Assembly (NCBI GenBank): GCA_963662465.1
Contig: OY759599.1
Coordinates: forward strand, 2,688,001-2,752,000
Origin: Desulfatiglandales bacterium
GTDB taxonomy: Bacteria > Desulfobacterota > DSM-4660 > Desulfatiglandales > Desulfatiglandaceae
Direction of reading: 5' to 3'
Length of the DNA stretch: 64,000 nt
A model generated the notes under the pieces. That model had not been told where the DNA came from, searched no databases, and worked only from the letters and a program-made list of their open reading frames with translations. The position numbers were made by a program, and so were the translations under genes. Shown in pieces: positions 1 through 64,000 of this stretch. Numbering within the stretch: position 1 is the stretch's first letter; every line of letters begins with the position of its first letter.

Positions 1-122
1 GGGTCGCAGTTATAAATGTCGATGGCCGAAGCGATTCCCCAAGCGTTGCGGGCGATGGCGGTTTCCATCCAATTCCCGTCAACGGTTTCGAACTCTTTTT
101 CAATTCTGTTGATATTCAGCAT
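1..122 (-). CDS. speD: S-adenosylmethionine decarboxylase-family protein, N-terminal part (runs off the window start)
   Basis: My translation of the reverse complement from ATG at 122 is MLNINRIEKEFETVDGNWMETAIARNAWGIASAIDIYNCDP. The WG.....D.Y.CDP pattern resembles the N-terminus of prokaryotic SpeD-like proteins. AGAAAGGA RBS upstream. Confidence 0.55.
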   Translation of the reverse strand, partial: MLNINRIEKEFETVDGNWMETAIARNAWGIASAIDIYNCD

Positions 123-209
123 ATTTTTCCTTTCTCTGAGAGCATGAGTCGACACTGTTTTTCATCCTCGGCCACAACCGACGCCGAAGAGATGGTTTTG
201 GTGATCGAC

Positions 210-226
210 AGCATACATCGTGCCAA
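210..226 (-). promoter_or_regulatory. sigma54 (-24/-12) promoter for the SpeD-like gene
   Basis: Minus strand reads TTGGCACGATGTATGCT: TGGCACG with exact GG-N10-GC spacing, about 90 bp upstream of the ATG, next to a divergent sigma54 activator gene. Confidence 0.75.
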
Positions 227-602
227 TGAAAGAGAAATTCACAACTTATTGTTAATATGGAAAAATTGGCTTTACTCGCCGATCAGAATTGTTAAAGGGA
301 GGCTAAAATAAGAAATTGATTGCCATTTACAGTAAAAAACGGTATTTGTTTTCTGGTAATGGCCTGATTTTTCCCTGAACAGGGGGGCGCAGGCTGACGC
401 TTTCAGAATTAGGGCTTGACATAATTCCTGTCCAACCCCCCTATTTTCCTTTTAAGCGTCATAAATAATAACGTTTTTTTATTTTACCAGACGTTTTGTC
501 GCCATCAGTCGGCGATCGCTGGACAAAAACATATCGGTAAATGATTACCGAAAACAACGCCCGGTCCGGAAAGAACCGGGCCTACACCCCGAGGAAAAAC
601 CC

Positions 603-2021
603 ATGCTGATTCGACTGGCCTTTTCGATTCGAAGCAAAAAGCTGGAAAACCAGCTCAAACGCCGTTTCCTTCTTTCCGATGTCCGAGTGGAAAGTTACGG
701 ACAGCTCTCAACCCCCTGGCAGAAGGTGGTTCGAAGCTGCTCGGACATCATCGTCATCAGCGAATCGTTGCTGCCGCGCCCGGTCGAATCCGGGATCGCC
801 ATACTCAACGATCTTCCGGAAAACCCCACCACGGTGGTCCTCTGCAACAACGACTCGGCCGAAGAGCAGGCCAGGCTGGTGGCCGCCGGCGCCGACGTGG
901 TGCTCTACTCCGGCATTTCCGAAAAAAGCCTTGCCGAGGCTATCGAACGGACACTCGAATCCAGACGCCAGCTCCACCAGATAGACCGCTTTGATCGAAA
1001 AGGGTCCAGCCGCCCCCGGATCGACGACTTCATCTCCGACAGCGGAAAGATGCAAATGTTCATGGACGAGGTCCACCAGATCATCCCCAGCAGCTCGGTT
1101 CTTCTGATTACCGGCGAAACCGGCGTGGGGAAAGAACACCTGGCAAAGGCGATCCATGCTGAAAGTCCCCGGTCAGCGGGGCCGTTTATCGCCGTTAACA
1201 CCGCGGCCCTTCCCGAACAGCTTCTTGAAAGCGAACTCTTCGGCCACGAGCAGGGGGCCTTTACCGGCGCCGTACGATCCCGCCGGGGCGCCTTCGAACT
1301 GGCTCACGGCGGAACGATCTTTCTCGATGAGATCGGGGAGATGCCGCTGCACCTGCAGACCAAACTGCTGCGGGTTCTGCAGGACTACGAGGTGCAGCCC
1401 GTCGGCAGCGAAGCGCCTATCTGGGTGGATGTCCGGATCATCGCCGCCTCGAACCGGAACCTCGAAGAAGAGGTGGCAGCGGGAAATTTCCGCAAGGATC
1501 TATACTATCGGCTCAGCGTGGTGACGCTCACCATTCCCCCGCTGCGCCTCCGCAGAGAAGATATTCCAACCCTGGTCGAGTATTATGTGAATTTTTACCA
1601 GCAGAAGATCGGCCGAGACGTCACCCGGATTTCGGACGCCGCCATGCAAGCGTTTTGCCGCTACGACTGGCCCGGCAACGTTCGCGAACTAATGAACGTA
1701 ATCGAGCGGGCCATGTTGCTGTGCAAGGGGGATGAAATCACCACGAAGAACCTGCCCAGCGTCCTGCAGGAAGACGCCGGGGACATGGAAACCGTCTTTT
1801 CAGGGGGCGCCGGGTTGAACCTGTCATCCTGGCGGGGGAAAACCCTCTTGGAGGTTCAGAAAGAGGCCCTGGACCACGTGGAACGGCTCTATCTGGAAAT
1901 GATCCTTTCCGAGACCGGCGGACGGGTGGGCGAAGCCGCCCTGAAGGCAGGGATTCATCAGCGAAGTCTCTACAACAAAATGAAACGGCTGAGCCTTAAA
2001 AAGGAGTCGTTTCGGCGCTGA
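603..2021 (+). CDS. sigma54-dependent transcriptional activator (NtrC-family bEBP) with degenerate receiver-like N-terminus
   Basis: Walker A GETGVGKE, ESELFGHEQGAFTGA (GAFTGA loop), FLDEIGE Walker B, WPGNVREL and a C-terminal Fis-type HTH. Confidence 0.93.
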   Translation: MLIRLAFSIRSKKLENQLKRRFLLSDVRVESYGQLSTPWQKVVRSCSDIIVISESLLPRPVESGIAILNDLPENPTTVVLCNNDSAEEQARLVAAGADVVLYSGISEKSLAEAIERTLESRRQLHQIDRFDRKGSSRPRIDDFISDSGKMQMFMDEVHQIIPSSSVLLITGETGVGKEHLAKAIHAESPRSAGPFIAVNTAALPEQLLESELFGHEQGAFTGAVRSRRGAFELAHGGTIFLDEIGEMPLHLQTKLLRVLQDYEVQPVGSEAPIWVDVRIIAASNRNLEEEVAAGNFRKDLYYRLSVVTLTIPPLRLRREDIPTLVEYYVNFYQQKIGRDVTRISDAAMQAFCRYDWPGNVRELMNVIERAMLLCKGDEITTKNLPSVLQEDAGDMETVFSGGAGLNLSSWRGKTLLEVQKEALDHVERLYLEMILSETGGRVGEAALKAGIHQRSLYNKMKRLSLKKESFRR

Positions 2022-2066
2022 CAAAAAATTGAAAGGCAGAGCGGGGACCAAGGGAACCCGCGACCC

Positions 2067-2570
2067 TCAAATTCCGGAGTAATGGTTAAGTTTATCTTTC
2101 CAGAATTCCTTTTCCTGCTCCCGCCATTCGGTGCCGTAGAATCGCCTGTCATAGAATCTACCCAGTCTATCAAACCACTTGAGCCACGGATTCTTCTTCT
2201 TATCCCTGGCTTCGATGACATCCGCGACAAAAAGATGAATATCCTTCATCTCCTCCTTAGGCGCAAAATAGGCGGCCCCTTCCTCCGCGGATCGTTTGAG
2301 ACTTTCCTCCGTGAGGGCATGGGCCGTCAGCATAAGGGCGGGGACATTCTGTTTTCTCGCAATCTCCAGGAGTTCAAATCCCTTCACCCCCATAATATCC
2401 AGGATCGCCACATCATATTCCTCGTTTTCGAGTAAAGCCTTCGCTTCCTCGAAGGAGGAGGCTGTGTCAATCTTGCATGTGTCCAACAGCTCAATCAGCT
2501 CTTCCAGCACATCCTCCTCGTCATCGACAATAAGTATCTTCCTGCCCCTTATCAGTTTTTCCGCATCCAT
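2067..2570 (-). CDS. single-domain response regulator (REC) with Trp-rich C-terminal extension
   Basis: ILIVDDE, AILDIMG (phospho-Asp), MLTA and APK. Paralogue of 26130..26618. Confidence 0.88.
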   Translation of the reverse strand: MDAEKLIRGRKILIVDDEEDVLEELIELLDTCKIDTASSFEEAKALLENEEYDVAILDIMGVKGFELLEIARKQNVPALMLTAHALTEESLKRSAEEGAAYFAPKEEMKDIHLFVADVIEARDKKKNPWLKWFDRLGRFYDRRFYGTEWREQEKEFWKDKLNHYSGI

Positions 2571-2660
2571 TCTCTATTCCTCCTCGTTGCCATATTTGTC
2601 TCGGGAAGCAGCAGATCAGTTCTTCCCAGCCATGCCTCATCTTATTAAAATCACTGACAA

Positions 2661-2677
2661 TGCTATGCTCTTGCCAA
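2661..2677 (-). promoter_or_regulatory. possible sigma54 promoter for the REC gene
   Basis: Minus strand TTGGCAAGAGCATAGCA has GG-N10-GC spacing about 90 bp upstream of the ATG at 2570; the -12 box is imperfect. Confidence 0.35.
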
Positions 2678-2856
2678 AGCCGCATCTTGCAGTCCTTCAA
2701 ACAAAAGACTGTTTATTATGCACGGTTTTGTATAAAAGTCGAGGCTATTCAGCAATTATCAGCAATTCTAAATTTGAACGGGGTCTAAACCGTTTTCTAG
2801 CTTATCCGCCGGTTTTAGATTGGGATATCCTCTATTTGTGAATGCGGGCATTGGTC

Positions 2857-2952
2857 CAGAAAAAAGCAGCCGACATCCTGGGGTTGATCTATCACCAGTT
2901 CCGCGGCCTCTATCGAACAGTGAAAAACGATTTAAAACAATCAAAGCGCTGA
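2857..2952 (+). pseudogene. remnant 3' end (HTH) of a PspF/NtrC-type activator gene
   Basis: The + frame reads QKKAADILGLIYHQFRGLYRTVKNDLKQSKR*, matching the PspF-like C-terminal pattern NQ.KAA.LLGLTYHQFR. No upstream coding body. Confidence 0.55.
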
Positions 2953-3128
2953 GGATGAACAGTATCGAGAGCCTCAAACGGTACGATTTCCCTTTCAAAC
3001 TCCAGAAATTCGCCCTCTCTCCATGTCCTGGTAAGTTTACCAAGACCATTGTCAAAGCTCCATTTCAGGTCTAGTCCGAGGGCCTGGTGCAGTAGATCAA
3101 TAACGGTTTGGTTGATTGACTCACCCAT
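2953..3128 (-). pseudogene. remnant of a ribbon-helix-helix (FitA/VapB-like) antitoxin gene
   Basis: SINQTVIDLLHQALGL...NGLGKLTRTWREGEFLEFE...PFEALD resembles the C-terminal two-thirds of small RHH antitoxins. The N-terminus and a toxin partner are absent. Confidence 0.4.
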
Positions 3129-3313
3129 CCACAACCCAAAGGACAGCATTTTTTTGACCATGAATATGGACAGAAAATTAATTTGATGGTAAGAGAGGCG
3201 GCTGTTGTTACGCTGACTTCTGCTTGAAATGAATTTGGGGGAAACGCGTTTCACCTACAAAGGGTATCGAAATAAGAGCGATCTCCCGGTTATTTGCTTT
3301 TCAAGAAGGAGGA

Positions 3314-6184
3314 TTGGGTATGAAGCGGTTGTTGGCAGTATGCGCTATTTTGTTTGCGGTCTTTTTTGGGGTCAGTGCCCATGCACATTTGATAGGAGTG
3401 GATTTTAATTATCGATCAAGTTATCCGACTCCCACAAACTGGACGAGTGTTTCCACCTGGGGAACGACCGATTCCTTGGGAACTGAAACCGGTGGATCGA
3501 CGGAGGTGAACCTTGCAGTCACGAATATCGCTTCAAAAGAACCGCCAAACAGAGGCTTTTATTATGCCGCTGTCAATGCTGTAACCATACCCCAGCATGC
3601 GCCTTCCCTGGCAAACATTGGAGGGAATATCTATGGATTTGCAATGCCTGGATCTTTGGCTAAACTGGAATTGAAGTTCACAGGGCTTGATGGGGGGAAA
3701 AGCTATAAAATCTGGGTTTTTGGTTTGAGAACCGGTGGCGAAGGGGTATACCAAGATGTGTCTATAGAGGGGCTTGCTACAATATCCTTCCCACAACAAG
3801 CAATTAGCGGAAACCTCGTTGTAAATAATTCTTTGGGCAACGAGAACTTCGATTTATCAAGTTATGCAAAAGACATAACGCCCTCTGCCCTTGGTGAAAT
3901 TATCATTACAATTACTTCAAACCCACTCTCATCTGACAAGCTTTATTCCCTCGCGGGCGTTGCCATTGATGTTCCCACGCCCACGGTAACCACCCAGGCG
4001 GTGACCGGTGTTGGAACAACCACCGCCATCGGGAACGGCAATATTACCAATCTCGGTGATCCCAACCCCACCCAACACGGTGTCTGCTGGAACACCACCG
4101 GGACGCCCACCACTGCGGATAGCAAAACAGAAGAGGGTGCGGCAAGTGAGACCGGCGCCTTCACTTCCAATATGACAGGGCTATCCAACGGCACCACCTA
4201 CTATGTCAGGGCATACGCCACCAACGCTGTTGGTACCGAATACGGTGAAGAGGTTAATTTTACAGCCACTGAGCGAGCACCCACGGTAACAACTCAAGCG
4301 GTCACCGGCATCGGCATAAACGCGGCAACAGGCAACGGCAATATCACGGATTTGGGCGATCCCAACCCCACCCAGCATGGGGTGTGCTGGAACACCACAG
4401 GCAATCCAACCGTTGCCGATTCCCACAAGGACAACGGGGCGGCTTCGACCACAGGGGTCTATACCGCAGACATCACCGGCCTGACGGAAGGAACAACCTA
4501 TTATGTGAAAGCCTATGCCACCAATACGGAGGGAACGGTCTATGGGGCTCAGGTGGCGTTTAAGACCAACGTGACCTTGACCATGGCCCGAACCCCGGAA
4601 GCAGGAGGCACAACCACGCCCGTGGCGGGATCCACCACCAGCGTGGCGGCCGGCGTGGCGCAGAATATCACAGCCTCACCCGCCACGGGATATCATTTTA
4701 TTAACTGGACGGCAGCCCCGTCCGGAAATGCCACCTTCGAAAACGCGTCCAATGCCGCTACCTCCGTCACCCTCACGGGCTCGGCCACGGTCACAGCCAA
4801 CTTTGCCATCAACACCTATACCCTGACCGCCGCTACGAACCCTGTGGTCGGCGGTACGGTAACCAAGAATCCCGATCAGGGCACCTACGACCACGGCTCA
4901 AACGTTCAGGTCACAGCCACAGCCAACGCCAATTACGTCTTTACGGGCTGGTCCGGTAATCTCTCCGGCGCCGCCAATCCCACTTCCATCACCATGGACG
5001 GAAACAAAAACGTCACCGCCAACTTCGCGCTCACATACACCGTTACCTACAACGGCAACGGGAATACCGGCGGCAGCGCACCCACGGACGGCAATGCCTA
5101 CCAGGCAGGCGCCGATGTGACGGTTCTTGGGAACACCGGCGCTCTGGTTAAAACGGGCTATATGTTCAAAGACTGGAACACGGCGGCGGACGGCAATGGG
5201 ACATCCTATGCGCCTGGAGCAAACTTCTTTATGCCCGGGGCCAACGTGATGCTCTATGCTCAGTGGACCGCTAACGAGTACACCGTAACATTTGATGCCA
5301 ACGGCGGGACCGACCCCGTACCTGCGAACAAATCGGTCACCTATAATGAAGCCTATGGGCAACTGGCGGAAACCACACGGGATGCGTATTCCTTCGCCGG
5401 TTGGTTCACAGCAGCCACCGGCGGGACCCAGATAACATCGGAAACCGTTGTGAATAGCGCTGAAAATCACACGCTTTACGCCCAATGGACGCACATTCCC
5501 TACTACATGGCCAAAAATGCCGGCAACTGGAGCAATACGGGTATCTGGTTCACCAACACCACCGGCGGCACAAACCCTGCCGACTACGCCACCCCTGCCA
5601 CTGAGATGCCGAACGCGAACAACTCACTGGGAATTATCGTCAACGCCCTTGTAGCGGTAGATACGGCTGTAACCATTGATCAGACTACGGTCAATGGGGA
5701 AAAGACCCTCACAGTGAATAATGAGGTAACCCTTACCCTGGCCAACGGCACAGGAACAGACCTGACCGTTTTCGGAGTTTTCACCAATAATGGAACCGTT
5801 ATCTGCAATGCCGGAACAACGGTTGATTTCGCTGGTGTGGACCAGATTCTACCAGCCATCACCTATCAGCATCTGACCACCTCGGGCGCCGGAACCAAAA
5901 CCCTGGGAGGCGACATCATCCTGAGAGGAAACCTCACCATCGGCGCCGGTACAATACTGGATGGGAGCGAAAACAATTACGGCATTTCCATTGATGGCAA
6001 CTGGACCAACAACGGCACGTTTACGGCTCGAGAGGGCGAAGTGCGTTTTGAAGGTTCCGCGGTACAAAGCATCACGGGAACGCCTTCGTTCCATAACCTG
6101 ACCATTGCAAATACAGTTTCAGTGGATGCATCCGGATGCACCGCCCTGACGGTCCGGATGCACCGCCCTGACGGTTGCAGTTGA
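3314..6184 (+). CDS. giant surface/secreted protein, part 1 (signal peptide, FN3-like repeats, InlB-B/Listeria-Bacteroides repeats, Thr/Gly/Asn-rich beta-solenoid-like region); frameshifted
   Basis: Signal peptide MKRLLAVCAILFAVFFGVSAHA; PTVTTQAVT..HGVCWNTTG.PT..YYVRAYATN repeats; YTVTFDANGG..LYAQW repeats. The ORF ends just after a 22-bp tandem duplication. Confidence 0.85.
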   Translation: MGMKRLLAVCAILFAVFFGVSAHAHLIGVDFNYRSSYPTPTNWTSVSTWGTTDSLGTETGGSTEVNLAVTNIASKEPPNRGFYYAAVNAVTIPQHAPSLANIGGNIYGFAMPGSLAKLELKFTGLDGGKSYKIWVFGLRTGGEGVYQDVSIEGLATISFPQQAISGNLVVNNSLGNENFDLSSYAKDITPSALGEIIITITSNPLSSDKLYSLAGVAIDVPTPTVTTQAVTGVGTTTAIGNGNITNLGDPNPTQHGVCWNTTGTPTTADSKTEEGAASETGAFTSNMTGLSNGTTYYVRAYATNAVGTEYGEEVNFTATERAPTVTTQAVTGIGINAATGNGNITDLGDPNPTQHGVCWNTTGNPTVADSHKDNGAASTTGVYTADITGLTEGTTYYVKAYATNTEGTVYGAQVAFKTNVTLTMARTPEAGGTTTPVAGSTTSVAAGVAQNITASPATGYHFINWTAAPSGNATFENASNAATSVTLTGSATVTANFAINTYTLTAATNPVVGGTVTKNPDQGTYDHGSNVQVTATANANYVFTGWSGNLSGAANPTSITMDGNKNVTANFALTYTVTYNGNGNTGGSAPTDGNAYQAGADVTVLGNTGALVKTGYMFKDWNTAADGNGTSYAPGANFFMPGANVMLYAQWTANEYTVTFDANGGTDPVPANKSVTYNEAYGQLAETTRDAYSFAGWFTAATGGTQITSETVVNSAENHTLYAQWTHIPYYMAKNAGNWSNTGIWFTNTTGGTNPADYATPATEMPNANNSLGIIVNALVAVDTAVTIDQTTVNGEKTLTVNNEVTLTLANGTGTDLTVFGVFTNNGTVICNAGTTVDFAGVDQILPAITYQHLTTSGAGTKTLGGDIILRGNLTIGAGTILDGSENNYGISIDGNWTNNGTFTAREGEVRFEGSAVQSITGTPSFHNLTIANTVSVDASGCTALTVRMHRPDGCS
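6131..6174 (+). repeat. perfect 22-bp tandem duplication at the first frameshift
   Basis: TCCGGATGCACCGCCCTGACGG twice (6131-6152 and 6153-6174). Confidence 0.95.
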
Positions 6185-7215
6185 CCGTGAATACCGGAAC
6201 CTTTACCAGCGCCTCGGACTATCACCATGTGAGCATTGCCGCAGGTGCGACCCTGGCTCAGTCGGGCAACATAACGGTCAGCGGCAACTGGAACAATGCC
6301 GGTACACTGACCCATAATAACCACACCGTAATCCTTGATGGCGGAGATCAGCAGGTCCTGGGCGATACGGACTTTTTTAACCTGATGAAAACCGTTGCCA
6401 GTGCCGTTACCCTGACCTTCGAGGCCGGGAAAACCACAACGCTGGGTGGCGCCCTGACCCTTCAGGGTGTAACAGGTCAGCTTCTGTTCCTGCGCAGCAG
6501 CACTCCGGGAACCCGGTGGAACATCAACCCCCGAGGCACGCGAACCATCGGCTATGTAGATGTGCAGGATTCCAATAACACTAACGGCGCGGCCATCAAC
6601 GCCGGAGAGGGAAGCATCAACTCAAACAACACTGTGAACTGGTTGTTCTATCCCGATGTGACGACTCAGGCGGTCACCGGCATCGGCATAAACGCGGCAA
6701 CAGGCAACGGCAATATCACGGATCTGGGTATTCCCAATCCCACGGCCCATGGGGTATGCTGGGGCACGAGTACCAATCCAACCACCAGCGACGGCAAAAA
6801 GGACATGGGTGCGACAACATCCACGGGAGCCTTTACAACAGCCATCACCGGGCTTGGCGCCGCCACCGCTTACCATGTGCGAGCCTTTGCCACAAACACG
6901 GCTGGGACCAGTTATGGTGAGGATGTAACTTTTACGACCCTGCCCAACCCGCCGGGTGTACCGGTCGCAAAGGCCGCCACCGCTAGTAACGCAACCGGAT
7001 TTACCGCTAACTGGAACACCAGCACAGGCGCCACCGGTTATCGTCTGGACGTGGCGACCAACAGCGCGTTTACCAGCTATGTGAGCGGATACCAGGATAA
7101 AGATGTGGGCAATGTCACCACTACCAACATTTCAGGCCTGTCGGGCGGCGCCTCCTACTATTATCGGGTGCGGCAAAGAATACCGGCGGCGCCAGCGAAA
7201 ACTCCAATACCATAA
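6175..7215 (+). CDS. giant surface protein, part 2 (continuation after frameshift; FN3 repeats)
   Basis: No signal peptide; continues the same repeat types. Loses frame at ~7173, where CGGGCA has become CGGCA. Confidence 0.75.
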   Translation: MQLTVNTGTFTSASDYHHVSIAAGATLAQSGNITVSGNWNNAGTLTHNNHTVILDGGDQQVLGDTDFFNLMKTVASAVTLTFEAGKTTTLGGALTLQGVTGQLLFLRSSTPGTRWNINPRGTRTIGYVDVQDSNNTNGAAINAGEGSINSNNTVNWLFYPDVTTQAVTGIGINAATGNGNITDLGIPNPTAHGVCWGTSTNPTTSDGKKDMGATTSTGAFTTAITGLGAATAYHVRAFATNTAGTSYGEDVTFTTLPNPPGVPVAKAATASNATGFTANWNTSTGATGYRLDVATNSAFTSYVSGYQDKDVGNVTTTNISGLSGGASYYYRVRQRIPAAPAKTPIP

Positions 7216-7328
7216 CCGCCACCACGCTCTGCACGGCGCCTGTAGCTACCGCCGGCACAAACATAACCCAGACCGGTTTTACCGCCAACTGGAACGTCGT
7301 CACCGGGGCCACAGGTTATCGGATAGAC

Positions 7329-10300
7329 GTGGCGACCAACAGCACGTTCACCAGCTATGTGAGCGGGTACCAGAATAAAGACGTGGGCAATGTCACCACG
7401 ATCAACGTTTCAGGTCTGTCGGGCGGCGCCTCCTACTATTATCGGGTGCGGGCGCAAAACGCTATCGGCGCCGGCGAAAACTCCAATACCATCAACGTAG
7501 GCACGGGTGAACTGCCCACCCAGGTGAGCCTGGTAGGACCCGGCACGGTAAACGTGGGAACGGTATCCACGGCCTTTACACTCACCAGCCGGGACAAGAA
7601 CGGAGACCCGGTGGACGTGAATCAGGATACGGTGTTTGATTTGACGTCCACTTCCAGCGCTATTTACGGATTTTACCGGGACAGCACGGGGAAACTAGCC
7701 ATTACCCAGGTCACCATCACCGTTGGAAGTCAAACAACTACCTTTTACTACAAGGATACGGCATCCGGTACTCCCACGTTGACCGCCACCCATAAAAGCG
7801 GCATGACCCTGGGCGCTGCAAACCATTCGATCACCGTGCAGGGAGGAACAGTCTCGGGGATCGTTTTTGATGATCTAAATGGTAACGGCATTCAGGATAC
7901 CGGTGAACCCGGTATCTCGGGCGTCACAGTGAAACTGCTGAACAGTGAGGGGGTTGTTTCAAAGACCGATGCCACCAACAATGACGGCAGCTACCGATTC
8001 ACCAGCGTCAGCGCCGGTATTTACACCGTGGAGGAAACGGATCCCGCGGGATATGCCAGCACCACCGGCAACAGGGTTACCGTATCGGTTTCATCCAATG
8101 GTTCGGCCAGTGCCAATTTCGGTGATCAGAACCAGGGAACCGTTTCCGGCACCGTCTTTCTGGATGTCAACGGCAGCGGCATACAGGATCCAAATGAGCC
8201 TGGCATCAGCGGTGTTACCATGAAATTGATGAACAGCGAAGGAGGTGTTTCCCAGACCGATATCACCGATAATGACGGCAATTATGCCTTCAGCGGCGTG
8301 AGCGCCGGGACGTACAGAGTTCAGGAGACAGACCCCGCTGGTTATACCAGCACCACCAACAACATCGTTCCACTGTCCATCATTTCCGGAGGATCCGCCG
8401 GCGCCAACTTCGGAGATAAGATTCAGGGGACAATTTCCGGTCATGTGTTTCTAGACATCAACGGCAGCGGCATACAGAACGCGGATGAACCGGGGATCAG
8501 CGGCGTTACCGTAAAACTGCTGAACAGCCAGGGGGGTGTTTTAAAAACGGACAACACCGAGGCGAATGGGAGTTACGGGTTTACCGGGGTAACCTCGGGG
8601 GCCTACAAAGTCCAGGAGACGGACCCCGCGGGGTATATCAGCACCACGGACAACACGGTTCCGGTGTCTGTGACCGGTTCAGGGGGTGTGACAGCGAACT
8701 TCGGGGACCAGGAAAGCGGGACCATCTCCGGTACGGTTTTTAGCGACATCAATGGAGACGGCATCCGGAACGAATTAGAAAAGGGTCTTGGGGGTGTAAC
8801 CGTGACACTATTGGTCAATGGATACATGTTGTCCAGTACCCTCACCGGCGGAGACGGCAGTTACAATTTTACCGGGCTGAGCGCCGGCGCCTACACCATA
8901 GAGGAAACGGATCCTTCCGGATATGGCAGCACCACTGACAACAGTATTAGCGTCACTGTGGGCTCAGCGGCCGCCACAGCCAGTTTCGGGGATATTCCCC
9001 TTGGGACCGTATCCGGGGTGGTGTTTAATGACACCAACGGCAATGGTCGACAGGACCCAAATGAAAAAGGGATTGGCGGGGTCACGATAAACCTGCTGGA
9101 TGCCCAGGATGCGCTTGTTGAAACCATTACCACCGCCGGTGACGGGGTTTACCTGTTCCAGAACCTCTCTGCCGGGACTTACACTGTGGAGGAAATCTAT
9201 CCATCCGGCTACACCGGTACAACCATCAACCGGGTAACAGTAACAGTGGGTGCGCAGGCAGCGGCCGAAAGCAGTGTGGCAACAGCGAACCGGGGAGTGG
9301 CAGCCGCCAACTTCGGCGTACTCCAGCAGGAATCCGTATCCGGGGTAGTGTTTAACGACACCAACAGCGGTGGCACGCAGGATTCCGGGGAAAACGGGGT
9401 GGGCGGGGTCTTAATTACACTGCTGGATGACAAGGGATCGACGGTTTCCGGCGCCCATACGGCGGGAGATGGCACTTACGGTTTTTACAACCTGCAACCG
9501 GGTGATTATGACATTGAGGAGACCTATCCAACCGGTTACACCGGCACCACCCCTCGAACCGTATCCGTCACTGTAACCGACGGTGGCGCCGCCACGGCCG
9601 GCTTTGGTATTCTGCAGGGGGACATCCCTGACCAGGTAACCCTTGAGGGTCCATCATCGGCAGCCCTGAACCAAGTATCCAATGTCTTTACCCTCACCAG
9701 CAAGAATAGTAATGGGGATATCTCCAACGTCACAAGCGATACCGTATTTTCCCTTGCGTCCAACTCGACCGGCGCCGCGAACTTCTACAGTGATGCGGCA
9801 GCCACCACAGTCATCACCCAGATGACCATTTTTGACGGTAATAACAGCGCCTCCTTCTATTATAAAGACACGGCGCCGGGCAACCCCACCATCACCGCCA
9901 CTCGCACCAGCGGCATGAATCTGGGAGCAGACACCTATCAAGTAACGGTGAACGGTTCTCCGAACACCCAGGCCGGCAATATCGTTTTCAGTAATATAAC
10001 CGGTACGGGAATGAAGGTGGCCTGGACCCGCGGCAACGGGGAAAAGGTCCTGATTGTGGTACACAAGGGGAGTGCCGTGGACACTAACCCTGTGGACAAT
10101 ACCGCCTATACGGCCAATGCAACCTTTGGTGGCGGCAGTGAGATCGGTACGGGAAACTTTGTGGTGTACAAGGGAACCGGAACGTCTGTGATTTTGACCG
10201 GCCTGTCAGCGGGCTGGATCTATTACGTACGGGCCTATGAATTTAATGATATCGTTGACGAGGTCTATAATACCAACACAGCCGCGAACAACCCCAACAG

Positions 10301-10973
10301 CCAGAGTACTCTCCCCAGTGCGCCGACGGCAACGGCGGCCACCGGCGCCACGGGGACAGGCTTTGCCGCCAACTGGAACGTCGCGACGGGAGCTACGGGT
10401 TACAGACTGGATGTATCGACGGAAACCAATTTCAGCAGTTATGTCACGGGATATCAAAACAAGGATGTGGGAAATATGACCACCGCTTCGGTAACCGGAC
10501 TGATGCCCCTTACGAAATACTTCTACCGTGTGAGGGCTTATCATGCCGGCGGGGTGAGTGAAAATTCCAATACCATCAGTGTCACCACCACTTTCAATGC
10601 CCCGGTAGCAACAGCGGCCACAGCCGTAACTGAGAAAAGCTTTACCGCCAACTGGAACGTCGCGACGGGAGCTACGGGTTACAGACTGGATGTATCGACG
10701 GAAACCAATTTCAGCAGTTATGTCACGGGATATCAAAACAAGGATGTGGGAAATATGACCACCGCTTCGGTAACCGGACTGATGCCCCTTACGAAATACT
10801 TCTACCGTGTGAGGGCTTATCATGCCGGCGGGGTGAGTGGAAATTCCAATACCATTAATGTCACCACAGCAGTCCCTATTCCCACCCTGAATGAATGGGG
10901 TATGATCATCCTGGTGATGCTGATGATGGGTTCGACGCTTTTTGTCATGCGGCGAAAAAAGATGGAAGACTGA
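7329..10973 (+). CDS. giant surface protein, part 3 (FN3, six SdrD-B/Cna-B-like repeats, FN3, C-terminal IPTL-CTERM sorting signal)
   Basis: Six SG.VF.D.NG.G.QD..E.G..GV-type units; C-terminus VPIPTLNEWGMIILVMLMMGSTLFVMRRKK. The reading frame extends upstream to ~7173. Confidence 0.88.
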   Translation: MATNSTFTSYVSGYQNKDVGNVTTINVSGLSGGASYYYRVRAQNAIGAGENSNTINVGTGELPTQVSLVGPGTVNVGTVSTAFTLTSRDKNGDPVDVNQDTVFDLTSTSSAIYGFYRDSTGKLAITQVTITVGSQTTTFYYKDTASGTPTLTATHKSGMTLGAANHSITVQGGTVSGIVFDDLNGNGIQDTGEPGISGVTVKLLNSEGVVSKTDATNNDGSYRFTSVSAGIYTVEETDPAGYASTTGNRVTVSVSSNGSASANFGDQNQGTVSGTVFLDVNGSGIQDPNEPGISGVTMKLMNSEGGVSQTDITDNDGNYAFSGVSAGTYRVQETDPAGYTSTTNNIVPLSIISGGSAGANFGDKIQGTISGHVFLDINGSGIQNADEPGISGVTVKLLNSQGGVLKTDNTEANGSYGFTGVTSGAYKVQETDPAGYISTTDNTVPVSVTGSGGVTANFGDQESGTISGTVFSDINGDGIRNELEKGLGGVTVTLLVNGYMLSSTLTGGDGSYNFTGLSAGAYTIEETDPSGYGSTTDNSISVTVGSAAATASFGDIPLGTVSGVVFNDTNGNGRQDPNEKGIGGVTINLLDAQDALVETITTAGDGVYLFQNLSAGTYTVEEIYPSGYTGTTINRVTVTVGAQAAAESSVATANRGVAAANFGVLQQESVSGVVFNDTNSGGTQDSGENGVGGVLITLLDDKGSTVSGAHTAGDGTYGFYNLQPGDYDIEETYPTGYTGTTPRTVSVTVTDGGAATAGFGILQGDIPDQVTLEGPSSAALNQVSNVFTLTSKNSNGDISNVTSDTVFSLASNSTGAANFYSDAAATTVITQMTIFDGNNSASFYYKDTAPGNPTITATRTSGMNLGADTYQVTVNGSPNTQAGNIVFSNITGTGMKVAWTRGNGEKVLIVVHKGSAVDTNPVDNTAYTANATFGGGSEIGTGNFVVYKGTGTSVILTGLSAGWIYYVRAYEFNDIVDEVYNTNTAANNPNSQSTLPSAPTATAATGATGTGFAANWNVATGATGYRLDVSTETNFSSYVTGYQNKDVGNMTTASVTGLMPLTKYFYRVRAYHAGGVSENSNTISVTTTFNAPVATAATAVTEKSFTANWNVATGATGYRLDVSTETNFSSYVTGYQNKDVGNMTTASVTGLMPLTKYFYRVRAYHAGGVSGNSNTINVTTAVPIPTLNEWGMIILVMLMMGSTLFVMRRKKMED
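10366..10855 (+). repeat. near-identical 211-bp direct repeat (period 279 bp) encoding two FN3 domains
   Basis: 10366-10576 versus 10645-10855; I see one mismatch (A10561 vs G10840). Confidence 0.92.
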
Positions 10974-10996
10974 AGTCACCAAAAGGCTTTTTTCAT

Positions 10997-11322
10997 TTGA
11001 CAAACGAATCCTATAGGCCGGTTCTATCCAAAATCGCCAGGAGACTTTGGATTTCATTTGGAATAGTGGTAGTGGTGCTTATGGGATACAAACAGGGTAT
11101 TTCTCAGTTTGAAGATCGGAAAACGGTTATTGATTCAAAATCCCCGGATAGCGCAGCTATGTTTTATGTGGCCCTTGAAGGGGATGACCGGAACCCGGGA
11201 ACCATTTCAAAACCCTGGGGCACCATCCAACGGGCCGCACGTTCAGCAAAAGCCGGCGACACCGTTTTGATAAGGAAAGGTCTTTATGCCATCAAAGATC
11301 CCATCCGACCTGCCAATCAAGT
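10997..11322 (+). pseudogene. truncated 5' fragment of a secreted DUF1565/parallel beta-helix protein
   Basis: Hydrophobic anchor followed by FYVALEGDDRNPGTISKPWGTIQRAARSAKAGDTVLIRKGLY, the typical beta-helix N-terminal cap. The frame then runs into the 3' end of the convergent dynamin gene. Confidence 0.6.
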
Positions 11323-11331
11323 GCATTCATT

Positions 11332-12873
11332 TTATTCTCCTTTTTCCGACAACCCCGTTTTCACGGGTTCGCCAACGACCTCGGAATACACTTCCTGTTC
11401 CTCAACCGCCGTTTCCGTGGGAGCAGCTTCTTCCGGCGCTTTTCCGGCGGGGTTGGCATAAACATCATTGAGTTTCTGCACATACCCATTGGCATCGGAT
11501 GCCACCTTCGCCAGCCGGGCCAGATTCCGGCGACCCCATCCGGCGGGCTTTCGCCGGAAAATACTGCGCCACCAGAAAGTGTTTTTGGTGAAGGCACGAA
11601 TATAGTTTTCGTGAGTCTCCTTCTCTTCAATCCCGGCCAGTATTTTTCGGGTCGCCTTCCCTTCTGCCCACCTGCGAATACGAAAATGGATATAAATGGC
11701 CACGGCTGCCAGAAACCCTGCCAGGCTCCATTTTCCCCAGGGATTTGACATTACGGTCTCCATATAAGGCAATCGCAGGGAAAACCCGTTCCAATAGCCG
11801 CCCCAAAGGGTAACAGCCAGAAAACACGCCAGCAAAAGCCCGAAAACAATACCGTCCAGCCAACACACACGGGCCCGCCAGTTTTCAAGGAATGCCTGGA
11901 TGCGGGGCGCCGCCTCCTTTTCCAGCATGCGGGCACGCTGTCCCAACATGCCCACGATACGGTACGCTCTCGCCACACGGACTTCCTCGATTCTCTCATG
12001 AATTCGAGCAACATCTTCATCCCGTTTGCGCAAAAAACGTTTCCGCAGGCTTTCGTCCTCAATGGGCATGCCGGCATCCGGATCATAGATGGTAAAGCAT
12101 CGCCCCGCGGTCATCCCCTTTTGCGCCAGTGCCCGCTGCCACGCGGCAAAGACCTGTTCAGGGTTGTCTTCCCGGGCCGTCATATCGATCTGATTGAGAA
12201 TATAGAGAAATTTGTTCGAATCATTTCTGTGAATCGTCCCCTTTACAAGGGTTTCAAGGGTATCACTCATGGAACCCGACTCCGGGTGCCGAGCATCAAA
12301 AAAAACCAGCACCAGATCGGACAAAGCCATAATATGGTTGGTTATTTTCAACGTCGCCGTTCGCTGGGCGTCGGCGTCGAATCCGGGAGAATCAATGATG
12401 ATCTTGCCCCGAAGCTTTTCACTGGGGCAGGTCTTCAGCTGCAAATAGGCATCCAGCCGTTGGCCTTCGCCGGGAGTCGCCCCGTCGATGGCCTCGGTGA
12501 TCCGATACAAGGGAAATCGAGGGTCCGCATCCAGGGCAAGCCCCGGGAGCTGTCGGACCCTGTCTTCATCACTGAAACAAATCACCGTAAATTTGTTGTC
12601 CACCGCCTGGTTTCCGGTGGCCTGCAGTTTGTAATTCAGGTACCGATTGATAAAGGTGGATTTTCCCGAGGAATAAACCCCGAGTACCGATATAAGGGGC
12701 CACCAGGGCACGCTGAAGGCATGGGATTGTTCTTTCGTAAAAAGGCCCATCTGCCGACTCACCAGATCCAGTTCTTTGAAACTCCTGACCACTTCCACCA
12801 ACACGGGGTTTTCCTGCTCCAGGTGCTGTTCCAGGCTTTTGATGCGGTGCTTAAGGGGATTTGATTCAACCAT
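11332..12873 (-). CDS. dynamin-family (EHD-like) P-loop NTPase with two C-terminal transmembrane helices
   Basis: G1 GVYSSGKST, G3 DSPG, G4-like NQID, LVFFDARH; hydrophobic segments near aa 340-400. Confidence 0.85.
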   Translation of the reverse strand: MVESNPLKHRIKSLEQHLEQENPVLVEVVRSFKELDLVSRQMGLFTKEQSHAFSVPWWPLISVLGVYSSGKSTFINRYLNYKLQATGNQAVDNKFTVICFSDEDRVRQLPGLALDADPRFPLYRITEAIDGATPGEGQRLDAYLQLKTCPSEKLRGKIIIDSPGFDADAQRTATLKITNHIMALSDLVLVFFDARHPESGSMSDTLETLVKGTIHRNDSNKFLYILNQIDMTAREDNPEQVFAAWQRALAQKGMTAGRCFTIYDPDAGMPIEDESLRKRFLRKRDEDVARIHERIEEVRVARAYRIVGMLGQRARMLEKEAAPRIQAFLENWRARVCWLDGIVFGLLLACFLAVTLWGGYWNGFSLRLPYMETVMSNPWGKWSLAGFLAAVAIYIHFRIRRWAEGKATRKILAGIEEKETHENYIRAFTKNTFWWRSIFRRKPAGWGRRNLARLAKVASDANGYVQKLNDVYANPAGKAPEEAAPTETAVEEQEVYSEVVGEPVKTGLSEKGE

Positions 12874-12877
12874 TGCG

Positions 12878-12950
12878 ATATTTTTTTCCTTTTTTACTTA
12901 AAACTTAAAACTTAAAACCACGCCTGAACGGGCTTTTCATTCAGGCGCTA
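12878..12950 (-). mobile_element. truncated copy of MITE-like element (hairpin end plus TTTTAAG heptamers)
   Basis: Minus strand TAGCGCCTGAATGAAAAGCCCGTTCAGGCGTGG(TTTTAAG)3TAAAAAAGG, homologous to 55511-55622 and 60161-60305. Confidence 0.75.
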
Positions 12951-14189
12951 CATATGCTTATCGATATACACCGTCAGTTTTGCCAGGCTATACACATAGC
13001 TCCCGTATTCGTTGTCATACCACCCAAAAATCTTGGCGTGGGTCACCGGCAGTCTCACGTCATAGGCCTCCTTCATCCCGCATTGGATCAGCATCTCGGA
13101 CGGAATATGCAAGAATCCCGTACGCGTATGGGTGTCGTGCCCTTCCAGCACCACGGACGCCTGAAAACCGATGATATCCGCCGAAACATTCTGCTTTTCA
13201 CTGAAAACGAGCAACCCTTTCTGTGCGCCATTAGCGGCTTCTTTGTAAATATTATTCAGAAAATCACGATTCACCACCGGCGCCCCGGAATCGTTCATGG
13301 GAGAGGAAAAGGTCACATTCAAAACAATCAAAGACGCCGTATTGGTGGGTATCCGCACGGAATCCGCCATAAAACCGAATTTCCGGATCTCGGGCAGCAC
13401 CTGCTCAAGGGCCTTGGCCGCCCCCGTGGAGGTCAGGATAATATTGTTAAAAATGGAACGGTTTTTTCTCAGATCCTCGGCGCCTTTCTTGGGCGACGAA
13501 TCCAGAATGCTCTGGGTACTCGTGGCCGCATGGATGGTAGACATGGAAGCCGTCAGAATTTTGTTGGTTTCACTGTTTTCCAGCAGGGGCTTGATCATAT
13601 GACTCAGCCCGGTGGTGGTGCAACTTGCGGCGGAAATCACATGATGCCTGGCGGGATCAAAATCAAGATGGTTGATGCCGTAAATGAACATGCCGCTGTC
13701 TTCCGGCATTTTTCCGGCTTTGTCGGCGATTTTGGTGGGAGCGCTGATGATAACTTTTTCGGCGCCTGCCGCCAGATGCCCCCTCACGCTGGGCGTTTGG
13801 CTCCCCGAAGGCACGGTGGGATCTTTATGTGCCCCCGTACACTCCACCACCAATCGCACCCCGTACTGACGCCAGTTGATATCCTGGGGATTCCTGGCGG
13901 TTCTGAGAATCGTGACCGGCAGCCCGTCAACTTCAAGCAACCCTTTTTCGCTATCCAGAATTTTGATGTCAAAGGCGTTTTCGGAATACCCATACAAAAA
14001 CCGATTGAGGGTTCCATAGGTGGAATCTCTTGCAATGGTATGCACAACCGCCTCAAGCCCGGTCCCCACTTCTCTCCCGATATTCACGACAAATCCATCA
14101 AAATGTCGAAGCCGAATTTGTTCCCATAAGGTTAATTTGGCAATCCGACCCAGCCCATTAATTCCCAAAAGATTCTGATTATCAAACAT
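12948..14189 (-). CDS. gap: divergent glyceraldehyde-3-phosphate dehydrogenase-family protein
   Basis: GINGLGRI Rossmann motif, catalytic SAASCTTT, STGAAKA, RIPT and WYDNEYG; 413 aa with insertions. Confidence 0.85.
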   Translation of the reverse strand: MFDNQNLLGINGLGRIAKLTLWEQIRLRHFDGFVVNIGREVGTGLEAVVHTIARDSTYGTLNRFLYGYSENAFDIKILDSEKGLLEVDGLPVTILRTARNPQDINWRQYGVRLVVECTGAHKDPTVPSGSQTPSVRGHLAAGAEKVIISAPTKIADKAGKMPEDSGMFIYGINHLDFDPARHHVISAASCTTTGLSHMIKPLLENSETNKILTASMSTIHAATSTQSILDSSPKKGAEDLRKNRSIFNNIILTSTGAAKALEQVLPEIRKFGFMADSVRIPTNTASLIVLNVTFSSPMNDSGAPVVNRDFLNNIYKEAANGAQKGLLVFSEKQNVSADIIGFQASVVLEGHDTHTRTGFLHIPSEMLIQCGMKEAYDVRLPVTHAKIFGWYDNEYGSYVYSLAKLTVYIDKHM

Positions 14190-17100
14190 TAGGCACCTCC
14201 TTCACATACATTGGATGAATATTTGTTCCGCGTGTCATACACAATTTCAGTCGTTTTGATGGCATAACTGCCGCGATAGATATTCCCACGATGACCATCA
14301 ATTGAAATATCATCACCGACTTTGAAAAGGTTTTCGCCAATGGTACACTCCTTCTTCACGTCATTCACAAACAGATCCGCACAATTCACGATGCAGATTT
14401 TTCCGATTTTGGTGGCCGTCACAGCCGCATGGGACGTAACCCCTCCTCTGGCCGTGATCAAGCCGTCACATTTGAAAATCATGCCGATATCATCCGGAAC
14501 GGTATCGGGTCTTACCAGGATAGTCTTTTTTTCCGGATATTTTCCAGCAAAAAGCGCCAGATCATCATCGCCAAATGCCAGGATCCCACTGAGGGCCCCG
14601 CCACCGATACCGATGCCCCTGCCCACAAGGGCCATGTCTTCCATTTTGGGTTCAAACACTTTCACCAGGGTGTCGCACCGAATATTCTGACTGCGAACCT
14701 GGAGGATAAATAGATCTTCAGGTTTGTCGGACTCAAAAGTGAACTCGATTTCCTGATGGGCGAATCCAAGATTTTCAACCAGCTCCTTGGCGATGCCATA
14801 TAATCTCTTGTATATACCCGGAAAGGCCTCCTGAAGAGACGGGCCCTCCAGCCTTAATTGCTTCCGCTGGGTCTTACCCACCGGCAGCGAATGCACCAGA
14901 CCGGAAACGATGTCTTCCCCCTGGCTGCTTAAGTTGAAATCGCCAAACAGATGAACACCGGGCCGGCCGCGCGTCGGGTTGTGAGTAAACACCACGCCTG
15001 AACCCGATGTTTGGCTCCGGTTGCCGAAGACCATTTGCTGAACAATCACCGAAGTCCCCCAATCCTCGGATACCTTGAGGTGTTCACGATAAACCTTCGC
15101 CTGCTCATATAGCCAGGAATCAAACACAATGGAGATGGCCTTTTCCAATTGACGCATGGGATCCTGCTCAAACTCCTGGTTGTGCGCCTCAAGCACATTT
15201 TTGTAGGCAAACGCCACTTCCCTCATCTGCGCAACACTCAAACCGGTTTTGTATTGAACGTGGCATTTCCGTTTATGGTCGGAAATGACCTCGTCAAAGA
15301 CATCCCTTCGAATCGCATTGGCCATCCCCCAGTTTTGCAGCAGGCGACGGTAGGAATCCCATGCCGCCCATCCAAACCCCGGCTTCCTACTCAATGCTTC
15401 GGCAATGTCATCGTTCATGCCCACATTGACCAGCGTCACCATGGCGCCGGGCATGGAGACGGCAGCCCCGGATCTCACGGACAACAGAAGCGGGTTTTCG
15501 GGATTTCCGAATTCCCTGCCGCATATCTTTTCCAGCGCATGGATTTGAAACCTGATTTTTTCATCCAGTTCATCTTTCAACTGCGGATGTTTGTAGATGG
15601 CATGCCGTTCACGATATACCTCGGTGGTCAAGACAAATGCAGGCGGCACGGGAATGCCGGCCCCATACAGTTTTTTTAAAAAATATCCCTTTTCACCCAA
15701 AAATACCTTGTTGTCCATTTTGGGTGATCTTTGATCGAAAGGGCTCACAATCAAATCCGGGTTATACCGCATGATGCTGTTGATAATGTCAGGGCTGAAG
15801 TTGTCCACCATGTTGTGAAGCGTTTTCAAAATGCCGGTGATAAATCCATCAAATTTCTGCAAAAGAAAACAGTTGGATATCATTTCCCGGTTAAACTCTT
15901 CGGTTTTCTGCAAAAGGATTCTGTTTTTGTCTTCGGCGGAAAGGCCGGGCTCTTTCATGAAAAGTTGGGGGACAATCACATTCAGCGGGTATTCGTATGA
16001 TCGGATGAAATACTCATTGATGATTTCACGAATCCGTTCCGCCATAAATTCAAAAATATTGGTATATTGCCCCAGGCTGAAAGTGGAAGACGTCAGGCTG
16101 TATCGGAACATCTGAAGGTTGCTGTTAAACCCCTCGTTGCTGATGCCGTCAAGGGCCATGCCATCCTTGAAATATTCAAGAACCCTGTAAATGCGTTGGA
16201 GACTTGTGGCTGAAATATAGTTCAGATTGATATCATGGATGATGTTGTCCATCAAATGAGCGGCGACCCTTTCAAGCCTGAAAATAAGCCCCATGGCCTC
16301 AAATTTTTTTTCGCGGTAAATACCATACATGGACGGAATTCCGAAAGCCACATGCCGCTTATAATAAATGCTCTCCCATGCTTCGCTATGTTCGGGGTTT
16401 AAAATGATCTGCTTGAGGTTTTCTATAAACAGGAAAACCTTCCTCAACGCCCCTGAATGGTCCTTCTTCTCCATACAGATTTTAAAGTTCGATATCTCGT
16501 CATTGTTCAGGAAGCTGTATCGCTCCAGTATGGAAACAATATTGACGGTGTCAAAAGAATATTTTTCCCGCAGCAAGGCATACAAACGACAGATATGCAG
16601 AAACCTTTTTCGATCAACCTCATCTCCTTCCGGAACCGATGCCAACGCCTGCTCCAGGTCCCGGGGGTCCATATTCAGAAATTTTTCCGGTTTGCAATTC
16701 TGTTTCTCACAAAGGTCTTTCAGCAGGGTATGAATCGGCACAAACCATCTGCCCTTCAAATCAATGGAATCATACACATCCGTGGGAAATCCCCTTTGAA
16801 GGGTTTCCAAATTGCCATCGTACCAGAAACTGAATACTTTTCGGGTCAATTCAATGAGGGTATTGTTCCCTTCAATGTGGACCTGTTTTCTCAAAAAATG
16901 AACCAGTCGATCGTTTCGATGGGACAATTCATCCATGGCCGTGGTCACATGACGGATTTCCCCCTCGGCGCCGATCTCATTGAAATATACCGGAAAAATA
17001 GAGGAAAGCTGTTTTACTTTCTTATAAAAAGGTGAAACATTTGAATTCAGGATGTTGGTGATGTCCCGCTGAAAAAGATCCGTATCCGAGATATAAACGC

Positions 17101-18343
17101 CGCCCAGACGCAAATTAACGATAAGGGCTGAAAGCAGCTTCTCCGGAATGGAGGCGCCATATTTCAATATTTCAAGCCATACCCTGATATTTTTCAGATG
17201 GTTTTCATTGACGTGGGTTTTCCAGTCTTTGTCCACATAAACGATGCCCGGGAACTCAAATCCGAAGTCAATGAGTTTCTTTTCAAAATAATTGACGCGG
17301 AATTTATCCTCTGAATCGTCAATATCAATGATTTTTTTTCCGAGCGTGGCAATACAGTTCAGTATGGGAGAGGTATGATCACGCCGAAATACTTTGAACA
17401 TATCAAATATTTTGTCCAGAAACCCGAATATCTCGCTTAAATCGATTTCCCCCAGCACTCTTGCCAGCAGATAGTTGATATCGCGGATCAGGCGATCTTT
17501 CAGCCCGCTCATTCCGGGAAGATAGAGGAGATAGAAGGTATAGTAAAATTTTTCAATAAACTTGTCGAAGCTATCATTTAATTGCCTGAAATTATTTGCG
17601 ATATCACCATATGAAGGGATATCCTCAACCAGCGCGTCAAAGGTATCCGCCGCCTCTAGTTTTGCTTGAAGATCGGCAAAATATTCATGTCCGAGATTAG
17701 AGATGGCTTTTTGGTAGTCTTGATGGAAAATAGTTTGATTTTCAAGGTACCATTGTTCAATTCCGGTGGTTTCCCGCCAAAAATTGATATTGACGCCTAA
17801 AACATCCTTTGTTAATCCAAATATTTCGTTTTTAAAATCATCAAGATGTGCGGCCTTCCCGAGATGCTTTTTAAAAAACGCGGAACAGCAAATATAGATA
17901 TCACGATTTTTCACCAGGGTTTCTTTCAGCAACCGTATGCACGCTTCAACAATCCCTTTGTGTTTTCCCGGGAACTCCGTCAGCCGATCAATAAATTCCA
18001 CCAGGGTCCTGACAATGGTTTCCTTAAGTTTTGCATCGATACCGGACGATAAAAGTCCTCCCAGACTCTCAACCACCACCAGGAAAGCGTCATCCGAATT
18101 TTCCAGTTCCGAATAAAACCAGAAATCGTTGAGCGCAATGGTCCTGAGTTCCGCCACCACAAAAGCATGGTTCGCATAGGGGTGGTGGTATTCCGTCATG
18201 CACTTTTCAGCCCGCTCATGAATGCCGAAATGAGAACTGGAAAGATCGATAAATTCACGGTACCGTTTCGGCACATGAACTTTAATCTTCCGCGTTTCTT
18301 CTAAATTGACTTTCAGCGCTTCCGATTGAATTTTTTTCTCCAT
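14189..18343 (-). CDS. PPDK/PEP-synthase-like dikinase: ~870-aa unknown N-terminal region, ATP-grasp domain and phospho-His swivel domain; no pyruvate-binding barrel
   Basis: LGEKG..L, IPVPPAFVLTT, PLLLSVRSGA.VSMPG, VQQMVFGN, QGEDIVSG, IEFT..LFILQVR, RGGVTSHAAV. The protein ends shortly after the swivel domain. Confidence 0.88.
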   Translation of the reverse strand: MEKKIQSEALKVNLEETRKIKVHVPKRYREFIDLSSSHFGIHERAEKCMTEYHHPYANHAFVVAELRTIALNDFWFYSELENSDDAFLVVVESLGGLLSSGIDAKLKETIVRTLVEFIDRLTEFPGKHKGIVEACIRLLKETLVKNRDIYICCSAFFKKHLGKAAHLDDFKNEIFGLTKDVLGVNINFWRETTGIEQWYLENQTIFHQDYQKAISNLGHEYFADLQAKLEAADTFDALVEDIPSYGDIANNFRQLNDSFDKFIEKFYYTFYLLYLPGMSGLKDRLIRDINYLLARVLGEIDLSEIFGFLDKIFDMFKVFRRDHTSPILNCIATLGKKIIDIDDSEDKFRVNYFEKKLIDFGFEFPGIVYVDKDWKTHVNENHLKNIRVWLEILKYGASIPEKLLSALIVNLRLGGVYISDTDLFQRDITNILNSNVSPFYKKVKQLSSIFPVYFNEIGAEGEIRHVTTAMDELSHRNDRLVHFLRKQVHIEGNNTLIELTRKVFSFWYDGNLETLQRGFPTDVYDSIDLKGRWFVPIHTLLKDLCEKQNCKPEKFLNMDPRDLEQALASVPEGDEVDRKRFLHICRLYALLREKYSFDTVNIVSILERYSFLNNDEISNFKICMEKKDHSGALRKVFLFIENLKQIILNPEHSEAWESIYYKRHVAFGIPSMYGIYREKKFEAMGLIFRLERVAAHLMDNIIHDINLNYISATSLQRIYRVLEYFKDGMALDGISNEGFNSNLQMFRYSLTSSTFSLGQYTNIFEFMAERIREIINEYFIRSYEYPLNVIVPQLFMKEPGLSAEDKNRILLQKTEEFNREMISNCFLLQKFDGFITGILKTLHNMVDNFSPDIINSIMRYNPDLIVSPFDQRSPKMDNKVFLGEKGYFLKKLYGAGIPVPPAFVLTTEVYRERHAIYKHPQLKDELDEKIRFQIHALEKICGREFGNPENPLLLSVRSGAAVSMPGAMVTLVNVGMNDDIAEALSRKPGFGWAAWDSYRRLLQNWGMANAIRRDVFDEVISDHKRKCHVQYKTGLSVAQMREVAFAYKNVLEAHNQEFEQDPMRQLEKAISIVFDSWLYEQAKVYREHLKVSEDWGTSVIVQQMVFGNRSQTSGSGVVFTHNPTRGRPGVHLFGDFNLSSQGEDIVSGLVHSLPVGKTQRKQLRLEGPSLQEAFPGIYKRLYGIAKELVENLGFAHQEIEFTFESDKPEDLFILQVRSQNIRCDTLVKVFEPKMEDMALVGRGIGIGGGALSGILAFGDDDLALFAGKYPEKKTILVRPDTVPDDIGMIFKCDGLITARGGVTSHAAVTATKIGKICIVNCADLFVNDVKKECTIGENLFKVGDDISIDGHRGNIYRGSYAIKTTEIVYDTRNKYSSNVCEGGA

Positions 18344-18608
18344 ATTCTCCGCCCTGAATGAATTATTTTGCCTTGATCATCATCTCTAATTACAACTGCT
18401 GAAAAAAAAGTACAAGGGGGATATGGAAAAAAACCAAAAATGGGACCGATTAGTGATCACCCAGTGCTTCAACACAGGGACGTTTGAAAAATTATTCTTT
18501 TCAAAATCGCGCCGGATTGTGTATATGGAGGTAGCGTCAGGCAGGGAATCGAAAACAAAGCATATCAGGATCTGAAAACATCAGTTCCTTACAAACGGAG
18601 GTAAAAAA

Positions 18609-19193
18609 ATGAAAAAGACATTTATTGCGGCACTTTTACTGGTTCTATCCATTCATCCGGCAGCTTTTGGCGGCCTCTCGGACAATCCACGGGTCGTCAT
18701 GGAAACATCCAAGGGAACCATTGTTCTGGAGGTTTTTCCCGATGAAGCACCCGAGACCGTAAAAAACTTTTTGCAGTACGTGAGATGGGGACACTATGAC
18801 GGGACCATCTTTCACCGGGTAATTCCGGACTTCATGATTCAGGGCGGCGGTTTCACGCCGGACATGAAACGGAAAAGCACCGAAATGTCCATCCCAAACG
18901 AGGCGCACAACGGCCTGAAAAACGCACGGGGAACAGTGGCCATGGCGCGTACGCCGGATCCCCACAGCGCCACGGATCAGTTCTTCATCAACACCAAGAG
19001 CAATGGTTTCCTGAACCACACCAGCGAAACCCCACGGGGGTGGGGATATACCGTCTTCGGCAAGGTGGTCAAAGGGATGGACGTGGTGGATGCCATCTCA
19101 GGGGTCAAAACCGCCAAAAAGGGCATGATGGGCGACGTTCCGGTGACACCGGTCCGGATCATCAAAATGACCATTGAAGGCAATGGGAAATAA
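18609..19193 (+). CDS. periplasmic cyclophilin-type peptidyl-prolyl cis-trans isomerase
   Basis: Signal peptide; FHRVIPDFMIQGGG, GTVAMART, QFFIN, GYTVFGKV. Confidence 0.95.
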   Translation: MKKTFIAALLLVLSIHPAAFGGLSDNPRVVMETSKGTIVLEVFPDEAPETVKNFLQYVRWGHYDGTIFHRVIPDFMIQGGGFTPDMKRKSTEMSIPNEAHNGLKNARGTVAMARTPDPHSATDQFFINTKSNGFLNHTSETPRGWGYTVFGKVVKGMDVVDAISGVKTAKKGMMGDVPVTPVRIIKMTIEGNGK

Positions 19194-19208
19194 GGGCGGA
19201 TCAAAAGA

Positions 19209-19526
19209 TTACGCCATCTCGATGATAACGGTTCCTTTCGGCAAAATCTGCCCCTGTTTGGCATGAATCTTCTTGATAATGCCTGAAAACGGGGCCGTAA
19301 CCTTGTTGATCATTTTCATGGCTTCCAGAGAAAGCAACTCCTGGCCTTTAGCCACCGGATCCCCTGCCTTGACAAATATATCTTGGATCGTTCCCGGAAG
19401 GCTGTTCTTTACCATTTTCGGATTCTCTTTTTCCCACTTAGGCCGGTTTTCAAACTTGGCGGTATGGCGGGTCAAATAAAGGGTTCCATCGATATTGAGT
19501 AATTTATATTTTTTTTCGGTTGTCAT
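19209..19526 (-). CDS. biotin carboxyl carrier (biotinyl-domain) protein
   Basis: LEAMKM biotinylation motif; adjacent to a carboxyltransferase. Confidence 0.9.
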   Translation of the reverse strand: MTTEKKYKLLNIDGTLYLTRHTAKFENRPKWEKENPKMVKNSLPGTIQDIFVKAGDPVAKGQELLSLEAMKMINKVTAPFSGIIKKIHAKQGQILPKGTVIIEMA

Positions 19527-19538
19527 GGTTCCAGTTCC

Positions 19539-21083
19539 CTAAAATGGCGGAATGCCGTGTTTCTTCTCCGGCCGCGACTCGACTTTGTATTCGGAAATTT
19601 CAAGGCAGTGCAGTAAAATGTCCCTTGTCTCCTCCGGTTCGATCACCGAGTCAATATATCCTTTCGAGGCCGCCACAAAGGGGTTGGAAAATTTGTCTCG
19701 GTATTCCTCGATCTTCACCTGTCTCATGGCTTCGGGATCTTCAGCCGCGTTGATCTCCTTTCTGAAAATAATATTGGCTGCGCCCTCGGGTCCCATGACC
19801 GCAATTTCAGCGCCGGGCCAGGCAAAAACAAAATCCGCTTTCAGATGTCTGGAGTTCATGGCAACATATCCGCCGCCATAGGCTTTTCGGAGGATTACCG
19901 TAATGCGCGGCACGCTGGCCTCGCTGTATGCATACAGCAACTTGGCGCCGTGACGGATCACGCCCGCATGCTCCTGGTCGATTCCGGGCAGGTATCCGGG
20001 CAGATCTTCAAATGTGATCAGGGGGATATTGAACGCATCACAATATCGAATAAACCGTGCGGCCTTGTCGGAAGAATCACAATCCAGAACCCCTGCAAGC
20101 ACCAGTGGCTGATTGGCCACAAAACCCACGGGACGGCCATTCATTCGGGCAAAACCGATGACGATATTGCCTGCCCATCTCTCATGAACTTCAAAAAAAT
20201 GCGAACTGTCCACCACCGCCCGGATCACATCCCTGACATCGTAGGGCAGGGCCGGATCACTGGGGACAATTTCCTCTATTTTTCTCCCTTTTCTGGGCTT
20301 TCTGGGCGGCAGTATCACCGGTTTCTTGGTATTGTTCCAGGGGATAAAGCTGATCAGGTCTTTGATCTGTTCGAAACATTCCGTTTCGCTTTCAGCAAAA
20401 AAATGAGCATTGCCGGTGATTTCACAGTGGACTTTAGCGCCTCCCAGATCCTCCATGCTGATTTCTTCTCCCAGGACAGTCTTGATGACTTGGGGACCAG
20501 TAATAAACATTTGTGAAATTTTATCCACCACAAAAACAAAGTCGGTCAGTGCGGGCGAATAAACGGCGCCCCCCGCGCATGGACCGAGGATAACGGATAT
20601 TTGAGGGATAACGCCGGAAGCAATGGCGTTCCGATAGAAAATCTCGCCATAGCCCGCCAGGGAATTTACGCCTTCCTGGACACGGGCGCCGCCGGAGTCA
20701 TTGATACCGATAAGGGGAACCCTCAATTTCATGGCATGGTCCATGATTTTGGTAATTTTATGGGCATGCATCAGGCCCAGAGACCCGCCTGCCACCGTAA
20801 AATCCTGGGCATAAATACACACGGGTTTTCCGCTTATCTTTCCGGTGCCGGTAATGACGCCGTCACCGTGAAGAATCTTTTTGTCCATATCAAAATCTCT
20901 TGCCTCATGCTTGGCAAAAAGATCGTATTCCTGAAATGAATCTTTGTCCAAAAGCGCTAAGATCCTTTGTCTGGCCGTCATTTTGCCCATGGCCGCCTGC
21001 TTTTCAGTAGCCTTGCGCCCGCCGCCCTGGAGGGCCTCAGCTCTTTTTTTGATCAAATCAAGCGTTTTTTTCTTTAAAGACAT
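19539..21083 (-). CDS. acyl-CoA carboxylase carboxyltransferase (beta) subunit (PccB/MmdA family)
   Basis: GDGVITG, QDFTVAGGSLG, DSGGARVQEG, GPCAGGAVYSP, RKAYGG, KKHGIPPF. Likely start at MSLKKK (21083). Confidence 0.93.
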   Translation of the reverse strand: MSLKKKTLDLIKKRAEALQGGGRKATEKQAAMGKMTARQRILALLDKDSFQEYDLFAKHEARDFDMDKKILHGDGVITGTGKISGKPVCIYAQDFTVAGGSLGLMHAHKITKIMDHAMKLRVPLIGINDSGGARVQEGVNSLAGYGEIFYRNAIASGVIPQISVILGPCAGGAVYSPALTDFVFVVDKISQMFITGPQVIKTVLGEEISMEDLGGAKVHCEITGNAHFFAESETECFEQIKDLISFIPWNNTKKPVILPPRKPRKGRKIEEIVPSDPALPYDVRDVIRAVVDSSHFFEVHERWAGNIVIGFARMNGRPVGFVANQPLVLAGVLDCDSSDKAARFIRYCDAFNIPLITFEDLPGYLPGIDQEHAGVIRHGAKLLYAYSEASVPRITVILRKAYGGGYVAMNSRHLKADFVFAWPGAEIAVMGPEGAANIIFRKEINAAEDPEAMRQVKIEEYRDKFSNPFVAASKGYIDSVIEPEETRDILLHCLEISEYKVESRPEKKHGIPPF

Positions 21084-21200
21084 AACAATGTAACCTTTTG
21101 AAAAATCTTCATTAAAAAAAATGCTCACAGCCGCCGGTTTGGCCCCCTCGATAAGATTACGCGGGGTTCCCATCACCACGGCTGGAGCAATATGATGATA

Positions 21201-21599
21201 TCATTTTACAAATTCGAAGAGGCTGAACTTAGACGCTTTTTTATCAAAGGTCAAAACAGCCTCGCAACCCTTTATTTGAGCAGAATGCGCAATCAGAAGG
21301 TCCGAAAGATCATAGGTATTTCCATTTGCGGCATGTACGAATTGTTGTAAAGCTGACTGGCAATCAAATTTTAAAATCGGCATCAATAAAAGGTCGCTGA
21401 TAGAATCCAGAATTTCAGCTCTTGAAATTTCATAAACAGATTCTAAAACCCAAATCATTTCTAAAACAACAAGCAATGGCACAAATAGTTCGTTTTTCTC
21501 TGACTCCGCTTTTTTGAACATTGTATAGACTTTTTTTGATTGCAGTTCATCATCACCCACTAAAAACCGAATCAAAATATTCGTATCCAGTGCCTTCAT
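21201..21599 (-). CDS. vapC: VapC-family PIN-domain toxin
   Basis: ALDTNILIR..E..WVL..D.LIA..LTFD PIN acidic residues; overlaps the antitoxin by 4 nt. Confidence 0.9.
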   Translation of the reverse strand: MKALDTNILIRFLVGDDELQSKKVYTMFKKAESEKNELFVPLLVVLEMIWVLESVYEISRAEILDSISDLLLMPILKFDCQSALQQFVHAANGNTYDLSDLLIAHSAQIKGCEAVLTFDKKASKFSLFEFVK

Positions 21600-21844
21600 T
21601 TGAATTTGACCCTCATTCTATTTCTGATGGCATCGTCCATATTTTCAAGGGATACGGATTCTCTTCCGGGTTTATGCAATTTGCGGAAAATTTCGTCTAC
21701 TTTTTTAGACACAGGTCTGATGATGGCCTCTCTTTTTTCCGTGAGAATAATCTCAATTTTGTCACCGGTATTTAATTTTAGAGAGTCTCTAATCATTTTG
21801 GGAATAGTCACCTGCCCCTTAGTGGTGATGGTCGCTAACGCCAT
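21596..21844 (-). CDS. AbrB/MazE/SpoVT-family antitoxin
   Basis: ATITTKGQVTIPK.IRD.L.L..GD AbrB fold, upstream of the PIN toxin. Confidence 0.9.
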   Translation of the reverse strand: MALATITTKGQVTIPKMIRDSLKLNTGDKIEIILTEKREAIIRPVSKKVDEIFRKLHKPGRESVSLENMDDAIRNRMRVKFK

Positions 21845-21875
21845 AACTCTCTCCTTACTTAAATATTGATTCTTA

Positions 21876-21909
21876 CTTACTTGTAAGGCGATGGATAAAA
21901 AATGTCAAG
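21876..21909 (-). promoter_or_regulatory. TA operon promoter with overlapping inverted-repeat operator
   Basis: TTGACA on the minus strand (21909-21904); CTTAC-N2-GTAAG inverted repeat (21876-21887) over the expected -10. Confidence 0.5.
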
Positions 21910-21928
21910 GAATAATTTGAAATACAGA

Positions 21929-24900
21929 TCAGGCGCGGCTGCCCCCGAATCGTTCCTGAAGGCTGTTCAGCAGCGAGCAGAGGACCGGCACCACCACCAG
22001 GGTCAACAGGGTGGCCACGGCCAGACCGAAAATCACCGCTACGGCCATGGGCCCCCACCACTGACTGGACTCATTGCCGATATCCCAGGCAACATTGCGA
22101 AAATCAAAGCTGATGCCCGTGGCCATGGGCAACAGCCCTAGAATGGTGGTGATGGCCGTCAGCATCACCGGCCGAAACCGCACCAGGCCCGCCTTGATGA
22201 GGGCTTCCCGAGCCGCCATGCCCCGCTCTTTAAGCTGGTTGTAATAGTCGATCAAAACGATGGCATTGTTAACCACGACGCCCGCCAGGCTGATAACACC
22301 AATGCCGGTCATAATGACGCCGAATGCGGTATCCGTTATTAAAAGCCCTAAGAATACGCCAATGAGGGAAAGAAGAACGGACGTCAAAATAATAAAGGGC
22401 GTCATAAAAGAATTAAACTGGGTAACCAGAATCAGGAAGATAATAAACAGCGCGGCCACAAAGGCCTTGCTCAGAAATGCAGCGGACTTTGCCTGTTCCT
22501 CCTGCTCCCCCGAAAAACGATAAGAATACCCACGGGGCCAGTCAATGCGCGTCCCCAGATACGTTTCAATATCCTGGATCACATCATTGGCCAGCCTTCC
22601 GGAAACATCCCCCGAGATAGTGACCACCCGTTTCTGATCCAGCCGCATGATGGCCCCAAGCCCGCTGCTGAGCGTAATCTTTGCCAGACTCGTCAGGGGT
22701 ATGGGCTCTCCTTTGGGGCCTGAAACCGTGATCCGCTTGAGACTCTCAAGAGAATGGCGATCCTTGTCGGGCAGACGGGCGATAATATCGTATTCATCCT
22801 TCCCTTCCCGATAAACGCCCACTTTGGCGCCATTAATGGCGGTCTTTACGGTATAGGCAATGGCATAGGTATCCAGACCCATCAATGCGGCCTTTTCCTT
22901 GTCCACCCGAACCCGAATTTCGGGCTTTCCTTTCACGAAATTATCCTTCAAATCCACAAGGCCCGGAATATTCTTGATCTCTTTTCTGATTTTCGCCGCC
23001 AGGTCTCCCAGCACATGAATATCTTTCCCGGAAATTTCCAGATTCACCGGGGCGCCGGTGGGGGGACCTTCCTTTTCCTTTTCCACCTGCACCTCAGCGC
23101 CTTTGACGGTGTTCAGAGCCTCTTCCCGAACCTCCCGCACCACGGTGGATGAAAGGGTTTTGCGGTCATGAAAATCCTTGAAATCGAGCGCCACACGATT
23201 GATATGGGTCCCCGTACCCCCTTGGGAAAAAGGATCGCCCCCTTCCGCGCCGATGTTGGAAATCACATACCGAATGTCTTCATATTTAGATACGATGTTT
23301 TCCACCAGCCGAACCAGCTTGTCCGAAGCATCCAGGTTCGTGCCTTCGGGGGCCTTGACATTGACATAGGCCCGCCGGGGTTCGGACTCGGGCATGAATT
23401 CGCTCCCTTTTCCAAAAGCCCCATACAGAACAATGGACCCCACCAGAAGCAGAAAAGAGGTAAGGACCACAATCAGCCGGTGATTCAAGGACCAGTTTAG
23501 AAGAGCAAGATAAATCCGTTTAACAAGGGGCTCTTTAGATGGGTTCTTTTTGGTCTTAAGGGGCTTTGCGGTCTGATACCGGGCCGAAAGCACGGGATTG
23601 ATCACCAGTGCCACAAAAAGCGAGGCAGTGAGGGCCATGATGAGCGTCTCAGGCAAATATCCCATGAACTCGCCCATGATTCCGGGCCAGAACAGCATGG
23701 GCATAAAAGCCCCAAGGGTGGTCATGGTGGAGGTGATTACCGGCCAGGCCACCTGGTTGGCGCCGGTGAGGGCCGCCTCGTTCCGACTCATGCCCTGTTG
23801 AATATGCCGGTAGATGTTCTCCACAATGACGATCCCGTTATCCACCAGCATGCCCAGGGCCAGAATCAGGGAAAACAGCACCACCATGTTGAGGGTCACA
23901 TCAAAGGCGGCCAGGAGAATGAAGGTGATAAACATGGAATAAGGAATGGCCAGGGCCACGAAAATCGCGGACCGCCCTCCGATAAAGAGCAGGATAACCG
24001 CCACCACCAGAATCAGGCCGGAAAGGATGTTGTTCTCCAGGTCCGCCACCATCAGCCGAACATCGTTGCTCATGTCGCTTGTGAGGTCGATTTTGAGGGT
24101 AGGCGGCAGGAGCGGTTTCATTTCCTTGACAATGGCCTTGACCTGGTCCGTCACCTCGACAATATTCTCGCCGCTGCGCTTCTGGATGGCCAGGGTGACG
24201 CTCTTAACCCCATTAAAGCGGCTTCGCGTGAGGGGATCCTTATAGCTGTCCCGGATAAAAGCCACATCCCTCAGGTACACCGGCTTGCCGTCCCGCACAA
24301 AGGCCACAATGGAAAAGATTTCCGCCGGATCCTGGAAATCCTCCGGTACGCGAATCAGGTATTTGCCCTGGCCGATATCCATGCTGCCGCCGGGCATGTT
24401 CACGTTGCTCTTGGTCACCGCGTTGATGAGACTTGAAAAGGGAACCCGGTAGGCCCCCACCCGATCCAGGTCCAGCTCCACGTGGATCTCCCGTTCCAAG
24501 CCGCCGCTCAAGCGGGCGTCCAGTACCCCCGGGACGGACTCAAACTGGTCTTCCATATCCTCGGCGAATTTCTGCAAACGCCTGAGGCTGAAAGGACCGG
24601 ATAAAACCACTCGAATGATGGGGAGATCTGAAAAGTTGACCTCCTGAAGCACCGGGTCATCGGGGAGATCCCTCGGCAGGTCCTTCCTGGCCTGGTCCAC
24701 CTTGTCCCTGACCTTCTGGAGGGCATCGTCGATATCTACGGATGGAAGGAATTTGACCGCTACCGTGGAAATGCCCTCGGCGGACGTAGAGCGAATCTCC
24801 TCCACATCGGAAATCCCTTTTAGTTTTCGCTCAATGGGAATGGAGATCAGCTTCTCCATATCCTCGGGGGCTACCCCTTCGTAGGTCGTGGTCACAAAGA

Positions 24901-25033
24901 CGTAGGGGATGGTGATATCCGGAAAATTTTCCCTTGGGAGCGTCACATAGCAGTAAACCCCGGCGATCAGAATAAAGGCCATGAGGGTCAGAACGGTGAC
25001 CTGCCTCTTGAGTGCGACCTGATTGAGGATCAT
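21929..25033 (-). CDS. RND efflux transporter permease subunit (AcrB/CusA family)
   Basis: 1034 aa; LGMLVDNGIVIVENI, GVVVNNAIVLID, RFRPVMLTA. Confidence 0.95.
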   Translation of the reverse strand: MILNQVALKRQVTVLTLMAFILIAGVYCYVTLPRENFPDITIPYVFVTTTYEGVAPEDMEKLISIPIERKLKGISDVEEIRSTSAEGISTVAVKFLPSVDIDDALQKVRDKVDQARKDLPRDLPDDPVLQEVNFSDLPIIRVVLSGPFSLRRLQKFAEDMEDQFESVPGVLDARLSGGLEREIHVELDLDRVGAYRVPFSSLINAVTKSNVNMPGGSMDIGQGKYLIRVPEDFQDPAEIFSIVAFVRDGKPVYLRDVAFIRDSYKDPLTRSRFNGVKSVTLAIQKRSGENIVEVTDQVKAIVKEMKPLLPPTLKIDLTSDMSNDVRLMVADLENNILSGLILVVAVILLFIGGRSAIFVALAIPYSMFITFILLAAFDVTLNMVVLFSLILALGMLVDNGIVIVENIYRHIQQGMSRNEAALTGANQVAWPVITSTMTTLGAFMPMLFWPGIMGEFMGYLPETLIMALTASLFVALVINPVLSARYQTAKPLKTKKNPSKEPLVKRIYLALLNWSLNHRLIVVLTSFLLLVGSIVLYGAFGKGSEFMPESEPRRAYVNVKAPEGTNLDASDKLVRLVENIVSKYEDIRYVISNIGAEGGDPFSQGGTGTHINRVALDFKDFHDRKTLSSTVVREVREEALNTVKGAEVQVEKEKEGPPTGAPVNLEISGKDIHVLGDLAAKIRKEIKNIPGLVDLKDNFVKGKPEIRVRVDKEKAALMGLDTYAIAYTVKTAINGAKVGVYREGKDEYDIIARLPDKDRHSLESLKRITVSGPKGEPIPLTSLAKITLSSGLGAIMRLDQKRVVTISGDVSGRLANDVIQDIETYLGTRIDWPRGYSYRFSGEQEEQAKSAAFLSKAFVAALFIIFLILVTQFNSFMTPFIILTSVLLSLIGVFLGLLITDTAFGVIMTGIGVISLAGVVVNNAIVLIDYYNQLKERGMAAREALIKAGLVRFRPVMLTAITTILGLLPMATGISFDFRNVAWDIGNESSQWWGPMAVAVIFGLAVATLLTLVVVPVLCSLLNSLQERFGGSRA

Positions 25034-26079
25034 TGGGTTTGAACCTTCATCCCTTCCTCAACGTCTCTCTGACCAGTCACGATCAGACGATCTCCCGGCC
25101 TCAACCCGTCGGTAATCTGGACCCGGTCTCCCTCGATGACCCCGATGGAAACGGTCCGAGCATGGGCAATGCCGTCTTCTTCCACAAACAGGAGACGTTC
25201 GCCCCCTTTGTCCAGGATGGCGAACAGGGGCGCGGAAAGCGCATCGGGAATCATGCGCCGAAGGAAAATCACACGGGCAATCATCCCCGGTCTGATGTCG
25301 TGGTTCGGATTATCAATCAGGACCCTTACCCGGAAGGTCTTGGTAGCGGAATCCGCCTTAAAGGAAACAAAATCCACCTTTCCCCGCATGCGGCGGTCCG
25401 GAAAAGCGTCTATCCCAACCGTGACCTCCTGCCCCTTTTTCAGATAACGGACATCCAGTTCCGGCACATTCACGTGAATTTTAATCTTGTCCACATTGAC
25501 CAAATCCACCATGGGCTGACCTCGGTTGACAAACTCGCCTTCATCCACATGCAGATAATTCACCATGCCGCTGATGGGGGAGTGAGGAAATCCACGATCA
25601 TATTCCACCTTGGCCTTGACCAGATCGCTTTCAGCCAATGCCTTATCGGTACGGGCCCGCTCCAATGCCTCCTGATGAACGATCCCCCGATCAAAAAGGG
25701 TCTTGCGCCGTTCATAAAGATCCTTTGTCAGTTCAGCGGAAGCCTCGGACCGGGTAATGATTGTTTTCAAAGCCGAAACATCAATTCTGGCCAGAAGTTG
25801 TCCTTTCTTGACCGCGTCGCCTTCTTTTGGGCCGATCCACTCCACGCGGCCGTCCTTATCGGAGGCCACCAGAACGTCCTGCCAGGCCTCGGTTTCCCCC
25901 GGCAACACCAGGATATCCCGAATGGGCGCAGGCGTCACTTCCGCCACGTCCACCTTAATCACTTTTGCAACGTTCTGTCCCTTTTCAGCCTCCGCTCGAC
26001 TTTCCGAGCCACGACACCCCCCTAAGGCAACCAGAAGAAGTAACACGCCCAACCCCAGCCATCGCAACCGGCATTTCAT
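25030..26079 (-). CDS. RND efflux periplasmic adaptor (membrane fusion protein), probable lipoprotein
   Basis: LGGC lipobox-like, lipoyl halves (EGDAVKKGQLL, SPISG), RPGM; overlaps the permease start. Confidence 0.93.
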   Translation of the reverse strand: MKCRLRWLGLGVLLLLVALGGCRGSESRAEAEKGQNVAKVIKVDVAEVTPAPIRDILVLPGETEAWQDVLVASDKDGRVEWIGPKEGDAVKKGQLLARIDVSALKTIITRSEASAELTKDLYERRKTLFDRGIVHQEALERARTDKALAESDLVKAKVEYDRGFPHSPISGMVNYLHVDEGEFVNRGQPMVDLVNVDKIKIHVNVPELDVRYLKKGQEVTVGIDAFPDRRMRGKVDFVSFKADSATKTFRVRVLIDNPNHDIRPGMIARVIFLRRMIPDALSAPLFAILDKGGERLLFVEEDGIAHARTVSIGVIEGDRVQITDGLRPGDRLIVTGQRDVEEGMKVQTQ

Positions 26080-26129
26080 GAATGACCCTCGCTTTCATAT
26101 TGAATTTCCCGATTCCAAAAAGGATTGCG

Positions 26130-26618
26130 TTACAGCCAAGAGTTGAATTTTTCCCAGAATTCCTTGTCGCTGGTCTGCCAGTCAGGACCGAATTTCTTTT
26201 CGTAAAAGGAACCCATCCGCTCGATCCATCGATTCCACGGAAGCTTTCCTTTTTTCCGGGCAACCAGGATATCCTTTAGATATTTCGCGATATGAATCAT
26301 TTCCTCTTTCGGAACATAAAAGGCGGCTCCGCCCTTGAAAGACCTCACCGTATGGCTTACGCTCAGCGCATTGGCCGTCAACATGACCGCGGGAACCTCT
26401 TTATCGTTAGCAATTTCCAGAAGTTTATATCCATCCACACCCATGATATCCAGAACCGCAATATCAAAGGACTCCTGCTCGAGTTGTTCCCTTGCGTCTT
26501 CAAAAGTGGACGCTTTCACAAGACTGCACATGGGCAGCAGATCTTCAAGGGTATCCAGCACGTCAGGTTCATCGTCCACAACAAGAACCCTTTTTCCTTC
26601 CAGCAAATCTTTTGTCAT
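26130..26618 (-). CDS. single-domain response regulator (REC) with Trp-rich C-terminal extension
   Basis: VLVVDDE, AVLDIMG, MLTA and VPK. Likely start MTKDLL at 26618; paralogue of 2067..2570. Confidence 0.88.
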   Translation of the reverse strand: MTKDLLEGKRVLVVDDEPDVLDTLEDLLPMCSLVKASTFEDAREQLEQESFDIAVLDIMGVDGYKLLEIANDKEVPAVMLTANALSVSHTVRSFKGGAAFYVPKEEMIHIAKYLKDILVARKKGKLPWNRWIERMGSFYEKKFGPDWQTSDKEFWEKFNSWL

Positions 26619-26924
26619 AACCGTAAGCTCTCCAAAAAAATTCAGGCATAATTTCTGGTTTAAATGTTTATAGGGTAACGCTTTCTGAGGCTCTTTCAAG
26701 GCCCGTCTTTGAAAAAAAACAGACAAACAGGATACAAATATCGTCTGAACCCGGCGTAAGACGGCAGTTCAAAAAAAGGAATTTGCACTCATAACGGTCC
26801 TATGGTAGAAATTCCGCAGTGGCCGTATCACCCACTGATTTGAAGTTCACCAGGGGAAGATATAAGACCGTTATACATGCCAGGACGCTATTTAACATAA
26901 AAACCAAGCTGGAAAAACCGGAAA

Positions 26925-28271
26925 ATGATAAAATCATTTTTTAACTATGATGCATGTCTTGAACGACTGCTGGCAATGAAGGCCTGGGTGTGGTCCAATA
27001 TTTTCATCTGGGAAAATATCGTCCAGATCCTGGTACAGATCTCCGTGTTATTGGCCGCATGGATCATCGGAACCCTTATCGGTCGATGGACCCGCAAAAT
27101 GATCACCAACCGGGTCAAGACGTCGTCGTTAAAAAATCGGCACATCATGGGCTTTCTAAATCGTTTGCTCAACTTGTTGCCGCTCATTTTCAGCGCCTTT
27201 GCACTCTGGTTGTGCATTCAGGGCATCGACCGAATCGGCTACCCAACTTTTTTGATGAAACTCTTTCTCAACCTGAGCATTGCCTGGGTTGTCATTCAGC
27301 TGGCCACATCCATCATTCTGGACCGGTTCTGGTCCAAAATTATTGCTGCGGCATGCTGGCTGCTGGCCGCTCTCAATATCCTGGGCGTTCTTGATGAAAC
27401 CGTTTCCCTGTTTGAGAATATCGGATTTACGGTTGGGGATGTAAATCTGACGCTGCTTTCCGTCATCAAGGCCGTGTTGGTTTTGATGATTCTCCTTCGA
27501 GGCGTGAACTGGATCACCGGATACATGGAACGTAAGCTATCCGGTGTTTCCGAACTGACCCCTTCCACCCGTTTGATGCTGATCAAAAGCATCAATATCG
27601 CCTTGATATTCATGGTGACGCTGGTGGCGCTGAACAGCGTAGGCATTGACCTGTCGGCCCTGGCTTTTTTCAGCGGCGCCATCGGTTTGGGCGTTGGATT
27701 CGGCTTGCAGAAGATTGTGGGAAATTTCGTCAGCGGCCTCATCCTGCTCTCGGACAAATCCGTCAAACCGGGAGATGTGGTGCAGTTGTCGGATGTTTAT
27801 GGTTTTGTCAAACACATGGGAGGACGCTGCGTTTCGGTGGTCACACGGGATGAAAAAGAATACCTGATTCCCAATGAGGATCTCATCACCCAGCAGGTCA
27901 TCAACTGGTCCCACTCATCCAGGAGAATCCGAATCAAGGTGCCGGTGGGCATCTCCTACAACGCGGACCCCCACAAAGCCATTGCACTGATCGAAGAAAC
28001 CGCCCAAGGCATCGAGAGAATCCTCGACAATCCGGCGCCTAAATGCCTGCTGGTGGGATTCGGAGACAACTCCGTGGACCTGCAATTGCGCTTCTGGATT
28101 CGGGACCCCCAAAACGGCGTGGCCAATATCACCAGCCGGGTTATGTTAAAGATATGGGATATTCTGAAAGAAAATAATATCGACATACCCTATCCCCAAA
28201 GAGATATACACCTGGACGCTGAATCGGCGTTGCGGGTGGTACACGTTTCTTCTCATCCACAACCATTTTAA
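26925..28271 (+). CDS. MscS-family mechanosensitive ion channel
   Basis: GAIGLGVGFGLQKIVGNFVSG, IPN, NWS, IPYPQRDIH; multiple N-terminal TM helices. Confidence 0.93.
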   Translation: MIKSFFNYDACLERLLAMKAWVWSNIFIWENIVQILVQISVLLAAWIIGTLIGRWTRKMITNRVKTSSLKNRHIMGFLNRLLNLLPLIFSAFALWLCIQGIDRIGYPTFLMKLFLNLSIAWVVIQLATSIILDRFWSKIIAAACWLLAALNILGVLDETVSLFENIGFTVGDVNLTLLSVIKAVLVLMILLRGVNWITGYMERKLSGVSELTPSTRLMLIKSINIALIFMVTLVALNSVGIDLSALAFFSGAIGLGVGFGLQKIVGNFVSGLILLSDKSVKPGDVVQLSDVYGFVKHMGGRCVSVVTRDEKEYLIPNEDLITQQVINWSHSSRRIRIKVPVGISYNADPHKAIALIEETAQGIERILDNPAPKCLLVGFGDNSVDLQLRFWIRDPQNGVANITSRVMLKIWDILKENNIDIPYPQRDIHLDAESALRVVHVSSHPQPF

Positions 28272-28317
28272 TGATCCCGGACTTGCATCGAAAAGTTCTT
28301 TATTTGAGGCTTTTATA

Positions 28318-28346
28318 TTGACGGAGGATATTCCCGGTAGTAAGGT
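28318..28346 (+). promoter_or_regulatory. sigma70-like promoter upstream of mutY
   Basis: TTGACG-N17-TAAGGT. Confidence 0.45.
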
Positions 28347-28447
28347 TCTGAAACTGATGATCTACCGTTCACTCAAAACACACATGATGAATCCTCCCGA
28401 ATTTATCATGAGCGCTACCTGAAAAAGCCCCTGTGCGCCCTAAAACC

Positions 28448-29518
28448 ATGAATACTATCCAAAAAGCACTACTAGACTGGTATAGCAAAAACCGCCGCCC
28501 CCTTCCCTGGCGAAACACATCCGATCCTTACGGCATCTGGGTGTCCGAAGTGATGCTGCAGCAAACCCAGGTCAAAACGGTCATTCCCTATTACGAAAGA
28601 TTTCTCTCCGTTTTTCCCGATGCCGACACCCTGGCCCATGCCGACCTCCAGGAAGTACTCAAACTGTGGGAGGGCCTCGGCTATTACGCCCGTGCCCGCA
28701 ACCTTCACCGTGCGGCCCAAAGGATCATGGCATTTCACGGGGGATCAGTGCCGAACAGCCGGGCATCGCTGATGGCCCTTCCGGGCATTGGGGAGTATGT
28801 CGCCTGCGCCGTTTCAAGCATCGCTTACGGAAAACCTCACGCTGCCGTTGACGGGAACGTGAAACGGGTGCTGGCGCGATTTCACCGAATTGAGAACCCC
28901 GTCAACGATTCTTCATCCGGAAAGGTTCATAAGGCCGCAGCCGTAAAATTCCTCGAAAAATCTAATCCCGGCATGTTCAACCAGGCCATGATGGAATTGG
29001 GCGCCTTGGTCTGCACCCCCAGGAATCCTCGCTGCGACCATTGCCCCCTGAGCCGAAAATGCCGCGCTTTTGAGGAAAAAGCGGTAAGTCTTTATCCCCG
29101 ACGCGTCAAAAAAGCCCCCATACCGGAACATCACATCGCCGCGGGCGTCATCTGGAAAGGCTCACGGGTTCTCATTACCCAAAGAAAACCGGAGGGGCTT
29201 CTAGGGGGACTATGGGAATTTCCGGGAGGCAAAATAGAAAATGGCGAAACCCCGTCCGAGGCTTGCACCAGGGAAATCAAGGAAGAGGTCAACCTGGTGG
29301 TGGAACCTCAGGAACACATTGCCTGCATTCGGCATGCCTATACCCATTTCAAGATCGTCATGGATGTATTCCGGTGCAGCTACCGCAATGGGAGTATCCG
29401 GTTAACAAGCGCTGTGGATTTTCGGTGGATCCGACTTCATGAAATAGACCGCTTTCCATTTCCAGGCGCCAACCGAAAATTTATCCCCCTGATCAAATCA
29501 CCACAAAAAGGACGTTAA
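28448..29518 (+). CDS. mutY: A/G-specific adenine glycosylase with C-terminal Nudix (MutT-like) domain
   Basis: WVSEVMLQQTQV, GLGYYARARNL, VDGNVKRV, Fe-S motif C-X6-C-X2-C-X5-C, then GGLWEFPGGK..E..REIKEE. Confidence 0.95.
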   Translation: MNTIQKALLDWYSKNRRPLPWRNTSDPYGIWVSEVMLQQTQVKTVIPYYERFLSVFPDADTLAHADLQEVLKLWEGLGYYARARNLHRAAQRIMAFHGGSVPNSRASLMALPGIGEYVACAVSSIAYGKPHAAVDGNVKRVLARFHRIENPVNDSSSGKVHKAAAVKFLEKSNPGMFNQAMMELGALVCTPRNPRCDHCPLSRKCRAFEEKAVSLYPRRVKKAPIPEHHIAAGVIWKGSRVLITQRKPEGLLGGLWEFPGGKIENGETPSEACTREIKEEVNLVVEPQEHIACIRHAYTHFKIVMDVFRCSYRNGSIRLTSAVDFRWIRLHEIDRFPFPGANRKFIPLIKSPQKGR

Positions 29519-29522
29519 TCCC

Positions 29523-29978
29523 ATGCGGCTGTTCCGCCACATAATGGAAATGCCGGCACGCTTGGAAGACCTTCACAAGGCGCGACACTTTGTTCGTGAA
29601 TGCTGCCAAAACGACACGTTCCGGCAACTCACGGAAGAAAATCTCCTGAAATTGGAACTGGCCGTTCATGAAGCAACCGCCAATATTATCCGGCACGCCT
29701 ACCAAAACCGGTCGGACCGGCGAATCATTATAGAAATCCAGACACTTGAAAACCAAATCATGGTACATCTCAATCACTGGGGAACGCCATTTATCCCAAC
29801 ATCCGTGCCCCTTCCCATTCTTGACGGCACGGCGGAAAACGGCTTTGGTCTCTATTTGATGGCGCAATGCGTGGATAGCGTTGATTATGAATGCACCCCC
29901 ACTGGAAAAAACATCATCACGCTGCTAAAACGAAAGACCCGGCGAAGCACCCAAAAGAACATCGGGCTCGATTTGTAA
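29523..29978 (+). CDS. anti-sigma factor Ser/Thr kinase (RsbW/HATPase_c_2)
   Basis: LAVHEATANIIRHAY N-box and GFGLYLM; followed by a STAS protein. Confidence 0.85.
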   Translation: MRLFRHIMEMPARLEDLHKARHFVRECCQNDTFRQLTEENLLKLELAVHEATANIIRHAYQNRSDRRIIIEIQTLENQIMVHLNHWGTPFIPTSVPLPILDGTAENGFGLYLMAQCVDSVDYECTPTGKNIITLLKRKTRRSTQKNIGLDL

Positions 29979-29999
29979 AAGAAATAGAAGGGGATTTAA

Positions 30000-30356
30000 A
30001 TGAATTTTGAAATAGAAAAAAAAGGCGCACTGATTATCATACTCATGCCGGGCAAAAGCTTTGAAGCCGCCATGGTCGAAGACTTTAACCACAATCTTGC
30101 ACCCATCCTTCAGGAGAACACCCATGTTGTATTCGATTTAAGCCATATTCGTTTTCTGGACAGCATGGGATGCGGCGCACTTCTGACCTGCCATAAAAAA
30201 TTGACGGCAAAAGGGCTTCGAATGGGTCTTTGTTGCGCCCAAAAACCGGTCACCGCCATCTTCAATTTAATGGGATTCCCCCAACTGTTTGACATCTTTA
30301 AAACGCGAAAAGACGCCGAGAAAGCCCTTATGAACCTCCAGAAAATGCACCCTTGA
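30000..30356 (+). CDS. STAS-domain anti-sigma factor antagonist
   Basis: VFDLSHIRFLDSMGCGAL phospho-Ser motif. Confidence 0.9.
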   Translation: MNFEIEKKGALIIILMPGKSFEAAMVEDFNHNLAPILQENTHVVFDLSHIRFLDSMGCGALLTCHKKLTAKGLRMGLCCAQKPVTAIFNLMGFPQLFDIFKTRKDAEKALMNLQKMHP

Positions 30357-30393
30357 CGAGGGTACAACCCCAGCCCAAAACGCCCCCCCCTTG

Positions 30394-30432
30394 TGTCGCG
30401 ACAAAGACCGTTTTCTTCGACAAATCTGTCGA
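30394..30432. promoter_or_regulatory. putative upstream activator (bEBP-binding) sites
   Basis: Perfect inverted repeat TCGACA-AATC-TGTCGA (30417-30432) and palindrome TGTCGCGACA (30394-30403), 65-105 bp upstream of a sigma54 promoter. Confidence 0.55.
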
Positions 30433-30496
30433 GGTTTCAAACCCGACCATCGTCTCTTTTCGGCGGTAAAGCATTGAAATCACATATTATAGAAAT

Positions 30497-30513
30497 TTGG
30501 CACGGTTCATGCT
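30497..30513 (+). promoter_or_regulatory. sigma54 (-24/-12) promoter
   Basis: TTGGCACGGTTCATGCT with GG-N10-GC spacing, about 57 bp before the ATG at 30570. Confidence 0.8.
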
Positions 30514-30569
30514 TTATTCAAAGGCACATGCAGGGCGTACCTGCACCTTAAAAACAGGAGGAGCAACGA

Positions 30570-30803
30570 ATGAAACGAATGATGACGGGAATGATGGTAT
30601 TTGTGGTAACAATGACCCTGGGCATGGGCGTAGGTTTTGCGGGCAATGGAAACGGCAAAGGGGGTAATGGCGGCGGAACCAAAGACCGCAAGCGGGACGG
30701 GTCCTGTATTTCCTACACCACGGATGGCAATTCCCATAACCTGCTGACCCTGGCCAAACAGCAAAGTAGAGACCGGAAAAAGGACGGAAGCTGCAGGAGC
30801 TAA
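30570..30803 (+). CDS. small secreted protein with Gly/Asn linker and two (K/R)DRK(R/K)DGSC motifs
   Basis: Strong RBS AGGAGGAG, signal-peptide-like N-terminus ending VGFA, and its own sigma54 promoter. Confidence 0.75.
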   Translation: MKRMMTGMMVFVVTMTLGMGVGFAGNGNGKGGNGGGTKDRKRDGSCISYTTDGNSHNLLTLAKQQSRDRKKDGSCRS

Positions 30804-30867
30804 AAACAGACGCACACCTTTGCCATGAAAATACAGCCGTTAGCTGTTAGCTTAAAAGCGGTAGAGG

Positions 30868-30912
30868 ATTTTCATGTTTGGGGGTGGCAAATCCCTTGTC
30901 ATGGGGGTTTAC
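30868..30912 (+). repeat. 45-bp dispersed intergenic element, copy 1
   Basis: ATTTTCATGTTTGGGGGTGGCAAATCCCTTGTCATGGGGGTTTAC; 38/45 identical to 47561-47605 by manual alignment. Confidence 0.7.
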
Positions 30913-31337
30913 CGAGGAATCCAAAGCGGGAAGCCTCCAAATGAAGGAGACTTCCCACCTCCAAACGCCAACCGAAAATTCATTCCCCTGAGCAGATGAA
31001 ACAGGCGGAAAAGAATCAGCATCCTTCGTAAAAAATTCTCCTTAAGCACTTATTTTTCTTGACATGATACCATTTAATATCTCATCATTTGAAGATATTC
31101 TCACCAATCATTCAGTTCCTATCCAGAGGGTTAGAGTTGCAAGGGTTGATCCGGAAATTAATATTTAATGCTCTCCTTTCACGACGGTTGAAAAGGATTG
31201 GTTTTCAGAAATGGCCAATACCCGGCCTCCAAAGGGACTCCCGTTGCTTTGGAGGCAAAACAAGTACAGCAATTCTCTTTTTGACTCATGGGAAAAATTC
31301 ACCCGGCAAAACTTTTATCTTGTATTGGAGGAAAAAA

Positions 31338-33053
31338 ATGGATGCTATTCATGGCAGGGCTTTGAAGATAGGTGGGTTATGCTTGTTTCTGTTTGTTACA
31401 CTTTTCGCTTTGACCCTTAATCAGGCGCACGCATATCCAGCGCCGAAATTCATAAGCGCGCTCGTTTATTCTTCACACAACACTGACGGATCAACCACAA
31501 CCGAGTTTTATTCAAGAATAAGCGGACCATCTCCGGAAGATGTGGCCTCTTTTACCGCTACCGGTCCTTCAGGCACATTTGAACTCAAATCCGGGAGTTC
31601 TTTCAGGGAATACGGTCTCTATTATTACGTTGGAGAGGGGAGCATCATCGGCAATGGCACCTACACATTTCAAGTCACGGACAACACCGGCCGTTCAGCC
31701 ACAATAGATCGAGACTTCGCCTACAATGGAACACTTCCACAAGTAGACTCCGCAACCATGATCCCGGGAAATGGGGCGTATATTGGAACAACCACCCCCA
31801 CCCTGAGTTTCGATCCGGTTGCAGGGACCGTCTATTACCAGCTTTTGATCTGGGACTATGATTATAAGGCAATCTGGTCCGCTAGCCCAACAACAACGGC
31901 TACATCCTTTACCGTCCCTGCCGGACTTCTCCAACCCAACACGGCCTACCGGTGGGATGTGCGTGTCTGGGACAACGATTCAGACCGTCAAAACCGTCAT
32001 ATCAGCAACCGCCTCAGTTTTTACACCGGCACAAAAGGAGATCCTGAACTGAACGCAGGGGGGGTAATTTCGCTCCCCATGGGAGAGAATCTTCTAAATT
32101 ATGCCTGGGCAAGGGGGATTAACGTCGCGCCCTGGGATATAACCTATTTCAGGGTGACGGGACCCGATGCTGCTGTTTATAATCTAGCGAACAGTCGAGG
32201 TTACGGCTTTCAGTTCCCCGCCTATAACAACGTGGGCGTATATTTAGACCCGCCAACACAATCAACTCCTGATGGTGTTTACACAGTTGATATTGCGGAT
32301 ACATCCGGAAATACCGACAGCCGCGCCATAAATTACGCCTACAATCCCGTGCCGGACTTTTCAACGGATTCCCGCGTCCCTGCCGACAACGCGTATTTTG
32401 ACACACTCACCCCTTCTTTCAGCTGGGCCAGGGTAACAGGGGATCCGGGAGATGGGAGCTACCGCTATTCAGTGCGCATAACGGATTACACTACGGGAAT
32501 CAGATGGTATGATTCCCCCTATAGTGGGGAGACATCGTTTACCCTTCCCACAGGCCTCAATTTACCAACCGGAAGTTCTTATAAGTGGCGGGTGAACGTG
32601 TATGGTCCCGCCGGAATCGGTGGAACAAATTCGAACAATTTCAGGTGTTCCGATTTTCGCACCTTTACGATCAACGAGCCTGTTATTCCCGCGTTAGACA
32701 TTAAGGCCAACGGCTCGGATGGACCGATTGTCGTTCCGCCAGGCACTCCGGTATCCATCACCATCAGCCTTGATCCGGAAAGCAAAGCAGGTCAAAATGC
32801 AGATTGGTGGATCGCCGTCAAAACGCCTTTTGATCAGCCCCTGGATTGGTATACCTATGTGTATCCCGCTGGGTGGCAACAGGGGATCAAGTTATGCGCC
32901 CAAGCGGGGCTATTTGATCTTTCTTCGCATGAAGTGCTGAATATGGCGCTGCCGGTGGGACATTATACTTTTTATTTTGGCATCGATGAACCGGATGGAA
33001 CACCCGCAGGCCCGTGGTGGGGAATGGATTCCGTGGCGGTAACCGTTCAATAA
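31338..33053 (+). CDS. secreted hypothetical protein with duplicated Ig/FN3-like modules
   Basis: GGAGG RBS before ATG 31338; signal peptide ending AHA; two internal repeat units (F..TGP...P...AY..T.TP.LS/FS...Y.W.V). Confidence 0.8.
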   Translation: MDAIHGRALKIGGLCLFLFVTLFALTLNQAHAYPAPKFISALVYSSHNTDGSTTTEFYSRISGPSPEDVASFTATGPSGTFELKSGSSFREYGLYYYVGEGSIIGNGTYTFQVTDNTGRSATIDRDFAYNGTLPQVDSATMIPGNGAYIGTTTPTLSFDPVAGTVYYQLLIWDYDYKAIWSASPTTTATSFTVPAGLLQPNTAYRWDVRVWDNDSDRQNRHISNRLSFYTGTKGDPELNAGGVISLPMGENLLNYAWARGINVAPWDITYFRVTGPDAAVYNLANSRGYGFQFPAYNNVGVYLDPPTQSTPDGVYTVDIADTSGNTDSRAINYAYNPVPDFSTDSRVPADNAYFDTLTPSFSWARVTGDPGDGSYRYSVRITDYTTGIRWYDSPYSGETSFTLPTGLNLPTGSSYKWRVNVYGPAGIGGTNSNNFRCSDFRTFTINEPVIPALDIKANGSDGPIVVPPGTPVSITISLDPESKAGQNADWWIAVKTPFDQPLDWYTYVYPAGWQQGIKLCAQAGLFDLSSHEVLNMALPVGHYTFYFGIDEPDGTPAGPWWGMDSVAVTVQ

Positions 33054-33147
33054 ACAAACGGCATAAAGCCAAAAACGGCCTTGATCATTGTTTAGGCAAA
33101 ATCTTCTTCCCCCCATGCGGGGGAGACTTAAATGGCCGAGGCGGCGA

Positions 33148-34353
33148 TCAAGGCCGCAAGCGCATCCGATTCCCTGATTCGTCCCACCTGAAAACCGTTT
33201 CGCCCTCCTCAAGATGATCGGCAACAGCCAGGACCGTATTCACGTATATTCTGCTGTGGTTGTAGTTGTAAATGGCCCTGCGCTGTTTGCGCCGGCTTCG
33301 CATGCTTCCCCGCCATCCGTTGGACATCAAATAATTGCCCATGCTGAAAAGGGCGTCATCCAGGACAAAAAGATCCACAACGCCGTCGCCGTTTCCATCC
33401 ACGCCATGACGAAGGGCCTGTGTCGGCATGAACTGGGCGATACCGATGGCGCCGTAAAATGATCCGGGGATGCTCAAAGGGTCCCTGTGGGCCTGTTGCG
33501 CATAGGTGAGCAAGGCCTTAAGCTCACCATAGGCCCATTGCGCCTTTTGGGCGGTCCGCCGTTCGAGCCAGCGCCTCCGTCCCGTTGTGATGCGTTCATC
33601 CGTAAAGGCACTCGCCACACACCTGAAGTCGTCGCAACGCGCCATACCGGCCAGGGTCAAAAACGCACTTTTCTCACCCAGATAGTGCCCGAGCCGGGTT
33701 TCAACGGTAAGAATGCCCACGGCAATTTCCCCGGGAACCCCATACCGGCGTTCCAAAAGCAGCAGACGCTTCCTATTGGCCGCATAAAAGGCCCTGGCTT
33801 CCTTCAACCGCTCCGGCGTCATGATACTCTTGTACACCAGCGGTCCTGTTTTGGGGGTTGGAATTTTCACATGGACAGGGGCCTTCCTTCGCTCCTCAAG
33901 GGCCATTTTCAGCAATTGATCACTGGGCCTCCCGTCAACCGAAAGGCCGTGGGCTTTTTGAAACCATCGGATGGCCCGCCTTGTCTTGGCCCCTGCCTTT
34001 CCATCAGCCTTCCCCGGTTCATATCCCAGAAAGGCAAGTCGTTTTTGAAGCTTTCGCACGGACTCGGCGCCGAATTTCGTCACATACAGGGTTTTCATCT
34101 TTACAGCCATGATGGAAGAATCGAAATGAACTTCCGGACGATCAAACAACGGTTTCAACCATTGCTTTTTGAAACCATCCGCCGCCAATCGTTCCACCAG
34201 GGGGTCCCACTCCCCCGCACTCCCCGTACCGGGAGTCAGCAAAATCAAAAGAACACAGAGGAGAAAACCAAACCAACGCCCCAAACTACCCATTTGAAAC
34301 CCCGTAAGGTTCTTTTTTAAACGCAACGAATCGGTTTTAAGAATTCCCATCAT
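33148..34353 (-). CDS. lytic murein transglycosylase (MltB/SLT_2) with peptidoglycan-binding domain
   Basis: LQKRLAFLGY.PG.ADG..G.KTR.AI..FQ PG-binding motif; VETRLG, GSFYGAIGIAQFMPT, DGNGDG, YNHS. Confidence 0.9.
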   Translation of the reverse strand: MMGILKTDSLRLKKNLTGFQMGSLGRWFGFLLCVLLILLTPGTGSAGEWDPLVERLAADGFKKQWLKPLFDRPEVHFDSSIMAVKMKTLYVTKFGAESVRKLQKRLAFLGYEPGKADGKAGAKTRRAIRWFQKAHGLSVDGRPSDQLLKMALEERRKAPVHVKIPTPKTGPLVYKSIMTPERLKEARAFYAANRKRLLLLERRYGVPGEIAVGILTVETRLGHYLGEKSAFLTLAGMARCDDFRCVASAFTDERITTGRRRWLERRTAQKAQWAYGELKALLTYAQQAHRDPLSIPGSFYGAIGIAQFMPTQALRHGVDGNGDGVVDLFVLDDALFSMGNYLMSNGWRGSMRSRRKQRRAIYNYNHSRIYVNTVLAVADHLEEGETVFRWDESGNRMRLRP

Positions 34354-34407
34354 AAGAACACCTCGTCAAGGAGGTTCTCGCTATTTTACGGCTGATAATA
34401 GTCTCAA

Positions 34408-35190
34408 TCATGTATCATCGAGGGCCTTGATCATCTCCCCATGGATCATGGGGGTGCAGGCCACCACGCTTTTCAGATACGGTGTGAAATCCACTCCTTC
34501 ACAGGTACTCAATTTTCCGCCCGCCTCCAGCACAATTCCGGCGCCGGCCGCCGTATCCCAGGGCTTCAGATTTTCCTCCCAGTAACCATCCAGACGACCC
34601 GCTGCAATATAACACAGATCAACAGAGGCCGCACCCGCCCTTCGAATACCACGGGCGGCAACAACCATTTTCCTGAACCGCTCAAAGATCCGGTTGGACC
34701 TCTCCCGGATATCATAGGGGAAACCGGTGGCCAGCAAAGAGTCTCTCAAATTTCGGGCATCAGAAACACGAATCGGCCTGCCGTTCAAAAAAGCACCCTG
34801 CCCTTTTTGGGCCTCAAAAAATTCCCCCATAATCGGATTATAAACGATGCCCAGAACGATTTCGTTTTCAATTTCGAGGGCAATGGAAACAGCAAAAAAA
34901 GGAAACCCATGGGCAAAATTGGTTGTCCCATCCAGGGGATCGACAATCCAAGTCCTATCCGAAGAAAGGTCCCGTGCCCCCGCTTCCTCGGACAGAATGT
35001 TATCTTTAGGATAATGATCGCGAAGCATCTTTAAAATGATCTCTTCGGCGGCAAGATCCGCCTCGGTCACCAGATCGATTTCCCCCTTCTTAACAATATG
35101 ATGAACTTTTCCAAATCTATCTTCCAGCACCTTTCCGGCGGACCTCGCGGCCCTGCCCGCTACTTCATATTCATTTTCATACATGAGCAA
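34408..35190 (-). CDS. suhB: inositol monophosphatase family protein
   Basis: DLVTEAD, SEE, WIVDPLDGTTNF, WDTAAG. Confidence 0.93.
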   Translation of the reverse strand: MLMYENEYEVAGRAARSAGKVLEDRFGKVHHIVKKGEIDLVTEADLAAEEIILKMLRDHYPKDNILSEEAGARDLSSDRTWIVDPLDGTTNFAHGFPFFAVSIALEIENEIVLGIVYNPIMGEFFEAQKGQGAFLNGRPIRVSDARNLRDSLLATGFPYDIRERSNRIFERFRKMVVAARGIRRAGAASVDLCYIAAGRLDGYWEENLKPWDTAAGAGIVLEAGGKLSTCEGVDFTPYLKSVVACTPMIHGEMIKALDDT

Positions 35191-35262
35191 TCCTCATAGA
35201 GATGTTTTAAAGCAATATTTATGCTGCGCGGATCCCATCCAAATTGCGAAATATGACGATTA

Positions 35263-36288
35263 TCACACGCGGGTCCCCAGCTGACCGCAGGCTGCCATTA
35301 AATCCCTACCGCGCGGCACGCGTTTTTGCACATTGACGCACAATTCAATAAGCCTCTGCCGAAACAGATCAATTCCTTCTTGGCTCGGTGGTCGAAAAAG
35401 AGAATCCTTGACCGGATTGAAAGGAATCAAATTGACCTTGGCCCGCAGGGGTTTCAACCACTCCGCCAGTTGTTGCGCATGCTCGCAACCGTCATTCACA
35501 TGGGAAATGAGGACATAGGCCACACTCAATACATTTCCTTTTTTCAGGGGATAGGCCATCAAGGCCTCTTGCAGCTGGACCAGGGAAACCGTGTCATGGA
35601 CCGGCATGAGTCGGCGGCGCAGTTCGTCATTGGGTGCATTGAGCGATACCGTAAGGTTCAAATTAGGCATATTTAAAGCCGCTAATTTTTCAATGCCGTC
35701 GATCCGGCCCACAGTCGAAAGCGTGATATGTCGGTGGGCGACATCCAGACCGCGCTGGTCGCTGAGTACCCGCACCGCCTGAATCACATTTTCGAAGTTG
35801 TCAAAAGGTTCACCCATGCCCATAAACACCACATTGCGGATCCATTGGGCGGACTTTTGCCTGGCCCTGTAAACCTGGCCCACGATCTCTTCCACGCTGA
35901 GACTGCGCGCCAATCCCAGTTTTCCGGTTTCACAAAACCGGCACCCCATCCCGCAACCGACCTGACTGGAAATACAGACGGTCTGGTGCGTTTTCATGGG
36001 TAAGATGACGGATTCAATACGGTTCCCATCCGCTAATGCCGTGACAAATTTAACCAATCCCGCCTGATGGATTTCATCTTTTACCTGGCCCGGAGTGAAA
36101 CGCCAATCCTGCCTGAGCCGTTCACGCAATCCCGGCGAGGTCCGGATCAGTTCCGTTCGCCACGCATCCGGATCGAGATTTTTATAAAACTCGCGATATA
36201 GCGCCCCGGCCAGGAATGGACCTTTTGCATACCGATCCGCAACTACCGCTACCAGATTCTCATAGGTCAATTCCAGCAATCGTAACAT
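35263..36288 (-). CDS. rlmN: 23S rRNA m2A2503 methyltransferase (radical SAM)
   Basis: CISSQVGCGMGCRFC, FMGMGEP, SLNA, NLIPFN, AACGQL. Likely start MLRLL at 36288. Confidence 0.9.
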   Translation of the reverse strand: MLRLLELTYENLVAVVADRYAKGPFLAGALYREFYKNLDPDAWRTELIRTSPGLRERLRQDWRFTPGQVKDEIHQAGLVKFVTALADGNRIESVILPMKTHQTVCISSQVGCGMGCRFCETGKLGLARSLSVEEIVGQVYRARQKSAQWIRNVVFMGMGEPFDNFENVIQAVRVLSDQRGLDVAHRHITLSTVGRIDGIEKLAALNMPNLNLTVSLNAPNDELRRRLMPVHDTVSLVQLQEALMAYPLKKGNVLSVAYVLISHVNDGCEHAQQLAEWLKPLRAKVNLIPFNPVKDSLFRPPSQEGIDLFRQRLIELCVNVQKRVPRGRDLMAACGQLGTRV

Positions 36289-36564
36289 GGACAATTCACT
36301 TAAAATAATTTTGACGTTACACTTGATATCGTGTTGATTTAACGATTCTTTAAACAATTCTTAGAATCATGGAAAAGGGCAGTGTTCAGGTCTTTTGGTA
36401 TTCATGGCAACGTATTTTAATCCTCCTTTCGCTTGAACTCATATACGAGATTGTTCAAAGTTTCAAGATTTGTTATGGTGCGGCCATCCCGCAGGTGATA
36501 AAGATAACCAAAATCGCCACAACCCAACAGGTATCGGGTTTTAAATCCCAAAAACAACCGGAAA

Positions 36565-37452
36565 ATGGAAAAAAAGATATCAAAATTCTCTTCGAGCGCC
36601 GTGCCGATGTCGGCAAGGCAAATACTTTGGAACCTTTTCCTCATTGCCCTGGGCAGTCTCATTTGTGCGGTTGCCGTAAACGGCATTCTCGTTCCCCAAC
36701 AGTTTTTCGGCGCCGGATTTACCGGTGTGGCCATTATCATCCACTACCTGGTTCCGCCGCTTCCCATGAGTGGTCTCTATCTCCTTTTGAATATTCCCGT
36801 CTTCGCCCTGGGATGGTTCTATGTGGGGCGGCGGTTCTTTTTTTACAGCATCGCCGGGATGTTGTTTTTCAGCGGCGCACTACAATGGATACACCTCCTT
36901 GTGCCGGTCCAGGACAGGATACTCGGCGCCATTCTGGCAGGAATCATTATGGGGACCGGCGCCGGAATCACCCTGAGATCCCTGGGATCGGGAGGTGGTC
37001 TGGACATCCTCTCCGTGATTCTCCTGAAACGGTTCTCGGTCCGATTGGGAACCACCATGCTGGCCATGAACAGTCTGGTCCTTCTGGCGGGCGCCATTCT
37101 CTTTTCCCTGGAAGCGGCCCTCTACACCCTGATCTTCATCTTTGTCAGTTCCTATATTATCAATCTGGTGGTCATGGGGCTGAGTCAAAGAAAAGCGGTG
37201 ATGATCATCTCACCCCGGTGGGAAGAAATCTCAAAGGAGATCTCGAACAGGGTCCACAGGGGGGTGACCATGATTAAGGGCAAGGGGGGGTATTCCGGCC
37301 GGGACATTCAGGTCCTGTACACGGTCATCGCCTTCCAGGAACTGCCCCGCCTGAAAAGGATTGTCCGGGATATTGACCCCAATGTCTTTATGGTGGTCAC
37401 GGACACCCTTGAAGTCATGGGAATCCGCATCGGGAATCAACCCCACTGGTAA
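36565..37452 (+). CDS. YitT-family membrane protein (DUF2179)
   Basis: GFTG.A, LNIP.F, SGGGLDI, G.GGYSG, IDPN.F. Confidence 0.92.
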   Translation: MEKKISKFSSSAVPMSARQILWNLFLIALGSLICAVAVNGILVPQQFFGAGFTGVAIIIHYLVPPLPMSGLYLLLNIPVFALGWFYVGRRFFFYSIAGMLFFSGALQWIHLLVPVQDRILGAILAGIIMGTGAGITLRSLGSGGGLDILSVILLKRFSVRLGTTMLAMNSLVLLAGAILFSLEAALYTLIFIFVSSYIINLVVMGLSQRKAVMIISPRWEEISKEISNRVHRGVTMIKGKGGYSGRDIQVLYTVIAFQELPRLKRIVRDIDPNVFMVVTDTLEVMGIRIGNQPHW

Positions 37453-37514
37453 TGGCTCCCATGTTGAGTTTTTCCCCATAAAAACTTCTCCACATTTCCC
37501 TACGATGCAGCAGA

Positions 37515-37811
37515 ATGATTATGGTTTCGGTGATGTTTTGGATGTTGTTGGCCATGGGGATGACCGCATGGGCCGTGGACGAGATGGTCGTTGTGATGGG
37601 AAAGGTCAATGCGGGCGGCACGCTGGTTACCGAAGTGGGTGAGGTCTATCTGCTTCATCTCGATGACAAGGGGAAGGAAGTGATGAGCCATAGTCCCAAA
37701 ACCGTGATTGTGATGGGCCGTCTAGTTGAAAAAGACGGCAAACAAACCATTGTGGTCAATTCCTATCAGGTGATGGAAAAAACATCCGGTCAGGAAGAAT
37801 CCGACTCATAA
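37515..37811 (+). CDS. small exported hypothetical protein (possible OB-fold)
   Basis: Signal-peptide-like N-terminus ending AWA; beta-rich body; followed by a terminator-like hairpin. Confidence 0.6.
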   Translation: MIMVSVMFWMLLAMGMTAWAVDEMVVVMGKVNAGGTLVTEVGEVYLLHLDDKGKEVMSHSPKTVIVMGRLVEKDGKQTIVVNSYQVMEKTSGQEESDS

Positions 37812-37813
37812 AA

Positions 37814-37848
37814 GCGGGATCAGCCTTTCTAAATCGAACTGATCCCGC
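37814..37848. terminator. stem-loop between convergent genes
   Basis: GCGGGATCAG...CTGATCCCGC 10-bp stem flanked by A tracts. Confidence 0.65.
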
Positions 37849-37871
37849 AAAATCAAGGCTTCAACTTCTCA

Positions 37872-38327
37872 TCAAGCCGACTTGATTTCAATCTTCTTAC
37901 TGGTGCTCTTTTCGGTCTTTTTGAGCTTGATCTGCAGCACCCCGTCTTTATAAACCGCATCCACCTTTTCCGCATCCACCTCCGCGGGAAGTTGGACGGT
38001 CCGGCTGAAAGACCCGAAACTTCTCTCGATCCGGTGGAAATTCTCCCCTTTTTCCTCCTTTTCCTGCTTCCGCTCCCCACGAAGGGTCAAGATGTCCCGA
38101 TTCAGGGAAATCTCAATTTCCTTGGGGTCCATGCCGGGCAGTTCCGCTTTAACCGACACTTCCGTTTCCGTTTCCGACAGATCCAGAGCCGGCGCCCACA
38201 TCCCCTTTTCACGCATGATGCCGAAAGGCTTCCAATCAAAGAACCGATCAAAAAGCTGATCCATTTCGCCTCTGAAACGCGACACCTCACCCCGCTGGGT
38301 CCAGGGCATCAAATCTTTTCTTTCCAT
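37872..38327 (-). CDS. Hsp20/alpha-crystallin small heat-shock protein
   Basis: WAPALDL.E, AELPG, ERSFGSFSR, A.YKDGVL.I. Confidence 0.95.
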   Translation of the reverse strand: MERKDLMPWTQRGEVSRFRGEMDQLFDRFFDWKPFGIMREKGMWAPALDLSETETEVSVKAELPGMDPKEIEISLNRDILTLRGERKQEKEEKGENFHRIERSFGSFSRTVQLPAEVDAEKVDAVYKDGVLQIKLKKTEKSTSKKIEIKSA

Positions 38328-38451
38328 GGTATTCCTCCTTGTTAAAATTCGTTTCTCATTTGCTGCTCAGCATCATCACATCCCAATAACATGTTTCCCG
38401 GTTCCACGCTTCATTCCCTGGAGAAGGCGGAAACGCCCCGGTTTTTCCGTC

Positions 38452-38988
38452 TCACATCACCGGATCAGCGTCCCACCTCCTCCTATCGAACAGGCAGTCC
38501 ATCCCGGGAGCGACCCATTCGTTGCGCCATAAACATTGTGCGTTTTCAAACAGAGCCGCACAAACATTTTCGCCATCCAGATTCATCTGAATACGGTCTT
38601 TCAATTCGCTCGCATCAAAGCCTTTAAATACGAGATCGGATATTGAAGACTTTGACTCATACCTGAAATGGGGGTAGGCAAAGCACACAATGACGGGAAG
38701 GGTTTCATATCGCTTTCGAATATTTTGATACAGTTGGGAACCGTTCCCCTTACCAAAACCGGCGCCCATGATAACCACGTCCGGCGTCTCTTCCCGAATC
38801 ATTTGATGAACGTTCGCAGAGTTACCCGTGTCAACCACAGTATACCCCCAGGCCTCCAGTTCAAAGCGATACAGCATTCGAAGGTCTTCGTCTTTTTCCA
38901 TCAGGAGCAATTTACACATATGTGGCACAGTCTCTTTCCCGTCCCGTGCTTGGTCATGATCGGCATGTTCACTCCGGTGCGTCCTCAA
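38452..38988 (-). CDS. atypical (pseudo-) receiver-domain protein
   Basis: REC fold pattern LLLMEKD..PDVVIMG..PVIV..K, with the phospho-acceptor Asp replaced by Gly. Confidence 0.65.
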   Translation of the reverse strand: MRTHRSEHADHDQARDGKETVPHMCKLLLMEKDEDLRMLYRFELEAWGYTVVDTGNSANVHQMIREETPDVVIMGAGFGKGNGSQLYQNIRKRYETLPVIVCFAYPHFRYESKSSISDLVFKGFDASELKDRIQMNLDGENVCAALFENAQCLWRNEWVAPGMDCLFDRRRWDADPVM

Positions 38989-39154
38989 TTACTTCCAGGC
39001 AATAGGAACGCCAGGCGCAGAAAAGCTCCCGGCACTCGCTTTTTCCGGTTCGAAAGCAATCCGGGTTTCCCTCTGCCCGCTGAAGACTTTGAACCAGATG
39101 TACGGGATCGCAATGTCCGATCTTCTCCACCGCCGGTAAGGGTTGTTTTTCCAT
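38969..39154 (-). CDS. small Cys-rich protein (QRAEGN.DCF..C....C.WR..C family, often labelled SAP-domain protein in deltaproteobacteria)
   Basis: LVQSLQRAEGNPDCFRTGKSECRELFCAWRSYC; GAAGGGG RBS. Confidence 0.7.
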   Translation of the reverse strand: MEKQPLPAVEKIGHCDPVHLVQSLQRAEGNPDCFRTGKSECRELFCAWRSYCLEVIEDAPE

Positions 39155-39199
39155 GAATACTACCCCTTCATTCTGGCGAAAAAAATCTTACTTGCGCTT

Positions 39200-39320
39200 A
39201 TTATAGCTGGATATCAACCGTTGTCCATGGAGGGAACGCCTCATTTTCATGGGGGAAATTCCCGGAAAAGAAGAAATACGGGGTCGAAAAAATGGGGGAT
39301 TATCCCGGAAAAACCTCATG
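39200..39320 (-). promoter_or_regulatory. promoter plus tandem NarL/LuxR-type binding-site candidates
   Basis: Minus-strand TATAAT (39205-39200) with TGGACA 16 bp upstream; ATGGGGGA-ATT/TTAT-CCCGGAAAA repeats at 39249 and 39292, and a related ATGGAGGGAA at 39227. Confidence 0.5.
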
Positions 39321-39355
39321 GGTCCAGAGGCGGGATTTGGCGAGCGAGCGGCGAG

Positions 39356-40033
39356 CTACCCCTTCCACAAATCCAGGTCGATGAGACCCAGCCTGGCGGC
39401 GTAGCGCACCAGATCAAGGGTGGTATGAACATCCAGTTTGCTCATGATGTTCGAACGGTGGTTTTCAACGGTCTTCTGACTGATAAAGAGTTTTTTGGCG
39501 ATATCTCCTGCGGTTTTTCCCTCGGAGATCAGCACCATAACCTCCTGCTCCCGCCGGGTCAGGGCATCGTAGGCCTTATCCTTGTTTCTTTTCGCGCCCG
39601 CCGGGTCGCCGATCAGTCTCTCCACCACACTGTGGGAGATGTTGCTGTCAAGGAAATACTCACCCCGGGAAACGGCGCGAAGACCCGAGACCAGGGTTTC
39701 CGATGCGGATTCCTTGCTGATATATCCCAGGGCGCCGGCCTCCAGAGCCTTGACGATATAAGACGTCTTAGCATGCATGGTCAGCACCAGGATCCTTGTG
39801 CCGCTGATTTTCTCCCGAATATCCCGAGTCAGATCAATGCCGCTGCCGTCGGGCAGGGACAGGTCCACAATGGCCACGTCGGGCCTGAATTCCTTGACCT
39901 TCTGAAAGCCTTCATGCACCGTTCCGGCTTCCCCTAAAAGCGTCAGCGTCTTGTCGTTGGCAATGATGGCCTTCAGGCCTTCACGAAAAAGGGGGTGATC
40001 TTCCACAATAACAATGGACAGATTTTCGGCCAT
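39356..40033 (-). CDS. NarL/FixJ-family response regulator (REC + LuxR HTH)
   Basis: VEDHPLFREG, VDLSLPDGSG, LTRREQEV, TVENHRSNIMSKL. Confidence 0.95.
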   Translation of the reverse strand: MAENLSIVIVEDHPLFREGLKAIIANDKTLTLLGEAGTVHEGFQKVKEFRPDVAIVDLSLPDGSGIDLTRDIREKISGTRILVLTMHAKTSYIVKALEAGALGYISKESASETLVSGLRAVSRGEYFLDSNISHSVVERLIGDPAGAKRNKDKAYDALTRREQEVMVLISEGKTAGDIAKKLFISQKTVENHRSNIMSKLDVHTTLDLVRYAARLGLIDLDLWKG

Positions 40034-40034
40034 T

Positions 40035-41621
40035 TCAAACCTCCTTCAGGGGTAACGTGATGCGCAGGGTGGTCCCCTTTCCCGGTTCAGACCGGAGCGC
40101 AAACGTTCCGCTCAGCAAGCGGACCCGCTCTTCCATGCTCCGCAGGCCCATCCGTTTCTCTTTCGACATCTTCCGCCGTCGTTCCTCTACATCAAAACCC
40201 ACACCGTTGTCTTCAATGAAAAGATGGATATTGGGAAAAGCCGCGATCATCCGAACCTGAACCCGTGAGGCACGGGCGTGTTTGCGGATATTTCGGATCC
40301 CCTCCTGAACGAGCCGGTACAGGCCAATGGCGACATCCGAGTTCAGGGGCGCGTGCTCCATGCCCGCCGACGAAAAGGATATCGCCAGCCCGGATGCCTC
40401 GGCGGTTTCCTCACAAAGCACGCCGATACTCTCCTCGATCCTGTCCGGATCAAGATCGGGAGGCCGGAGATCGTAGGCCAAATCCCGCACACCATGGATG
40501 GTTTTTTCCAGATCCCCGGCCATTTTGGAAATGCGGTTCGTGACCTCCCGGGGAAGATCTTCCCATTGAGCCATCATCCCCAGACAGGTCATCTTGTGTG
40601 CCGCCAGATCCTGGGCCACCCCGTCATGAAGTTCCCCGGCAATCATGTGTCGCTCCCTTTCCTGGGCCTGCAGCAGCTCCCCGGTCAGGGCACGAATCCG
40701 GTTCATGGAGTTTTTCAACTCCGTCAGATCCCTGAGCACCACCAGGAAGCGCATGGTGGAACCGGATGGATCGGCCAGGGGGACGATGCAACACTCCCAG
40801 TGGGTATTTTCGGCATCGGCTCCCCGGGGCGCCATGGCGGGGACAAAGGGCTGGGTAACACCTTTCTTGAGGGCCTGCATACCCCGGCATTCGTAACAGG
40901 GGGCATCCCTGCCGTACAAGAGCCTGTAACAGAAATCGCCCGCCACCTCATGAAGGCGCCTGCCCACCATTCTCAGGAAGGTATCGTTCGCCCACAGGAC
41001 GTGCATACCCCCGTCGCAGTAACAGATCAAATCGACCATGGCGTTCAAGATCTGATTGGACTGCTCCTCCCGCCAGCGCAGGGCACGTTCCGCCGCCTTG
41101 CGTTTGGAAATATCAATGATAATGACCCGCATCCCCTCAGAGACTTCCTTTCCGTCCCACATGGAAACACATCTGATCTGGACCTCGGTTTCACCGCCGG
41201 CCCCTTTTTTTAAGACCAATTCCATGTCCTGACCGGTCTCCGCCAGCCGTGCCCGCTTCATGTAATCCATAAAAGCATTCCGGGCTTTCATGGGCGCAAA
41301 TCCGAGAAGCGGCATTCCAACCAGTTGTTTTCGTGAGACATCCAACAGATGGGAGGCCATGAGATTGGCCTCCATGATGTTCCCCCGAACATCCAGGGTA
41401 AGGTAACCCACCGGCGCCAAATCGAAAAGCTCAAAAGACCTGCGCTGGGATTCCGCCAGTTCCAACTGAATTTCTCTCAGGCTTTCGTTCTGAAGTTCCA
41501 GTTCCACCTGCCGGTTTTGCAGTTCATAAACCAGCTCCTGAAAATGCGACAGCGGCAATTCCACATGTTCTTCTTCCGCATGCCGGTTCAGCGGTGGTTT
41601 CTGTTCATGATCACGTTCCAT
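40035..41621 (-). CDS. PAS-PAS sensor histidine kinase (HisKA_3 / NarX-like)
   Basis: ERHMIAGELHDG, QEGIRNIRKHA, DNGVGF, GLRSMEERV; N-terminal ELQ..QVELELQNE coil. Confidence 0.93.
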   Translation of the reverse strand: MERDHEQKPPLNRHAEEEHVELPLSHFQELVYELQNRQVELELQNESLREIQLELAESQRRSFELFDLAPVGYLTLDVRGNIMEANLMASHLLDVSRKQLVGMPLLGFAPMKARNAFMDYMKRARLAETGQDMELVLKKGAGGETEVQIRCVSMWDGKEVSEGMRVIIIDISKRKAAERALRWREEQSNQILNAMVDLICYCDGGMHVLWANDTFLRMVGRRLHEVAGDFCYRLLYGRDAPCYECRGMQALKKGVTQPFVPAMAPRGADAENTHWECCIVPLADPSGSTMRFLVVLRDLTELKNSMNRIRALTGELLQAQERERHMIAGELHDGVAQDLAAHKMTCLGMMAQWEDLPREVTNRISKMAGDLEKTIHGVRDLAYDLRPPDLDPDRIEESIGVLCEETAEASGLAISFSSAGMEHAPLNSDVAIGLYRLVQEGIRNIRKHARASRVQVRMIAAFPNIHLFIEDNGVGFDVEERRRKMSKEKRMGLRSMEERVRLLSGTFALRSEPGKGTTLRITLPLKEV

Positions 41622-41877
41622 GGGGTTTCCTCACCGGGTGTCAGGGTTAAAATAGGGGGGGTTCAACCGCATGAATTCGTAGTATCACATTCCTGCTTCC
41701 CTTCACAACGCAAAATCGCCCACCGCAGGGAAACGGAAAAAAGCAAAATCCTCATAATAAAATAAGCGTTTCCTGAAAATCCCTTGACAAAAAAGCGTTA
41801 ATGCGTGACGCTGCATTTCCGAATCATTGGGATCAAACACGGTTTTTTGAAACAATAACAATTGCGGGAAACCCGTC

Positions 41878-44868
41878 ATGCCCGGAAGAAAAGCCCATTC
41901 AAAACAGACCCGAACACCCCACGACCCACCCCCCGTTTCAGACATGCCGATCGAATCGATACCTGACGGCAAAGCGTCATACCCCATTGTCGGACTGGGG
42001 GCATCGGCCGGGGGCCTGGAAGCGTTAAAACTTTTTTTCGCAAAGGTTCCCCAAAACAGCGGTCTGGCCTACATCGTGGTGGTTCACATGACCCCGAAGC
42101 AGCCCAGCATATTGGCCGAGCTGCTGCAGAAGGTGAGCCGTATCCCCATTAAGACGGCCGTGGACGGGGAACCGGTTCAGCCCGATCATGCCTATGTGGC
42201 GCCTCCCGACAAAGAGATCAACCTGTATCAGGGGGCCCTTCAACTGCTGGACTTCCTGAAGAAACGGGATCACCTCTCCATTGACTTTTTTTTCAGGTCC
42301 CTGGCCCGGGACCAGGGGGCCAATGCCTGCGGCATTGTGCTATCGGGCACCGGCACGGACGGCACCCTTGGGCTGAAAGAGATCAAGGAGTTTGATGGAT
42401 TGACCCTGGTTCAGTCCGAAAAAACGGCCGCATACGACGGCATGCCCCGAAGCGCCATTCAATCGGGCATCATCGACATGGTGCTGCCCCCCGAAGAAAT
42501 GCCGGAAAGACTCATCCGTTATTACGAACATCACCCGCTCACCGTCGCGGATGATCCCGTCAAAAAATCAGGTTTCAGGGAAGACACGCACCACCAGCTT
42601 CCCAAGATTTTCGCCCTGCTGAGAAACCATACGGGACACGATTTCTCAGTTTATAAAAAGAACACCATCCTGCGGCGCATTGTCCGCCGCATGAACCTCA
42701 ACAACATCCGGGAACAGGATCAATACATTCGGTTTTTAAGAGAACATCCCCAAGAGGTGGAAACGTTGTTTCGGGAACTCCTCATCGGCGTGACCCATTT
42801 TTTCAGGGATGCGCCCTCCTTTGATGTTCTGCAAAAAGATATCCTCCCCGGTTTGCTGGACCGTTTAGGGGACGGTGAAACCTTTCGTGCCTGGATACCG
42901 GGGTGCTCCACCGGCGAGGAAGTCTATTCCCTGGCCATCATTTTGCGGGAATGCCTGGATGGGTTTTCCAAACGGATCACCCTGCAACTGTTCGGAACCG
43001 ATATTGACCAGTATGCCATCGAAAAAGCCCGCAATGGCCTTTTCCACACCGGCATTGCCGCGGATGTAAGTGCCGATCGGCTGAATCGCTTTTTTATCCG
43101 GGAGGGAGATTCTTTCCGCATCCGAAGGGAGATTCGGGACTGTGTGATATTCTCGGTTCAGGACGTCATCAAGGACCCCCCCTTTTCACGCCTGAACCTG
43201 CTCTGCTGCCGCAATCTCCTGATCTATCTGAACGCCTCCGCCCAGAAAAGGCTCGTGCCGTTGTTTCACTATACCCTGCGGCCGGAGGGTGTTCTGGTGC
43301 TGGGTTCTTCCGAAACCATCGGCGGATTTACCGATCTGTTTGAAAACCTGAACAACAAATGGAAAATCTTTCGCGCAAAAGAGGCGCCGGCAACCCTTCG
43401 GGGTCAGGTGGCGTTTCCCACGGGCCCGGGCGTTGACACCCATGCCATAGCCGTCAATACCGATACGGTGAAGGCGCCCGACATCAACCTGGGAAACATC
43501 ACGAAGAATCTGGTTCTGGAACGGTTTTCACCCTCGGCGGTTCTCATCGACGCCAAAGGGAATATCCTTCACGTGCAGGGGCGGACCGGCAAGTATCTGG
43601 AGGCCACCAGCGGTCCCCCCACCCGGAACGTTCTGGATATGGCCCGGGAGGGGCTGCGCATTGAACTTTCCTCGGCCATCCGCAATGCCGCGGCTCTGCA
43701 AAGAGAGGTTACCCGCGGGGATCTTCACGTGAGGACCAACGGGGACACCCAGATCATCCATCTTCATGTGATCCCCTTGAAACAACCCCCGGAGGTGGCC
43801 GGACAGCTTCTGGTGGTATTTGAAGACGTGGCGGTCGAACCGGAAAGTTCCGACTCGGCCCCAACCCTTTCAGGATCACCGCCCCACAAATCCAAAAACC
43901 GGATCTCTGAGCTGGAAAAAGAGCTGCAATATACCCGTGAGAGCCACCAGACCACCATCGAGGAACTGGAAAGTTCCAATGAAGAACTCAAAAGCACCAA
44001 TGAGGAAATGCAATCCGCCAACGAAGAGCTGCAAAGCACCAACGAAGAACTGGAATCCTCCAAGGAGGAACTCCAGTCCCTGAACGAAGAACTGCATACG
44101 GTGAATTCCGAAATGCAGAACAAAGTGGAAGAACTCTCCGCGGCCCAGGACGACATGCGCAACCTGCTCAACAGCATCGAGATCGCCACCCTGTTCGTGG
44201 ACAATGAAAAACGCATCAAGCGGTTCACCCGGGAAGCCGCCAAAATCATCAACCTGATTCACACGGACATCGGGCGCCCCATCGAGCACGTGGTCTCCAA
44301 CCTGGCATACGACGGCATGATCCGGGATCTCACCCGGGTACTGGAAACCCTGGCCCCCATGGAAACCGAGGTGCGAACCTGGGAAGGGAACTGGTATGCC
44401 ATGCGCATTATGCCCTATCGCACCACCGATAACCGCATTGACGGGGCGGTCCTGACCTTTACGGGCATTGATGACCAGAAACGCGCCCAGGAGATGCTTC
44501 ACACCGACAACATCGACATGGAAACCTTGCTGGAAACCGTTTTTGACGCCAACCCGAAACCCATGATCGTGCTGGACAGCCGGAGAAACGCCGTGATCGC
44601 CAATGCCGCCTTTTACGGCCTGATGGAAAAAACACCCGGCGATATCAAGGGACGCAACCTGTTCACCTTTGAAAATGACCTGTTCAGCCGGACCGACCTG
44701 GAAAAAAAGATTACCGAGGGGTTGGAAAAGAATATGGAATTTACATCCACGCCTTTCGAACTGGACCGGCACGATAAAAAACGCTTGTTCTCCATCCACG
44801 GCCGACCCATGCGGCCGAAATCAGGTTCAACCTATTGCGTCATTCTGCGGTTTGATGAGTTCATTTAA
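41878..44868 (+). CDS. CheB methylesterase / CheR methyltransferase fusion with coiled coil and PAS domains
   Basis: GASAGGLEA, LSGTGTDG, GCSTGEEVYS, GTDID, CRNLLIY, EELESSNEELKSTNEE heptads, PAS_10-like region. Confidence 0.95.
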   Translation: MPGRKAHSKQTRTPHDPPPVSDMPIESIPDGKASYPIVGLGASAGGLEALKLFFAKVPQNSGLAYIVVVHMTPKQPSILAELLQKVSRIPIKTAVDGEPVQPDHAYVAPPDKEINLYQGALQLLDFLKKRDHLSIDFFFRSLARDQGANACGIVLSGTGTDGTLGLKEIKEFDGLTLVQSEKTAAYDGMPRSAIQSGIIDMVLPPEEMPERLIRYYEHHPLTVADDPVKKSGFREDTHHQLPKIFALLRNHTGHDFSVYKKNTILRRIVRRMNLNNIREQDQYIRFLREHPQEVETLFRELLIGVTHFFRDAPSFDVLQKDILPGLLDRLGDGETFRAWIPGCSTGEEVYSLAIILRECLDGFSKRITLQLFGTDIDQYAIEKARNGLFHTGIAADVSADRLNRFFIREGDSFRIRREIRDCVIFSVQDVIKDPPFSRLNLLCCRNLLIYLNASAQKRLVPLFHYTLRPEGVLVLGSSETIGGFTDLFENLNNKWKIFRAKEAPATLRGQVAFPTGPGVDTHAIAVNTDTVKAPDINLGNITKNLVLERFSPSAVLIDAKGNILHVQGRTGKYLEATSGPPTRNVLDMAREGLRIELSSAIRNAAALQREVTRGDLHVRTNGDTQIIHLHVIPLKQPPEVAGQLLVVFEDVAVEPESSDSAPTLSGSPPHKSKNRISELEKELQYTRESHQTTIEELESSNEELKSTNEEMQSANEELQSTNEELESSKEELQSLNEELHTVNSEMQNKVEELSAAQDDMRNLLNSIEIATLFVDNEKRIKRFTREAAKIINLIHTDIGRPIEHVVSNLAYDGMIRDLTRVLETLAPMETEVRTWEGNWYAMRIMPYRTTDNRIDGAVLTFTGIDDQKRAQEMLHTDNIDMETLLETVFDANPKPMIVLDSRRNAVIANAAFYGLMEKTPGDIKGRNLFTFENDLFSRTDLEKKITEGLEKNMEFTSTPFELDRHDKKRLFSIHGRPMRPKSGSTYCVILRFDEFI

Positions 44869-44882
44869 AAACGGAGGCAACC

Positions 44883-46614
<1,732 letters not shown>

Positions 46615-46641
46615 GGTTTTGTATCAAAGGAGTCAAGGATC

Positions 46642-47436
46642 ATGCGAATAAACACCAACGGCATACAAATCAATTGCGCACTATCAGGGGAAAAAGACGC
46701 AGCGGTAGTGGTACTGAGCCACTCTTTGGGCTCGGGCATGAACATGTGGGATACTCAGCTTGACGCTTTGGAACCCCATTACCGGGTTTTACGATATGAC
46801 ATGCGCGGCCACGGCGAAAGTGACGCGCCGGAAGGCGCATACACCCTGGAACAACTGGCGGCCGATGTGGTGGGGTTGCTTGACGCACTGGAAATTGACG
46901 CCGTTCATTTCGTCGGCTTGTCCATCGGCGGCATGATCGGCCAATGTCTGGGGCTCAATTACGCCGACCGTTTAACCAGCCTGGTGTTATGCTCTACCGC
47001 GGCCGTTATTCCCAAAGAAGCCAAACCGATGTTCGAAGAACGCAAACAAATTGCCCGTCAAAAAGGGATGTCGGCATTGGTTGACGGCGCCATGGAGCGC
47101 TGGTTTACCTTGCCCTATCTCAACACAAATCCACCCGCAGTAGACCTGATTCGCAAACAATTTCCGGCAACACCGGTGGCGGGTTTTATCGGATGCAGTG
47201 AAGCCATCCTGGGCCTTGATTACCTGGATCGGCTTTCCGAAATCAAACTCCCCACCTTAATCATGGTTGGAGAGGAGGATCAGGGGACGCCGGTGGCCGC
47301 ATCCGAAGCCATTCATGCCGGCATTCCCAACTCCCAATTGGAAGTGCTGCCCTCTGCCGCACATCTTTCCAACATCGAACAGGCCAGTGCGTTTAATGCC
47401 GGGCTGTTGCGCTTTTTAAAAAACAATAGCTTATGA
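46642..47436 (+). CDS. pcaD: 3-oxoadipate enol-lactonase-like alpha/beta hydrolase
   Basis: SHSLG, YDMRGHG, GLSIGG nucleophile elbow, AHLSNIEQ. Confidence 0.85.
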   Translation: MRINTNGIQINCALSGEKDAAVVVLSHSLGSGMNMWDTQLDALEPHYRVLRYDMRGHGESDAPEGAYTLEQLAADVVGLLDALEIDAVHFVGLSIGGMIGQCLGLNYADRLTSLVLCSTAAVIPKEAKPMFEERKQIARQKGMSALVDGAMERWFTLPYLNTNPPAVDLIRKQFPATPVAGFIGCSEAILGLDYLDRLSEIKLPTLIMVGEEDQGTPVAASEAIHAGIPNSQLEVLPSAAHLSNIEQASAFNAGLLRFLKNNSL

Positions 47437-47492
47437 TGACCACTGCGGCGCATAGCCGCGGTTTTTGGTTTTGGGTATTAAGTTTTAAGTGA

Positions 47493-47520
47493 GTAGAGAC
47501 AAGGCATGCCTTGTCTCTAC
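47493..47520. repeat. GTAG-type REP-like perfect palindrome
   Basis: GTAGAGACAAGGCATGCCTTGTCTCTAC is its own reverse complement (28 bp). Confidence 0.8.
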
Positions 47521-47560
47521 AGCCTCGACCATCGCGGCCAGACATCGCTCACACAGCGCC

Positions 47561-47605
47561 ATTTTCATCTGCGGGGGTGGCGAACCCCTTGTCATGAGGG
47601 TCTAC
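47561..47605 (+). repeat. 45-bp dispersed intergenic element, copy 2
   Basis: ATTTTCATCTGCGGGGGTGGCGAACCCCTTGTCATGAGGGTCTAC, homologous to 30868-30912. Confidence 0.7.
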
Positions 47606-48118
47606 GTGAAAAAAGAAGTTCAAGAAATCGTCGCGGCACTAAACAACGCCAATGTCAGATATGTGGTGGCCGGGGGGTTGGCAGTGGTTGCACATGGCTA
47701 TCTCCGTTTAACCATGGATATTGATTTGGTGATAGATCTGGAACGTGACAATTTGCTTCGCGGCTTGACCGCGCTGGAAGCGGTCGGTTACAAACCCCGG
47801 CTTCCAGTGACAAACAAACAGTTTGCAAATGCTAAAACACGCGAAAGCTGGATTAGAGATAAAAATATGATGGTGTTCCCACTTTGGAATCCATCCGATA
47901 TAAACGGGATAGTAATTGATGTATTTGCGAAGTGTCCCTTCGATTTCGCGGATGAATACGCGAACGCGAAGTGGATGGAAATTGATGGTGGACCGCGAGT
48001 TCCTTTTGTTGGGCTGGACTGCCTTTTGAGGATGAAGGAAATAGCAGCGCGTCCAAAAGATTTGGTTGACATCGAATATCTCGAAAGGGCTCGAAATGAA
48101 AAGTCGACGGAAGGGTGA
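47594..48118 (+). CDS. Pol-beta-superfamily nucleotidyltransferase (DUF6036-like)
   Basis: YVVAGGLAVVAHG..R.T.DID and C-terminal K..AARPKD..DI..L motifs. Start is ATG 47594 or GTG 47606. Confidence 0.8.
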   Translation: MRVYVKKEVQEIVAALNNANVRYVVAGGLAVVAHGYLRLTMDIDLVIDLERDNLLRGLTALEAVGYKPRLPVTNKQFANAKTRESWIRDKNMMVFPLWNPSDINGIVIDVFAKCPFDFADEYANAKWMEIDGGPRVPFVGLDCLLRMKEIAARPKDLVDIEYLERARNEKSTEG

Positions 48119-48302
48119 AGATCCCTGGCAGTATGCGACATATGAGGGCGTTGAACGCTTGCAGTCTCTGCAAACTGCAAAGATGACGCTTTCTGAACGG
48201 CTTCAGGCTCTGGATGACATGATTCGTCTTGCCAGGGGGCTTCACGAACATGGTTCTAACTTGAAAAGAGTAAAGGAAATAAATGAAACAGGCGAATCAT
48301 AA
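48096..48302 (+). CDS. small helical protein overlapping the nucleotidyltransferase (putative partner)
   Basis: MKSRRKGEDPWQYATYEG...MTLSERLQALDDM; overlaps the NTase stop by 23 nt. Confidence 0.6.
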   Translation: MKSRRKGEDPWQYATYEGVERLQSLQTAKMTLSERLQALDDMIRLARGLHEHGSNLKRVKEINETGES

Positions 48303-48320
48303 ACGGGTAAGGAAATCCAT

Positions 48321-48704
48321 ATGCTGAAAATATTCCTGATCATGGCGGGGGGCGGCCTGGGCGCCCTCTGTCGCTACGGACTGGGACTCGCGGGCGGCCG
48401 GTTTATCGGCGTGGGATTCCCCTGGGGAACCCTTGCGGCCAACATGATCGGCTGTTTTCTGATCGGTGCGGCTTTCGGCCTGGCGGGAAAAGCGAGCTGG
48501 TTCGGTCCTGAGTTTCGATTGTTTTTCATGACCGGTTTTCTGGGAGCGCTCACCACCTTCTCCACCTATGCCCTGGAATCGGTCAACTATCTCCGAAACG
48601 ACAGCCATGTAGCCCTGACCAATTTTCTGGTGAACAATATAGGCGGCGGCCTGCTGGTGGTGACGGGCATGTGGCTGGTGCAGGCCACGCTTGAAGGGAG
48701 GTAG
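48321..48704 (+). CDS. crcB: fluoride channel FluC/CrcB
   Basis: GGGLGALCRY, FPWGTLAANMIGCF, GFLGALTTFST. Confidence 0.95.
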   Translation: MLKIFLIMAGGGLGALCRYGLGLAGGRFIGVGFPWGTLAANMIGCFLIGAAFGLAGKASWFGPEFRLFFMTGFLGALTTFSTYALESVNYLRNDSHVALTNFLVNNIGGGLLVVTGMWLVQATLEGR

Positions 48705-48707
48705 GTT

Positions 48708-50021
48708 TTGGCACGACCATACTGCGTCATAGAGATTTACACCAACGAAGGGGCACGGTGTCATGGGCAAGACATTCCGGAAGCCGTCATCAATTACGTT
48801 CGCAAATTGAAAACATCCGCACGCTGCGCTGTTTTCAAGGGGATCGAGGGATGCTATGAAAACGGAGAAGTATCCACCCGGAAAATCATGGATCTGTCCC
48901 TCAATCAACCCGTTAAAATTGAGATTGTCCTGCCCGCCATGGAAGCCACCACCATAATGGCGGACCTTCAGAACATCGTGTGCGAGGGAATTCTGGGCAC
49001 CCGCGAGCTGCTCGTGATTTCCCATCGAACCCGAAAACGCTTGTTTCCGCCCCAAACCCGGGTGAAAGACGTTATGACCGTGAAACCGGAAACCGTGGCT
49101 CTCCATGAATCAGCGGATCGGGTCATGAAAACCCTGCTTTCCACCAATTTCACGGGCGTGCCCGTGGTGGATCCGGAAAACCGACCGGTGGGCGTCATCT
49201 CCCAAAGCGATCTCATATACCGCGCCGGCATGCCCGTAAGACTGGCGCTCATGGAACACTCCGACCCTGAAAAAGTGAAAGCCGTGATGGCGGAGTTGTC
49301 CACAAAAATCGCCGGGGACATCATGACAAAGCCGGCCATCATCGTTCAGGAATCTGCTCTGCTGACCCATGCCGTTGACACGATGCTGAAAAAAAAGGTG
49401 AAACGCCTGCCCGTGGTGGATGAGGCGGGCTTTTTAACAGGCATTGTCTCCCGGCTGGACATTTTTCAAACCGTTACCCGGACCGCGCCCGATTGGGAAC
49501 GAATGCAAAAGAATGACGTTCATGTGGGAGATATTCGATACGTCGATGAAATCATGCGACGGGACGTACAAAGGGTGGGACCTGATACGCCGGTAAGTGA
49601 AGTCTTAGGCATCATCGACAGCGACGATATTCAACGGGTGGTGGTCGTCGATCGGGATGGCCGTCTCATGGGCCTTATCTCGGATCGAAACCTCTTGTCG
49701 GCCTTTTCGGACGAGGCGCCGGGCATATGGGAAGTATTGTCCCGGCTGACCCCGTTTGCCACAAAATCAAAGCATGCCGGAAAAATCCGCCACAAACTGG
49801 AAAATCAACCGGCCCGGACCATCATGGAAACCGACATCATCACCATACGGGAGAAAGCCGGTATCGAAGAGGCCATTTCCATCATGACCGACCGCGGTAT
49901 CAAAAGGCTGCCGGTGGTAAATGATATGCATATTTTCAAGGGGATGATCAGTCGTGCGGATCTTCTCAAGGAAGGGTTTTCCGCCATGAAGGATTTAACG
50001 CTCACAAATGACTCCCTTTAA
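48708..50021 (+). CDS. DUF190 (PII-like) domain fused to four CBS domains
   Basis: IEIYTNE..VFKGIEG..DLS.N.PV.IEIV, then CBS motifs (VPVVD..GVIS..DL). Confidence 0.85.
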
Positions 50022-53000
50022 AGACCGAATGAAAATTTTCTTATTATCCTTTATTGGGTTAACCTTTTTCAGTCTGAGTGTTCCCCTGACGCTTTCAGCT
50101 GACGAGAAAAAGGACGGCCTGACCGATGTGGTCGTGGTAAGCGATCGGGAAGATCATTATGATATATCAAAAAAAATCCGTTATTATGCGGATAACAAAG
50201 GAAACGTCACCTTAAACGACATCTTAACCCATCCTGAACCATTTCATTTCAGCCCCGCAAAAAATCTTGGAAAAAAAATAGGGCATTCCCATGACGTTTA
50301 CTGGTTTAAATTTGCCTTGGAAAATAAAACCCACTTGACAAATGTCATCATCGAATTTGTATTCGGCGGACTATATAACCTTGAACTGTATGTCCCGGAT
50401 GGGGATGGCGGCTATATTGCCAAAACAATATCATTCCTTGACCGGATGGACCAAAGAGAGATTCCTTACCGAAATTATGCCCTGTCAATACCGTTAAACG
50501 GCATGTTTCACACCCCCCGGGAGATCTATTTCAAGGTATCCGCTGAAAATAAAATTGTACTGGATTTCCATATCTGGAAAGAGAATGCATTCAAAATCAA
50601 GCGGTATCGGGAACTGTCGTTCTGGAGCTGTTATTACGGCATTATTCTGGCGATGATTGTTTACAATTTAATGATCTTTATTTTTTTAAAAGACATCAGT
50701 TATCTGCTGTATGGGGTATATGCTGCCTGCTTCGCCCTGTATTTGAGTACAACCAACGGCATTGGCAATGAATTTATCTGGCCCTTTGCAGGGGGACATT
50801 TCAACAGAATGCAGGCGCCGCTCACAAGCGCCTGTACCTATTTTTCCGTCCTGTTGTTCATGAAGTATTTCCTGGATATTCACCATAAAACCAATGGAAA
50901 GCTCAATCGGTTTATCTACCTGCTTCTCATTGTTCCTTCCATTCAGGTGATGGTTGCCGTTCTTGGAAAAGATGCGAATACCGCCTACACCTATGGGAAT
51001 TTCGTAACCGTGGCAATCCTGCTCCCGGCCATCACCTTTATCGCCATCGCGAGGCTGAAAAACGGGTATAAGCCCGCCCTTTACTTTATCATCGCGGTTG
51101 CGGTCGTCATCATAGGGCAGTTCCTCTTTTCCGCTACGGAACTGGATCTGCTCCCTCAAAACATCGTAACCCTCAATACCAATAGAATCGGCGCACTGCT
51201 TGAAATCATGTTATACGCCATCGCCCTTGCACACCGCATCGACATCATCAGGAAAGAAAAGGACCGCTATCAGGCCGAGGCCATAAAACAGCGGGACCTG
51301 GACAATATCAAGCTTGAAAGGCTTGTGGCGGAAAGAACCCAAAATCTGGCCGCCGCAAAAGCGGAAGCCGAGCAGGCCTCCCAGACCAAATCAGCATTCC
51401 TGGCGAACGTGAGCCACGAAATCAGAACGCCCCTCAACGGGATCATCGGGATGACCTATCTGACCTTACAAACAGACCTGAACCCGGAACAGCGAAATTT
51501 TACCAAAATGATCGAATCCGCTTCCCAGTCTCTGCTTGAAATCATCAATGACCTTTTGGATTTTTCTAAAGTCGAAGCCGGAAAATTGACCCTTGAAACC
51601 ATCGATTTTAATCTGGCGGAAGTCGTTGATCAGGTGGTAAACTTCATGGAGTTGAAGGCCCACGAAAAGGGATTGGAATTCATTGTGTCATACGAGTCCG
51701 ACATCCATATGAATCTTCATGGAGATCCGCTCAGGATCAGTCAAATCATCACAAACCTCCTCAATAACGCCGTCAAATTCACCGATAAGGGCGAGATCGG
51801 CCTTTATGTCTCAAAGCCGCAAAACAGCCGATATCGCTTTGAGATTCGGGATACCGGAATTGGCCTTACGGCGCAACAAATCGGTCAATTGTTTCAATCT
51901 TTCTCCCAGGCCGATGCCGGCACAACACGAAAATATGGCGGAACAGGCCTTGGTCTTGCGATTTCCAAACAGCTTGTGGAACTGATGAACGGGCGAATAT
52001 GGGTTGAAAGTGAATTGGGGAAAGGGAGTGTTTTCATTTTTGAAATTGAACTGCCGGAACCGGAAAATGCCCCCCCGGCATTGCACGATGCCCTTCCGGA
52101 GGTTTTCCAGGAAAAAACTGACCCTGCCGATCAAAAACAAACCCGTGACGACGAACTGAAATCACGGCTGACCACACTGGCGGGTTCTCATCTCCTGTTG
52201 GCGGAAGACAATGAAATGAGTCGGGAAATTATCCATTCCCTCCTGAAAGGATCGGCCATAAATATTGATGATGCCCGAAATGGAAAGGAGGCCATTGCTC
52301 TTTTTAACGCCAACCCCGGGAAATATGATCTCATTTTGATGGATATTCATATGCCCCGTATGGATGGCCATGATGCGACCCGGCAAATCAGAAAAACGGA
52401 TTCCCGGATACCAATCATCGCCTTGACGGCCAATGCCATGCGGGAGGATGTGGAAAAAAGCAATGCCGCCGGCATGAATGACCATATCAGCAAACCCATT
52501 GATGTGAATGTGCTTTATTTTGACCTTTTAAAGTATATTCACCCCAAAAAAGAATATGAAAAATTGCAGCAATCCACACGTCCCTTGCAAATCCCCGATC
52601 TGATTAATGCGGACACCCATAAGGCCCTCTCTTTCATGGGCAATGACCAAGACTTCTATATTGAAATGCTGCGCTCGTTCATCGCCAATTACAAAAACAG
52701 CGATGAAAAGCTCCGCCGTCTCCTGAGCGCCCAGCAATTTGAGGAGGCTGAGCGCTTCCTTCACACCCTGAAAGGATTGGCCGGAACCATTGGGGCCGAC
52801 GGCCTTTTCAAGACAACGCAAATTTTCGAAAAGGATCTTTCATCTGAAAATCTATCAATTTTCAAAACGACCCTGGATGCGCTCATTCATGAACTTGAAA
52901 CGACCGATTTCATCTTTTCGCGGCATAGCTCGGGCCCTTGTGGGAATGTTCCCTTCGAAGCCTCCAGGCTACACGATTTTTACGCAAACCTGAAAATCGC

Positions 53001-53163
53001 TTTGCTAGAGAAGCGGCCTCATCTCTGTCAAATTTACCTGGATGAAATCAACAGAATCAATCTTCCTGAAAAAGAGATAAAATTTTATGACGCTTTAAAG
53101 AAGTTGATTTCACAATGTCGTTACGACGCCGCGGTTTCTTTGCTGAATGAGAAAGAATTTTGA
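50008..53163 (+). CDS. 7TM-DISM hybrid sensor histidine kinase (HisKA-HATPase-REC-HPt)
   Basis: Periplasmic DISMED2-like region (YWFKF), 7 TM helices ([13 protein letters not shown]), [31 protein letters not shown]. Confidence 0.92.
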
Positions 53164-53175
53164 GGAGTTGGGAAT

Positions 53176-54273
53176 ATGAGCAAACAGGACCGCAAATCAC
53201 GGGGACGCACCCGCAACGAAGCCATGTTTCCCACGCCAATGGGAAAGAATAGCCTGCCCGCAAATTACGGGTCTGTACTCGACACCCTGAAAGACCGAAT
53301 TCGGTCGGAGCGACTGCGGGTTACTCTGGCGGCCAACTCCGCCATGGTACTTCTCTACTGGGACATGGGCAACTCGATTTTAGAACGTCAGCGACAGCAG
53401 GGATGGGGGGCCAGGGTGATCGATCGGCTTTCTCACGATCTGACAACTGCGTTTCCAGATATGAGCGGCCTGTCCCCCCGCAATCTCAAATACATGCGCA
53501 AGTTTGCCGAACTCTGGCCGAACCGGCAAATTGTGCAAGAGGCGCTTGCACAAATCACCTGGTATCACAACCTGGCGCTCATGGAAAAATGCTCCGGTCC
53601 CGAAGCCCGCCTGTGGTACGCGCAACAGGTGATCGAAAACGGCTGGAGCCGGAATGTGCTCGTTGTACAAATCGAATCAAAACTGTTTCAACGGCAAGGC
53701 AAGGCAGTACATAACTTCGACCTCACCCTGCCGCCCCACGATTCCGACATGGCCGCTCAGGTCTTCAAGGACCCCTATCTCTTCGATTTTCTCGGGACCG
53801 CCGATCCCCGCAGGGAGCGTGAGGTAGAGCAGGCGCTGGTGAATCACATCCAACGCTTTCTTCTGGAAATGGGTGCCGGTTTTGCCTTTGTCGGCCGCCA
53901 GGTTCATCTGGAGGTGGGCGACCAGGACTTTTATCTTGACTTGCTCTTCTACCATTTGAAACTGCGTCGCTATGTGGTGATCGAACTGAAAGCCGTACCC
54001 TTCGACCCTGCTTTCGTGGGAAAACTGAACCTCTACCTCTCCGCCGTGGACGACCTGCTGCGCCACCCCGACGATCAGCCGACCATCGGCCTGCTGCTCT
54101 GCAAAAGCAAAAAACAACTGATCGTGGAATATGCCCTGCGAGGGTTCAATCAACCCATGGGTGTCGCCGAATGGGAAACCCAACTGACGGAAAGCCTGCC
54201 CGATGAACTCAAAGGCAGCCTCCCGACCATTGAAGAAATCGAGGCCGAACTGGCCGGAAAGGAGGAGACGTGA
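53176..54273 (+). CDS. YhcG/DUF1016 PD-(D/E)XK nuclease-domain protein
   Basis: LYWDMG..I, WG..VIDRLS.DL, KDPYLFDFL, FLLEMG.GFAFVGRQ, VIELK. Confidence 0.93.
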   Translation: MSKQDRKSRGRTRNEAMFPTPMGKNSLPANYGSVLDTLKDRIRSERLRVTLAANSAMVLLYWDMGNSILERQRQQGWGARVIDRLSHDLTTAFPDMSGLSPRNLKYMRKFAELWPNRQIVQEALAQITWYHNLALMEKCSGPEARLWYAQQVIENGWSRNVLVVQIESKLFQRQGKAVHNFDLTLPPHDSDMAAQVFKDPYLFDFLGTADPRREREVEQALVNHIQRFLLEMGAGFAFVGRQVHLEVGDQDFYLDLLFYHLKLRRYVVIELKAVPFDPAFVGKLNLYLSAVDDLLRHPDDQPTIGLLLCKSKKQLIVEYALRGFNQPMGVAEWETQLTESLPDELKGSLPTIEEIEAELAGKEET

Positions 54274-54349
54274 AAGTTCAGTAACTTGATGTGATTGTTG
54301 AGGCGACATTAAATATGGGTTTGAAGGAGCCAAAAAGAGGAGGTGTAAT

Positions 54350-55513
54350 GTGGAAAAGGATGAACAAGCTTATATCAAATTGCAGCACCATTTAGACCGT
54401 CAGGCGGTAGGATTCCCCGCCACAAAGTCAGGTTCCGAAATAAGAATTCTAAAGCACATTTTTACACCCGAAGAGGCTGAGATCGCCACATGTTTGACCT
54501 ACAAGTTTGAACCGCTTGAAACGGTATTCGAAAGAGCCGGACATTTAGTTGAATCACCGGAAAAACTATCGGAGCTGCTTGAAGGTATTGAAGAAAAGGG
54601 AGGGATTGAATCAAAAACGAAAGGCGGCAAAAGGCTTTATTGTAATGCCCCCCTTGTTGTGGGGATGTACGAATATCAACTCGGCAAACTCACGCCGGAG
54701 TTCATAAAAGATTTTGATGAATACACATCGGACAGAAAATTTGGAGTAGAATTTCTTAGTACGAAACTCCCGCAGATGCGTACCATTCCGATTGCCAAAA
54801 GTATCCAGCCGCAACATAATGTCAGTACATTCGATGAAGTGGCGGTGCTAATGCAACAGGCTGAAGCACCTTTTGCCATCTTAGAATGCATATGCCGCCA
54901 AAAAAAGACCTTACTCGGCAAACCTTGTCAAGTTACAGACCGAAAAGAAACTTGCCTTGCCGTTTCCAGCATCGCCCAAGCTACCCTGCGAAGCGGTATC
55001 GGAAGAGAAATTACGCTGGATGAGGCAATGTCCATCCTTGAACAAAATCAAAAACAGGGATTGGTTCTTCAACCATCCAATACGGAAAAGGCCGAGTTCA
55101 TTTGTTCATGTTGCGGATGCTGCTGCGGGATGCTCGGTATGCATAAAAACTTACCTAAACCGGTAGATTTCTGGGCTTCAAATTTTTATGCCGTGGTCGA
55201 TACCGGTGCATGTGATGGATGTGGCAATTGTGAAAAGCGCTGCCAAGTCGGAGCGGCAAGCGTATCCGAAAAGGCGCGGAAAAGCGAGATAGACCTGAAC
55301 CGTTGTATCGGATGCGGGTTATGTGTGCCCACGTGCCCCAAAAAAGCCATATCCCTGCGGAAAAAGGCCACTGAAGTCAGACCACCCCAAACCAGGGAAG
55401 ACCTTTACGACATTATTATGTCCCATAAGAAGGGGAGGTTAGGAAAACTAAAAGTGACCGGGAAGCTGCTTGTTGATGCAATCCGAACGGGACAGACCCA
55501 TTTGCTTAAATAG
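54350..55513 (+). CDS. 4Fe-4S ferredoxin-domain protein with CxCR and CxCCxCCC clusters
   Basis: CICRQ, ICSCCGCCC, CDGCGNCEKRC, CIGCGLCVPTCP. Confidence 0.9.
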   Translation: MEKDEQAYIKLQHHLDRQAVGFPATKSGSEIRILKHIFTPEEAEIATCLTYKFEPLETVFERAGHLVESPEKLSELLEGIEEKGGIESKTKGGKRLYCNAPLVVGMYEYQLGKLTPEFIKDFDEYTSDRKFGVEFLSTKLPQMRTIPIAKSIQPQHNVSTFDEVAVLMQQAEAPFAILECICRQKKTLLGKPCQVTDRKETCLAVSSIAQATLRSGIGREITLDEAMSILEQNQKQGLVLQPSNTEKAEFICSCCGCCCGMLGMHKNLPKPVDFWASNFYAVVDTGACDGCGNCEKRCQVGAASVSEKARKSEIDLNRCIGCGLCVPTCPKKAISLRKKATEVRPPQTREDLYDIIMSHKKGRLGKLKVTGKLLVDAIRTGQTHLLK

Positions 55514-55622
55514 CGCCTGAACGAAAACCTCGTTCAGGCGCGGTTTTAGGTTTTAAGTTTTAAGTAAAAAAACCGAAATCATATCATCTAGTTTTAAATT
55601 TCCAACGAAAATTGGAAAACTA
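55511..55622 (+). mobile_element. MITE-like element, right end truncated
   Basis: TAGCGCCTGAACGAAAACCTCGTTCAGGCGCGG TTTTAGG TTTTAAG TTTTAAG ...CATATCATCTAGTT...AACGAAAATTGGAAAA, collinear with 60161-60305. Confidence 0.8.
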
Positions 55623-56768
55623 TTGCGGCTTAAGTCCCAGGTTTCGGCTCACGATCAACTTCATGATCTCGCTGGTGCCCGCGAAAATGGACAGGGACCG
55701 CACATCCCGGGAAATGCGACAAATCCGGTATTCTTCCATGTAACCATACCCACCATGAATCTGAACCGCCTGGTAGGCCACCCGGTTCACCATTTCCCCC
55801 AGCCAGTATTTGGCCATGGACACTTCCTGCACAATGTCTTTTCCCTGGATGTGGTTGAAAATGAGCTTATCCAGGAAGACCCGGCCCAGTTTCACATCGG
55901 TGGCCATTTCCGCCAGAACAAAGGCGGTATTCTGGAAATTGCCGATAATGCGACCAAAGGCTTCCCGGGTTTTAGCGTATGCCAGACCTTCTTTAAAAGC
56001 CTCCTCGGCATTCACCTGGCATTTGATGCAGACTTCCAACCGCTCCCGCTGGAGCTTCTCCATCATGTATTTGAAGCCCTTGTTCTCTTCGCCCAGAAGA
56101 TTGCTTGCGGGAACCCGGCAATCCTCAAAGAACAGTTCGGCCGTGTCCTGCATGTGATAGCCCATCTTCTCCAGTTTTCTGCCCCGGGAAAACCCCGGCG
56201 TATCCTTGTCCACCAGAATCAGGCTGATTCCCCGGTGCCCGGCTTCCGGGTTCGTTTTCACCGCCACAATGACAAGATCCGCAAAATAGCCGTTGGTGAT
56301 GAAGGTTTTCTGGCCGTTGATCACGTAAGAATCCCCATCCCGGACTGCTCGGGTGCGAATGGCCGCCAGATCCGAACCCGTATTGGGTTCCGTGAGCCCG
56401 ATGGCCGTAATCACTTCTCCTGATGCACAACCGGGAAGCCACCGCTCTTTTGCGGCGTCGTTTGCGTAACTGAAGACATAGGGGGTGGCCACATCGCTGT
56501 GAAGGGGAACGCCAACGCCGAAACCATCCCCACGGATCAATTCTTCGTTTAAGATCACCGAATATTCAAATCCCAGATCCAATCCGCCGTATTTTTCCGG
56601 CAGCCACGGACAGAGAAAGCCATACTCACCCATTTTAAGCCAGAGTTCCCTCGGCACGGCCCGATCTTCCTCCCATTGGGGCACAAAGGGGGTGATCTCC
56701 TTTGCCACAAATTTCCTTAAGGTGTCTCGAAAAATTTCATGCTCTTCCGTGTACAGTGATTCCATCAT
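55620..56768 (-). CDS. acyl-CoA dehydrogenase
   Basis: LTEPNTGSD, NGQKTFITNG, Q.HGGYGY, IFAGTSEI. Confidence 0.95.
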   Translation of the reverse strand: MMESLYTEEHEIFRDTLRKFVAKEITPFVPQWEEDRAVPRELWLKMGEYGFLCPWLPEKYGGLDLGFEYSVILNEELIRGDGFGVGVPLHSDVATPYVFSYANDAAKERWLPGCASGEVITAIGLTEPNTGSDLAAIRTRAVRDGDSYVINGQKTFITNGYFADLVIVAVKTNPEAGHRGISLILVDKDTPGFSRGRKLEKMGYHMQDTAELFFEDCRVPASNLLGEENKGFKYMMEKLQRERLEVCIKCQVNAEEAFKEGLAYAKTREAFGRIIGNFQNTAFVLAEMATDVKLGRVFLDKLIFNHIQGKDIVQEVSMAKYWLGEMVNRVAYQAVQIHGGYGYMEEYRICRISRDVRSLSIFAGTSEIMKLIVSRNLGLKPQ

Positions 56769-58264
56769 GACATCCCTTTCAACAATTCTTTTTTAATATC
56801 GCGCTTCAACACTTTTCCCGCATGGCTTTTGGGCATTTCATCCACGATCATATAGGCTTTGGGCGCCTTGAAGGCCGACAGGCGCTCTTTGAGAAACGCT
56901 TTAAATTGAACGGGGTCAATCACCTGACCCGGCTTGGGGACGATGACCGCCACCACACGCTCACCGTATTCCGCATCGGGAAGGCCCAGCACCGCGCATT
57001 CCTGCACTTCGGGCCGGGTGTACAACAGTTCCTCCACTTCGCGGGGATAGACATTTTCGCCGCCCGTAATCACCAGGTCTTTCAGGCGATCCACAATGTA
57101 CAGATACCCTTTTTTGTCCAGGACGCCGATGTCTCCCGATCGAAACCAGTCATCCCAGAATGCCGCAGCCGTTTCTTCAGGGCGGTTGAGGTAGGCCTTC
57201 ATGATATTGGGCCCTCGAATACAGATTTCCCCCTCTTCTTCGGGTCCCAGAATATTGCCGTCGAGCCCTCTGATCTGCACTTCCACCAGATTCGCCGGCG
57301 TTCCCACAGAACCCACCACATGCTGGTAATAATGGTTGAAGGTCACCATGGAAGCGCTCTCCGTCATGCCGTAGGCTTCATGGATATCCAGCCCCATGCG
57401 GGTCTTCCACTCACGAACCAGTTCGGCGGCCATGCTGGCGGCCGCGGAAAAGCAATAGCGAACACTCTGCATCCGTTCTTTGAGATGGTCGAGGGCCAGC
57501 ATCCGAATGTAAACCGTGGGCACCGAATAAAATTTAGTGACATGGTGCATCCCAATAGCCGCCAGTGCACGATCCATATCGAAGCCGGGCTGAAGAACAA
57601 TGGAGCCGCCGCTGAACACCGTGGCGCCCATGATATGGACCTGTGCAAACACATGGTTCAACGGCAGGAAACAGAGGCAGCGATCCTTCTGGGTACTCCG
57701 TTCAGAAAACGAAACGTTCTGGTAGGAGGTCTGCAAATTTTCATGGGACAGCAGAACCCCTTTTGAAACCCCGGTGGTGCCTCCCGTATAAAGGATGACA
57801 GCAGGCGCATGGCGATCCCGGTACACGACGGAAAAATCCGGAGAACCCATTTCAAGGAGCCTGGCCATGCAGGTTTCAGCAGCGGGCGCCACCAGATATT
57901 CCAGGCCCATTTCTTCCTTGAACGCCTCCAGCTGGGACAGATGATCATCGGTTGTAAAAATAGCCTTGGGACGACAATCCATCAGGGTGGCGCGGGCCTC
58001 GTCCGGGGTCAGGGCGCTTGAAAGGGTGGCGGCCCGTGCGCCCATCTTCAACGCGCCGAAATAAAAGACCAGCCATTCATAGGAATTGGGCGCAAACAAG
58101 GCCACAGTATCCCCGGGGGAGAGGCCCAATTGCCCGAGTGCCCCCGCCACGCGGTTTGCGTCTCGGTTGAGGGTGTCGTAGGATATCTTTCGATCGTCCT
58201 CAATGACAGCCGTGGATTCAGGAAAACAGTTTGCCGTTCGTTCCAGATTGGTCGCAATATTCAC
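56765..58264 (-). CDS. acyl-CoA synthetase / AMP-dependent CoA ligase
   Basis: YTGGTTGVSKG, YGMTE, SGDIG, DRLKD, GGENVYP, GKVLK. Confidence 0.95.
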   Translation of the reverse strand: MNIATNLERTANCFPESTAVIEDDRKISYDTLNRDANRVAGALGQLGLSPGDTVALFAPNSYEWLVFYFGALKMGARAATLSSALTPDEARATLMDCRPKAIFTTDDHLSQLEAFKEEMGLEYLVAPAAETCMARLLEMGSPDFSVVYRDRHAPAVILYTGGTTGVSKGVLLSHENLQTSYQNVSFSERSTQKDRCLCFLPLNHVFAQVHIMGATVFSGGSIVLQPGFDMDRALAAIGMHHVTKFYSVPTVYIRMLALDHLKERMQSVRYCFSAAASMAAELVREWKTRMGLDIHEAYGMTESASMVTFNHYYQHVVGSVGTPANLVEVQIRGLDGNILGPEEEGEICIRGPNIMKAYLNRPEETAAAFWDDWFRSGDIGVLDKKGYLYIVDRLKDLVITGGENVYPREVEELLYTRPEVQECAVLGLPDAEYGERVVAVIVPKPGQVIDPVQFKAFLKERLSAFKAPKAYMIVDEMPKSHAGKVLKRDIKKELLKGMS

Positions 58265-58301
58265 AATGCAGCCTCCTTCATATTTTTCTTAATCGATCTC
58301 A

Positions 58302-59594
58302 CTAGACCTGGCCGAACAACAAATTCGGCACCGCAGTTGAAAGCCAGGGAATAAAGGTAATGACAAAAAGCGCCACAATATAGACCATCAACGTGGGAAT
58401 AATGGCGCGGGCCACGAACACGAAATCCTTCTGGGTGATGGCAGAGGCCGTATACAGAAGGATGCCCAGCGGGGGTGTGATATACCCAATGCCCAGCGCC
58501 ACGGTGATGACCAGACACATGTGTATGGGATCGATGCCGAACTGTGCTGAAATGGGCATCAGGATGGGAACCAGAATCATGATGGCGCCGATGGGATCGA
58601 TAAACGTTCCCACCAGCAACAGCAACAGATTGGTAAATATCATGAACACCACCATATTGGGTATATATTGGATGGAAAAATCCAGAATCCGTTCCGGAAT
58701 GCCCTGAATGGTAATGTATTCCGACAAAACGCCGGCCCCGGATACGGTGATGACCAGAGCGCCGCTGATCAACCCGCTGGATACAATCAACCGGTAGAAA
58801 TCCTTTATTTTAATGGTCCGATAAATGCAGACTTCGATGATCAGCGCCATGACGCAAGACACAACCGATGCTTCCGTAATGGTGAACGCGCCGGAATAGA
58901 TGCCCGCAAAAAGGACCACCACGATCAGACCGGGCAAAAACGCATGCCAGCCGGTCTTAAAAAGTCCTTTTGGGTCAAACCGTTCCATGGCTGATTTCCC
59001 CAACCCCTTTTGAACGGATACCACATAGGTGTACAGGCAAAGGGCTATAACGATGAGCAAACTCGGCAGATAACCGGCGGCAAACAACCGCACCACGGAC
59101 TGACCGGCGGTCAGGGCGCAGATAATCATAATGATGCTGGGGGGTACGATAATCCCCAGGATGGCGGAACTGGTGACCAGACCGATGGAAAACTTTTTGG
59201 GATATTGACAACGATCCAGGTGAGGAAACATGACGCCGCCGATGGTGACCACAGTGGAAATGCTCGACCCTGAAAGAGCGCCGAAGACCGCCGAACTGAT
59301 GACGCTGGTAATGGCCAATCCCCCCGGAAGCCACGAGACCAACTTCATGGCAAACCGGATGAGCCGATCCGCGGATTCTCCGTGGACCATGATGCCCCCC
59401 AGCAGAATGAAAAAAGGGATGGCCAGAAGGGAAAAGTTTTCCAGCTTTTTCACAAAGGTCTGCGCCACAAAGCTCAGTTCGAGATCCGTAAAAATGAGCA
59501 AACCCAAAAATCCCGTCAGGAAGAGGCTGATGTAAATGGGCATGCGCAGGAAAAGCAGCCCCAGCAAAATCAACAGGATGACCAGGATTTCCAT
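58302..59594 (-). CDS. dctM: TRAP transporter large permease
   Basis: LLAIPFFIL, FGALSGS, IIVPPSI, ITPPLG. Confidence 0.95.
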   Translation of the reverse strand: MEILVILLILLGLLFLRMPIYISLFLTGFLGLLIFTDLELSFVAQTFVKKLENFSLLAIPFFILLGGIMVHGESADRLIRFAMKLVSWLPGGLAITSVISSAVFGALSGSSISTVVTIGGVMFPHLDRCQYPKKFSIGLVTSSAILGIIVPPSIIMIICALTAGQSVVRLFAAGYLPSLLIVIALCLYTYVVSVQKGLGKSAMERFDPKGLFKTGWHAFLPGLIVVVLFAGIYSGAFTITEASVVSCVMALIIEVCIYRTIKIKDFYRLIVSSGLISGALVITVSGAGVLSEYITIQGIPERILDFSIQYIPNMVVFMIFTNLLLLLVGTFIDPIGAIMILVPILMPISAQFGIDPIHMCLVITVALGIGYITPPLGILLYTASAITQKDFVFVARAIIPTLMVYIVALFVITFIPWLSTAVPNLLFGQV

Positions 59595-59597
59595 AGC

Positions 59598-60092
59598 TTA
59601 CCTCCCCTTCCGAAAGAGTTTCATCAGGCATTCAATGGTTCGAATGCCCATAATAAGCCCCAGAAACGGCAGCATGCTGAAGATCAGATAAACGGGTATT
59701 CGAATAATAGGAGAATAGGTCTGCATATCGTACTCCACCAGAACGAAATTCCACCCCGTTACGATGAATATAATGCACACCGCCAGTCGTACACAGTGAA
59801 GCAGCAGATCAAGTCCGAATCCCCATTCCGGGAACCGTTCATACAGGGCGTTGACTTTCAATTCCGAGTTGTCTTTGACGGATGCGCTGGCGCCCAGGAA
59901 TGTCATGAAGATAAACAGATAAGTGGTAAGTTCATCGGGCCAGGAAAGAGGCCTCTTAAAGATATATCGGGTCAAAATACCGAGAGTCAAAGCTGTCAGG
60001 ATAAAGGTAAAGCACGAAAAAATCCCCCATCTTTCAATCCGGTCCAGAAAGGCGCTAAATTTCTCCATGGGTATTTTCCTCAGATGGTTCAA
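59598..60092 (-). CDS. dctQ: TRAP transporter small permease
   Basis: RY....LSWPDEL..YLFI..FLGA; about 4 TM helices; lies between dctP and dctM. Confidence 0.9.
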   Translation of the reverse strand: MNHLRKIPMEKFSAFLDRIERWGIFSCFTFILTALTLGILTRYIFKRPLSWPDELTTYLFIFMTFLGASASVKDNSELKVNALYERFPEWGFGLDLLLHCVRLAVCIIFIVTGWNFVLVEYDMQTYSPIIRIPVYLIFSMLPFLGLIMGIRTIECLMKLFRKGR

Positions 60093-60112
60093 TCAGGCGT
60101 TTTATTCCAATT

Positions 60113-60150
60113 TGGACGGACCCACATGGGTGTCTTAGCGGGTCCGTCCA
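60113..60150. other. stable stem-loop between dctP and dctQ
   Basis: TGGACGGACCC...GGGTCCGTCCA 11-bp stem; could stabilise dctP mRNA or attenuate read-through. Confidence 0.55.
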
Positions 60151-60160
60151 CAAGCTTACA

Positions 60161-60305
60161 TAGTGCCTGAACGAAAAAGCCGTTCAGGCACGGTTTTAAG
60201 TTTTAGGTTTTAAGTTTTAAGTGAAAAAACGGAACCATATCATCTAGTTGTAAATATCTAACGAAAATTGGAAAATGATGTTTAGATATTTTCGTTCAGG
60301 CACTA
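60161..60305. mobile_element. complete 145-bp MITE-like element with perfect terminal inverted repeats and TA ends
   Basis: Left end TAGTGCCTGAACGAAAA, right end TTTTCGTTCAGGCACTA (17-bp perfect IR including TA); internal hairpin and four TTTTA(A/G)G heptamers. Confidence 0.85.
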
Positions 60306-61301
60306 CATACCCGAAGTAAAGGATACCACTTTATCCAGCCATGCTTTGCCGATTTCCGATTCAAATTCTTTCCAGACGGTCATCTCCGCCTGTTTGAATT
60401 TGTCCATTTCTTCCGGTGAAAGTTGAATCACATCCACGCCCTTTGCTTTCAAGGCCGCCGGCGCCTCCTGGGTGAGTTTCATGCTGGCAGCCCGGGCCTT
60501 TTCAAAATTTCGGTGAATGCTGCCGAAAATGATGTCGCGCGCCTTGGGATCCAATTTCTGATACCATTTTTCGTTGACCACCAGGAAAAACAAGCCCACC
60601 ATATGGTTTGTTTCCGTAAAGTTTTTACAGACATCGGCCAGGCGGAGTCGGGCCACATTCAGGGTCTGGTCCGTGCCATCCACAACCCCCTGTTTCAAGG
60701 CCGGAAAAACGTCGCCCCAGGACAGGGGAACCGGGTTAACGCCTAACGCTTTCCAGAAGGCCACGGGATAACGGGCCTGGGTGGTGCGCATCTTCATGGA
60801 TTTCAGATCAGCAAGGGTATGGATGGGTTTGGTGGAGACCAGTCCGTAAATACCGAAATAGGCCACATCCACCACCCGCAACCCCTTGGGAACCAGGGAA
60901 CTGAACAATTCCTCCCGCAATGCATCGTTTTTCAGTAAAGAATTCCATTTCTCATAGGAGTTCATGCAATAGGCCAGGGTGCCGATCCCGAATTTTGAGT
61001 CCAAATCCGGCGCGTAGTTGCCGGTTAAAAATCCCGCCTGCAATGTCCCCATGCGGACCTTTTTGACGATTTCGATGGTACTCCCCATCTGTTTGCTGTG
61101 AAAATATTTGCACTTGACGACGCCCTTGGCATTTTCCTTGAGGTCCTTTTCAATCCAAACCCCCACCTGGGCGCCCGGTTCATTGGGTGGAATGAAGTGT
61201 GCAAACTTAAATGAAACACTCTTGGCCTGAGCGCCGCCGCTGAGAACCATCACCAGGGCCGCAACCATAAACATGTTAAACACAAACCGACTTTTTTTCA
61301 T
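60303..61301 (-). CDS. dctP: TRAP transporter substrate-binding protein
   Basis: Signal peptide; DLKSMKMR (conserved Arg), LGVNPVPL.WGDVF.AL.QGVVDG. Confidence 0.93.
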   Translation of the reverse strand: MKKSRFVFNMFMVAALVMVLSGGAQAKSVSFKFAHFIPPNEPGAQVGVWIEKDLKENAKGVVKCKYFHSKQMGSTIEIVKKVRMGTLQAGFLTGNYAPDLDSKFGIGTLAYCMNSYEKWNSLLKNDALREELFSSLVPKGLRVVDVAYFGIYGLVSTKPIHTLADLKSMKMRTTQARYPVAFWKALGVNPVPLSWGDVFPALKQGVVDGTDQTLNVARLRLADVCKNFTETNHMVGLFFLVVNEKWYQKLDPKARDIIFGSIHRNFEKARAASMKLTQEAPAALKAKGVDVIQLSPEEMDKFKQAEMTVWKEFESEIGKAWLDKVVSFTSGM

Positions 61302-61474
61302 CCTTTTCTCCTTTCGTTGGAAAAAAAATTAATCTTTGGGCAAAGGCCCACTCATAAACCAACCTCATGATGCTATGCAATTCTCTAAAATGTTTCTTAA
61401 CGAATCATACGTTTCCAAGGGTATCACATGATTCATGAAATCTATTTTAAATTTGATTGATCGGAAGGTAATAT

Positions 61475-61619
61475 TACTGTACGATCGGTAGAATTTTTTT
61501 TATCACCTCCAGATGATGTTGTCAATATTTTTTTAGAAAAAGATGCCAATATGTTTTCACCTCCAAAATTCATTTGACAAAATAATTGTTCGGCAAGTAT
61601 GTTTACCTAACGATCGGTA
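61475..61619. promoter_or_regulatory. divergent promoters with two TetR-type operators
   Basis: TACTGTACGATCGGTA (61475-61490) and TACCTAACGATCGGTA (61604-61619); TTGACA on - (61525-61520) and TTGACA-N18-TATGTT on + (61574-61603). Each operator lies just downstream of its promoter. Confidence 0.7.
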
Positions 61620-61684
61620 GAAAATATTTTTCATAACATAAACCTCTTTTTTTAGATTACATTAGATTCAATCGGGAGAATGCC

Positions 61685-62296
61685 ATGCTGAAATCATATC
61701 GAGAAAAAGAAAAGGAGCGACGTCGGGCCACCGTTTATGGAACGGCCACCAAGATTCTCTGCAATCTTGGATATGAAAAAGCCTCCATCCGGAACATCGC
61801 CGAGGCCATGGGGATGACGAAGGCGGGACTTTATTACTACTTTGACAGCAAGGAAGATTTGTTATACCAAATTCTCGACAGCTATATGGACGATCTCCTG
61901 ACCGGCATTCAGGACATCGCGGAACGGATTACAGACCCTCTTTCTTTTCTTCGAGAATGCATTCGCTTTCAGGTGAACCTGTATTGCAGGGACAAATACC
62001 GGAGCAAGCTGATTATTCACGATGAAAATTGTTTGAACGGCCGATACTACCAGGCGCTGAAGGAAAAACAGCGCACCTATCTGTCCTACTGGCGAGAAGG
62101 ACTTTTGAAGTTCTGCGAACAGGAAGGGATAGAAACCGGCAATCTATCTGTGGATGTACATTTCCTGGTGGGGATGTGCAACTGGACCTACCAGTGGTAC
62201 AACGCCAAAGGCGAGGTGGATCCGGATGCCCTTGCGGATCGCATTTTCAGTATTTTCTTCTATGGGTTCAAAGACTGCACTGCCAACCACGCCTGA
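61685..62296 (+). CDS. TetR/AcrR-family regulator (KstR2-like C-terminal domain)
   Basis: GYEKASIRNIA..GMTKAGLYYYFDSKEDL HTH; GMCNW.YQWY...G. Confidence 0.93.
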   Translation: MLKSYREKEKERRRATVYGTATKILCNLGYEKASIRNIAEAMGMTKAGLYYYFDSKEDLLYQILDSYMDDLLTGIQDIAERITDPLSFLRECIRFQVNLYCRDKYRSKLIIHDENCLNGRYYQALKEKQRTYLSYWREGLLKFCEQEGIETGNLSVDVHFLVGMCNWTYQWYNAKGEVDPDALADRIFSIFFYGFKDCTANHA

Positions 62297-63339
62297 AACA
62301 ATTTGAAACCGAGGGACAAAACAACGGCCCCGAGAAACAAACCGATAATACCGCTGAACATGAATCCCCCGAGAGCGCCGATAAACACCACCAGCATGGG
62401 AACGGACGCCCCCCGTCCCATCAGAAGCGGCTTCAGAAACGAATCGCACAACCCCACCAGGAGGCTCCAGATGGCGAATACGACCGCCGGCGCCGTACTG
62501 GCCGCATAAAAAACATAGATGATGATCGGACCCAGAACCAGTATGGTGGGAAGCTGGATCACCGCAAGAATCAGGACCAGCAGCGCCCACAAACCGGCCG
62601 CCGGCACACCTATTACCAGACAGCCGATGCCGGCCAGGATGGCCTGAATGACGGCCACCCCCAGAATGCCCCTGGAAACACTGCGTACCGTCGCACCGGA
62701 CAGCGCCACAAATTCCATACCCCTTTCCCCGGCCAGACGGACGGCAATGGCCCTGGCTACCTGAATGCCGGTTTCGCTACTGGCCAAAAGCACTCCGGAA
62801 ATTACAATGGCCACCACGAATTTTATAACGCTGAATCCCGTACCGGCCGCCTTGTTCAAAAGCCACAGGGCAAATATCTTGATCTGGGGAGCGATTTTAA
62901 CCAGGGCGGCAAAGATATTTTCCGATGACAACCGCCAGAAATTGTAAAGGCTTTCGCCAATGACAGGCCAGTGTTTAATCCCTTCGGGAGCCACGGGAAT
63001 TTTCAGGGTGCCGTTCGAGATACCGGAGGAAAGCTTTTCCGCCGTATCCACAAGGGATCCCACAAACAACACGCTGGGCGCCAGGAGAATCAGCAGGAGA
63101 AGAAGCACGACCAGGGTAGCCGCCGGCTTGTTTCGGTTTCCCATGGCCGAAACAAACAGCCGGTAAACCGGTGAAACGCCGATGGCAATGATGATGCCCC
63201 AGAAAAAGATCTCGATAAAAGGCTCTGCAATCTTGAAACACCAGAATAAAAGCAGCAGCACCAGGCCCACATGAATGGTGACTTCCATGGCCCTGGATAC
63301 GAGGACATTACGATCGGAAGGATCATCTGAAGCGTTCAA
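62260..63339 (-). CDS. AI-2E-family transporter
   Basis: DSFLKP.LMGRG..VPM.VVFIG.LGG..FSG.IGLFLG. Confidence 0.92.
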   Translation of the reverse strand: MNASDDPSDRNVLVSRAMEVTIHVGLVLLLLFWCFKIAEPFIEIFFWGIIIAIGVSPVYRLFVSAMGNRNKPAATLVVLLLLLILLAPSVLFVGSLVDTAEKLSSGISNGTLKIPVAPEGIKHWPVIGESLYNFWRLSSENIFAALVKIAPQIKIFALWLLNKAAGTGFSVIKFVVAIVISGVLLASSETGIQVARAIAVRLAGERGMEFVALSGATVRSVSRGILGVAVIQAILAGIGCLVIGVPAAGLWALLVLILAVIQLPTILVLGPIIIYVFYAASTAPAVVFAIWSLLVGLCDSFLKPLLMGRGASVPMLVVFIGALGGFMFSGIIGLFLGAVVLSLGFKLFQAWLAVQSLNP

Positions 63340-63470
63340 AAGGCAGCCTCCATGTTATAGTTGCGCGATCATCTCCCCAAGCGCGTTAAGATGGGCTTTT
63401 TCATCGTCCGCGATCCGTTGCGGAAGCAACCTGTTTTTTTCATTTTCCACATGTCCCGCCTCTTTCCGGA

Positions 63471-64000
63471 TTACTGCGCAGGCAATGCCGCGGCAATTTT
63501 CTTTCCCAGGACCGCACATGCGGCCAATCCATTTTCATCAGGCACATACTGGAGTTTGACCCCGGGATCAATGACGTCAAATTTCATTTCTTCCAAGGCC
63601 TTCTGCACAATTTTAACGGACTCACCACTCCATCCGAAGGAGCCGAAGGGGGCTGCAATCTTGTTTAAGGGTTTCAATCCCTTCATGTAGGTCAAAAAAT
63701 CGGCGACTGTGGGAAAAATACCGTTGTTGAATGTAGGAGACCCCACAATAATGGCGCCGGCATCCAGGACTTCCGTCATAATGTCGCTTCGGTGGCAACG
63801 CCGCAAATGCATGGGTTTGGCATCCACCCCTTCATCGATCAAAGCACCGACAATGGTTTCAGCCATGGCCTCGGTGCTGTGCCACATGGTATCGTAAATC
63901 ACCAGCGCTTTTCGCCTGGGTTCCTGTTTGCTCAATGCCACATAGGTATTGATGATTTTTCCGGGATCCTTTCGCCAGATGATGCCGTGGTCCGGGCAGA
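63471..64000 (-). CDS. fprA: flavodiiron protein (FprA / rubredoxin:oxygen oxidoreductase-like), C-terminal part; 5' end outside window
   Basis: The frame extends to the window edge as CPDHGIIWR...; flavodoxin motifs YDTMWHSTE, GSPTFN, FGSFGWSG. Confidence 0.9.
   Translation of the reverse strand, partial: CPDHGIIWRKDPGKIINTYVALSKQEPRRKALVIYDTMWHSTEAMAETIVGALIDEGVDAKPMHLRRCHRSDIMTEVLDAGAIIVGSPTFNNGIFPTVADFLTYMKGLKPLNKIAAPFGSFGWSGESVKIVQKALEEMKFDVIDPGVKLQYVPDENGLAACAVLGKKIAAALPAQ

Follow-up and report, generated by a model that had tools for sequence, protein, structure and literature searches.

A 64,000-nucleotide stretch of a Desulfatiglandales genome (the window) encodes a barrel-less dikinase (DK) of 1384 aa whose gene overlaps that of a 413-aa GAPDH paralogue (Gap2). 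We propose, at a probability of roughly 40%, that DK is a reversible AMP/pyrophosphate-linked 3-phosphoglycerate (3-PG)/1,3-bisphosphoglycerate (1,3-BPG) dikinase serving GAPDH. The enzyme would use ATP to phosphorylate itself at His1305, with AMP and pyrophosphate as the predicted products; phospho-His1305 would then swing to a predicted second site on the N-terminal helical domain of the same protein, where 3-PG and 1,3-BPG would likely be interconverted for the GAPDH encoded alongside. We offer tentatively the wider claim that many anaerobes possess a second AMP/pyrophosphate-linked route between these two metabolites, formed by a new-fold swivel-His dikinase complexed with a dedicated NADPH-type GAPDH. 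If true, gluconeogenesis/glycolysis would gain a new core enzyme, one that also offers a means of making or recovering pyrophosphate. The features, all on the reverse strand, are as follows.

12920..12948 (-), terminator-like 11-bp hairpin right after the gap2 stop (hairpin search)
12948..14189 (-), Gap2, 413-aa type I GAPDH paralogue (Pfam, alignment, tree)
14187..14200 (-), ribosome-binding-like GGAGGT (14200-14195) and TAATG stop/start overlap (sequence reading)
14189..18343 (-), DK gene, barrel-less, 1384 aa (ORF list, Pfam, motifs)
14258..14662 (-), C-terminal phosphohistidine swivel, aa 1228-1362 (PF00391)
14431-14429 (-), His1305 codon, inside the swivel domain
14684..15739 (-), PPDK-type ATP-grasp, aa 869-1220 (Pfam and alignment to PPDK)
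15794..16231 (-), helical bundle, aa 705-850, predicted swivel docking site (docking model and conservation)
16214..17311 (-), conserved core, aa 345-710 (model pLDDT 89.8, invariant residues)
17309..18343 (-), helical-repeat-like region, aa 1-345, less conserved (structure model and conservation)

The dikinase and its catalytic modules

The ATP-grasp and His swivel of DK are homologous (E 2.5e-78) to those of PPDK (EC 2.7.9.1; TIGR01828; PDB 1kbl, 1dik). By alignment, DK residues K885, R957, G966, M968, E1200, Q1215 and R1217 correspond to PPDK K22, R92, G101, M103, E323, Q335 and R337. The ATP-grasp residues and His1305 are kept in 102/102 DK members (M968 in 101/102), and the Thr two positions ahead of the His in 100/102; an S-x-P-G-x-M loop of the PPDK type and a GGVTSHAA motif are also present. 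The original prediction had read PPDK-type ATP-grasp motifs and a GGxTSHAA swivel without a C-terminal barrel from the letters of the gene, and the Pfam scan gave what it expected: PF01326 at aa 923-1152, PF00391 at aa 1271-1353 and no PEP/pyruvate barrel (PF02896), with no match to aa 1-870 at E<=0.1. The chain runs on for just 79 residues beyond the catalytic His, compared with 474 in the full PPDK of the same genome. DK further differs from PPDK in its C-terminal swivel, its extra 865-aa N-terminal domain and a linker after the ATP-grasp that is ∼28 residues shorter, and it scores 373 against the PPDK model TIGR01828, which has a cut-off of 843.

These data bear on whether DK carries out ordinary PPDK/PEP synthase chemistry with pyruvate bound at a new site or on a separate barrel protein, which we regard as very improbable. 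While aa 866-1370 show ∼33% identity to the genome's own PPDK and public databases label DK relatives pyruvate phosphate dikinase, the family cannot be PPDK as usually understood, because PF02896 is absent, no beta/alpha barrel is modelled and the chain ends so soon after the His. The genome has three barrel matches, located in open frames 599, 943 and 807 aa long, and a full ppdK is encoded outside the window, in keeping with the earlier view that DK is not a true PPDK. A barrel-domain gene is already present in 46/50 DK genomes, and we likewise rejected DK as a PPDK replacement on this count.

Of 7992 candidates scored in searches with aa 1-870, 1210 protein clusters matched, and the 120 listed mostly share the length of DK and both Pfam domains, so DK is not a local accident. 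Odd architectures were seen in 28 of 150 representatives scanned; the four that were read looked frameshifted or partial.

The N-terminal helical region

The ∼870 aa of helical sequence reported as unrecognised ahead of the ATP-grasp were modelled as 865 aa of almost wholly helical structure with one beta-hairpin (pLDDT 88.4). No beta/alpha barrel appears in the model, so the region does not look like a displaced pyruvate barrel. Within aa 1-345 the conserved positions are E51, H54, N58 and W189, together with S7/A9/L10/N13 at the N-terminus. The core is more conserved: D420, R464, D471, D478, R485-K486-x-x-H489 and K594-Y595 are invariant in 287/287 full-length members, as are K662-R663-H664 and P670-S671, which are carried on the beta-hairpin. 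Judged from residue conservation, this Arg/Lys/His set is a candidate anion-binding site that would fit a small phosphorylated ligand.

For the core domain, no structure stands out as a clear match. In fold searches with aa 1-865, TM-scores did not exceed 0.19 and the best Z was 10.8, to designed helical repeats, and aa 1-345 drew just generic helical-repeat matches. With aa 345-710, Foldseek returned nothing at E<=0.001, and the best fold match (Z 6.4, rmsd 2.4, 83 aligned) defines no clear fold. RPH and barrel enzymes were absent from the fold-match lists, an absence that does not exclude likeness. PDB sequence searches with the N-region profile and with the bundle gave nothing meaningful, the ESM Atlas gave probable self clusters only or nothing, and mutual-information contacts from 287 sequences were dominated by clade markers and set aside. 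The 865-aa domain is far bigger than binding of 3-PG would need, which counts against a 3-PG substrate.

Predicted docking of the swivel on the bundle

Modelled docking of the swivel on the helical bundle scored 0.69, whereas the best of three controls scored 0.00; the runs had at least 96% of contacts in common, with a partner pLDDT of at least 85. The mark used for this score is attained by 116/157 solved complexes and 2/215 mismatched pairs, a calibration comprising neither two parts of one chain nor alignments like those used here, and the pass may reflect likeness to solved swivel enzymes. The interface on the bundle covers aa 765-847, with His1305 contacting E815 and R819, and T1303 contacting D832. 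Conservation at these positions, established before the docking run, is nearly complete among the 287 full-length members (E/D815 287/287, R819 286/287, D832 287/287). The basic core residues (R485/K486/H489, K662/R663/H664) are missing from the listed interface. That the swivel docks, in the model, on the protein's own bundle suggests a second active site within DK, and the invariant Arg/Lys/His/Asp set and the Arg/Glu pair look catalytic.

The predicted arrangement is analogous to that of RPH (NF041857; PMC4844700), in which a C-terminal His swivel shuttles between the ATP-grasp and a helical acceptor domain, and an Arg/Glu pair contacts the product phosphate and is needed for the second transfer. 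The order of domains differs (ATP-grasp, acceptor, swivel in RPH; acceptor, ATP-grasp, swivel in DK), RPH is described there as releasing Pi whereas DK has the PPDK-type loop, and DK scores 26 bits against 999 for the RPH model. The acceptor of RPH is a hydroxyl, and the parallel Glu/Arg pair in DK therefore lends some weight to a metabolic dikinase with another small acceptor at the GAPDH step, such as a compound bearing a hydroxyl (glyceraldehyde or glycerate) or a side product of GAPDH that needs repair. Such an acceptor would also fit the retention of PGK described below, which leaves a 3-PG kinase unneeded. We nevertheless consider it unlikely, since conserved neighbours from any further pathway are absent and replacement of NADHX repair, which we tried and rejected, is unsupported (PF01256 in 39/40 DK-positive and 39/40 DK-negative genomes).

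Gap2 and its junction with the dikinase gene

Alignment bears out the original description of a GAPDH homologue with a catalytic Cys, atypical motifs and insertions. The SAASCTTTGL and FMADSVRIPT motifs were confirmed, SCTTT replaces SCTTN in most rows, and the insertions amount to ∼80 extra residues, which are conserved. C190, H220, S189, T191, T223, T255 and R279 are invariant in 52 rows, and N393 is invariant too; the catalytic Cys/His and both anion-site residues of type I phosphorylating GAPDH (TIGR01534, including NADP-using anabolic forms) are kept. Gap2 scores 296 bits against TIGR01534, under the cut-off of 367, and forms a single separate long-branch clade of 50 rows (FastTree). All 52 rows have N36-x-G38-R39 in place of N-D32, and so lack the Asp32 that binds the NAD 2'-hydroxyl in NAD-specific GAPDH (PMC3728087); Gap2 probably prefers NADP(H). 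Gap2 is the sole GAPDH found in three small, 100%-complete genomes (G076, G114, G425), and G147 carries an identical copy inside a rubisco-prk-gap2-pgk cluster; reduction of 1,3-BPG is therefore its likely role. The protein looks like a working G3P dehydrogenase, not an enzyme for an exotic substrate.

The TAA of the DK gene (14191-14189) and the ATG of gap2 (14189-14187) have one base in common, exactly where the overlap had been placed, with GGAGGT ahead of it, an arrangement that suggests translational coupling. The junction is covered by a public contig (12655-17072) with zero differences, though the same run may underlie this assembly. The hairpin after gap2 is suggestive of a two-gene unit by its position only, as terminator-like sites occur in the region at chance rate (9 observed, 10.2 expected). 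Two metatranscriptome assemblies yielded short pieces, many from relatives, in which neither expression nor co-transcription was seen. We rejected the downstream dynamin-like gene as part of the system, as it occurs at 2/80 and 0/40 loci.

Distribution and gene neighbourhood

Across 401 Desulfobacterota genomes we found a strong DK match in 124, about one third of those sampled, and every one of the 124 also has Gap2; conversely, 124 of the 127 Gap2-bearing genomes have DK and 3 do not. The family occurs in many Bacteroidota as well. The expectation that the two genes would co-occur elsewhere is thus supported. A GAPDH adjoins DK at 51/54 loci with full flanks and at 36/40 diverse loci, 7 of the 40 having the order gapA-DK-gap2-pgk-tpi-secG. 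GAPDH is the sole DK neighbour retained throughout, and our neighbourhood surveys gave no conserved neighbours from other pathways. The predicted partnership therefore stands as a strong link to GAPDH, but not as an obligatory link to the 413-aa form: in Bacteroidales DK is paired with an ordinary GAPDH, and a distant clade has another GAPDH type, nearby at just 4/66 loci (35 with at least 1.2 kb downstream, 17 with both flanks). GAPDHs adjoining DK fall into at least three groups, which fits a shared metabolite. A dedicated short-GAPDH clade for DK was rejected, as these proteins form several groups mixed with those of DK-negative genomes (FastTree only).

Comparison with VadK and a regulatory alternative

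The second-best NCBIfam match of DK is PRK05878, a barrel-less model of 534 positions that probably represents VadK (Rv1127c). With 1384 aa compared with ∼500, and 280 bits against a cut-off of 456, DK falls outside the size and score limits of that family. The two are alike in having a PPDK-derived ATP-grasp and His, no barrel and a place beside central-metabolism enzymes, but VadK lacks a large extra domain and is tied to the methylcitrate cycle, whereas DK carries an additional 865 residues that include a conserved site, and its tie is to GAPDH (bioRxiv 10.1101/2025.10.30.685616). VadK, the one studied barrel-less PPDK relative, is reported there as regulatory; it autophosphorylates on His, adjoins the enzymes that it affects and co-precipitates with them (bioRxiv 10.1101/2025.10.30.685616). 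In the literature searched we found no study of a GAPDH-linked barrel-less dikinase.

By analogy, the main rival to a 3-PG dikinase is a regulatory role for DK, as a kinase that senses energy state or as a scaffold, in which the helical region would bind the GAPDH tetramer and the phospho-His, or transfer of its phosphate to a GAPDH residue, would switch the activity of GAPDH or its direction, much as has been suggested for VadK acting on the methylcitrate enzymes. Besides the PRK05878 match and the behaviour of VadK, this draws on the near one-to-one co-occurrence of DK and Gap2 and the stop/start overlap, which fit a stoichiometric complex, on the continued presence of PGK and PPDK in DK genomes, and on split operons, where DK keeps a GAPDH and pgk accompanies gap2 (L164, L168, L169). 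We rate it somewhat less likely than the 3-PG reading all the same, because the GAPDHs adjoining DK belong to three different groups, the dense invariant Arg/Lys/His/Asp set and the Arg/Glu pair look catalytic, an isoenzyme switch is needless in G076 and G425, which have one GAPDH only, and the VadK paper, as far as its available text goes, gives no phosphate transfer to a partner. Should DK prove regulatory, it would join VadK as a second PPDK remnant that controls an enzyme of metabolism. On either reading, E815, R819 and D832 at the predicted site and the invariant basic set are direct targets for mutagenesis.

The proposed reaction and the enzymes of DK genomes

As a 3-PG dikinase, DK would use Pi, release PPi and hand its product to GAPDH; its substrate would be the 3-PG/1,3-BPG pair and its direction, in Desulfobacterota, mainly gluconeogenic. 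By textbook energies, the reaction 3-PG + ATP + Pi -> 1,3-BPG + AMP + PPi lies at ∼+4 kJ/mol, compared with ∼+19 for reverse PGK, and DK would therefore ease the hardest gluconeogenic step or, in reverse, recover the energy of PPi. If DK does act on phosphoglycerate, it would bring an unknown reaction into the best-studied of all biological pathways, with a bearing on gluconeogenesis drive and pyrophosphate handling in energy-limited anaerobes.

PGK (PF00162), whose metabolite pair is the one proposed for DK, has no homology to DK, uses ADP/ATP directly and is usually co-present. It was found in 48/50, 39/40 and 5/5 of the DK-bearing genomes in our samples, and we rejected DK as a general PGK replacement; because PGK is retained, no replacement is needed, which argues against the 3-PG reading. 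Unless it were channelled, 1,3-BPG set free would also be lost to PGK, a further point against that reading. The Gap2 genomes without DK, the rarity of a nearby GAPDH in the distant clade, the absence of the basic core residues from the listed interface and the regulatory role reported for VadK weigh on the same side. One genome, G431 (3 contigs, 99% complete), has DK, Gap2 and TPI and lacks PGK by three queries, and G452, from the same genus, has PGK but yields no DK match; 12/13 family members, however, have PGK, so the hint from G431 is isolated and weak, and an assembly gap may explain it. Membrane pyrophosphatase (PF03030) was present in 23/40 DK-positive and 37/40 DK-negative genomes, and those without it may be kin.

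The gene pair in the window

On re-reading the window sequence we recovered both reading frames of the original prediction, together with the TAATG at 14191-14187, in which the stop of DK (the barrel-less dikinase) overlaps the start of Gap2 (a GAPDH paralogue), and the motifs named for the two proteins. The pair and other genes of the window are as follows.

7329-10973 (+), surface protein, 1214 aa; carries six SdrD B-like repeats as well as fn3 domains, and its end is IPTL-CTERM-like
10895-11461 (+), ORF of 188 aa, a short stretch of which resembles pectate lyase (Pel9A); overlaps the end of the dynamin-like gene and may be a truncated gene
11332-12873 (-), dynamin-like GTPase (PF00350), 513 aa, two hydrophobic segments; found 3' of gap2 only in close relatives (L007, L009)
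12948-14189 (-), Gap2, 413 aa
14189-18343 (-), DK, 1384 aa
18609-19193 (+), cyclophilin, divergent from the DK gene
19209-21179 (-), genes for an acyl-CoA carboxyltransferase and a biotin carrier
21201-21844 (-), AbrB/MazE-type antitoxin and PIN-domain gene pair, 4-base overlap
48708-50021 (+), 437-aa fusion of DUF190 with four CBS domains

A terminator-like hairpin directly follows the gap2 stop; hairpins of this type occur at the chance rate in the region. Because the same genome also has an ordinary gapA, pgk and a full ppdK, the pair is additional to the standard set; two further barrel-domain genes are present as well.

Domains and conserved residues of DK

As predicted, DK has PF01326 and PF00391 and no PF02896. 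It scores under the cut-off of all 16 NCBIfam models matched, the best being pyruvate phosphate dikinase (PPDK; 373 versus 843 bits), and reaches 280 bits with the barrel-less model PRK05878 (cut-off 456). Its swivel lies at the C-terminus: 79 residues follow the histidine, versus 474 in the same genome's PPDK. The missing PF02896 and the score below the PPDK cut-off agree with the claim that DK is not a true PPDK, and the features tested also place it outside PEP synthase, rifampin phosphotransferase (RPH) and VadK, a mycobacterial PPDK relative (Rv1127c). Alignment with solved PPDK matches K885, R957, G966, M968, E1200, Q1215, R1217 and H1305 to the nucleotide-site residues and catalytic histidine; of 102 full-length members, 101-102 retain each of them. 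The role of Lys22 in the PPDK nucleotide site is described in the relevant part of PMC4844700. Judged by its sequence, DK probably works like the swivel-histidine dikinases, and we consider it very improbable that its chemistry is that of PPDK itself.

The predicted helical character of the N region was upheld by AlphaFold2, which modelled aa 1-865 (pLDDT 88.4) almost entirely as helix, the one hairpin lying at 656-677, and gave aa 345-710 a pLDDT of 89.8; fold searches with both models returned generic helical matches only. Across 287 full-length members, a set selected by the His motif that takes in a distant clade, no variation is seen at D420, R464, D471, D478, R485, K486, H489, K594, Y595, K662, R663, H664, P670, S671, G674 and D832; residue 815 is always E or D, and 286 members retain R819.

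We also modelled the swivel (aa 1228-1362) together with aa 1-865, each as a separate chain. The docking score was 0.69 versus 0.00 for the best control, with runs sharing at least 96% of contacts and partner pLDDT of at least 85; 116 of 157 solved complexes reach this mark, as do 2 of 215 mismatched pairs, in a calibration that excludes two parts of one chain and the alignments used here, and the score may owe part to likeness with solved swivel enzymes. In the model the swivel meets the helical bundle 765-847, His1305 contacting E815 and R819, and T1303 contacting D832. All three partners were on our conserved-residue list before the docking run, and docking at this position supports a predicted second active site within DK. 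The invariant basic residues are absent from the listed interface. In RPH, according to the relevant part of PMC4844700, the product phosphate is contacted by Arg666/Glu667, a pair that only the second transfer requires; the comparison of E815/R819 with this pair is one of analogy, not of demonstrated homology.

Distribution and GAPDH neighbourhood

The DK system is real and widespread: the N region is matched by 1210 protein clusters (475 representatives at 50% clustering), and an estimated 1500 or so stretches of a species-genome collection match DK search patterns. It is apparently uncharacterised; we found no study of the family in the full-text literature, a coverage outside which most subscription papers lie, and the relevant passages of PMC8100219, which covers PPDK and PEP synthase, mention no DK-like protein.

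GAPDH is present in 64 of the 80 best DK loci (55 short forms, 9 Gap2) and in 51/54 with both flanks >1.5 kb; in most Bacteroidales loci a short GAPDH stands head to head with DK. Among 401 Desulfobacterota genomes, which include kin and so are not independent, 132 had an N-region match and 127 had Gap2. With eight weak matches set aside (best E >1e-40; five belong to a distant subfamily, two are fragments and one is marginal), Gap2 occurred in all 124 strong-DK genomes and alone in three, and neither gene in 266; the pair does co-occur elsewhere. In a sample of 40 loci, hand-picked across families from the 132, GAPDH was found in 36 (31 Gap2, 19 short, 14 both), and seven had the order gapA-DK-gap2-pgk-tpi-secG. 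Where clusters are split, lineages differ in whether DK remains with gap2 or with gapA, and gap2 accompanies pgk-tpi. In one genome, G334 (L163:4593-7902), gapA and gap2 lie about 1.1 kb apart with DK absent between them, apparently through loss of the dikinase; gapA diverges fast in this genus and is absent from three relatives.

In a distant clade whose members are about 1455 aa long, 4 of 66 metagenome loci place a short GAPDH immediately downstream and none carries Gap2, with enough downstream sequence available at 35 of the 66; the three downstream GAPDHs read are without Asp32. A further subfamily of 1490-1550 aa (L147:6182-10720, L240-L243) has RGDIHW for RKQxH in the core and an altered hairpin motif, and may use an acceptor other than that of the main family; no GAPDH was seen at its five loci, four of which have short flanks. 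In two family members, P0178 and P0179, a hemerythrin domain stands at the N-terminus, a hint of oxygen or metal sensing.

Gap2

Gap2 is related to type I GAPDH, scores under the TIGR01534 cut-off, and forms a single clade on a long branch (FastTree, 50 rows). Across 52 rows neither its catalytic Cys and His nor its phosphate-site residues vary, and every row has N-x-G-R instead of N-D32. Since Asp32 binds the NAD 2'-hydroxyl (relevant part of PMC3728087), we infer that Gap2 prefers NADP. In three of the 80 genomes searched, all three of them 100% complete, no GAPDH other than Gap2 was found; in one of the three, G114, the DK sequence is broken across two frames. G147 has a second, identical copy of Gap2, clustered with rubisco, phosphoribulokinase and pgk (L173:4043-8982). 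The three genomes and the G147 copy fit an ordinary reductive G3P dehydrogenase. The rubisco large subunit of that cluster, in a Desulfobacterota genome of 2.0 Mb, is closest to form III.

Gap2 is not an obligatory partner of DK: in a set of 50 genomes, most Bacteroidales lack it. These Bacteroidales mostly have a 487-aa PRK08289-type GAPDH, a type not seen in the four non-Desulfobacterota genomes with Gap2 (L155, L158, L160, L174).

Proposed function

We tentatively propose, at a probability of roughly 0.4, that DK is a dikinase serving GAPDH, which would reversibly interconvert 3-phosphoglycerate and 1,3-bisphosphoglycerate for its use. Such an activity would explain why the catalytic sites are conserved, what the basic, ligand-like cluster is for, where DK sits in operons and why its GAPDH partner can differ. 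From standard energies, the reaction is about 15 kJ/mol easier than that of PGK in the gluconeogenic direction. Against it, PGK is kept in nearly all dikinase-bearing genomes, which would set up futile cycling, barring channelling of the product or a use of the cycle in making or recovering PPi. One 99%-complete genome of three contigs, G431 (L130, L313), has the dikinase, Gap2, GapA and TPI with no PGK match, a weak hint only, which may reflect an assembly gap; its genus mate G452 has PGK and no dikinase match.

The main rival, a regulatory kinase or scaffold, has a precedent in VadK, a barrel-less PPDK derivative that, in the relevant part of bioRxiv 10.1101/2025.10.30.685616, is reported to autophosphorylate and to co-precipitate with pathway enzymes encoded nearby; we regard this role for DK as somewhat unlikely. 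Transfer to a different small acceptor seems to us improbable.

Membrane pyrophosphatase occurs in 23/40 dikinase-positive versus 37/40 negative genomes, which kinship may explain. The only pgk of G000 (L172:5754-7154; G000:C1 about 5,493,900) is of a long divergent type (PF00162, 257 bits versus about 500), sits away from gapA-tpi, and is of a type also found in dikinase-negative relatives.
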